Shown here one piece after another: positions 1 through 30,837 of a stretch of 30,837 nt of DNA. The translations under genes were made by a program, and so were the position numbers. The notes under the pieces are model-generated. The model saw only the letters and a list, made by a program, of their open reading frames with translations, was not told the DNA's origin and ran no database searches. The stretch lies in IMG/VR virus record IMGVR_UViG_3300011335_000724, positions 1 to 30,837 of that record. One strand, written 5' to 3'. The DNA is from a virus. Taxonomy: Duplodnaviria; Caudoviricetes. The stretch's first letter is position 1. Every line of letters begins with the position of its first letter.

Positions 1-56
1 CTGCTGAATGTTGTGGCGTGATCATACATAAGATCAATAATTTCTTCGTCGGTCAT
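1..56 (-). CDS. 5' end of a small hypothetical phage protein running off the left edge (MTDEEIIDLMYDHATTFS...)
   Basis: ATG at 56-54 on the minus strand, frame open to position 1; TAGACT -10-like hexamer upstream (forward 82-87). Not in the ORF track. Confidence 0.45.
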   Translation of the reverse strand, partial: MTDEEIIDLMYDHATTFS

Positions 57-61
57 GCAAG

Positions 62-91
62 TAGACGTTAAGGGCGGAGGCAGTCTAGAAT
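62..91 (+). promoter_or_regulatory. Putative sigma70-type promoter for the 116 gene, overlapping an opposite-strand -10
   Basis: TAGACG (62-67), 18 nt, TAGAAT (86-91); AGTCTA at 82-87 reads TAGACT on the minus strand. Confidence 0.3.
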
Positions 92-115
92 GAAAATAGG
101 TTTTTCGTATAGCTT

Positions 116-622
116 GTGTTCATCTTTAACAACCAGCCGCTAAGCCCCGACAGCGCATTTACTGACCCGGCTACTGGTACGCAATACCCAGCCAATTGGC
201 TGCGATTGGCGTCACCTGAAGAGCGGGCTGCGATCGGCATTACTGAAGTGCCCGATCCGGTGCCATACGACCAGCGGTTTTACTGGGGGCCAGAACTACC
301 TAAAGATCACACGCAACTGGTGGAGCAGTGGACAGCGCAGACACGCACCACAGCAAATACGCTGCTGGTACCTACTGACTGGCAGGTAATACGCGAGGCG
401 GATAACGGCAAGCTGATGTCCGCTGAAACCAAAGCCGACCGTCAATTTATCCGTGAAGCAGCAGGTAGTAAGATCGAGGCGATTAATGCCACCACTACTA
501 CCGCTGAACTAGCGGCGTACATTACAAGCAATGATTACAGCAATTGGAGCCCTGTCCCTGAGCCTATTGTTGACGACGGGGTGGTGCCTTTTAGCAATGG
601 CAGCACTTCAGCAGGGTTCTGA
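116..622 (+). CDS. Tail-fibre-associated / tail assembly chaperone-like protein
   Basis: GTQYPANWLRL..EERAAIGITEV and LLxPTDWQVIR motifs resemble marine/cyano-phage proteins found after tail fibre genes; position just before the lysis genes. Confidence 0.6.
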   Translation: MFIFNNQPLSPDSAFTDPATGTQYPANWLRLASPEERAAIGITEVPDPVPYDQRFYWGPELPKDHTQLVEQWTAQTRTTANTLLVPTDWQVIREADNGKLMSAETKADRQFIREAAGSKIEAINATTTTAELAAYITSNDYSNWSPVPEPIVDDGVVPFSNGSTSAGF

Positions 623-655
623 GCCGGTAGAATAACGGCAACAGCAGCTTGGACC

Positions 656-904
656 TTGATTGAAATTCTTGCTGCTGCGGCAGGCGCCTTAATTTCCGCT
701 TGCTGCGTGGTGAGCATGACGGCAGGCAGTCGCAATGAAGAATCTCGTATAGCAATCACAAAGTTGACTACAAGCTTGGACCATATTTCTGGAACTCTTG
801 AGGTTATCCATGTTGATATGCGCGAGACCAACCGTGAATTGTTTGGCCGGCTATCGCTTGTTGAGCAAAGAGTAAGTAAAGTTGAAGCGACCACCACCCT
901 TTAA
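656..904 (+). CDS. Small membrane-anchored coiled-coil protein (lysis-cassette, holin-like)
   Basis: N-terminal hydrophobic stretch (IEILAAAAGALISACCVV) followed by a heptad-like region (RLSLVEQRVSKVE); TTG start; TAGAAT at 628-633 upstream. Confidence 0.6.
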   Translation: MIEILAAAAGALISACCVVSMTAGSRNEESRIAITKLTTSLDHISGTLEVIHVDMRETNRELFGRLSLVEQRVSKVEATTTL

Positions 905-909
905 TTGTT

Positions 910-1050
910 GTGGAATTTTTATCCCATCCAGCCTTTTGGATTGTTGTAGCAGCAGCTTCCGAGCTAATTGGCATGTCCCGCCTTAAATCAAATGGCATTA
1001 TTCAATTGGTGTTCCAAATCCTTAATCTTCTTAAAGCAAAAAAGGGTTAA
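910..1050 (+). CDS. 46-aa holin-like membrane protein MEFLSHPAFWIVVAAASELIGMSRLKSNGIIQLVFQILNLLKAKKG
   Basis: GTG at 910, TAA at 1048-1050; two hydrophobic segments and a basic C-terminus; below the ORF-track length cutoff. Confidence 0.65.
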   Translation: MEFLSHPAFWIVVAAASELIGMSRLKSNGIIQLVFQILNLLKAKKG

Positions 1051-1286
1051 TCAGCTTTGGCAAACCAGCCTGGGAGCGTGAACTCGAATTCGCCATTCGC
1101 AAATGGTGGTTTGAGAAGACGCTGCCAGCCAAGCTGGATGCTGCCGAGGCTGAATGGCACAAGGCGCAACCGCTACCGCCGCCACCCATCGTGATAGAAC
1201 ACTCGATCAACGATGAATTGCAAACTGGCGCCAGCCGGTTGTTAGGTGGTGAAATCTCAATCCATGCCCCTTACGACCGAAACTGA
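1044..1286 (+). CDS. -1 frameshift extension of the 910 gene (GLISFGKPAWERELEFAIRKWWFEKTLPAKLDAAEAEWHKAQP...APYDRN); fusion product 125 aa
   Basis: Frame open 1035-1286 with an in-frame stop at 1032-1034 and no ATG; slippery A AAA AAG at 1038-1044; fills the gap exactly up to the next ATG at 1288. Confidence 0.55.
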   Translation, partial: GLISFGKPAWERELEFAIRKWWFEKTLPAKLDAAEAEWHKAQPLPPPPIVIEHSINDELQTGASRLLGGEISIHAPYDRN

Positions 1287-1287
1287 C

Positions 1288-1473
1288 ATGTGCATTCCTG
1301 GTATGCAACAGATGATGGGCCAAATGAGCGGGAGACCTAATTTGCTAATTGCAAATCAAGGGCCTAGCACTCCCGTAAAGTATGACGAAAAGATGGGGGT
1401 ATTTGCTCCTAACCAGGGAGCAGGACGCCCTGGCCAAGTGCGTTTGAAAAACCCACCCAAGGGCATGGCCTAA
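1288..1473 (+). CDS. Small hypothetical protein (MCIPGMQQMMGQ...), 61 aa
   Basis: ATG at 1288, one base after the TGA at 1284-1286; part of track ORF 1246..1473. Confidence 0.5.
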   Translation: MCIPGMQQMMGQMSGRPNLLIANQGPSTPVKYDEKMGVFAPNQGAGRPGQVRLKNPPKGMA

Positions 1474-1474
1474 A

Positions 1475-1645
1475 TTATTTCTTCTTAGCCTTGGGTGGTT
1501 TAGCTGTTTTAGCTGATTCTTTAAAATCTTTAGCGGTAGGTGCGCCAGCTGCGCCAGGTTCACGCATTTTTTCTCCAGAGCCTGCCTTGATGCGGGCTTT
1601 TTTGCGTGCAATGTTGATGTAAAGGCCAGCTTTAGCGTCAGCCAT
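1475..1645 (-). CDS. 56-aa basic phage protein MADAKAGLYINIARKKARIKAGSGEKMREPGAAGAPTAKDFKESAKTAKPPKAKKK
   Basis: GLYxNIxxKxxRIxAGSGEKMRxPGxxGAPTxxxFK pattern I recognise from aquatic phage small proteins; ATG overlaps the upstream stop (TAATG). Confidence 0.7.
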   Translation of the reverse strand: MADAKAGLYINIARKKARIKAGSGEKMREPGAAGAPTAKDFKESAKTAKPPKAKKK

Positions 1646-1698
1646 TAGTAACCCTTTTTGCCGCCAGTGCCTTTAGAGCCTTTACCGCCTTTTTTCAT
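1645..1698 (-). CDS. 17-aa Lys/Gly micropeptide MKKGGKGSKGTGGKKGY
   Basis: ATG at 1698-1696; its TAA overlaps the ATG of the next gene; TATGAT -10-like hexamer about 25 nt upstream. Confidence 0.5.
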   Translation of the reverse strand: MKKGGKGSKGTGGKKGY

Positions 1699-1746
1699 GG
1701 GTTTAGTTGAGATGCAGGCGTATCATACAAGCAATCCCCGTAAGTT

Positions 1747-2445
1747 ATGAGCAGCTTTCTTTTTGCCGTTAAGGCCACTCATAAGCCACCAATGCCTCAC
1801 CAACAGGCCGCTTGGAATTTTGCCTGGGATCAACTTGACGAAAAGCAAAAAGCTGAATTTTTGGTGTTATTTCGGTCTGACCCACCACAAAAAGCAGCAT
1901 TAATTGGCAAGGTACTATTAAATGTTAAGTATGAATACCAGCTGGACAATGCCAGTGGCAGCGGATATAGAGAATGTTTCAGTAGTTCATGCGCCATGGT
2001 TGCAAATTTTTGGGGCAAGGTTGAAAATGACGACGCATATAACAGAATTAGAGAACGGTACGGCGACACAACAAGCAGTAGCGCTCAAATTTCAGCATTA
2101 CGTTCGCTTGGCCTTGACGCACGGTTAGTAACCAACGCCAGTGCTGGTGTACTAGAAGCAGAATTAAAAGCTGGGCGCCCTGTACCTGTTGGGTGGCTTC
2201 ACAAAGGAAATAACTGGAATCCCTCGGGGGGCGGCCATTGGTCTGTGGCTATTGGATTTGACGACACGCATTGGATCCTCCACGACCCCAATGGGGAAGC
2301 AGATTTAATAAATGGCGGTTACGCTAATCACAACAATGGAAAAGCAATTCGCTATTCCAAAGTAAACTTCAACCGGCGTTGGTGTGTCAGTGGCACGTCA
2401 GACGGTTGGGCGATCCTCTGCAAACCGCTTGACCCCCATGGTTGA
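1747..2445 (+). CDS. Peptidase C39-like cysteine peptidase, probable endolysin
   Basis: Q..N...GYRECFSSSCAM (catalytic Cys), GRPVPVGWLH, GGGHWSVAIGFD (His), HDPNG (Asp); located in the lysis region. Confidence 0.75.
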   Translation: MSSFLFAVKATHKPPMPHQQAAWNFAWDQLDEKQKAEFLVLFRSDPPQKAALIGKVLLNVKYEYQLDNASGSGYRECFSSSCAMVANFWGKVENDDAYNRIRERYGDTTSSSAQISALRSLGLDARLVTNASAGVLEAELKAGRPVPVGWLHKGNNWNPSGGGHWSVAIGFDDTHWILHDPNGEADLINGGYANHNNGKAIRYSKVNFNRRWCVSGTSDGWAILCKPLDPHG

Positions 2446-3400
2446 AGTCATCCGCCACAGTCCAGAGCTTATGGAACTACGGATTCCATACACCTCCACC
2501 AAGGTTCCGTTTAATTTTTTTCTAGCTTCTGACATTCACCTTGACAATCCAAAATGCAAACGCAAGTTGTTTGCTAAACATTTAAACGAGATGCAAGAGA
2601 AGGGGGGGAAAGCACTTTTTTTTGGGGACATCCTCTGTTTAATGCAGGGCAAGAAGGATCGTAGAAGCGATAAGTCGAGCATCCGGCCTGAACATTTGGC
2701 TGGCAACTATTTTGACGTTGTGTTTGAAGAAGCAGCTGAGTTTTTAAAGCCGTGGGCCAAGGATATTGTGATGCTAAGTGACGGCAACCACGAGACAGCG
2801 ATTATTAACCACAACGAAGTAAACCCGCTTCGGCATGTGTCAAGAATGCTGCAAGCTTATGGCAGCAAGTGTGAACACATGGGGTATCAGGGGTTCGTTT
2901 GGATAACGTTTTATCAGGAAGGCCGTGAAAATGCGCAACAAAAGCAAGAAAAAGTTAGACGTTTGACGTTAGCTTTTCACCATGGAGCGTGGGGTGGCGT
3001 TGTAAGCAAAGGTATTAACGGTGGAATGCGATACTTTTCAATATTTCCCACGGCGAACATAGTGGTAAACGGTCATAACCATGAGCGGACAATAGTCGAG
3101 CATCCGTGTCATTCTGTCATGAATAGCGGCGAAGTGTTTACAGATGTTAGATACCATTGTCAATTAGGTACGTACAAGGAAGAATTTAGGGGCGGGGGGG
3201 GATTTGCCGTGGAGCGAATAGTTATGCCAAAGGCGATTGGAGGGCTTGTTATGTCATTGCGTCCCAGGCAAAGCAGCGGCGTAGAGATTGTACTGCAGCC
3301 TGCCGTATGCACCATTACGTTGTCGAAGTATGGGCTCTTATTGCTGTTTACAGCCCCTATGACGCCGAGACAGTGGAAGACAACATGGCTTCCATGTTGA
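2438..3400 (+). CDS. Calcineurin-like metallophosphoesterase
   Basis: SDIHLD, FGD, DGNHE, FHHG and GHNH motifs in the canonical order; ATG at 2438 overlaps the peptidase 3' end. Confidence 0.85.
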   Translation: MVEVIRHSPELMELRIPYTSTKVPFNFFLASDIHLDNPKCKRKLFAKHLNEMQEKGGKALFFGDILCLMQGKKDRRSDKSSIRPEHLAGNYFDVVFEEAAEFLKPWAKDIVMLSDGNHETAIINHNEVNPLRHVSRMLQAYGSKCEHMGYQGFVWITFYQEGRENAQQKQEKVRRLTLAFHHGAWGGVVSKGINGGMRYFSIFPTANIVVNGHNHERTIVEHPCHSVMNSGEVFTDVRYHCQLGTYKEEFRGGGGFAVERIVMPKAIGGLVMSLRPRQSSGVEIVLQPAVCTITLSKYGLLLLFTAPMTPRQWKTTWLPC

Positions 3401-3486
3401 AAGAAATGGCAGCTAGCGATGGCCACTTGCTTACTCATGACGTTAATTCCTATTTACTTCCTGAATTAAATGGAACACCAGATTGA
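3307..3486 (+). CDS. 59-aa acidic hypothetical protein (MHHYVVEVWALIAVYSPYDAETVEDNM...NGTPD)
   Basis: ATG 3307 to TGA 3484-3486; bridges the phosphoesterase and HNH genes and overlaps both. Confidence 0.45.
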   Translation: MHHYVVEVWALIAVYSPYDAETVEDNMASMLKEMAASDGHLLTHDVNSYLLPELNGTPD

Positions 3487-3784
3487 TGAAACTGAACTTC
3501 TTTCTAAAAAAATTACAAAGGCTAAGTTTAGAAAATCAATCATAGAAGAATGGGGTTCTTGCTGTTATGTATGCGGCAATCATTTTGATAAGATTACGCT
3601 GGATCATATTGTGCCCAAAAAAGCGGGTGGGCACACAACTAGGTTTAACCTGGCAACCTGTTGCAGTCTTTGTAACCGCAGGAAGGGGCATCAACCGGTG
3701 TTTGAGTGGTGGTCGCAAACAGAAATGTGGGATTTGGCCCGTGTTATTCGGCTGATTTCATGGCTACGTCGCGCTAATAATTAA
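3470..3784 (+). CDS. HNH endonuclease
   Basis: CYVCG...TLDHIVPKKAGG...NLATCCSLCNRRKG. Confidence 0.9.
   Translation: MEHQIDETELLSKKITKAKFRKSIIEEWGSCCYVCGNHFDKITLDHIVPKKAGGHTTRFNLATCCSLCNRRKGHQPVFEWWSQTEMWDLARVIRLISWLRRANN
3744..3775. repeat. 32-bp direct repeat, copy 1 (TTATTCGGCTGATTTCATGGCTACGTCGCGCT)
   Basis: Identical to 4333-4364. Confidence 0.95.
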
Positions 3785-4014
3785 TGCGGCAATGCATTAA
3801 GGTGATCAAGTAAGCGATTTAAATACCATTTGGCTTTAGCAGCATTAAGTATTGGATCGTCTTTATCCCACATCCGAAGGATATAGCGCAATACATGCGC
3901 TTGACAGTTTCCCAATACTGGCGAGGGAGCCCGACAAATAGCGTCTTCAATAATGTCAATAACTTCCGCTCGACCTGCGGTGTAGTGAGCTGGAGAATTG
4001 ACTGGATCGGTCAT
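3781..4014 (-). CDS. DUF3310 domain protein (T7 gp1.7 nucleotide kinase-related)
   Basis: DPVNSPAHY..G..EVIDII...LRYILR...K....N..KAKWYL signature. Confidence 0.85.
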   Translation of the reverse strand: MTDPVNSPAHYTAGRAEVIDIIEDAICRAPSPVLGNCQAHVLRYILRMWDKDDPILNAAKAKWYLNRLLDHLNALPH

Positions 4015-4328
4015 GGTGTAGGGAGGAAATACTGAAAAAATGTTCTTAAGGCATCGCCAGTTGGGGTCCCAGCCGATGCCTTAAGAACCTTAAGCACTTC
4101 TTTGTGGGTCTCAAAAGATGTAGTGCCACCGTCCCGGTAGACCGTATACCGAATGCCGTCTGGCAGGTGCATACCAGGTGCCACCGTTGCGTATACCTGG
4201 AACGTGCCCCCGTCAAACGTGCGGTTGATACCGGCAAGAGGCGGTTCAATACCGCAAGCCCGAAGTATTGAAGTTTTCAACACGCTTTCAGGGATCATGC
4301 TGAGCTGTTTCCAAGAGGGTGTGCTCAT
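4011..4328 (-). CDS. Hypothetical protein
   Basis: 105-aa ORF with ATGA overlap into the DUF3310 gene. Confidence 0.6.
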   Translation of the reverse strand: MSTPSWKQLSMIPESVLKTSILRACGIEPPLAGINRTFDGGTFQVYATVAPGMHLPDGIRYTVYRDGGTTSFETHKEVLKVLKASAGTPTGDALRTFFQYFLPTP

Positions 4329-4332
4329 TGTT

Positions 4333-4364
4333 TTATTCGGCTGATTTCATGGCTACGTCGCGCT
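4333..4364. repeat. 32-bp direct repeat, copy 2
   Basis: Identical to 3744-3775. Confidence 0.95.
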
Positions 4365-4509
4365 CATACATCTCATACAGCTGACGATAAAACACAATAG
4401 CTTGCCATTTTTGGCTGTGTTGTTTAACTAAACCGTTGTAGGTAATAGTACACAAGACTCCGCTAGGAGTATCTGCGTTTGGCTCCATAAAAATAACGGG
4501 AGGGGTCAT
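4333..4509 (-). CDS. 58-aa hypothetical protein (MTPPVIFMEPNADTPSGVLCTITYNG...ERDVAMKSAE)
   Basis: ATG at 4509 overlaps the upstream TGA (ATGA); TAA at 4335-4333; fills the operon gap. Confidence 0.6.
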   Translation of the reverse strand: MTPPVIFMEPNADTPSGVLCTITYNGLVKQHSQKWQAIVFYRQLYEMYERDVAMKSAE

Positions 4510-4706
4510 TGGGGTTTCTCACAAGTGATGGCATCACGCGGAAATATTGAAGGGTGCTCAACGGGGAACGGAAGTGCATCCCAACTTACGTCTTGGCTAG
4601 CTAATTCCCAAGCCATAGCTTCGCTTTGGGCTACCACTATGGTTTGAAAAGAGCCGCGGCTTATATTGCGAAAAGGATAGCGATAGAGTCCCGGCACACG
4701 GACCAC
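4506..4706 (-). CDS. Hypothetical protein downstream of terL (start uncertain)
   Basis: 3' part of track ORF 4506..4820; first in-frame GTG after the terL stop is at 4706; ATGA coupling to the next gene. Confidence 0.5.
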   Translation of the reverse strand: MVRVPGLYRYPFRNISRGSFQTIVVAQSEAMAWELASQDVSWDALPFPVEHPSIFPRDAITCEKPQ

Positions 4707-4722
4707 CCAAACCTTAGATTTC

Positions 4723-6459
4723 TTAAGCCGTTGCCCGTGATTGCATCCAGGTGCCGCTGCTTTTCTTGGCCACTTTTGCCAGATCCATTCCCATAACTTG
4801 AGCGTCAAGTGCACCGTCAATATTACCCATAAAGGCTTCTAACTCTAGATCCCAGAGTTCGTCTTTACGGTCAGCCATGGCTTTGTCTTCATCAATGGCA
4901 AGGGATTCGTTCCAGTATTCGATCACACCTGCCAAAGCATCTAAACGGTCGTCGTGCTGCAGGCAGTTTTTGTCGTAGGTGATGTGGGTCAGCTGGTGGA
5001 ATAGCTGATATGCCAGTTTGCGTTCAATGGTGTCGTCGTCGCGGCCGCGGCTATCGGCTTCAATGACAGACCTGTTCACGATAAGCCTGTGTTGGTTCAA
5101 TACTGGTTCAAGTGCACTAATGATGCGGCGTTCTTTTTGTACGTTGCTGCGTACTGGTTCGACTGTGCAAGGGTGATGTTGACGTAAATAAGGCTTTAGG
5201 AGTGATTCCAACATGCCTTGGCCGAATTGGTCCTCAAGCAGAATAAGGTTTACCTTATTACGCTTTGCTGCAATAGCTAAACCTTCCAAAACTGCTTCGG
5301 TGTATCCATCGGAAAACGCTCCAGCCTCTAGGAGGAAGAGGTTGCCGTTTAAATGCGCGACAACAGCGTAAGCAGTTTCGTCAGCACCCCTACCGGACGG
5401 GTCAATGAACATGGCGCATCCAGCAAAAGGCAACCAATCACCGTGGATAAATGCAGGGCGGTGGTAGTAATCGCCGGAAAAGCCAACTGCGGGAAGATCG
5501 GTAATGCGATATTCAGCACCGGTAGACCATATAAGTTTTTCAGGCGCATGATCTGACACTTCAATAACCATTAAATCTGCCAACTTAAGCGGAAACCGCT
5601 GCATGTCAGACAGTGAAGTATCTAACTGAAACTGCAAAGCAAATTGCGACCTACCGTAACTAACTTCACGTTCAAGTAAATCAATTTCACTAAACCTGCC
5701 TGGGTCAACTGGTTTATTCTTTAAAGCTGCACATTGTTCTTTAACAATAGGGGCAAGCAAATCGCCGTATTTATCTGGCTTGTCTGGGTAACGAGCGGGC
5801 CAGATACGGGTAGAAAAACCTTTGTGGAGAAGTTTGTTATAAATTGACTCTTCAGTTTGTGGTGTACCAAGGTACATCACTTCACCGCCAGGTTTAAGGA
5901 TAGCGTTGTATTCACCAACAGCTGCCAACAGTTTTTCCCGCATCCCTACTGACCAGGACGTAGTAGGGGTCTCAATGTCGTCTGGAATTATTAGATCAGC
6001 TCTGGAACCAGTTACCTGGCCAAAGATCCCAACAGCTTTTACGGAAGGGCTTTTATCTGGTTTTGATTGGCGTACATCAAATGCATGTACAGCTGAACGT
6101 TGCTCTTCCCGTTGCGGTTCAAGACACCGCAGGATTGGCATGTCACGTATTAACTGTAGACAAAAGGTTGTGAAGTTTTTTGCTTCCTGCCCACTAGCAG
6201 AGTTAACCATAATCTTTTGCTGCGGATCAAGGCGTAACTTCCACAAGACAAAAGACGCTGCCATCCATGACTTACCAACACCCCGATAACCCTGGATGAT
6301 GCGGCGTTTAGGGCCATGCTGCATAAACTCAGCAATGTCTAACTGTATTGGTGTTGGTTCAGGAAGCCCTAAATGCGTCCATACGACACAAAGAAAATAC
6401 CTGAAGTCGCTTGCAAACGGTTCAGGTAAATCATGCCACGTAGCGATAGGACGACTCAA
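4723..6459 (-). CDS. terL: Terminase large subunit (T7 gp19-like)
   Basis: LPEPTPIQ..IA, Walker A QGYRGVGKSW, TGSRADLIIPDDIE Walker B, LGTPQ, nuclease IDPSGRG.DE and HDDRLDALA. Confidence 0.97.
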   Translation of the reverse strand: MSRPIATWHDLPEPFASDFRYFLCVVWTHLGLPEPTPIQLDIAEFMQHGPKRRIIQGYRGVGKSWMAASFVLWKLRLDPQQKIMVNSASGQEAKNFTTFCLQLIRDMPILRCLEPQREEQRSAVHAFDVRQSKPDKSPSVKAVGIFGQVTGSRADLIIPDDIETPTTSWSVGMREKLLAAVGEYNAILKPGGEVMYLGTPQTEESIYNKLLHKGFSTRIWPARYPDKPDKYGDLLAPIVKEQCAALKNKPVDPGRFSEIDLLEREVSYGRSQFALQFQLDTSLSDMQRFPLKLADLMVIEVSDHAPEKLIWSTGAEYRITDLPAVGFSGDYYHRPAFIHGDWLPFAGCAMFIDPSGRGADETAYAVVAHLNGNLFLLEAGAFSDGYTEAVLEGLAIAAKRNKVNLILLEDQFGQGMLESLLKPYLRQHHPCTVEPVRSNVQKERRIISALEPVLNQHRLIVNRSVIEADSRGRDDDTIERKLAYQLFHQLTHITYDKNCLQHDDRLDALAGVIEYWNESLAIDEDKAMADRKDELWDLELEAFMGNIDGALDAQVMGMDLAKVAKKSSGTWMQSRATA

Positions 6460-6467
6460 CTTAAAAA

Positions 6468-6872
6468 CTAACCAGCTTGGCTATCAATAACAATAAAGTT
6501 GATGGTTAGCGCTTCTGATAAAGAGCCAGCTGTGTTGTTTACAACGCGGTAATCAATAGATCCGTCTTGAGCACAAGCTTCAATGCTGTATGCGTTAGAT
6601 GTCCCGCCACCACCTTGGTTGCAGATCACAACGTCAGTAGCACTGCAAGCAGTGTTGGTTTGAGTGAACTTAACGACTGCAGAGCTAGCAAGAGCAGCAG
6701 CGTGCATGGTGATAACACCTGCCTTGGTGCTAAGCGTTACACCTGTTGTCTTGCTTGTCCCTTGCGTAACAGCACCACAGGCACCAGCACTTACGCCAAT
6801 GCTTGCAGCTGCTGCTACAGCAATGGTCTCAGGAGTTCTGATGAAATAACCGGCAGGAACAGTAACAGTCAT
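6468..6872 (-). CDS. Small Ala/Gly/Thr/Ser-rich beta-type protein, possibly virion structural (fibre/decoration)
   Basis: GAVTQGTSKTTGVTL...GVITM..AALA motif; composition typical of virion accessory proteins. Confidence 0.6.
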   Translation of the reverse strand: MTVTVPAGYFIRTPETIAVAAAASIGVSAGACGAVTQGTSKTTGVTLSTKAGVITMHAAALASSAVVKFTQTNTACSATDVVICNQGGGGTSNAYSIEACAQDGSIDYRVVNNTAGSLSEALTINFIVIDSQAG

Positions 6873-6886
6873 GGTGATTAAGCTGT

Positions 6887-7123
6887 TTAAGCGCTACGGC
6901 GGAACTGCACTACCTTATCAAGATTTGGCAGCTTTGACACTAAATCACCAAAAGGTGTCCCTTCAACAGGTGTAGCTGAAATCTGATTGTCCTTAAGGAA
7001 TTGACGCAACACATTTAATTCAGATCCACTAATCGTGCCGTCGTCTAAACGTTCCTTCAGCAGTTGCACTAAGCCTGCATGAAGATCAGAGAGCTGCTCA
7101 TTAATGTCTTTTGGCTTTGGCAT
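6887..7123 (-). CDS. terS: Terminase small subunit (T7 gp18-like)
   Basis: LSDLH..LVQLLKERL..G.....ELNVLRQFLKDNQI motif, 78 aa, upstream of terL. Confidence 0.85.
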   Translation of the reverse strand: MPKPKDINEQLSDLHAGLVQLLKERLDDGTISGSELNVLRQFLKDNQISATPVEGTPFGDLVSKLPNLDKVVQFRRSA

Positions 7124-8140
7124 GGCTTAAAAGGATCAGGGGGTCAATGTACATCGTTTCGCTTGCCAAGCCTAACGGTTCCTTGCACAACAACCCCCAC
7201 TTATCCAATAGCCCCACCACGGAACCGTCCACACTCTAAACCACACCAACACCAACACCAAGACCTAAACACTTACTTCCTTAAGTACGTGCCAATTCCT
7301 ACCCTGTCATAACTGCGCTTGGTGGGGGGGTGTAGGATCTAAGGCTTAGTGCTCCTTAAGCAAAAGGCACCAAGCTACTAAGTCGCTATTCCAACCAGGT
7401 TTAGCCAAGGCATCCGACCCCCAAGGGGGGTACCCCCGCCAGGGGGTTGGATCTAACCCACAACAACCCATCGCTAAAAACCACAGCTAAAACCACCTAA
7501 ACCACTGCTATTACTAGCGGCCCGCCGAGCAGGGGCGAGGCGGAATAACCCCCCCCCACCGTCCCTCTCCTTGATAACCTTTCTTAACAATTAAGAAAAA
7601 ACAGTAAGAACGAACAAGCCAACCCAGGCCAACCCACGCAGCTTGGGCAGCCCAGGTAGCCCGGTACAGCTTGCTTTTTGTTCCCTAAATCTCTGGGGCT
7701 TATACGTAGGGGCTCGGCGGCCTTCACCCCCCTGGGGCCTGGCGCCGTAGGCGTGAATCGCAGGGGGGTAGGGGGGCAGCCGGTCCAATCCTGGCCAACC
7801 TTGGGCCAAACAGCCAAGCCAACCCAGGCCCACACAGGATTCTGGGGCCCTTGCGTACCTGTGTCTTAGGCAGTTACGCAAGGCTTGGACAGGCCTGGAC
7901 AGGCCCCAGGTGGACGCATGACTGCGCGTGTCTGGGGTGCCGCAGCAGGGTTGAGTAAGGTTTTGTTTGGGTGTGGCCGCCCTAGGCAAAATGGCCTGGG
8001 GTTGAGCCTGTGGTGTGGGGCTGTATAAGGCACAGGTGGGCGCCGTAGGCGGGCTAGCTGGGGTGGGTTGGGGTGGTAGCTAGGGGGGGCTCTGGTGAGC
8101 GCCGTAGGCGGGGCCCAGAGGCGTGGGTGTGGATGCATAG
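7124..8140. other. Non-coding, repeat- and hairpin-rich region; probable genome terminus / terminal-repeat junction
   Basis: No credible ORF; many palindromes and short direct repeats; C/A-rich left half switching to a G/T-rich right half; lies between packaging genes and early genes. Confidence 0.6.
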
Positions 8141-8141
8141 C

Positions 8142-8175
8142 AAAACCCCTAGCGGCTGTGAAAGCTGCTAGGGGT
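8142..8175 (-). terminator. Rho-independent terminator ending the leftward early operon
   Basis: Minus strand ACCCCTAGCAGCT-TTCAC-AGCCGCTAGGGGT (one mismatch) followed by TTT, just after the last leftward ORF. Confidence 0.75.
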
Positions 8176-8207
8176 GGTGGTGTTGTGTGGTGGTGGTGTT
8201 GTTGTTG

Positions 8208-8354
8208 TTAGTCGGGAAGGGGTGTTGGTAGGGGAGTGGTGCGGGGTGTTGCTATGTAGGTAGAGCTTGGGTTGGGCAGGTTGGCTAGGTGTTGTAAGGC
8301 AGCAAGCCAGAGCAGTGCTGTTGCTGTGATCAGGGCCAGGAGGTAGCGGTTCAT
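8208..8354 (-). CDS. 48-aa single-pass membrane/secreted peptide MNRYLLALITATALLWLAALQHLANLPNPSS...PLPD
   Basis: ATG overlaps the ardC stop (ATGA); signal-anchor-like N-terminus; terminator follows. Confidence 0.55.
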   Translation of the reverse strand: MNRYLLALITATALLWLAALQHLANLPNPSSTYIATPRTTPLPTPLPD

Positions 8355-9340
8355 AACAACACCTCGGCAGCTGGTGTGGCTGTGGTGTTGGTGTTGGTGA
8401 TCAAGTCTGCTGCTGCTCTGGCCTTGCCAAGGACCTTAAACAGGGAACCGGGCTCAGCTTGCAGGATGGCTGCCCACTGCTTGAGATAGGCCGCATGATT
8501 AATAAGGCAACAGCCAACCTGTAGCCGGTAACAGATCAAGACAGAGGCCAGCTCTGCCACTAGTTCTTCGATGGCGTAAGGCTTGGACCCTTGGCTGCCG
8601 TGTTGTGGCCTGTTGAGCCTTGCCTTGTGGCCAGTGCTATGGGCCTGTTCATGGGCCCAGGTAGCAACAAACGATTCTCGATCGTTAAAGCTCTCAAGTG
8701 GTGGCATCCTGATCGCGTCCAGCTGTGGCGAATAGCAAGCAACAGCACCGCCATAGGTGGTGGGAACTAGCCAAGCCTCGAGCACTTGCTCTGCTGCTTC
8801 CAACCTCTCGGCTTGTGGCTTGGTGGTGTTGTGGCCTAAAGCGCTGCTGATCGCAGCCTGTAAGGCCAGCTCTGCTGCTTCGTCAACACCTTTGAAGTCT
8901 GCTGCATTGAAGACGGCAACAGCTTTGTAAGAGGTCCAGGCCCTAGTCACGTCAACTTCGTTACCTGTTGCGGGGTCCTGTTCTGTTTCGGTGTAGCTGT
9001 TGGCTTGCGGTCTAAGGATGCGGCAACAGGTTGACCCTTTCTTGGGCCACCAGTTAAGAGCCTTGGCTTGGGCTGCACCTAACCAAAGGGGCAGGGTATG
9101 GCCTTGAATCATGGACCCAAGCTCAAGTAGCAAAGGGTTGCTGCCTGAGTACTCGGCACCTGTGATCAAGTTGCGGTGATTGCCAGAGGTGGCGGTCCAC
9201 TCCTTACGCCAAGGCGGGAGATCTGCTGATTCCATCAACGCCACTAGATCAGCGGCAAGCTTCTCCTCTGGTGATGGCCCGTCGTATTTGGCCTTGGCCT
9301 TGGTGCTGGTTGTTTTGGTCTTGGTGGTGGTGGTAGGCAT
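8351..9340 (-). CDS. ardC: ArdC-family ssDNA-binding antirestriction protein (DUF1738 N-domain plus zincin-like C-domain)
   Basis: PPWRKEW, NLITGAEYSGSNPLLL, W....QA......KKGS, VFNA, ACYSP..D.I.MP....F, HEQAHSTGH..RLNR, YA.EELVAE; likely start ATG 9340 (MPTTTTK). Confidence 0.9.
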   Translation of the reverse strand: MPTTTTKTKTTSTKAKAKYDGPSPEEKLAADLVALMESADLPPWRKEWTATSGNHRNLITGAEYSGSNPLLLELGSMIQGHTLPLWLGAAQAKALNWWPKKGSTCCRILRPQANSYTETEQDPATGNEVDVTRAWTSYKAVAVFNAADFKGVDEAAELALQAAISSALGHNTTKPQAERLEAAEQVLEAWLVPTTYGGAVACYSPQLDAIRMPPLESFNDRESFVATWAHEQAHSTGHKARLNRPQHGSQGSKPYAIEELVAELASVLICYRLQVGCCLINHAAYLKQWAAILQAEPGSLFKVLGKARAAADLITNTNTTATPAAEVLL

Positions 9341-9374
9341 GGGTTCAAGTGGTGGGGTGGGGTGGGGTGGGGCG

Positions 9375-9566
9375 TTACTGCACCGAAGAATCAAACCATT
9401 CGCAATCAGCAGGGGGGGCCTCTGCTTCAATTGTGAAGATGGGGGCTTCTGGCCAATCAGCAATCACGTGATTAATCCAAGCGATAGCTTGCGCCTTGGT
9501 TCTCACAATGTGAGCTAGATCACGCTGGCCGCAATCGTTGGCAACGATGTAGAGAGGGGTGATCAC
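9375..9566 (-). CDS. Hypothetical early protein, 63 aa
   Basis: GTG start overlapping the upstream TGA; co-oriented with ardC. Confidence 0.6.
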   Translation of the reverse strand: MITPLYIVANDCGQRDLAHIVRTKAQAIAWINHVIADWPEAPIFTIEAEAPPADCEWFDSSVQ

Positions 9567-9901
9567 AGGCCCATCCCCGCATCGCTACCGGTGAACTCAG
9601 TGCAGGCAGCCAACCATGGGCCGTCGTACAACTTGCCTTCGCATAGATCTAATTCGTGTTCGTAGTCAATCACCTGCTCTTCTGTGTCTGCCATTAGGTC
9701 GGCAAAGGTTGCCCAGCCGTCACCTTCGATATCGCCGCAGCCGTCTACTAGGTACCAAAGGAAGGCACCCTCTCGCCTGTCGTATTGGCTGGCCACGGTG
9801 TAGCCAGTGGCATCTTCTAGGCGGCTGCTGTAGGCACGGGCTGGGGCTGGCAAATCTTGGCCTTGCTTAAATCTGGCGTCCCTGGAAATGGTTGAAGTCA
9901 T
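9563..9901 (-). CDS. Acidic hypothetical early protein, 112 aa
   Basis: First ORF of the leftward operon; C/A-rich leader; 22 Asp/Glu versus 8 Lys/Arg. Confidence 0.7.
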   Translation of the reverse strand: MTSTISRDARFKQGQDLPAPARAYSSRLEDATGYTVASQYDRREGAFLWYLVDGCGDIEGDGWATFADLMADTEEQVIDYEHELDLCEGKLYDGPWLAACTEFTGSDAGMGL

Positions 9902-9968
9902 GGGGTCCTGTGGTGGTGGTGGGTTGTAGGCCTAGCGGTGAAGGGTCACCCCGCTGGCTTCCTAACAA

Positions 9969-9996
9969 ACAATACATCCGGCGAAGGGTGAAGCAA
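9969..9996 (-). promoter_or_regulatory. Putative host sigma70 promoter for the leftward early operon
   Basis: Minus strand TTGCTT, 16 nt, TATTGT about 70 nt upstream of the 9901 start. Confidence 0.35.
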
Positions 9997-10063
9997 CCAT
10001 CCGCCGGCAAGCTTGGGTGTTTCTTAACAATTGGCCCCGCCCTTGCAAATGGGAACCATTCTC

Positions 10064-10224
10064 GCCTGCACCTGGGCCTGCACCTGGGCCTGCCGAGGCA
10101 ACGCGCACGCGCACACGCTTGCCTGCGCCCGCGCCCGCGCCCGCCCGCGCCCGCGCCTGCGCGGGACGCGCGCGTATGAATGTGTAGATTTCGAATGTGT
10201 AGATTTCGAACTTTTCCTGCACCT
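10064..10224. repeat. Tandem repeat cluster: (GCCTGCACCTGG)x2.5, CGCGCC/alternating CG runs, (GAATGTGTAGATTTC)x2
   Basis: 12-mer at 10064-10093, GC-only run at about 10125-10157, 15-mer at 10178-10207, CCTGCACCT again at 10216-10224. Confidence 0.9.
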
Positions 10225-10227
10225 TTG

Positions 10228-10257
10228 TAGACATGCGGCAGGGGGGTGTGCCATGCT
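10228..10257 (+). promoter_or_regulatory. Putative host sigma70 promoter for the rightward early genes
   Basis: TAGACA (10228-33), 18 nt, CATGCT (10252-57) with an extended -10 TGn. Confidence 0.3.
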
Positions 10258-10377
10258 TCCGAAGCAGAGCAATCTGCCCTACCACAACCAAAACATTCAC
10301 GAAAATGCGAAACCAAAAAAGATTTCAGTCAACCCAATATTTACGCAACTAACCAAAACCTGATTCCTATTAATGCA

Positions 10378-10545
10378 ATGAAACCAAGTACCTATGAACT
10401 AATGGATTGCTACAGAACGTGGTGGCAGACAAGCTACGGCAACCCACCAAATAGCCAAGCAACAATCATTGCTGCCGCTTTTGCCGAACATGTGCTGGAG
10501 TTATTTGCCAAACAAACTGATGAGGAACCTAATGGAAATTCCTAG
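10378..10545 (+). CDS. 55-aa hypothetical protein (MKPSTYELMDCYRTWWQTSYGNPPN...)
   Basis: 3' part of track ORF 10246..10545; WWxxSYxxxPxxQ...AAAFA motif resembles small cyanophage proteins. Confidence 0.65.
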   Translation: MKPSTYELMDCYRTWWQTSYGNPPNSQATIIAAAFAEHVLELFAKQTDEEPNGNS

Positions 10546-10759
10546 TGTTGCTATTTGCACTGTTGCAATAGCGATAAACGAATGGGGCGAATGGGTGGCT
10601 GTTGGTTCTAACAACCAACCTAAATATGAAATTGTTGAAGACGCTCATTCAATACTTAATGCTTCCGCCAGCTTTATATCTGATAACGTCCAGACCCATT
10701 GGGTGGAAGTCGAACTGCCTTTCCCAACCGTCGCAAAAGGAGTTGTACTAAGTGAATGA
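10532..10759 (+). CDS. Hypothetical protein, 75 aa
   Basis: ATG 10532 after GAGG; tightly packed with neighbours. Confidence 0.6.
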   Translation: MEIPSVAICTVAIAINEWGEWVAVGSNNQPKYEIVEDAHSILNASASFISDNVQTHWVEVELPFPTVAKGVVLSE

Positions 10760-11042
10760 CAGCCAAGCCATGGCAACGCTAAGGAATGAAATGCTTAATA
10801 AGTTAGCTGCTTGCTATCCGTCGCCCTTAGCAGTTAAAGATCTTGAGACCAAATGCCGTATGCCTTTTCTTACTAAAGACAAGGTTTGGTATTCTGATGC
10901 TGTAACTGAGCAACTCAGGATCTTAAAAAATGCCAGTTTAATTCGCCCTTTTCATTCAGGTTACGTTTTAACTGAAAGAGGCCGGCAGGATCGCAACGAA
11001 GCTGCTCGCTTTATTGACCCAAGACCACCCGAGGCAGCATGA
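10752..11042 (+). CDS. Hypothetical protein, possible winged-helix DNA-binding fold
   Basis: C-terminal EQLRILKNASLI....GYVLTERGR pattern is typical of a wHTH wing. Confidence 0.6.
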   Translation: MNDSQAMATLRNEMLNKLAACYPSPLAVKDLETKCRMPFLTKDKVWYSDAVTEQLRILKNASLIRPFHSGYVLTERGRQDRNEAARFIDPRPPEAA

Positions 11043-11203
11043 CAGGCGAAGATCAATTGATAGAAGACAAGCGGCAATTACTTATTTCCGCTTACACAGA
11101 TTGCGTTGACGCTGCAATGCAAGCAGAGCATAAAGCATCATTGGCATGGGCTAAATTGCAAAGCTACAACAAACTCTATCCTCACAAAACAAAAAACTCC
11201 TAA
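11039..11203 (+). CDS. 54-aa hypothetical protein (MTGEDQLIEDKRQLLISAY...)
   Basis: ATGA overlap upstream and TAATG overlap downstream; not in the ORF track. Confidence 0.65.
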   Translation: MTGEDQLIEDKRQLLISAYTDCVDAAMQAEHKASLAWAKLQSYNKLYPHKTKNS

Positions 11204-11526
11204 TGACTTTCTCACTGCCTGAAGATCTGCACCCTATTGAATTTGCGCCAACTAAAAACCAAGCCAATAGCAATGGCGAAGTGATGTTTTATGCAGAAGG
11301 GTACGGATGGTACTCAGGCCACTTCTCAAGGCCGCACATGCCAAGCACAACGCATTGGACTTTGTTGCCTGATCGCCCGCCAACTACTTTATCAAATGAC
11401 GCAAGATGCGAAGCAAGCTATCAGGCTTGGGCGGCTGGCCGCGATCTTACGCCTTTAGGCAAAGAATATTTATTGCCTGCGTACAAAGCAGGTTGGTCTG
11501 ACAGGGTTACAAATGCTAACCGTTGA
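11203..11526 (+). CDS. Hypothetical protein with a DUF551-like motif
   Basis: P......GEVMFY...GW...TTHWTLLPDRP. Confidence 0.6.
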   Translation: MTFSLPEDLHPIEFAPTKNQANSNGEVMFYAEGYGWYSGHFSRPHMPSTTHWTLLPDRPPTTLSNDARCEASYQAWAAGRDLTPLGKEYLLPAYKAGWSDRVTNANR

Positions 11527-13903
11527 CGACCAATTACAACTTGAGCGTGAGATGTACCAATTAGGTGCTGATCGCCATAAGTTTATGTACGCCAAACGGC
11601 AAGAACAAAAGATGGAATCGCTTGGCCATTACGGCCAGGCGATAACTGAAATTGGGATTGAGCCGTTGGCCGAGAAGATTAAAGACGCAGCAGCAAAGAT
11701 AAAAGCAGGCAAAGCCGGTCCTAATTTTAACTCCTTGCAACCATTGCTGCAGCTAGACCCGTTAAAGATCGCAGCTGTTGCAATGCGTACTTGCGTGGAT
11801 CAATTAAGCAGCACCGTATCTTTCAACGTACTCGCTAATGATCTGGCCGACAAGTTATGGATTGAAACCATGCTTGATAAGGCTACAGAAACGGAGATGG
11901 AATATTTCCTAACCATACGCGGCAGACGCAAAAGAAAAAAGGAAGACATATTAAGGATGAAAAATACTGTTGAATGGACAGGCAGAGAGCGAGTTACAAC
12001 TGGCAGCTGGCTTGTGCTAAGGGTAATTGAATGCACAGGAATAATACGCATTGAGTTAGAGCGGACGCAAAACAAAACTATTAATATGATACGGCCTACT
12101 GATGTAATCGTAAGTTATATCAAGGACGCAATTGCTGCTGGTCAATTGCTATGCCCATTCAGCTTGCCTATGATCATACCGCCGCGGCCATGGAATAAAG
12201 ATTTAGAAGGCGGTTACTACAGCTACGTGATTAATTCGCAACTCACAAAGGATTACATCTCAGAAATATCTGATCAGGTAACAGGCGATGAACCGTTCAT
12301 TAAAGCAGCCAACCAACAACAATCAGTGGCATGGCAAATAAACAGCTGGCAATTAGAGCACTTGCAATTTGCTTGGGACAAAGGGTTAGAGATTGGTAAG
12401 TTAATACCAAGAGAAGGCTGGCCAATACCTGCTTACCCTAAGCATTTAGAAGAGACTGACCCTGTTGTACGGCAATGGAGATGGGAAGCTAGGCATATAC
12501 ATGAACGTAACGAAAAGACAATTGTTAAACGGGTAGTGATAGCAAAGATGATATGGGTAGCTAACCGCTTTGTGGGTTACAAAAGGATTTACTTCCCTAT
12601 GCAATTAGATTTTAGAGGTCGATACTATTACCGCCCCCCATTCCTCAACCCACAAGGTAACGACATAGGCCGGAGCCTATTGCAATTCGCTGACGGTAAA
12701 CCTATAAGCAATGAGTCTGAACTTAACTGGCTGCGTGTGCATGGGGCTAACGTCTTTGGACACGGCAAACTTAACCTGCAGCAACGCATTGATTGGGTTG
12801 TGCAAAATGAACAGCAAATAAATTCCTGCGGCCAAAACCCTTGGGTTAATCTTGAGTTCTGGTCTAAAGCAAAAGATCCCTGGCAGTTCCTAGCTTTCTG
12901 CCATGCTTACCAAGAATTCTTAGAGCATGGCTACGGCTATGTATGCCAACTGCCTGTAGTACTTGATTGCACCTGCTCTGGCATTCAACACTACTCTGCC
13001 CTGCTTAGGTCGGAAAATATGGGCAGGTTAGTAAACTTAGTTAATGCTGAACAGCCTGCTGATATTTATACAACAATTTTGCATAAAGTTCTTGAGCGTT
13101 TACGTGAAGACGCAGAGGCAGGTAACGAGCACGCAATAAGCTGGCTGCAATTAAACGTTGACCGAACGTTACTTAAGCCTGTTGTAATGACAGTGCCATA
13201 TTCAGCCGGTAGATCAAGCCACATAATCCAAGTGCAGCAGTGGGCAATTGAACGCACAACTGATTTGTATGGCAGTACAAACAGCTGGCGCTTCAGAAAA
13301 GGTGCGATGAAAGCTATCCATTACTTAACGACAATACTTGTGCGTGAAACTTACAAGGTGGTAGGCCCGGCAATAGCGGCAATGCAATGGTTTAAATCTG
13401 TTGGCCGGTTAGCTGGCAAGTCTGGAACGTTGCTGAAATGGGTAAGCCCATCGGGGTTGCCTGTCTTTCACAAATACACAGACAACGAAAGTGAACGCAT
13501 CCAGCTTAAATATTTGACTGATGTACGCATAAGGGTTCACGCATACATAGGGAAATCATCGTGGAGAGTATTGCGTATGGGCACAGCGTTAAGCCCTAAC
13601 GTTATCCATTCGTTAGACGCTAGTCACATGGCGTTTACTACCATTGACGCATTCGCTAATGGTGTAACAAACCTTGGCGGTATCCATGATTGTTTTGCTA
13701 CCACTCCTGCCGAAATGACAGCGTTGCGCAATAGCGTGCGCAATTCATTTAGTGATTTATATAGCAGCAACATTTACGAAAACATAACTGAGCAACTTGT
13801 CAGCCAGATACCACCTGAAGTGGCGGACAAAGTTCCGCTACGCCCGTCATTAGGCACACTTGACATTAACTCTGTACGCAACTCCAGCTACTTCATCACA
13901 TGA
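11513..13903 (+). CDS. gp1: T7-like single-subunit DNA-directed RNA polymerase
   Basis: PMIIPPRPW, LDFRGRYY, LNPQG.D..RSLL.F, motif A LDCTCSGIQHYSALLR, motif B RTLLKPVVMTVPY, PNVIHSLDASH, motif C IHDCFAT. Confidence 0.97.
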   Translation: MLTVDDQLQLEREMYQLGADRHKFMYAKRQEQKMESLGHYGQAITEIGIEPLAEKIKDAAAKIKAGKAGPNFNSLQPLLQLDPLKIAAVAMRTCVDQLSSTVSFNVLANDLADKLWIETMLDKATETEMEYFLTIRGRRKRKKEDILRMKNTVEWTGRERVTTGSWLVLRVIECTGIIRIELERTQNKTINMIRPTDVIVSYIKDAIAAGQLLCPFSLPMIIPPRPWNKDLEGGYYSYVINSQLTKDYISEISDQVTGDEPFIKAANQQQSVAWQINSWQLEHLQFAWDKGLEIGKLIPREGWPIPAYPKHLEETDPVVRQWRWEARHIHERNEKTIVKRVVIAKMIWVANRFVGYKRIYFPMQLDFRGRYYYRPPFLNPQGNDIGRSLLQFADGKPISNESELNWLRVHGANVFGHGKLNLQQRIDWVVQNEQQINSCGQNPWVNLEFWSKAKDPWQFLAFCHAYQEFLEHGYGYVCQLPVVLDCTCSGIQHYSALLRSENMGRLVNLVNAEQPADIYTTILHKVLERLREDAEAGNEHAISWLQLNVDRTLLKPVVMTVPYSAGRSSHIIQVQQWAIERTTDLYGSTNSWRFRKGAMKAIHYLTTILVRETYKVVGPAIAAMQWFKSVGRLAGKSGTLLKWVSPSGLPVFHKYTDNESERIQLKYLTDVRIRVHAYIGKSSWRVLRMGTALSPNVIHSLDASHMAFTTIDAFANGVTNLGGIHDCFATTPAEMTALRNSVRNSFSDLYSSNIYENITEQLVSQIPPEVADKVPLRPSLGTLDINSVRNSSYFIT

Positions 13904-14544
13904 ACCAATTCAACTTTATTAATTCGGCTAAATTTACCACGCCTTTGCTTACGTTCCAGTACCCAAAGCTGCTGGAACCTGACACAAAGTTTAGCCCTGA
14001 CGGCAGGTACGAATGCCAAGGTTATTGTTCAGTTGATCAAGGAGCAACGCTCGCTGATCAGCTAGATAAATTCCTTGAAGAGCATAAAGCTTCATTAAAA
14101 GCGCAGTCACCTACAACAAAATTCAAGTTGACTGATTTGCCTTGGGGTTACAACGAAACAAATGGCAAGCCAACGTTCTTTGTAAAAACAAAATGCAAAG
14201 CTAGCGGCATTGATCGCGAAGGCAAAACGTGGTCACGCAAACCGGTCTTATTTGATGCTCAAGGAAACATTGTCCAGGATCGAGACACACTAGCTGGCAT
14301 GTGGTCAGGTACTACTGGCCGCATATCTTTCCAGGCCAGCCCGTTTTATACCGCTGCAATTGGCGCAGGCGTAACGCTGCGTTTGTTGGCAGTGCAAATC
14401 ATTGAACTAAAATCTCAAGGCGGTAGTGGAACTGATCATGGATTCTCAGCCGAAGAAGGATGGACGCCAAGCTCAAGCAAAAAAGCTGAGACAATCCCGT
14501 TTAACGGAGAAGCTAGCGTCGAGTTCGACCCGATGGACTTCTAA
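13900..14544 (+). CDS. ssb: Single-stranded DNA-binding protein (T7 gp2.5-like)
   Basis: FTTP....YPKL..PDTKF..G.Y, P.LFDA.G, GVTLRL.AVQIIEL, acidic tail ending in Phe (EFDPMDF). Confidence 0.93.
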   Translation: MNQFNFINSAKFTTPLLTFQYPKLLEPDTKFSPDGRYECQGYCSVDQGATLADQLDKFLEEHKASLKAQSPTTKFKLTDLPWGYNETNGKPTFFVKTKCKASGIDREGKTWSRKPVLFDAQGNIVQDRDTLAGMWSGTTGRISFQASPFYTAAIGAGVTLRLLAVQIIELKSQGGSGTDHGFSAEEGWTPSSSKKAETIPFNGEASVEFDPMDF

Positions 14545-14914
14545 ATTCCGGAGCAAATTTGAAGCAGTAATCGCGGCCTCTCTACTTAAGAGAGGCATGT
14601 CGTACACCTACGAAACAACTGGATTGCCGTATCAATTGCAGAATGTGTACACCCCTGATTTCTTTTTAGCTAACGGGGTAATCGTAGAGACTAAAGGTTT
14701 GTTTAGCCCAGAAGATAGGCGCAAAATGATTGCGGTTAAACAGCAGCATCCTGATTTAGATATACGGATTTGTTTCATGGATGCCCGCAAGAAATTATCA
14801 AAAGCTCCCGCTTCAATTAGCTACGGCCAATGGGCTGATCGCCATGGTTTCATTTGGAGTAGCGGTCGAATACCCATCGAATGGTTAGCTGATGAGCAAG
14901 TGCATCCGACATGA
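14438..14914 (+). CDS. gp3: Endonuclease I / Holliday junction resolvase (T7 gp3-like); start uncertain
   Basis: FRSKFE, YE...L.Y....YTPDFFLANGVIVETKGLF...DRRKM..VK.QHPDLDIR, YGQWA..HGF. Confidence 0.93.
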   Translation: MDSQPKKDGRQAQAKKLRQSRLTEKLASSSTRWTSKFRSKFEAVIAASLLKRGMSYTYETTGLPYQLQNVYTPDFFLANGVIVETKGLFSPEDRRKMIAVKQQHPDLDIRICFMDARKKLSKAPASISYGQWADRHGFIWSSGRIPIEWLADEQVHPT

Positions 14915-16496
14915 TCCATGCCCCAAGTGCGGCAGCAAGGACAACCTTGCCGTATATGACGATGGCCATAGCCATTGTTTTGGTTGCGGCCACACTGTTC
15001 GTGCGAATGACGGCAAAACCCCACCACCACCAGAGATCTTGCCACCTGTGACTACGCCCTTATTGCCGTTCATAACGGTTAAAGCTTTAAAGACGCGAGG
15101 CATTACCAAAGAAACAGCCGCTTTCTTTAATTACGGATACAGCGAATTTCGAAACCAACAGGTGCAGGTATCTGAGTTTCGTAATCAGCAAGGACAGGTA
15201 GTAGCTCAACACATCCGGGATAAAGACAAGCGCTTTGCTTGGGTGGGTGACACCAGTTCTATGCAGCTATGGGGCCAACACCTATGGCGGCAAGGCATGG
15301 GTCGCGGCGGCTTGTTTGTAGTGGTAACAGAAGGCGAGATTGATGCGATGAGCGTCAGTCAGGTGCAAGGCAACAAGTACCCAGTGGTGTCTTTACCTAA
15401 CGGGGCACAGTCAGCCAAGAAATATTTGGCCGCTAACCAGCAATGGCTTAGCCAGTTCGATCGGATTATCTTGTGTTTTGACAGCGATGAACCTGGCCAG
15501 AAAGCAGCGACTGAAGCCTTGGCAGTATTGCCTTTAGGTAAAGCTGCCATCTGCCATCTGCCTCGCAAAGATGCCAACGAAATGTTGGTCAATGGTGAAG
15601 GTGATCTGTTGCGAGATCTGTTATGGAAGGCAACGCCTTCAAGACCTGACGGGATTGTTAATGCCGCTGAGCAATGGGATGAATTAATCAAGCCGCAAGC
15701 TGGAGCGGTGTGTGCTTATCTCTGGCCTGAGTTAAATCGTATGACACGCGGCTTTAGAAAAGGAGAGATGCTTACTCTGTGTGCCGGTAGTGGGATTGGC
15801 AAGTCTTCTATTTGCAGGGAATGGGCGCATCACTTCTTAGCTAACGGTATGCGGGTGGGGTACATCGCCTTGGAAGAATCGTTAAAGCGTTCCATGCAAG
15901 GGATCATTGGGATTGAATTAAACAAACCAATACACCTAGACCCTGGTCTAGTTACACAGGAAGAAATGAAGGCAGGCTTTGACAAAGTGTTTGGCACTGG
16001 CCGTTGTTTTCTTTACGACCACTTCGGTTCAATGGACCCTGAACATTTGATTAATAAAATTAGGTACCTAGCTGATGTAGAAGGTGCTGACGTTTGCTTC
16101 CTTGATCACCTAACTATTGTCATTAGTGGATTGGCGGAAGTAGACGAGCGGCGGGCTATTGATTTGACATGCACCAAGTTGCGGCAAGTGGTTGAACAAA
16201 CAGGGATCGGGCTTGTGTTGGTGTCACACCTTAAGCGCCCAGAAGGCCGTAACCATGAAGAAGGTGGGCAAACATCACTGTCTCACTTACGTGGCAGCCA
16301 TGCCATTGCACAGCTGTCAGACATGGTTATTGGGGCTGAACGCAACCAGCAAGGAGACACTTGCCAACGCAATGAATTGCAACTGCGGGTACTAAAGAAC
16401 CGCTTTAGCGGGGAGACAGGTACGTGTGACAAGCTGTTGTATGACATGACTACAGGCCGGCTGACCGTACCAATGAGTCAGTACTTTGGCCTTTAA
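14892..16496 (+). CDS. gp4: DNA primase/helicase (T7 gp4-like)
   Basis: Zn finger CPKCGS.D...YDDGH.HCFGC, TOPRIM TEGEIDAMS and FDSD..G, Walker A AGSGIGKS, LDHL, VSHLKR, LRGS..IAQLSD, KNRFSG. Confidence 0.97.
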   Translation: MSKCIRHDPCPKCGSKDNLAVYDDGHSHCFGCGHTVRANDGKTPPPPEILPPVTTPLLPFITVKALKTRGITKETAAFFNYGYSEFRNQQVQVSEFRNQQGQVVAQHIRDKDKRFAWVGDTSSMQLWGQHLWRQGMGRGGLFVVVTEGEIDAMSVSQVQGNKYPVVSLPNGAQSAKKYLAANQQWLSQFDRIILCFDSDEPGQKAATEALAVLPLGKAAICHLPRKDANEMLVNGEGDLLRDLLWKATPSRPDGIVNAAEQWDELIKPQAGAVCAYLWPELNRMTRGFRKGEMLTLCAGSGIGKSSICREWAHHFLANGMRVGYIALEESLKRSMQGIIGIELNKPIHLDPGLVTQEEMKAGFDKVFGTGRCFLYDHFGSMDPEHLINKIRYLADVEGADVCFLDHLTIVISGLAEVDERRAIDLTCTKLRQVVEQTGIGLVLVSHLKRPEGRNHEEGGQTSLSHLRGSHAIAQLSDMVIGAERNQQGDTCQRNELQLRVLKNRFSGETGTCDKLLYDMTTGRLTVPMSQYFGL

Positions 16497-16514
16497 CCCA
16501 CCACACACACCATT

Positions 16515-16757
16515 ATGAAATGCCCTTCTTGCGGTGACGAACCAGGCGTTCGCGCCCGCCATACCCGCACTGATTCAAACAACACTGTTATTAGACGCAG
16601 GCATTGCACTGCCTGTGATCACCGTTGGTACACAGCCGAAGTGCCCATACCGGCTGAAGCCGTAATGCATGGATTCACTGAAGGTAAAACCCGTTCTACG
16701 TTTGAGCTAAAAGGTTCTGTTCTTTATTCAGGAGATTGCTATGACACTTTTGATTGA
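16515..16757 (+). CDS. NrdR-N-like zinc-ribbon protein
   Basis: MKCPSCG...TR......IRRRHCTACDHRWYTAE matches the NrdR N-terminal Zn ribbon; no ATP-cone domain. Confidence 0.7.
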   Translation: MKCPSCGDEPGVRARHTRTDSNNTVIRRRHCTACDHRWYTAEVPIPAEAVMHGFTEGKTRSTFELKGSVLYSGDCYDTFD

Positions 16758-17499
16758 TGCCGATTGGTTGCTCTATGTGGCTTGCGCTGCTTCTGAGCAA
16801 GACATTAGATGGACAGAAGATGTGCACACCCTGCACTCTGAACCCCTTGCGGTGCAAGCATTTATTCAAGGCAAAATTAATCAATGGAAAAAACTAACAG
16901 GCCATAGTGATTTGGTTATGTGCTTGTCAGATTATCCAGGGTTTCGTTCTACCTTGTTCCCGGAATACAAGCAAAACCGTTTTGGCCGGCGCAAACCGCT
17001 TGCGCTTGCAGCTTCAAGGAAAGCTTTAATAAAGGCTTACCCAAACAAGGTGATACCAAACCTAGAAGGTGACGACGTTATGGGTTTGCTTATGACAGAC
17101 GGTACTATTAACGACCCGGTAATGGTGGCAGTTGATAAAGACATGCGCACCATTCCAGGCAAGCTATTGGTTAACAACGAACTTGTGTGCACAACAGAGG
17201 CGGAAGCCAATTTTAATTGGATGAAGCAAACTTTGACTGGCGATAGCACCGACAATTACCCAGGCATTAAGGGTTGCGGTCCTAAAACTGCAGCAAAATT
17301 ATTAGAAGGCACCAAAGACTTAGCCCAGATGTGGGCAGCAGTGCTGCGTGCATACGCAAAAGCGGGGCTTGAATCTAATAAAGCGATTCTTAACGCAAGG
17401 CTTGCTCGCATCCTGCGCAATGGAGACTACAACTACGCAGACAACGCTGTGCGATTATGGGAGCCGAACACGGATAAGGAGATCCAATCGCATGGATGA
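16741..17499 (+). CDS. gp6: 5'-3' exonuclease (T7 gp6-like)
   Basis: LLIDAD, FR....PEYK.NR..RKP, LEGDDVMG, DKD..TIPG, QTLTGDSTDNYPGIKG.G.K.A, ARLARIL. Confidence 0.95.
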   Translation: MTLLIDADWLLYVACAASEQDIRWTEDVHTLHSEPLAVQAFIQGKINQWKKLTGHSDLVMCLSDYPGFRSTLFPEYKQNRFGRRKPLALAASRKALIKAYPNKVIPNLEGDDVMGLLMTDGTINDPVMVAVDKDMRTIPGKLLVNNELVCTTEAEANFNWMKQTLTGDSTDNYPGIKGCGPKTAAKLLEGTKDLAQMWAAVLRAYAKAGLESNKAILNARLARILRNGDYNYADNAVRLWEPNTDKEIQSHG

Positions 17500-17677
17500 T
17501 CAACTCTGGCCAGCAATTGACGAAGCGTTAATTACAATGCTTGACCGTTTAATCCCAGAACGAAGCCCAGGCATGAGTGACACTGACCGGGAAATTTGGT
17601 TTAAAGTTGGGCAACGCCAGGTTGTGCGCATGTTGCGGGCAATCTACGATGAACAGCAACAAGACATCGCGAGTTAA
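17492..17677 (+). CDS. Conserved small podovirus protein, 61 aa (MDDQLWPAIDEAL...)
   Basis: ATG 17492 after AAGGAG; L...PERSP...DREIWFKVGQRQVV..L motif common upstream of portal genes. Confidence 0.75.
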   Translation: MDDQLWPAIDEALITMLDRLIPERSPGMSDTDREIWFKVGQRQVVRMLRAIYDEQQQDIAS

Positions 17678-17680
17678 CTC

Positions 17681-18349
17681 ATGTGTTTCGGTGGCGCAGC
17701 TCCAAAGCCAAATAAAGAAGCGATGCTCTATGAGCAAGCAGCCGCGAACATGCGTCGCAATAATGAAATTGTTGTACAAAGACAGCAAGAAGAAGCAGCG
17801 TTAGCACAACGAGCCGCTCAAGAGGCACAAGTAGCGCAGCAACAAGAAGCTTATAGGGCGGACCAAAACCGCATATTGGCAGAGGCCGCAGCGCAACGGG
17901 ACCAACAAGCCCAAGCGATAGCAGCGCAACAAGCGCAAATACAGCAGCAACAATCTGATTACATGGCTATGCAGCAAAAGCAATACGAACAGCAGCAGGC
18001 GTACCAAACGCAACAAAGCGTTGAAAGGCAAGCTACTCAAAGTGCTTACCAACAGCAAATGACGGACTTGGTAAGACAAACGCAAGAAAGTTCAAGTCGG
18101 CAACAACAAGAAGCAATGGCAGAGCAGCAAGCTCGATACAAAGAGCAACTACAAATACAAAACGCTCCGCCACCACCACCACCTGCCCCAGTTGCAAGCT
18201 CAACCGCCTCAGCTTTAACCGCACCCAACGCAGCCCAGCGAACCGGCGTCGGAACAAGCGCAGCTAAAACACGCCAAGGATTTGGTCGCAGAAAGCTGCG
18301 CATTGATAGGGCCGGCGGAGTTGGTGGTTTATCTATCCCTGCCGCCTAA
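17681..18349 (+). CDS. Virion assembly/ejection-associated protein (gp6.7/7.3 position) with a long Gln/Ala helix
   Basis: MCFGG start, ~150-aa Q/A-rich segment, poly-Pro, C-terminal GRRKLRI...GGLSIP; directly before the portal gene. Confidence 0.75.
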   Translation: MCFGGAAPKPNKEAMLYEQAAANMRRNNEIVVQRQQEEAALAQRAAQEAQVAQQQEAYRADQNRILAEAAAQRDQQAQAIAAQQAQIQQQQSDYMAMQQKQYEQQQAYQTQQSVERQATQSAYQQQMTDLVRQTQESSSRQQQEAMAEQQARYKEQLQIQNAPPPPPPAPVASSTASALTAPNAAQRTGVGTSAAKTRQGFGRRKLRIDRAGGVGGLSIPAA

Positions 18350-20121
18350 TGAACTTAAAACTAACCAGCAACGTAGATCGGCAATCGCATACGGCTGCTG
18401 AAATGAAGGACGATGAAGGCGGAATAACCGCAGCTGCTGGATACCAGCGGTTGGTCTCTATGCGTGATGTGTACTTGCAACGGGCAAGGGATTGCAGCAA
18501 GGTAACCATCCCTACCTTGATACCTGACTCAGGCGAAAAAGATCGCGGCAGTCTTAAGACCCCGTACCAATCGCTTGGGGCAAGAGGCGTTAATTACTTG
18601 GCTAGTAAGTTACTGATTACTCTGTTCCCACCTAATGCTGCGTTTTTTAAGCTGGAGATTGACGATCTTGTCCTACGCTCTACAGAAAATGGGCCACAAA
18701 TTAAGGCAGAATTTGATAGTGCGTTAGTCAATGTAGAGCACGCAATCATGTCAGCGATGGAGACGGCCAATGGCCGGGCATCTATGCATGAAGCATTTAA
18801 ACATTTATTGGTTGGCGGCAACGTGCTGCTATACGTAGCGGAAGATGGCTTTCGCGTAATACACCTCAACCGTTATGCGTTAAGCCGTGACCCAATGGGG
18901 AACGTCAGTGAGATTGTAGTAGAAGAAGAAGTTTACCCTGAAGTATTGCCTGAAGGGTTTTTAGACGAAGTAAAAAGTCAGGACGATTCTGACAAGGAAG
19001 GGTACGCAACTCAAAAAACTTGCAAACTTTATACGCACGTTGAATACGAAGAAGGCAAGGTGCATTGGTATCAGGAAGCTTATGGCAAGGAGATCCCTGA
19101 TACTCACGGCATGTGTGACGCAGACGTATCACCATGGATACCACTGCGGTTTAACCGTGTAGACGGGGAAGAATACGGCCGTGGTTACGTTGAAGAATAT
19201 TACGGCGATTTGTTGGCTCTTGAATCGTTATACCAAGCAGTGCTTGAAGGTAGCGCAGCCGCGGCCAAGATTTTATTTCTTGTAAACCCTAACGGCACTA
19301 CGCGGCCACGGACCTTAGCTAATGCCCCTAACGGTGCAATCATTCAAGGTAATGCTGCTGACGTAACTGTTATCCAAAGTGAAAAAGCGCAAGACTTATC
19401 TATTGCGACCAGCATTATTGAGCGGATAGAAGGCCGTCTGCAGTTTGCGTTCCTCCTTAACACTGCCATCCAACGGCCAGGTGAACGGGTAACAGCGCAA
19501 GAGATCAGGTACATGAGCCAAGAGTTAGAAGCTGGTATTGGTGGCTTGTATTCAATCCTGACCCAAGAGTTGCAACTGCCGTTAGTGCGTCGCTTAATGC
19601 ACGTCATGCGCAAACAACGCAAGCTACCGGCTTTCCCCAAAGGCGAAGGAGGTAAAGCTTTAGTTAACCCTAAACCTGTTACCGGCCTTGAAGCCATTGG
19701 GCGTGGTGACGACAGAAACAAATTGGTAGACTTCTTAACTACTATTGGCCAAGCATTAGGTCCAGAAGTATTGCAGAAGTACATTAATGTAGACGAAGCG
19801 TTGAGGCGTTTAGCCAACAGTGAATCTATCGACACTACCAATTTGGTTAAGACGAAAGATCAACTTGAAAGCGAAGCCGCAGCGGCTAATGAACAGATGC
19901 AACAGCAACAGCAGATGAACACTTTGAGCCAAGGCTTGAAGTCTTCTGCATTAGGCAACTTAGTCAAAAACTACACACAAGATGGAGCACCTTATGGCCC
20001 GCAGTTCAGTGAGCAAGGAGTCCCTAACCGACTCCCCGACATCGCAAGCCAGCAACAATTACCAGGAGGTGTCCCTCCTGGCCAAGAACTTCCCGGTGGA
20101 ACCCCACCCCCCCTCGGATGA
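18349..20121 (+). CDS. gp8: Head-to-tail connector (portal, T7 gp8-like)
   Basis: TPYQSLGARGVN.LASKL...LFPP...FF, PWIPLR....GE.YGRG.VEEY.GDL..LE, R..ERVTA.EIR...ELE..GG.YS, TGLEAIGRG.D. Confidence 0.97.
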   Translation: MNLKLTSNVDRQSHTAAEMKDDEGGITAAAGYQRLVSMRDVYLQRARDCSKVTIPTLIPDSGEKDRGSLKTPYQSLGARGVNYLASKLLITLFPPNAAFFKLEIDDLVLRSTENGPQIKAEFDSALVNVEHAIMSAMETANGRASMHEAFKHLLVGGNVLLYVAEDGFRVIHLNRYALSRDPMGNVSEIVVEEEVYPEVLPEGFLDEVKSQDDSDKEGYATQKTCKLYTHVEYEEGKVHWYQEAYGKEIPDTHGMCDADVSPWIPLRFNRVDGEEYGRGYVEEYYGDLLALESLYQAVLEGSAAAAKILFLVNPNGTTRPRTLANAPNGAIIQGNAADVTVIQSEKAQDLSIATSIIERIEGRLQFAFLLNTAIQRPGERVTAQEIRYMSQELEAGIGGLYSILTQELQLPLVRRLMHVMRKQRKLPAFPKGEGGKALVNPKPVTGLEAIGRGDDRNKLVDFLTTIGQALGPEVLQKYINVDEALRRLANSESIDTTNLVKTKDQLESEAAAANEQMQQQQQMNTLSQGLKSSALGNLVKNYTQDGAPYGPQFSEQGVPNRLPDIASQQQLPGGVPPGQELPGGTPPPLG

Positions 20122-20230
20122 GATCGTAATTACTGAAGCTAACCCTGCTTTTGTAAGGGCCCCTTGGGTCGCGCCTTTACCTGCACCTGTTGTCACTTAC
20201 GACAACCCCCAACAAATCACCATTAACTAA
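19994..20230 (+). CDS. Hypothetical 78-aa protein overlapping the portal C-terminal tail
   Basis: ATG 19994 preceded by GGAG; fills the 20122-20247 gap. Confidence 0.45.
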   Translation: MARSSVSKESLTDSPTSQASNNYQEVSLLAKNFPVEPHPPSDEIVITEANPAFVRAPWVAPLPAPVVTYDNPQQITIN

Positions 20231-20247
20231 CCATCGCTACCACCACC

Positions 20248-21075
20248 ATGCCTGAACCCGTAACGATTAAAACGGAAGAGTCCCCAGCTCTATCAGCTGA
20301 CAACATAGCTTTCCTTGAAGCAGACCAGCAAGAAGATACCGGCGAAGAGGAGAGCCTTCTCGCTGGCAAGTACAAATCTGTTGACGAATTAGAGAAAGCG
20401 TACAAGGAGCTGCAGTCTCAATTCAGCAAAAACCGCAACGAACAAAACGTAGAAGAGCCCAGTGATACAGAAGAAGCTGAGCCAGAAGGCGAAGCACAAC
20501 CTGATAAACGTGGAGCAAAAGAGATCTATGGCGATCTAATTGGCAGCAGGTTGGAAGAAGCGGAGATTGATTTCTCTGACATGAATAGCCGCTGGCAGGA
20601 GTCAGGGGAGCTAGCCAAGGAAGATTATGCGCAGCTAAATGAAGCTGGTTTCTCAACCGAAATGGTTGATGCTTACCTGGCTGGCTTGAATTACAAGGCT
20701 GCTGCTGATTCTCAAATGAATATGCAGCAAGTCAATGATGTAAAGGCTGTTGTTGGTGGAGAGAAAGAGTACAACGCGATGGTTGAATGGGCTGCCACCA
20801 ACCTAAGCAAAGACGAAATTGACGCTTACGACAACATTGTTAACACCCAACCGCTGTCAGCAATTAAGCTTGCTGTCGCTGGCATCTACGCCAGATATAC
20901 TGGCTCGGCTGGTCGTGAGCCCAGACTGTACGGCGGCCGTAAACCTAGTACTGATGGGGATGTATACGAGTCAACAGCACAAGTTGTTGAGGCAATGGGC
21001 GATCCTAAATACAAGTCAGACCCTGCATTTAGGAAGAAAGTACAAGCCAAACTAAGCAGATCTAACGTCTTTTAA
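20248..21075 (+). CDS. gp9: Capsid assembly scaffolding protein (T7 gp9-like)
   Basis: LAGKYKS..ELEKAY.EL, VGGE..Y..M.EWA..NL, YES..Q...AM.DPKY..DPAFR..V..KL..S. Confidence 0.95.
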   Translation: MPEPVTIKTEESPALSADNIAFLEADQQEDTGEEESLLAGKYKSVDELEKAYKELQSQFSKNRNEQNVEEPSDTEEAEPEGEAQPDKRGAKEIYGDLIGSRLEEAEIDFSDMNSRWQESGELAKEDYAQLNEAGFSTEMVDAYLAGLNYKAAADSQMNMQQVNDVKAVVGGEKEYNAMVEWAATNLSKDEIDAYDNIVNTQPLSAIKLAVAGIYARYTGSAGREPRLYGGRKPSTDGDVYESTAQVVEAMGDPKYKSDPAFRKKVQAKLSRSNVF

Positions 21076-21080
21076 TTTAT

Positions 21081-21108
21081 GGCCCTGGGTTACCAGGGCC
21101 TTTCTTTT
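21081..21108 (+). terminator. Rho-independent terminator after the scaffold gene
   Basis: GGCCCTGG-GTTA-CCAGGGCC followed by TTTCTTTT. Confidence 0.8.
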
Positions 21109-21230
21109 GCACTATAGTTTGCGCACCTAGACCCACTCACTGATACGACGGCCCGTTGCGACGGACACCCCCAGTGGATGAGGAGTTCAAGGTCGGGGAA
21201 ACCTAACCCAACAACTCTTGGAAAAAAACA

Positions 21231-22214
21231 ATGGCTGCACCAAATTTTGACGCAACACGCTTAGGTCTAGTTAATAACGCTGGCGGCGGCAGTTTTGCTG
21301 GCGACAACGCTATGTTCCTGAAAGTCTGGGCTGGTGAAGTCCTGACTGCCTTCCGTAAGTCCACAGTATTTGAAGCCCTCCACAAAGTTCGCACTATTAG
21401 CTCTGGCAAAACTGCACAGTTCCCCATTATTGGTTTGAACTCTGCCAGTTACCACACACCTGGCAACCAAATCATTGGCAACCAACAGAAAGTTGCTGAA
21501 GCCACCGTCAACATTGACGACAAGCTGATCAGCTCTGTGTTCCTGCCTGACATTGATGAAGCTAAGAACCACTATGACGTGCGTTCTCAGTTCTCAGCTG
21601 AGATGGGTAATGCACTTGCTTACACCTACGACAAAAACGTAGCTGCTGTAATTGCTAAAGCCGCACGTACCGCCACCAACTTCAACACTGATCTCCCCGG
21701 CGGCACCCGGATCAAGATTGTTGCTACTTCTAAAGCTGCAATCACTGGCGCCCAACTGGCTACTGCATTATTTGCAGCAGCACAGAAGATGGATGAGAAC
21801 AACTTGCCTGAAGGTGAGCGTTACTGTTGTCTAGCCCCAGCTGAGTACTACAAGTTAGTACAAGAGACCACTGTTATTAACCGCGATTGGGGCGGCCAAG
21901 GCGCTTATGCCGACGGCACCGTTCTTAAGGTGGCTGGCATTGACATTATCAAGTCCAACCATTTGCCTACCACTAACCGCAGTGCAGCAAGTGGTGAGAA
22001 CAACGCATACGATGCTGACTACACCAAGTCAGTAGCGTTGGTATGGAACCCTATGTGCGCAGGCACCGTTAAGTTGATGGATCTGAAGATGGAAACCACT
22101 GGTGGTGACGTTCATGCCTTATGGCAAGGTACGTTCATGGTTGCTTCCATGGCATTAGGCACCGGGATCTTGCGTCCTGATTGCGCTATTGAAATCCACA
22201 CAGATGTAAGCTGA
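21231..22214 (+). CDS. gp10: Major capsid protein (T7 gp10-like)
   Basis: A.FLKVW.GEVLTAF, RTI.SGK.AQFP..G, Y.TPG, IDE..NHYDVRS..S.EMG.ALA..YD, SNHLP, G.G.LRP.CA. Confidence 0.97.
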   Translation: MAAPNFDATRLGLVNNAGGGSFAGDNAMFLKVWAGEVLTAFRKSTVFEALHKVRTISSGKTAQFPIIGLNSASYHTPGNQIIGNQQKVAEATVNIDDKLISSVFLPDIDEAKNHYDVRSQFSAEMGNALAYTYDKNVAAVIAKAARTATNFNTDLPGGTRIKIVATSKAAITGAQLATALFAAAQKMDENNLPEGERYCCLAPAEYYKLVQETTVINRDWGGQGAYADGTVLKVAGIDIIKSNHLPTTNRSAASGENNAYDADYTKSVALVWNPMCAGTVKLMDLKMETTGGDVHALWQGTFMVASMALGTGILRPDCAIEIHTDVS

Positions 22215-22240
22215 CACCTAATCAATCAAACTTACGGCAC

Positions 22241-22270
22241 AATGGGGGCATTACAGCTCCCATTTTTTTT
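22241..22270 (+). terminator. T-phi-like terminator after the capsid gene
   Basis: ATGGGGGC-ATTACA-GCTCCCAT followed by a T run. Confidence 0.85.
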
Positions 22271-22281
22271 AGAGGTACTCC

Positions 22282-22893
22282 ATGGCATTAGCTAGGTCTA
22301 GCTTTTTAGAAGCCGTCAACCGGGTGCTGCAAATGATGGGGGAAGCCCCAGTCAATAGCCTTAACGGCCAATACGGGTTGGCCCTGCAAGCTCAAGACAC
22401 GTTGAACGATGTAAGCCGCAGGTTGCAATCAGAAGGATGGTCATTTAATACTGACAGGGAGAAATTACTGCAACGTAATGTAACGACAAATCAAATTGCT
22501 CTGGGCCCTAACGTTAGCCGAGTTGTAATTGATAGATTGCGTTACCCCCAAATTGACGTTGCTCAACGTGGAGGGACCCTATACGACAGGCATAACAATA
22601 CCTATGCGTTTACCGAAGATTTATACGCTGACATCACATTTATCCTGGAATGGGAAGAGTTGCCAGAGTACGCAAGACAATACATAACTGCTAAGGCTGG
22701 CCGTCAATTGCAGGAAGCAATCCTTGGCAGTGCTGATCTGAGCAGGATAAACCTAACTGTTGAAGCGGAAGCGAAAGCGTTATTTCTAGACGAAGAAACT
22801 GTCGTGAATGACCACAGTATGCTTAGTGGTAATCCCAACCACAGTGGAGTCATAATGACGTATATGCCTGCAGCCGCCCTTCGCCGTCAGTAA
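22282..22893 (+). CDS. gp11: Tail tubular protein A (T7 gp11-like)
   Basis: LEAVN..L...GEAPVNSL, VSR..QSEGWSFN, RG..LYD, LPE.AR.YI..KA.R. Confidence 0.95.
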   Translation: MALARSSFLEAVNRVLQMMGEAPVNSLNGQYGLALQAQDTLNDVSRRLQSEGWSFNTDREKLLQRNVTTNQIALGPNVSRVVIDRLRYPQIDVAQRGGTLYDRHNNTYAFTEDLYADITFILEWEELPEYARQYITAKAGRQLQEAILGSADLSRINLTVEAEAKALFLDEETVVNDHSMLSGNPNHSGVIMTYMPAAALRRQ

Positions 22894-22895
22894 TC

Positions 22896-25313
22896 ATGCC
22901 ACTGGTCAGTAGCTCAATTCCTAACCTGATTAACGGGGTAAGCCAGCAACCAGCGGCTTTGCGTCTTGCTTCTCAAGCAGAAGAAGTCGTTAACTGTATG
23001 CCAAGCCCAGTTGAAGGATTAAAGAAACGACCACCTTGCTACAACCTTGCCAAAATTATTAGCGGCAATGCCGGCGCAGCTAGGCCTTTTACTCATATTG
23101 TTGATCGTGACGGCACAATTAAATACTTAGTATTCATTCAAAGCGGTGCCTTAAAAGTATTTGGATTAGATGGTTCTGTCAAGACCGTCACCGCTACCAC
23201 TAACTTTAATTACCTTACTGTCGCGGGAGAGCCAAGTTCAGCTTTTAGGGTAGCGTCAATTGCCGACTATACGTTTATTGTTAATCGCGAAAAGACCGCA
23301 ATTATGGCAGGAACGTTATCAACTGACTGGGGCACCAAGAGTATGGTGTTTATTAAGACAGCTGATTACGCAACAACATATTCCATCACTGTTAACGCAA
23401 CTACGGTTACAGACACAACTCAGAACTCAGGTGGTAATGCCCCAAGTAACGTAACAATTGCCGCTAACCTCGCGGCTTCGTTGCAGGCGGCTTTAGGCGC
23501 AGGCAACTTTACGGTGACAAGTACTGATTACATTGTTCGCATTACCAAGGTAGACGGCGGGGCGTACACACTTAGTTCTAAAGATACCCGTAGCGGCCAG
23601 ATGACAATAGCAATTAAAGGAACAGTCGACACATTGTCAGACCTACCTACTATTGCTGAACATGGATTTACTGTAGAGATCTTAGGTAGCCAATCCACTG
23701 GCTTAGATAATTATTATGTGAAGTTTGAAACCAATACAGGCAGCGGGTTTGGCCATGGCATTTGGCGCGAAACAGTAGCGCCAAACATCCCGTATTTGTT
23801 TGATGGGACAACAATGCCGCATGTGTTAATACGCAATGCTAACGATACATTTACCTTTGAAGCTTTCCCCTGGTCAGGCCGGGTAGCTGGTGACGTAGAT
23901 ACTGCCCCTGACCCAAGTTTTGTTGGCAGCAAAATTCAAAACATACAGTTATTTAGGAATCGCTTAGCATTTCTAGCTGACGAAAACGTAATCCTGTCTG
24001 CTACTGATTCTTACGACCGCTTTTGGCCGGAGACAGTGCAAACTGTTGTTGACAGCGACCCCATTGATATTGCAACAGGCGGCCAAGAAATCAATTTCCT
24101 TGTTAGCAGCCTGGCTTTTGCTAACTCGTTGTTATTATTTAGCCGTCACAGCCAATTCCGGCTGGACACTGGCAACGTTGCTGCAGCTTTAACACCTAGG
24201 ACAGCCAGTATTTCGGCTCTTACTACTTTTGAAATGCTTGATTCAGTTGACCCTATAGCTTTAGGTCGCACTATTTTCTTTGCTGTACCCAAAGGTGATA
24301 ACACTGGCGTAAGGGAGTTTTTCCTGCCAGATAGCAGCGGCCCTGCCCCTGTGTCGGAAGAGGTTACGTCTGCTATCCCCCGTTATATTCCAAACAATAT
24401 ATGTGCTATGACCGCGACTGTATCAGAAGAAGGTTTAGTGCTGCTTAGCAAGACTCAACCAAGGCGAGTGTACCTATATAAGTTCTTCTTCCAGGACGAC
24501 TCTAAGCTACAGTCAGCATGGTCGTATTGGGAAATGGAAGGCGTTAAAGAAATAATTGGCGCTGACATCCTTGACAGTGATTTGTTCCTAAGCGTTCAAT
24601 ATGCCGACGGCGTTTATCTGGAACGTGTCTCACTGCGCCCAGAAACAGTTGATGCTGGCACTAACATTGAGATCTTGCTAGATCGTAAGACAACAGAAGC
24701 TAGTTGCACCGTAGCGCTAACAAACCCTGCCGGCCTTGATGTTCAATCAACTATCACTTTGCCGTATCCAATTAATAACACTAGCTCAATGGCGGTTGTA
24801 GGGCGCTTCTTTGCAAACAATACAATCCAGCATGGCCAAGTGTTGATCCCTATTAGCCAGACACTGGCAGGTGGGACAGGCGGTAATGGCACCTTGGTAG
24901 TAAGAGGCGATTTGACTGCAGCTAAGTTTTTTGTTGGTGAGCTGTACGATCTTCTGTACGAGTTCAGCACCCAGTACATAAAGGAGCAACCACCTGGCGG
25001 GGGCATTGCAATTGCAGCAGGGCCTAAATTGCAGTTGCGGACATGGACCATGATATTTGATACCACCTCAGCGTTTGAAATAAAGACCACGCCAAAGGGG
25101 CGGGACACTAACACTTACCCTTACAACGCAATAGTGCCTGGCGATAACTCGTTGCTTGGTTCGCCTGGCGTTGCTACCGGTAGGTTTAGAGTGCCGGTAA
25201 TGACCGAGAACATAAGCGCCGTCATTCAATTGGCAAGCAGCAGCCCATTGCCTTGCCGTTTTCAGTCGGCCGAATGGGAAGGGTTTTATCACACCAGATC
25301 ACAACGACTATGA
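22896..25313 (+). CDS. gp12: Tail tubular protein B (T7 gp12-like)
   Basis: SIPNL.NGVSQQP, N..P..V.GL.KRPP, W.ET.AP, TMPH.L.R, P.PSFVG, FRNRL.FL, D.DPID, QSAWS.W, WEG.Y..RS.R. Confidence 0.96.
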   Translation: MPLVSSSIPNLINGVSQQPAALRLASQAEEVVNCMPSPVEGLKKRPPCYNLAKIISGNAGAARPFTHIVDRDGTIKYLVFIQSGALKVFGLDGSVKTVTATTNFNYLTVAGEPSSAFRVASIADYTFIVNREKTAIMAGTLSTDWGTKSMVFIKTADYATTYSITVNATTVTDTTQNSGGNAPSNVTIAANLAASLQAALGAGNFTVTSTDYIVRITKVDGGAYTLSSKDTRSGQMTIAIKGTVDTLSDLPTIAEHGFTVEILGSQSTGLDNYYVKFETNTGSGFGHGIWRETVAPNIPYLFDGTTMPHVLIRNANDTFTFEAFPWSGRVAGDVDTAPDPSFVGSKIQNIQLFRNRLAFLADENVILSATDSYDRFWPETVQTVVDSDPIDIATGGQEINFLVSSLAFANSLLLFSRHSQFRLDTGNVAAALTPRTASISALTTFEMLDSVDPIALGRTIFFAVPKGDNTGVREFFLPDSSGPAPVSEEVTSAIPRYIPNNICAMTATVSEEGLVLLSKTQPRRVYLYKFFFQDDSKLQSAWSYWEMEGVKEIIGADILDSDLFLSVQYADGVYLERVSLRPETVDAGTNIEILLDRKTTEASCTVALTNPAGLDVQSTITLPYPINNTSSMAVVGRFFANNTIQHGQVLIPISQTLAGGTGGNGTLVVRGDLTAAKFFVGELYDLLYEFSTQYIKEQPPGGGIAIAAGPKLQLRTWTMIFDTTSAFEIKTTPKGRDTNTYPYNAIVPGDNSLLGSPGVATGRFRVPVMTENISAVIQLASSSPLPCRFQSAEWEGFYHTRSQRL

Positions 25314-25789
25314 CCCCACCTCTTAGGCCCACAGTTGTAACTGATATTGCTTGGATAGCAGGCCGAATGAGAGCGGCTGATGTTGCTGAGGTAAAAGCCA
25401 ATAGCGGGCTTGAACCACGGGTTGGTTTGCTGCATAGCTACATGAAAGGCAAACCATGCATCACAATGGTGTCAAATAGAGGGGAACCATTAGCAATGGG
25501 CGGGGTCGTGCCAGACGAATTCAATAGCCGGGTAGGCCAAATATGGTTGCTGGGTACTGATGCGTTGGTGGAAAATACGACTAACCGTATGCGGTTTCTA
25601 AGAGGTTGTAGGTCTTGGGTAAATGCTATGCACCGTGAATACGACGTGCTGTGGAATTACATGGACGCTCGTAATGTTGTGCACCGTCGCTGGGTTGAAT
25701 GGATGGGGTTTACCTTTATTGCAAAACGGCCAGACTGGGGAGTAGAAGGTCGTTTATTTTTGGAGTTTTGCAAGGTGAACCATGTGTGA
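25310..25789 (+). CDS. gp13: Internal virion protein A (T7 gp13-like, GNAT-like fold)
   Basis: MR..D..EV.A, G.IWLLGT, LWNY.D.RN..H..W..W.GF.F; ATG 25310 overlaps the gp12 stop. Confidence 0.85.
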   Translation: MTPPLRPTVVTDIAWIAGRMRAADVAEVKANSGLEPRVGLLHSYMKGKPCITMVSNRGEPLAMGGVVPDEFNSRVGQIWLLGTDALVENTTNRMRFLRGCRSWVNAMHREYDVLWNYMDARNVVHRRWVEWMGFTFIAKRPDWGVEGRLFLEFCKVNHV

Positions 25790-26927
25790 TCCAGTCAGCG
25801 TTGGTATTACAAGCACCGTCGTTGGGGGGGGGCTTAACATTGCCGGCCAGGCCAGCTCGTACCAGCAGGCAAAAAGCAATGTCGCTTTTGCTAATGCCCA
25901 AGCTGACATGGATTACTTCCAGACGCAGTTAGATGTTGATGCAGCTAACCGCCAAGCGCAACGGCGGTATTTTCAGGCACAGCAAGAAGAAGCTTATGCC
26001 AACGCACAAGCAGATCGGCAGTATTTCCAAGCACAGCAAGACACTGCTTACGCTAATGCCAGAGCAGATCAAGATTACTTCCAGGCGCAACAGAACACGG
26101 GGTATGTTAACAGCCAAATTAAACAACAGTATTTTCAAACTCAGCAGAATACAAAGTTTGCTAACGCCCAAGCCGAACAACAATACTTTCAGGAAAAAGA
26201 AGAGACAGAGTACGCTAATTTTGCTGCTCAACAAGGTTATCAATACCAGCAAATGCAGGCCGCAACTGCACAAAGCTACGAAGATTTACGGTTTAATCAG
26301 CAAGAAGCACTAATACAACAGACAAGGTTGATTGCTGATAGCGCTTACGCTAACGAAGTGGGGGCATTGAATCTAAGATTGATGCAAGAGCAAGAAGTTG
26401 CGGCACAACAAAGGCAGCAAGCGAACATACAAGCGATGGAAGCTAGCGGTTCCGTAAGAGCTGCTGGCCGAGTTGGGAATTCTATTGAAAGCTTGATTGC
26501 TAATTACGAACGCCAGCAAGCGCAATTTGATTTCGTGACCAACCGCAACTTGGCGTTTGCAACAGCTCAAATACAAGAAGAGAAGCGAGGAGCTGCTGCT
26601 ACTAGAGGTTCCAGGATTGCTAGCCAGCAAGCTTATATCAGGCAGCCTATCCTTGATCCGATGAAACCAATAACAGCGTTAAATCCAATGAAGCCAATAC
26701 TAGCAATTGAGCCGTTACCGCCGATACTAGCGTTAGATCCACTCAAGCCCATCCAGGGCATGGCGCCAATTAAACCTTTGCGAGCGATGACTCCCATGGC
26801 CCCAAGCCCAATATCAGCTCCAATAAAAGGACAAAAACAAGCGGAACCAAGCGCTACACCGTACATATTGGCAGGTGCTGGTGAATTGGTTTCAACTGCT
26901 GCGTCTGTTTATAAGCAGTCTCGATAA
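25782..26927 (+). CDS. gp14: Internal virion / ejection protein B (T7 gp14-like) with 18-aa and 9-aa repeat expansions
   Basis: MCDPVS start, hydrophobic Gly-rich N-terminus, A.G...A.GR.GNS...L core; synteny. Confidence 0.85.
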   Translation: MCDPVSVGITSTVVGGGLNIAGQASSYQQAKSNVAFANAQADMDYFQTQLDVDAANRQAQRRYFQAQQEEAYANAQADRQYFQAQQDTAYANARADQDYFQAQQNTGYVNSQIKQQYFQTQQNTKFANAQAEQQYFQEKEETEYANFAAQQGYQYQQMQAATAQSYEDLRFNQQEALIQQTRLIADSAYANEVGALNLRLMQEQEVAAQQRQQANIQAMEASGSVRAAGRVGNSIESLIANYERQQAQFDFVTNRNLAFATAQIQEEKRGAAATRGSRIASQQAYIRQPILDPMKPITALNPMKPILAIEPLPPILALDPLKPIQGMAPIKPLRAMTPMAPSPISAPIKGQKQAEPSATPYILAGAGELVSTAASVYKQSR

Positions 26928-29755
26928 TGGCAAAACTTAGTACCGGTCAAAACTATGGCACCATTCCAGGTTCTGAAACCGCGCAACGTTTAATTGGTGG
27001 TCTTGCCCAAGTAGCTAGTGCCGGTGCTTTAGCGCAAGAAGCAATAGCAACGCCTACTCTTAGAGCCCAAGCAAAACCGGTAGATACGTTCCAGACAATT
27101 GGAGCACCGACTCTGGGCGGCCCGCCAAAGGCACCTCAGATGGCTGCATTACCTGACTTGCCTCGGGCGCCGGCATTGCCAAGGCCGACTGAGATGCAAG
27201 GTGCGCCAAACCTCCCAAGTTTGCCAAGCTTGCCAAACCTGCCGCGACTGCCTGAACTGCCTGGGCTTATAAATTTACCTGAGTTACCAGCGCAAACTAG
27301 GTTGCCAGCACAACCTAAGCCAAACCAAGACCTAGCTAATCTTGCTGAAGCGTTATCGTCATTCAACCAAAATTTGCAACAGGTTGGCCGTACATATCAA
27401 GAAGTAACGCAACAACAGGAAAAGAAAGCAGCTGATGAAGGCAAGCAAGCTGCCGCGCAATTCTCTGGATTGGGTTACAACAGCTATAAAGAGGCGCTGG
27501 CTGCAGCAGAAAAGAATGCGGCAGTAGATCCAGCAAGAGTGGCCGAACTAAATTTATTGAAAACATTAGATCCAAGACGTCAGCGATATTTTAATGAGCA
27601 ATTAGGCGACTCAAACTTTAAGCAAAGGATGGCAGAAGCTAAACAAATAATTGCATACACAAAAAAATTGCCTGACGGCCGGATCCTAGAGACTGTAGCT
27701 GCTAATGACCCAGCACTTATTGAATGGCACCGGAGCTTAGTTGTACCTGCGAATATAACGCCTAAGGCTTTCTTTGAGAATCAAGCTCAATACCAAGCAC
27801 TTATGGGTTCGGTCAATAGCGATCAAATCGCACGCAATGCTAAATACTCTGACGAGAAACAAATAAATGGATTTAATGTTGGGTTGGGTGGCAGCGTAAC
27901 AGAACTAGCGTCAGGCACAATTAGTCCTGAAACTTTTGCGTCAAAATTTGGCGCAAGCCTCAGTGCGTTTCAATCAGGGGGGGGCACCCCTGGCCAATAC
28001 CAAACTGTAAAAGCGACATTAATTCCTAAGCTTGCTGAAATTGCTGTAGCTATAGCAAGTGATAGGCCTGGCCGCGTTCAGATATTAGAAAACCTTACTG
28101 GCAATTTAATTAAAGCTCTGCATTTAACACCAGCAGGGCCAAACGGAGAACCGCTTATTACGCAACTTGGCATGTCGCCTGAAGTCGCACAAGTTGAATT
28201 GGCTCGGCTTATTAATAAAGGCGTAAATGCTGATAGAGCAGACGCTGACAGAACCGCAGCAACCATTGGGAAAGACGCCGCTGTTAATGACCTAAAGGCA
28301 GCTCCAATGGAAACTGCTGGCCAAATAATAGATTCAATTGCGTTTTTAAGAAAGAATGCTGAACAACGTTTTAAAAATAACCCAGAGCAATTAAGCTCAT
28401 ATTTAGCAACGTTGGCGGACGGGTACGCTTCAAAAGCTTTAACAATTATCAAACCTGTACAAGAAGCTAACGCAAGAAAATATGACCAGCGAGACCCGAC
28501 AACAACAACGCCAGCAAAAGACTTGGCTGAATACGCAAGGGCACAAGAACGCGGTGAGATTAGCCAGGAAGACTATACCCGCTTAGCAAATAGAGCCAAC
28601 GCAAGGATGGATACCGCTAACAACGCAAACTTTAAAGTTGCGAATCAAAACGAAAAAGATTTAAGAGCAAGGCTTGAAAAAGAATATGAAACATCTGGGT
28701 ATGGGGACAAAAAGCCTGGCATTAGCCCCGCCGAAAATGTTGAAATTAGCAACCGGATCGGCGAATACCGCAGGCAAACCACTGAGCTTATTCAAAAAGC
28801 TAAAGGCGCTGACATAAGTAATGAGTTGAATGATTTGTACCTAAAAGCTACTGCCCCGCAACAGCAAAGGGCGCAAAGGAGAGCACAACAACCAGCTTAT
28901 GCTTCACCTGAAACTGTAAAGTCTAAATTAGACCGAACATCAGGAGACGTAAAACGTAATTACCGGTCAGGACCGCTATATCCAATGCCAGTTTTTGGAA
29001 AACAACTAGATGACATTATGGAGAACAAGCCAATAGACGACTCCACCAAGGAGATTATTAGACGGTTAGGAGTTACACCGTTGGAATATTTTACGCAACA
29101 GAATGACCAACACAACCCAGGCAAACCACTCCCTGCCCCAGTGCTGGAAAAATTAAAAGCATTAGATAAAGTCTCCTTGGCGTTGCCTGTAAGTGGAGGA
29201 GGTTCCATGGGATTGGGAATGATCACACCTGATATGGCCCGAGCACAACGCCTCTGGAAAGCAATTCAACCTCCAACCCCTCAACCAACCATGTCTAGCC
29301 CAAGCTTGCCTGAACCAACAGGTTCCGTGACAGGTAAAGCTGCGTCTATCAGAGAAGCAGCTAGGCAGTTAGGAATAGATCCTATTGCTCTTGCGGCTGT
29401 AATACATAAAGAAAGTCAGTTTAGAGCAACTATCATAGGAGGCGCCGGCAATAGATACCAAGGCTTGATCCAATTTGGCCCTACAGAAAGGAGGGATTAT
29501 GGCTACAGCGACAAGCAAACATTTGAACAGCAAATGCTTGGTCCTGTAGTTAAATTTTTAAAAGCCCGCGGAGTTAAGCCTGGTCATGGAGCGCAAGAGA
29601 TTTACGCAGCAATCCTTACCGGCAACGTAAGCAACATAGCCAGAGGGGGCCTCGATTGGAAAGACAGCAATGGAACCACAGTTCGCAACTCATTACCTAA
29701 CCTTACAAAAGGCGTAGATTACAAAGCAGCAGTCCGATTCATGAAAGGTAACTAA
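26927..29755 (+). CDS. gp15: Internal virion / ejection protein C (gp15 position) with a C-terminal lytic transglycosylase-like domain
   Basis: Synteny; A.PVDTF and DL..LA.ALS.FN.NL N-terminal motifs; C-terminal AARQLGIDP..LAAVIHKESQF...YQGLIQFG. Confidence 0.8.
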   Translation: MAKLSTGQNYGTIPGSETAQRLIGGLAQVASAGALAQEAIATPTLRAQAKPVDTFQTIGAPTLGGPPKAPQMAALPDLPRAPALPRPTEMQGAPNLPSLPSLPNLPRLPELPGLINLPELPAQTRLPAQPKPNQDLANLAEALSSFNQNLQQVGRTYQEVTQQQEKKAADEGKQAAAQFSGLGYNSYKEALAAAEKNAAVDPARVAELNLLKTLDPRRQRYFNEQLGDSNFKQRMAEAKQIIAYTKKLPDGRILETVAANDPALIEWHRSLVVPANITPKAFFENQAQYQALMGSVNSDQIARNAKYSDEKQINGFNVGLGGSVTELASGTISPETFASKFGASLSAFQSGGGTPGQYQTVKATLIPKLAEIAVAIASDRPGRVQILENLTGNLIKALHLTPAGPNGEPLITQLGMSPEVAQVELARLINKGVNADRADADRTAATIGKDAAVNDLKAAPMETAGQIIDSIAFLRKNAEQRFKNNPEQLSSYLATLADGYASKALTIIKPVQEANARKYDQRDPTTTTPAKDLAEYARAQERGEISQEDYTRLANRANARMDTANNANFKVANQNEKDLRARLEKEYETSGYGDKKPGISPAENVEISNRIGEYRRQTTELIQKAKGADISNELNDLYLKATAPQQQRAQRRAQQPAYASPETVKSKLDRTSGDVKRNYRSGPLYPMPVFGKQLDDIMENKPIDDSTKEIIRRLGVTPLEYFTQQNDQHNPGKPLPAPVLEKLKALDKVSLALPVSGGGSMGLGMITPDMARAQRLWKAIQPPTPQPTMSSPSLPEPTGSVTGKAASIREAARQLGIDPIALAAVIHKESQFRATIIGGAGNRYQGLIQFGPTERRDYGYSDKQTFEQQMLGPVVKFLKARGVKPGHGAQEIYAAILTGNVSNIARGGLDWKDSNGTTVRNSLPNLTKGVDYKAAVRFMKGN

Positions 29756-29757
29756 CC

Positions 29758-30837
29758 ATGCCATACGTTGAAAGCAAAGATCCAACAACCGGTTTAGTCA
29801 CTAGGGAGTATGTGCTTCCTACAGCTAGTGCAACTCCGGCTGCACCTAAGCCTGCACCTAAGCCTATTGCGGCACCTGCCCCAAAGCCTGCCCCTGTTGC
29901 TGCTCCTGCACCGTCTAATAATCCTTTAGCCAATTTGGGCCAAGCTGTACAAACCGGCTTGCAGAGTTTTGCTAAAGATCTAAATGACCGCGGCCAAGAA
30001 AGTAGTGCACTTATTGGAGCTGCCCGTGGCTTGACACGCATGGGTTACAGCACCGTGCGTAATACGGCTCAAGAACTAAGCGATGTTGGTACTGAAGCAA
30101 TTGCCAAAATCCAAGGGAGGCCATCCCCTACATCCGCCAAAAGGCCAGATGCACCATTCCTGGGCATTATGCCCCCGCTGCCTAAAGCTAAAAGCAGTGG
30201 CCCTGCTGAGGACCTAGCTGTTGGTATTGGCCAGTTTGCATTGTCTTGGATTCCAGTAGCAAAAGGAGTAGGTCTTGTTGGCAAAGGTTTATCTATGTTG
30301 CCTGGCGCTAGCAAGGTTGCAGGTGCAACGCAAGCTGTAACGCAAGCTGTAAAAGCAACTAAGGCAGTCCAGCAAATTAGCAAGGTTCCTGGCGCTGCAA
30401 TCGTTGGTAAATCAATAGCAGAGAACACACTTACTAAAGCTGCAGCTACTGGTGGCGTAATTGACTTTGCTGCATTTGATCAATACGAAGGACGGCTAAC
30501 AGATCTGCTTGAGCAGATGGGGCCGTTAAAACATCTAGCTATTGATTACCTAAAGTCTGACCCTAAAGACGTGGGGTTAGACGGCAGGTTTAAAAACGTT
30601 CTGGAAGGAGCACTCTTTGGTACTGGGCTTGAAGTCGCATTCCGTACTTTTAAAGCTGTACGAGCAACGAGAGCTGTACAAGGAGCACCAACAGAAGCGC
30701 GAAGGGCGGAGTTATTACCTGTAGCGGTAGCGGCTAACAACGATTTAGAGACGGCTGTTATTAGACAACAGACCATACTGCCGCCTATTGCACCGTCGCC
30801 GCCTGTAGCACCTCGCCCCGCAGTGCAACCAATGGGG
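29758..30837 (+). CDS. gp16: Internal virion / ejection protein D (gp16 position), 5' partial (MPYVESKDPTTGLVTREYVLP...)
   Basis: ATG at 29758, two bases after the gp15 stop, apparently open to the window end; QFALSW, GG.IDF..FD..EGRL.D and GRFKNVLEG...G motifs; absent from the track because it has no stop in the window. Confidence 0.8.
   Translation, partial: MPYVESKDPTTGLVTREYVLPTASATPAAPKPAPKPIAAPAPKPAPVAAPAPSNNPLANLGQAVQTGLQSFAKDLNDRGQESSALIGAARGLTRMGYSTVRNTAQELSDVGTEAIAKIQGRPSPTSAKRPDAPFLGIMPPLPKAKSSGPAEDLAVGIGQFALSWIPVAKGVGLVGKGLSMLPGASKVAGATQAVTQAVKATKAVQQISKVPGAAIVGKSIAENTLTKAAATGGVIDFAAFDQYEGRLTDLLEQMGPLKHLAIDYLKSDPKDVGLDGRFKNVLEGALFGTGLEVAFRTFKAVRATRAVQGAPTEARRAELLPVAVAANNDLETAVIRQQTILPPIAPSPPVAPRPAVQPMG

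Follow-up and report, generated by a model that had tools for sequence, protein, structure and literature searches.

Does a small hydrophobic gene in the lysis cassette of a cyanobacterial virus yield a second, longer protein through a programmed −1 ribosomal frameshift, and, if so, what would the two products do? The question is raised by a stretch of viral DNA of 30,837 nucleotides (IMG/VR record IMGVR_UViG_3300011335_000724, the assembly in its entirety; hereafter, the window), the open reading frames (ORFs) of which we take to be those of a T7-like cyanophage, with a single-subunit RNA polymerase, primase-helicase, portal, capsid, and tail tube named from the translations. The sequencing runs containing this stretch are riverine and freshwater metagenomes, and the cultured relatives of the gene with a named host all infect Synechococcus. 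The gene (ORF1, 910–1050, + strand) has 46 codons, as originally described; it starts at GTG and specifies a hydrophobic helix, a strongly amphipathic helix, and a basic C-terminus. At its end is found the slippery heptamer A AAA AAG (1038–1044) in the X XXY YYZ phase, one codon upstream of the 0-frame stop (1048–1050). In the −1 frame, a TAA at 1032–1034 is followed by an open stretch that reaches TGA at 1284–1286 with no ATG inside, again as first reported; the shift must therefore occur between 1035 and 1047. A −1 shift at the heptamer would append an extension of 80 codons (1044–1286), predicted to form a long helix, a proline linker, and a short C-terminal motif, and the long product would thus be 125 aa. 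The next gene begins with ATG at 1288, after the TGA of the extension.

A single heptamer is uninformative in itself, because the window contains eight matches compared with 12.4 expected, a number not above chance; conservation is what counts. We examined 438 loci together with the window and dropped seven, namely six false ones without ORF1 (L020 and L274–L278) and one cut before ORF1 (L167), leaving 432 with ORF1; the same contigs recurred across searches, and the distinct junction regions were 239 in number. An in-phase heptamer was kept in 230 of these 239 junctions, where it is A AAA AAG in 227, A AAA AAC in two, and G GGA AAG in one (the phage S-EIVl), and nine junctions are without it. 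When the extension was searched for with a profile, heptamer and extension were found together in 229 junctions and were both missing in eight; of the remaining two, L137 combines an intact extension with G AAA AAG, and the other is cut by the contig end. Many loci had come from queries with the extension, and a recount limited to the 142 loci found with ORF1-only queries gave 132 with both heptamer and extension, eight with neither, one cut by the contig end, and one with G AAA AAG and the extension. Six of the eight loci having neither belong to one group, and five of these six end with AAG AAA, which encodes the same two lysines in a non-slippery order.

Codon statistics were taken from 129 clusters at 90% identity. 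Where the heptamer begins in a four-fold codon, its first base, a wobble position, is A in 118 of 119 cases compared with 464 of 2476 (19%) elsewhere in ORF1, a difference to which no p-value is attached since the relatives are not independent; the residue specified by that codon varies among G, A, P, V, T, and S. In flanking long ORFs, which serve as a control, A AAA AAG accounts for only 6 of 161 Lys-Lys pairs. Junctions with the heptamer extend to extensions of as little as ~21% identity, and the frame relation of ORF1 and the extension is −1 at every locus where both were found. Among the 230 junctions, the 0-frame stop comes one codon after the heptamer in 217, directly after it in 12, and three codons after it in one, and is TGA (154), TAG (40), or TAA (36). 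In many relatives (e.g., L021:2126–2135), Gly-Lys-Lys variants contain two overlapping heptamers, G GGA AAA and then A AAA AAG. The tree of ORF1 is mostly unresolved, with 10 of 42 branches supported, and we claim no order of events. Seven cultured phages carry the heptamer, namely S-CBS1, S-CBS3, S-EIVl, KBS-S-2A, 7B11-B, WH11-B, and S-B28. The lysis cassette had been taken for that of a podovirus, but the site is not confined to podoviruses: S-CBS1 and S-CBS3 are siphoviruses (excerpt of PMC6157547). KBS-S-2A is a siphovirus as well.

Both ORF1 and the extension are under purifying selection in 56 closer relatives, with pN/pS of 0.22 and 0.20, respectively; the same DNA read in other frames gives 1.1 and 2.0 with many stops. 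The extension frame is free of stops in 56/56 of these relatives, while the other two frames are interrupted in 41 and 54, and the most variable codon position switches from frame 0 to frame −1 at the heptamer. The claim that the downstream frame has no start of its own holds in 203 of the 230 junctions, in which ATG, GTG, and TTG are all missing between the upstream −1 stop and the tenth codon after the ORF1 stop. At the codon overlapping the ORF1 stop, CTG (150), CTA (49), TTA (14, including the window), GTA (12), TTG (4), and ATA (1) were found. Gene callers start the extension at scattered places and produce pieces of 44–86 aa; indeed, it is truncated in the records of S-CBS3, S-EIVl, and S-CBS1 and unannotated in those of KBS-S-2A, 7B11-B, WH11-B, and S-B28, so that the annotation needs correction in all seven cultured heptamer records. 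By hydropathy, the extension has no membrane segment, and several lineages have a shorter version of its helix or have lost part of it. The extension of the window has no match in PHROG; among 46 extension homologues, 7 have a match there, to the C-terminal half of phrog_3316.

Proteins of 124–131 aa in which ORF1 and the extension are joined in frame are also on record: P0019 is found on 12 JGI contigs and P0026 on 23 Logan/ENA contigs, and their two parts meet just as a −1 shift would join them. Comparing the split locus L065 with P0019, 44 of 44 and 77 of 78 residues match in the two parts. Further fusions (P0059, P0061, P0064, and P0069) come from one contig each and could be errors. A degenerate pattern of the fusion junction was unmatched in viral contigs, and no fusion was present among 80 loci fetched with P0019; the fusion therefore rests on protein records. 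A structure model of P0019 (pLDDT 83, pTM 0.38) has two short helices, which form the ORF1 part, a 33-residue helix, and a small C-terminal motif.

A fold search with the P0019 model gave weak matches to cyanophage proteins, which were then confirmed by sequence searches. In the T4-like phages ACG-2014f, S-CAM7, S-CRM01, S-H34, and S-PM2, the extension constitutes the C-terminal half of a protein of 121–132 aa, which is equipped with its own hydrophobic N-terminus and involves no frameshift; the extension profile scores 21–35 bits with the proteins of S-H34, ACG-2014f, S-CAM7, and S-CRM01 and 12 bits with that of S-PM2 (p159), a member of phrog_3316 (T4-like gene cluster 852) with no assigned function. 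The gene directly follows a tail-lysozyme gene in two phages and a YkuD gene in S-CRM01; in S-H34 it directly follows a gene without a Pfam match, itself located after an annotated endolysin. Another arrangement is seen in S-CBS2, S-CRES1, and S-CRES3, where a distant homologue of ORF1 has no heptamer at its end and is followed by a separate extension gene. This gene starts in S-CBS2 at a GTG overlapping the ORF1 stop, in the same −1 phase, and in S-CRES1 and S-CRES3 at its own ATG behind a terminator-like hairpin; the extension of S-CRES3 scores 8.6 bits with the extension profile and is 40% identical to that of S-CRES1. The hairpins between the ORF1-like and extension-like genes of S-CRES1 and S-CRES3 (L444:2277–2291 and L446:1646–1661) are accompanied by a T run. 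A conserved start codon of the downstream frame had been named as an observation that would speak against a frameshift; it is absent from the lineages with the heptamer, but these three distant phages do have a start of their own. The separate genes in S-CBS2 and the S-CRES phages indicate that the two modules belong together. Furthermore, P60, S-SRP01, and B23 have relatives of ORF1 alone, and S-CBP2 carries an extension-like gene next to which no ORF1 gene is annotated. From the eight loci with neither heptamer nor extension and from ORF1 alone in S-SRP01 and B23, it follows that the long form is dispensable in some phages; the fusions, which lose the ORF1 stop, suggest that the short form can be dispensable too.

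How, then, would the long form be made? An error in sequencing or assembly, or decay of a fused gene into a pseudogene, might be imagined from the homopolymer at the break and from the fused forms, but this explanation is refuted. Contigs from four other studies show the same split and span the site with no indel, and the split recurs in the records of seven cultured phages and at 230 distinct junctions. TGA, TAG, and TAA each serve as the stop at this one position, and the two parts are both under purifying selection. Slippage of the RNA polymerase in the six-A run, adding an A, would result in nearly the same protein, and contigs assembled from RNA libraries drop rare variants. The run is, however, only six long, its terminal G and codon phase are conserved, the G GGA AAG of S-EIVl contains only three A, and the RNA-library contigs of relatives (two runs of one study, where DNA carry-over is possible) bridge the site with no insertion or other indel; transcriptional slippage is thus extremely improbable. 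Only slightly more probable is that there is no frameshift and that the downstream frame is a separate gene, restarted through translational coupling at the codon overlapping the ORF1 stop. In favour of such a restart, the overlapping codon reads CTG at 150 and TTG at 4 of the 230 junctions, the codon after it is ATC, ATT, or ATA in 89 of 124, and the own starts in S-CBS2 and the S-CRES phages keep re-initiation alive as a minor rival. The overlapping codon is nonetheless TTA in the window and CTA, TTA, GTA, or ATA in 76 of the 230, and a restart leaves unexplained the invariant wobble A, the order AAA AAG, and the replacement of the heptamer by A AAA AAC or G GGA AAG; fusions in frame are also on record, and the phages with separate genes lack the heptamer at the end of ORF1. 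We consider the conserved heptamer to be very probably the site of a programmed −1 frameshift by tandem slippage of two Lys-tRNAs, in which a minority of ribosomes would slip back one base at A AAA AAG and the 46-aa form would be in excess over the 125-aa form. Of the original prediction, therefore, the frameshift with products of 46 and 125 aa is strongly supported by the comparison of relatives, while its reading as a holin/antiholin pair is only inferred.

A stimulator, either a 3′ structure or an upstream Shine-Dalgarno sequence, is usual for −1 frameshifting but not obligatory. A weak hairpin at 1054–1069 had been put forward for this role and can indeed be drawn, but the region 1045–1110 folds no better than shuffles (z −0.45), and its five pairs hold in 66% of cells among the 56 relatives, a level reached by 75 of 500 shuffles; the hairpin is not conserved, and we do not retain it as a stimulator. 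A long imperfect hairpin at 1070–1128, which starts 25 nt past the heptamer, is stable in the window genome (−31.4 kcal/mol, z −4.5) and is paired in 85% of cells in the 56 relatives compared with 26–53% in slid controls; covariation in these relatives is not above that in shuffles, and any role of this hairpin is only putative. In 28 marine-type relatives, no consensus structure after the site and no counterpart of the 1070–1128 hairpin were found. Folding of each locus compared with synonymous shuffles gave a mean z of −0.81 just past the site and −0.73 in the next segment, and Shine-Dalgarno-like words upstream were found in only 4 of 124. Given that the relatives share neither a family-wide 3′ structure 5–9 nt downstream nor an upstream Shine-Dalgarno element, the rate of the shift may be low, and it may be aided by the close stop codon. 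In E. coli, according to excerpts of PMC4066793, A_AA.A_AA.G is among the three most efficient heptamers when stimulators are present, and 39 tested motifs shift above background without a stimulator.

The setting of ORF1 in a lysis cassette, as originally proposed, is supported: in 90 of the 129 clusters, the gene that comes next belongs to one connected group of endolysins, and an endolysin N-terminal domain is found inside the locus in 110 of the 129. The endolysin of the window (1747–2445) matches phrog_10051 (endolysin; E 3e-71), Peptidase_C39_2 (E 4e-10), and the N-domain profile, thus combining the conserved helical N-terminal domain with a C39-like peptidase, and seven sampled endolysin members carry lysozyme, glucosaminidase, C39, or M15 domains. 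The N-domain itself (1747–1914, + strand), which has an HQ motif, is kept while the catalytic domains are swapped and is also seen in T4-like cyanophages. Upstream of ORF1 lies its cassette partner, an 82-aa ORF (656–904, + strand) with an N-terminal hydrophobic segment and a predicted coiled-coil-like tail; it is more hydrophobic than ORF1 (best 19-residue Kyte–Doolittle mean, KD19, of 2.3) and belongs to phrog_26178, to which no function is assigned. An ORF ends at its place in 104 of the 129 clusters, the sampled ones being visibly homologous, and homologues are present in S-CBS1, S-CBS3, and KBS-S-2A; the 82-aa ORF has a lipobox pattern, the Cys of which is missing in the sampled homologues. 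Between the extension and the endolysin, the window has a Met/Gln/Gly-rich 61-aa ORF (1288–1473, + strand), which has no PHROG or Pfam match and occurs in only 3 of the 129 clusters (the window, L030, and L032), followed by two short ORFs on the opposite strand. The latter are a very basic one of 56 aa (1475–1645, − strand; phrog_16028) and a short Gly/Lys-rich one (~1645–1698, − strand), and DNA similar to 1475–1698 directly follows ORF1 in the group lacking the heptamer (L024, L310, and L329). In T7-like relatives, furthermore, ORF1 lies between the tail fibre and the small terminase, the very place of the holin gene (gp17.5) in T7. The extension and the endolysin N-domain do not go together consistently: the extension is missing from P60 and S-SRP01, which do have the N-domain, and S-B28-like phages have a short extension with the N-domain not detected. 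A complex prediction for the two scored 0.02 compared with a mark of 0.32 and gives no verdict.

ORF1 is moderately hydrophobic, with a best 19-residue hydropathy of 1.4 in the window and a mean of 1.65 in 52 homologues. It matches phrog_22542 (E 7e-23), a family without an assigned function, and had no holin match in Pfam, PHROG, or NCBIfam, the Pfam scan having covered 108 further relatives and neighbours as well; the sole holin match (E 0.43) concerned another part of P0181. Searches of Pfam, PHROG, NCBIfam, and PDB sequences and of PDB and the ESM Atlas with Foldseek named no function. Because no library names ORF1 a holin, we class it by its presumed way of working, as a short/long pair of the holin type, and not as a member of a holin family. 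A lysis-related membrane pair is likely. We somewhat favour, in particular, a pair consisting of a membrane protein of 46 aa made in abundance and a less frequent form of 125 aa sharing its anchor, which would act together at the host membrane in lysis. Both forms would insert in the membrane by the shared anchor and co-assemble, the short one serving as the holin-like subunit and the long one as its accessory or regulator. The tail of the long form would be in the cytoplasm, since the hydrophobic helix has basic residues on its C-terminal side. The T4-like proteins, as judged by eye, have theirs ahead of the hydrophobic segment, which would place the same domain outside the membrane. The membrane side of the tail is what decides between a holin-type pair and the spanin-like function considered below.

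In that alternative, which we regard as unlikely, the long form is an inner-membrane factor resembling a spanin or positioning the endolysin; its tail would be periplasmic and act on the cell wall or the outer membrane, and the 82-aa protein would be its partner or the true holin. The P0019 model does contain an anchor and a 33-residue helix, and the higher hydrophobicity of the 82-aa ORF would suit a holin. The T4-like homologues, moreover, have the basic N-terminus followed by a hydrophobic segment (KD19 1.3–2.0) and follow lysozyme, L,D-transpeptidase-family, or tail-lysozyme genes. By eye, S-PM2 p159 has a lipobox-like LSSC, and the ORF1 relatives P0176 and P0178 continue into lipoprotein-like signals. 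When features of a type II spanin anchor were checked, the long helix was predicted, but the topology by eye differs between the family of the window and the T4-like homologues; the lysines clustered just ahead of the extension argue for a tail in the cytoplasm. The outer-membrane partner with a lipobox Cys that a two-component spanin has was not found either, a Cys being present in only 1 of 53 extension homologues and lacking in the sampled homologues of the 82-aa ORF. No spanin family was matched, and the extension helix is not kept intact in several lineages. A role outside lysis can also be conceived, with a genuine frameshift whose pair serves the assembly of the virion or tail fibre like lambda gpG/gpGT and with the endolysin as a mere neighbour. 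The cassette does come after tail-fibre genes in cultured phages, −1 short/long pairs are best known from tail chaperones (excerpts of PMC5009743), and the two genes are not beside a lysozyme in S-CBS2 and the S-CRES phages. The N-terminus of the pair is hydrophobic, however, the gene is not placed before a tape-measure gene and is present in T7-like short-tailed phages, and, within the stretches fetched, the T4-like homologues adjoin hydrolase genes and lie apart from tail genes; we consider an assembly role quite unlikely. In P0176 and P0178, a distant ORF1-like segment runs on into another hydrophobic stretch, at the end of which is a lipoprotein-like cysteine (by eye), which suggests fusions of a holin-like part and a lipoprotein in other phages.

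In its products, the locus resembles lambda gpG/gpGT, where a −1 shift towards the 3′ end of the upstream ORF gives a short protein and a rarer C-terminally extended one (excerpts of PMC5009743). It differs in that a small hydrophobic protein of a lysis cassette takes the place of a soluble chaperone before the tape-measure gene, with no likeness in sequence or fold found and with occurrence in T7-like short-tailed phages. Identity with the tail assembly chaperone G/GT was considered and rejected; neither the position between the major tail and tape-measure genes nor a soluble G domain was found. The heptamer A_AAA_AAG is the same as in E. coli dnaX and IS3/IS911-type sites, where it is highly efficient (excerpts of PMC4066793); unlike those sites, the present one has no conserved 3′ stem-loop at 5–9 nt or Shine-Dalgarno-like element, is followed by a stop 0–1 codon downstream, and functions, if it does, in a cyanobacterial host. 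The heptamers A AAA AAC and G GGA AAC, which belong to the same class, have been reported in phiCbK-like phages (excerpts of PMC3556154).

A lysis cassette in which a single small membrane protein has two isoforms is also known from lambda, where S105/S107 are a dual-start holin/antiholin pair differing by two N-terminal residues. The isoforms predicted here would differ instead by a C-terminal extension of 80 aa gained through a frameshift, and no holin family was matched. Frameshifts in lysis genes are on record for the MS2 lysis gene and for a Lactococcus phage lysin encoded in two overlapping genes, and lysins are among the genes with known frameshifts (excerpts of PMC10885494); those cases involve the lysis peptide of an RNA phage or an endolysin enzyme, whereas the present one would involve a pair of membrane proteins in a dsDNA cyanophage. 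Almost all known conserved frameshifts of phages lie in tail-chaperone, capsid, or tail genes according to excerpts of PMC5009743, the first 300,000 of 449,034 characters of which contain neither “holin” nor “cyanophage”. Full-text searches of the freely accessible literature listed no paper on a frameshift in a membrane or lysis gene of a cyanophage. The recoding proposed here is of a known kind, in a gene class where no report was found.

The site lies in the lysis cassette of abundant Synechococcus-type phages, the membrane-lysis genes of which are unannotated in the records fetched, and phrog_22542 and phrog_3316 are hereby tied to lysis. Tentatively, we entertain the possibility of a two-module lysis device with no relation to named holins or spanins, which podo-, sipho-, and myoviruses infecting picocyanobacteria would have in common. 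Its ratio of anchor to tail might, just as tentatively, be set by interchangeable means: mostly a −1 frameshift, a stop/start overlap in S-CBS2, a terminator separating the genes in S-CRES1 and S-CRES3, fusion in a few phages, or a private anchor in T4-like phages. If this were true, the locus would be the first case in dsDNA phages of a conserved frameshift that tunes a pair of membrane lysis proteins, and the membrane step still missing from the picture of cyanophage lysis would have a name. In S-LBS1 (L439:829–1489), the same endolysin N-domain is preceded by three unrelated small genes, which appear to be a different solution for the membrane step. Elsewhere in the window, a 370-aa ORF of the early region (8351–9463, − strand) is presumably an ArdC-type antirestriction or ssDNA-binding protein, and a probable internal virion protein of 381 aa (25782–26927, + strand) contains several imperfect Tyr-Phe-Gln-rich repeats.

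Follow-up and report, generated by a model that had tools for sequence, protein, structure and literature searches.

Matched lengthening of gp14 and gp15 segments suggests an extended three-strand ejection stalk in T7-like phages

In an uncultured freshwater phage, we found that three segments of two ejection proteins are longer than the common short form of close relatives by matched amounts, namely the N-terminal arm of gp14 (+108 residues), the C-terminal arm of gp14 (+54) and the N-terminal tether of gp15 (+54). These gains correspond to 16.2, 16.7 and 16.7 nm, respectively, if the first segment is helical and the other two adopt polyproline II. The lengthened segments probably make up a three-strand stalk, lengthening the DNA tube between the tail nozzle and the host outer membrane. 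The ejectosome type itself is known from T7-like phages; the length rule linking gp14 and gp15 appears to be new, and no report of a 2:1:1 rule for segments of these proteins was found in the literature.

The window, the whole stretch of 30,837 nucleotides analyzed here, is a 79% complete viral record, and its phage was found in freshwater runs. The best cultured matches were the MPP-C cyanopodoviruses (capsid 66.6%, RNA polymerase 46.5%), including P-SCSP1u (PMC10575957, PMC9860041), which are likewise T7-like. A PHROGs scan of 37 ORFs from this incomplete genome matched no DNA polymerase, nor was one present between primase/helicase and exonuclease in the window, and the same scan gave no tail-tube or tape measure matches. 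The order nozzle, gp13, gp14, gp15 and gp16 fits a T7-like ejectosome operon (Table 1); for gp15 and gp16, synteny and weak profile matches are the main basis of assignment. The gp13-like gene was started at the ATG at 25310, instead of the TTG at 25253 given by the ORF finder. In four of four runs, drawn from four studies that are each a possible source, contigs covered 25700-27500 with zero differences and zero gaps. A collapsed or recent slippage repeat was excluded, because the repeat units have diverged (mean DNA identity 0.54 and 0.50).

Table 1. Positions of the ejection-related features in the window.
Feature	Position	Strand	Basis
gp12-like nozzle (tail tubular protein B), 805 aa, ordinary length	22896..25313	+	phrog_457, E 4e-204
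gp13-like protein	25310..25789	+	PF11090 above cut-off; phrog_308
gp14-like outer-membrane channel protein, 381 aa	25782..26927	+	PF24072, AF2, Foldseek
gp14 N-terminal hydrophobic segment, predicted membrane-inserting	25782..25871	+	conserved anchor
gp14 N-arm, six full and one partial 18-aa repeats, Pro-free	25890..26252	+	repeat analysis
gp14 conserved hairpin core	26253..26645	+	alignment, AF2
gp14 C-arm, 9-aa Pro-rich repeats	26646..26846	+	repeat analysis
gp14 C-terminal hydrophobic helix, predicted membrane-inserting	26847..26918	+	AF2, conserved anchor
gp15-like periplasmic tunnel protein, 942 aa	26927..29755	+	synteny; phrog_4928
Conserved gp15 N-terminal motif PV.T[FY]	27077..27091	+	almost invariant across alignment A3
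gp15 tether, 68-aa (hydrophobic-Pro-x)n tract	27122..27325	+	repeat analysis, alignment
gp16-like protein, cut by window end	29758..30837	+	phrog_6651 weak

The gp14-like protein matched PF24072 with 28.8 bits (curated cut-off, 27). Its length of 381 aa, as compared with about 215-265 aa in most close relatives and 181-240 aa in 14 tabulated phages (PMC8954989), exceeds the T7-like size of about 180-240 aa. The AF2 model showed a long helix, a turn (glycine at aa 232, 26475) and a second helix, and T7 tail-complex chains were its top three matches in Foldseek; the model is consistent with a helical hairpin with hydrophobic ends, as in the gp14 of T7-like ejectosomes. The C-terminal helix was placed at 367-379 with low confidence, the pLDDT being under 50 for aa 313-381, and the model came without a contact map. 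A membrane role of the N-terminal segment is predicted by analogy to residues 1-25 of gp41 of the phiKMV-like phage Ar-KM.

Both gp14 repeat arrays noticed in the initial annotation proved real. The 18-residue units begin at 25890 (aa 37) with a period of 54 nt and showed a self-identity of 58 at lag 18, as compared with 15.0 expected (z 12.7, p 0.0005, 2000 shuffles); the 9-residue Pro-rich units begin at 26646 (aa 289), with a self-identity of 23 at lag 9 against 6.5 expected (z 7.3). The N-arm was predicted by AF2 to be a continuous helix, lacked a hydrophobic moment at 100 degrees (p 0.24) and had a pN/pS of 0.07. In the C-arm, every third position is hydrophobic (120-degree periodicity, p 0.0005) and the pN/pS was 0.29. 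The core showed zero indels across the close family, and all forms have both hydrophobic ends distal to the inserts.

The (LPx)n tract of gp15 is present, but it does not begin the protein as had been annotated; a conserved head of 65 residues comes first, and the tract, which opens at aa 66, is not continuous. This position holds 14 aa in short relatives, as compared with 68 aa here. Every third residue of the tract is Pro (lags 3 to 21, z 4.2 to 6.2), with hydrophobic periodicity at 120 degrees (p 0.0005), and both Pro-rich strands, in gp14 and gp15, are amphipathic at this angle and under purifying selection. The PV.T[FY] motif, which also occurs in several proteobacterial phages, may anchor gp15 inside the gp14 tube. 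At the C-terminal end of gp15, a transglycosylase-like domain (about 29339-29665) matched PF01464 just below the cut-off (E 4e-4). The Pro/Ala/Lys N-terminal tract of the gp16-like protein does not scale with the arms, and the short-arm relatives L005 and L043 have similar tracts.

In the close family, long gp14 sequences of full length exceeded the short form by exactly +108/+54 in 23 of 23 cases, and placed long gp15 clusters by exactly +54 in 19 of 19. The same freshwater runs contain both long (213) and short (105) forms, a twofold difference between close relatives, and P-SCSP1u belongs to the short class (101/68/31); among other cultured phages, the N-arm value is about 131-135 for S-SRP02 and 166 for S-CBP2. 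In a sister lineage, whose gp15 partners are unlinked, five gp14 sequences were matched and four were mismatched by one step (+7/0 in three, 0/+9 in one). Length matching, proposed initially from total spans of 18, 19 and 20 nm, is strongly supported, and the excess over short relatives is the closer and more informative measure.

Across T7-like phages, N-arm length rose on C-arm length with a slope of 2.06 (r2 0.995) and tether length with a slope of 1.03 (r2 0.996) in 35 of 66 locus representatives, and the slope for distant gp14 proteins was 1.96 (rho 0.96; 92 of 150 representatives). The other 31 and 58 rows were left out because their anchors were weak, gp15 was missing or they were treated separately, and the alignment anchors defining arm lengths were seeded by hand by the analyst. 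Ten additional long forms, anchored by hand, were all within 5 residues of the line. Independent contrasts gave slopes of 2.02 and 1.01, with r of 0.99, or 0.94 and 0.97 once the three largest were removed. Co-expansion, as initially suggested, is strongly supported; independent variation, named initially as the refuting outcome, was tested for and the test did not refute it. Step sizes included 7, 11, 18 and 22 residues. A second lineage (L180-183) expanded independently of the window clade; each clade adjoins short-form relatives in the tree, and their repeats are unrelated. Leader and nozzle lengths did not track arm class, and the C-tail rank-correlated with the N-arm (rho 0.57 and 0.35), yet with r2 of 0.08 and 0.04. 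In the P60/S-CBP2-like group, the tether is Pro-poor and the gains were +11 (tether), +11 (N) and +5 (C). A tether of helical appearance scales 1:1 with the helix; this switch from 1:2 to 1:1 points to physical distance. Since some long tethers are poor in Pro (9% in the S-SRP02-like class), "extended" is a safer term than "polyproline II" family-wide.

According to published accounts of the ejected state (PMC11784390; bioRxiv 10.64898/2026.05.18.726046; PMC13320782), gp14 is a hairpin with its turn in the nozzle and both ends toward the outer membrane, and its lumen is lined by the gp15 N-terminus; in T7, the distal hairpin end meets LPS (PMC11784390). Because of this arrangement, the three strands should lengthen together, and the antiparallel arrangement and matched tether proposed earlier fit it. 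Past helix 2, only helix 1 would form the tube wall. Two strands would brace it: the returning part of gp14, extended (polyproline II-like) and placed between the helices or outside them, and a gp15 strand running down to the periplasmic tunnel. All three would span one distance, and therefore 0.15 nm x 108 = 0.31 nm x 54. The predicted stalk would measure about 32 nm, as compared with about 11 nm in T7.

The window phage shares gene order, the gp14 family and the modelled helical hairpin with the T7 DNA ejectosome (PF24072; PMC11784390), but differs in its long Pro-rich return and tether strands and in the transglycosylase-like domain on gp15. Ar-KM gp41/gp42 shows a hairpin with both termini outside the nozzle, a gp15-like N-terminus lining the lumen and a wall hydrolase on the gp15-like protein, whereas its gp41 is short (C-terminal segment 151-181; bioRxiv 10.64898/2026.05.18.726046), and the sections consulted mention no series of lengths. 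The phiX174 H pilot tube (PMC7354561) is a Q/N/R-rich helical DNA conduit with 7- and 11-residue units, both of which are among the steps seen here, but it is a single-protein coiled-coil tube, whereas here three strands in two proteins co-scale. Kuravirus SU10, as described in PMC10743462, is another podophage solution to a 20-25 nm stand-off, which lengthens external nozzle domains and fibres, whereas here ejected internal proteins would lengthen. The likening to a tape measure is an analogy, as the arms would be the tube itself. The tape measure protein of long tails is a template for a separate tail polymer.

The most speculative step is that the extra reach would serve to get past a thick outer layer (long LPS, an S-layer or a sheath) on a putative freshwater picocyanobacterial host, to which sequence kinship and the freshwater runs point. 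Putative tuning to the host surface, part of the initial annotation, has one supportive outside case, coliphage phiKT, suspected in a review of requiring a longer tube: its arms measure 122 (N) and 82 (C) and the first helix of its gp15 lies at 71, as compared with 76, 58 and 41 in T7, itself near the family line, and its gain is about 7 nm as against the 20 nm given in the review. Peptidoglycan, also named initially, is the least likely barrier, because the ejected-state topology puts the added length nearer the phage than the membrane-inserting ends. We regard it as almost as likely as not that T7-like reach is tunable through a modular gp14/gp15 stalk (about 10 to 32 nm), readable from sequence, which would predict nozzle stand-off and report coat thickness.

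It is rather unlikely that the length which the matched arms add to the tube lies inside the envelope, spanning a periplasm of greater width or a thick layer of cyanobacterial peptidoglycan. The cited structures (PMC11784390; PMC13320782; bioRxiv 10.64898/2026.05.18.726046) predict rather than resolve that the gp14 ends insert into the membrane, DEV gp73 has been modelled with another membrane topology, and arm forms are longer in cyanophages than in proteobacterial phages. However, the inserts are proximal to both hydrophobic ends, T7 contacts LPS with the distal hairpin end, close relatives span a twofold range, and phiKT differs from T7 though both infect Escherichia. An improbable alternative is that the matching serves the packed capsid state or portal threading, hydrophobic polyproline faces shielding the helix and reach being a by-product. 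The 1:2 to 1:1 switch, pointing to physical distance, and the five short helices of pre-ejection gp14, which call for no strict end-to-end rule, argue against this, although gp14 and gp15 are bound to one another in the core before ejection (PMC11784390) and the amphipathic Pro-rich strands might be built-in chaperones. Neutral or independent low-complexity expansions, co-occurring through shared ancestry or general lengthening, are very improbable and already largely refuted: the long clade is a single event, four sister gp14 sequences are mismatched and the C-tail rank-correlates, but the contrasts hold, the C-tail r2 is low, leaders and nozzle do not track, the repeat units differ among three tracts spread over two genes, and pN/pS is 0.07-0.29.

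An extended three-strand stalk, if correct, would give short-tailed phages a way through thick surface coats, and a tunable reach would explain how those lacking depolymerases can eject their DNA past O-antigen or S-layers. Among ejection proteins, gp14 has been described as the one most conserved in size (PMC8954989), and a 2023 review called it unclear how T7-like ejection is possible from a height of about 20 nm over the outer membrane (PMC10743462, section 5.2). The strict three-way length rule offers a concrete answer, testable in cultured phages such as T7, phiKT, P-SCSP1u, S-SRP02 and S-CBP2. It yields a natural helix/polyproline ruler pair across two proteins and, for thousands of uncultured phages, a means of predicting ejectosome reach from sequence alone; were reach tunable, matched insertions would provide a design rule for longer ejectosomes.

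The window encodes a genuine gp14/gp15 ejectosome, comprising the T7-like outer-membrane channel protein and periplasmic tunnel protein (Table). The three repeat tracts described in the initial annotation were found where it had placed them and stood above shuffled sequences (lag 18, z 12.7; lag 9, z 7.3; lag 3 series in gp15, z 4.2-6.2). Contigs of all four of four runs agreed with the stretch, gap-free, and the repeat units have diverged to about 50% DNA identity. When the window was compared with the related locus L002, pN/pS was 0.07 for the 18-mer arm and 0.09 for the core, and 0.29 for both the 9-mer arm and the gp15 tract (residues 66-116). In the AF2 model of gp14, a single helix (23-227) and a turn precede a second helix (233-280), after which comes coil whose pLDDT lies below 50 from residue 313; the best three Foldseek matches were T7 tail-complex chains, with weak E-values.

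Features of the window and of one related locus
Feature	Position	Strand	Sequence	Remark
C39-like peptidase/endolysin, then calcineurin-like phosphoesterase	1747-3400	+	window	pair also in compared sequence G003
GGT-rich stretch	8173-8241		window	region where transcription direction switches
ArdC-like anti-restriction protein	8351-9463	-	window	ArdcN + MPTase-PolyVal domains, in a T7-like phage
Short GC-rich tandem repeats	10064-10210		window	where transcription direction switches
Primase/helicase to exonuclease	14892-17499		window	without DNA polymerase gene
gp14 gene	25782		window	assigned by PF24072 profile
gp14 18-mer helical N-arm	25890-26252		window
gp14 9-mer Pro-rich C-arm	26646-26828		window
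gp15 Pro-rich tether	27122-27322		window
611-aa gene	1-1456		locus L289 (P-RSP2)	at the expected gp13 place

Arm lengths of gp14 were identical in 179 of 188 close-relative proteins, the remainder being three long forms (+108/+54 residues in N-arm/C-arm; two full-length, one truncated), five small variants and one unplaced protein. Every full-length long gp14, cluster members included, carried exactly +108/+54 (23/23). The gp15 spacer measured 14 residues in 55 of 77 proteins and 68 (+54) in 19, with three unplaced. At a rise per residue of 0.15 nm for helix and 0.31 nm for polyproline II, the gains amount to 16.2, 16.7 and 16.7 nm if the tracts are helix, polyproline II and polyproline II, which agrees with the matched lengths proposed previously. 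A sister lineage showed small steps that differ in sequence: one protein has +18/+9 and four have +7/+3, whereas three have +7/0 and one has 0/+9. The last four, which are mismatched, speak most clearly against strict coupling and may represent tolerated intermediates, recombinants or chimeric assemblies.

We gathered 430 loci, with gp14 placed in 407, and used profile anchors hand-seeded from 7-8 loci. N runs from the N-terminal anchor, which may slip one helical turn, to the turn, and C from the turn to the C-terminal anchor, both in gp14; T runs from the gp15 motif to the first helix. Further long forms were found by profile search of 50%-identity representatives. A fixed score filter was passed by 35 of 66 representatives; the 31 dropped, some off-line values among them, comprised five handled separately and others without gp15 or with weak anchors. 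The N/C/T classes ranged from 76/56/14-15, 80/58/16, 87/61/19-20 and 105/70/29 to 135/83/42-43, 142/85/47, 167-171/101/62 and 213/124/83, and the window gp14 arms were the longest among those measured. The predicted co-variation was borne out in the 35 representatives, where N rose with C at a slope of 2.06 (r2 0.995) and T with C at a slope of 1.03 (r2 0.996), a 2:1:1 length rule that holds across the family. On a 169-column FastTree, independent contrasts gave slopes of 2.02 and 1.01, with the same sign in 19/20 and 20/20 non-zero contrasts, respectively, and r was still 0.94 and 0.97 when the three largest were removed. The window clade adjoins the short-form locus L004 and the L180-183 clade adjoins short-form L075, and the repeats of these two clades are unrelated. 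When gp14 was considered by itself, 92 of the 150 distant representatives could be placed, with rho 0.96 and a slope of 1.96; 78 of them were no more than 5 residues off the line. Of 13 others anchored by hand, 10 long ones lay within that same distance, and the remaining three, which were shorter, deviated by 6-10 residues. As controls, leader length was uncorrelated with the arms, the correlation of C-tail length was confined to rank (r2 0.08 and 0.04), and the nozzle did not change in length with arm class.

The gp15 tether of the P60/S-CBP2-like loci contains little Pro and much Q/E/K/R/A, a composition suggesting that it is probably helical. Of 12 such loci, 10 yielded a value for T (the P60 C anchor was not placed), with 90/67/34 in three and 101/72/45 in five. 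Since N and the Pro-poor T each gain 11 residues between these classes and C gains 5, the conserved quantity looks like distance rather than residue count. S-CBP2, at 166/106/about 120 with tentative anchors, is again roughly 1:1.

In DNA-ejected T7, gp14 residues 25-143 are described as an antiparallel helix pair that sits in the nozzle and meets the LPS at its distal end (PMC11784390). In Ar-KM, both gp41 termini, which bear predicted membrane helices, are reported to extend beyond the nozzle, and gp42 5-35 to line the gp41 tube (bioRxiv 10.64898/2026.05.18.726046). Peru-2 is consistent with this topology (PMC13320782); a different model is given for DEV (PMC11445570). Under the T7/Ar-KM topology, placing the membrane anchors farther from the nozzle would require three elements, namely helix 1, the gp14 strand that returns from helix 2 and the gp15 tether, to grow by an equal distance, and the observed pattern matches. 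We consider a three-strand stalk to be quite likely, with predicted lengths of 11 nm in the T7 class, 16 nm in the common freshwater form and 32 nm in the window. In each of the two Pro-rich arms every third residue is hydrophobic (120 degrees; p 0.0005 for both). The helical arm lacks the classic 100-degree hydrophobic moment and bears aromatics about nine residues apart, which could receive these hydrophobic stripes. The pLDDT of 74-76 in the coil after helix 2 of the short-form AF2 model is a hint of docking only.

The wall-hydrolase module at the C-terminus of gp15 has been exchanged between close relatives (PF01464, PF01551 with PF03330, PF08291; proteins P0263, P0279-P0283, P0301, P0305), the N-terminal tether being fixed. 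Open frames of gp16 in the compared sequences G001-G004 encode 1631, 2143, 2231 and 1809 aa, the shortest in the long-arm clade. Some gp14 relatives (P0361, P0363, P0369, P0485) end in an additional domain of about 65-70 aa, presumably akin to intramolecular chaperone/autocleavage tails, and P0461 is an apparent gp13-gp14 fusion. T7-like ejection operons of the 87/61/19 class occurred in loci L312-L319, from bins labelled Melainabacteria or Vampirovibrionales.

The window is a linear virus record, 79% complete, whose genes are T7-like and include those for RNA polymerase, primase/helicase, portal, scaffold, capsid, adaptor and nozzle. Its best cultured matches were Prochlorococcus P-SCSP1 phages (capsid 66.6%, RNA polymerase 46.5%). 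None of the 37 ORFs scanned in PHROGs from this incomplete record matched a DNA polymerase, and the MPP-C cyanopodovirus lineage is likewise described as without one (PMC9860041; PMC10575957), which points to the window phage as a freshwater branch of this group. The stretch was present in 20 of the 24 runs listed, from 10 studies, labelled freshwater, riverine, aquatic, drinking-water, viral or coded. The cultured matches, the lack of a DNA polymerase hit and the run labels make a freshwater picocyanobacterium the likely host.

No report of co-scaling ejectosome arms was found among the literature listings searched and the articles consulted; one review has gp14 varying under 30%, at 181-240 aa (PMC8954989). 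The nearest functional analogue is phiX174 H (PMC7354561). Another review considers T7-like phages whose O-antigen-binding fibres are non-enzymatic, phiKT among them; it raises the question of how they could eject from about 20 nm and speculates that their tube is slightly longer (PMC10743462). We found that the phiKT gene standing in the place of gp14 codes for 275 aa and that, with hand anchors (automatic profiles failed), N is 122, C is 82 and the first gp15 helix lies at 71, as compared with 76, 58 and 41 in T7, a gain of about 7 nm in a single case. SP6 has short arms. S-layers and sheaths are described on some Synechococcus (PMC8955281). It is plausible, with the balance about even, that stalk length is tuned to the thickness of the host coat, as the initial annotation had proposed for a ruler-like ejectosome.
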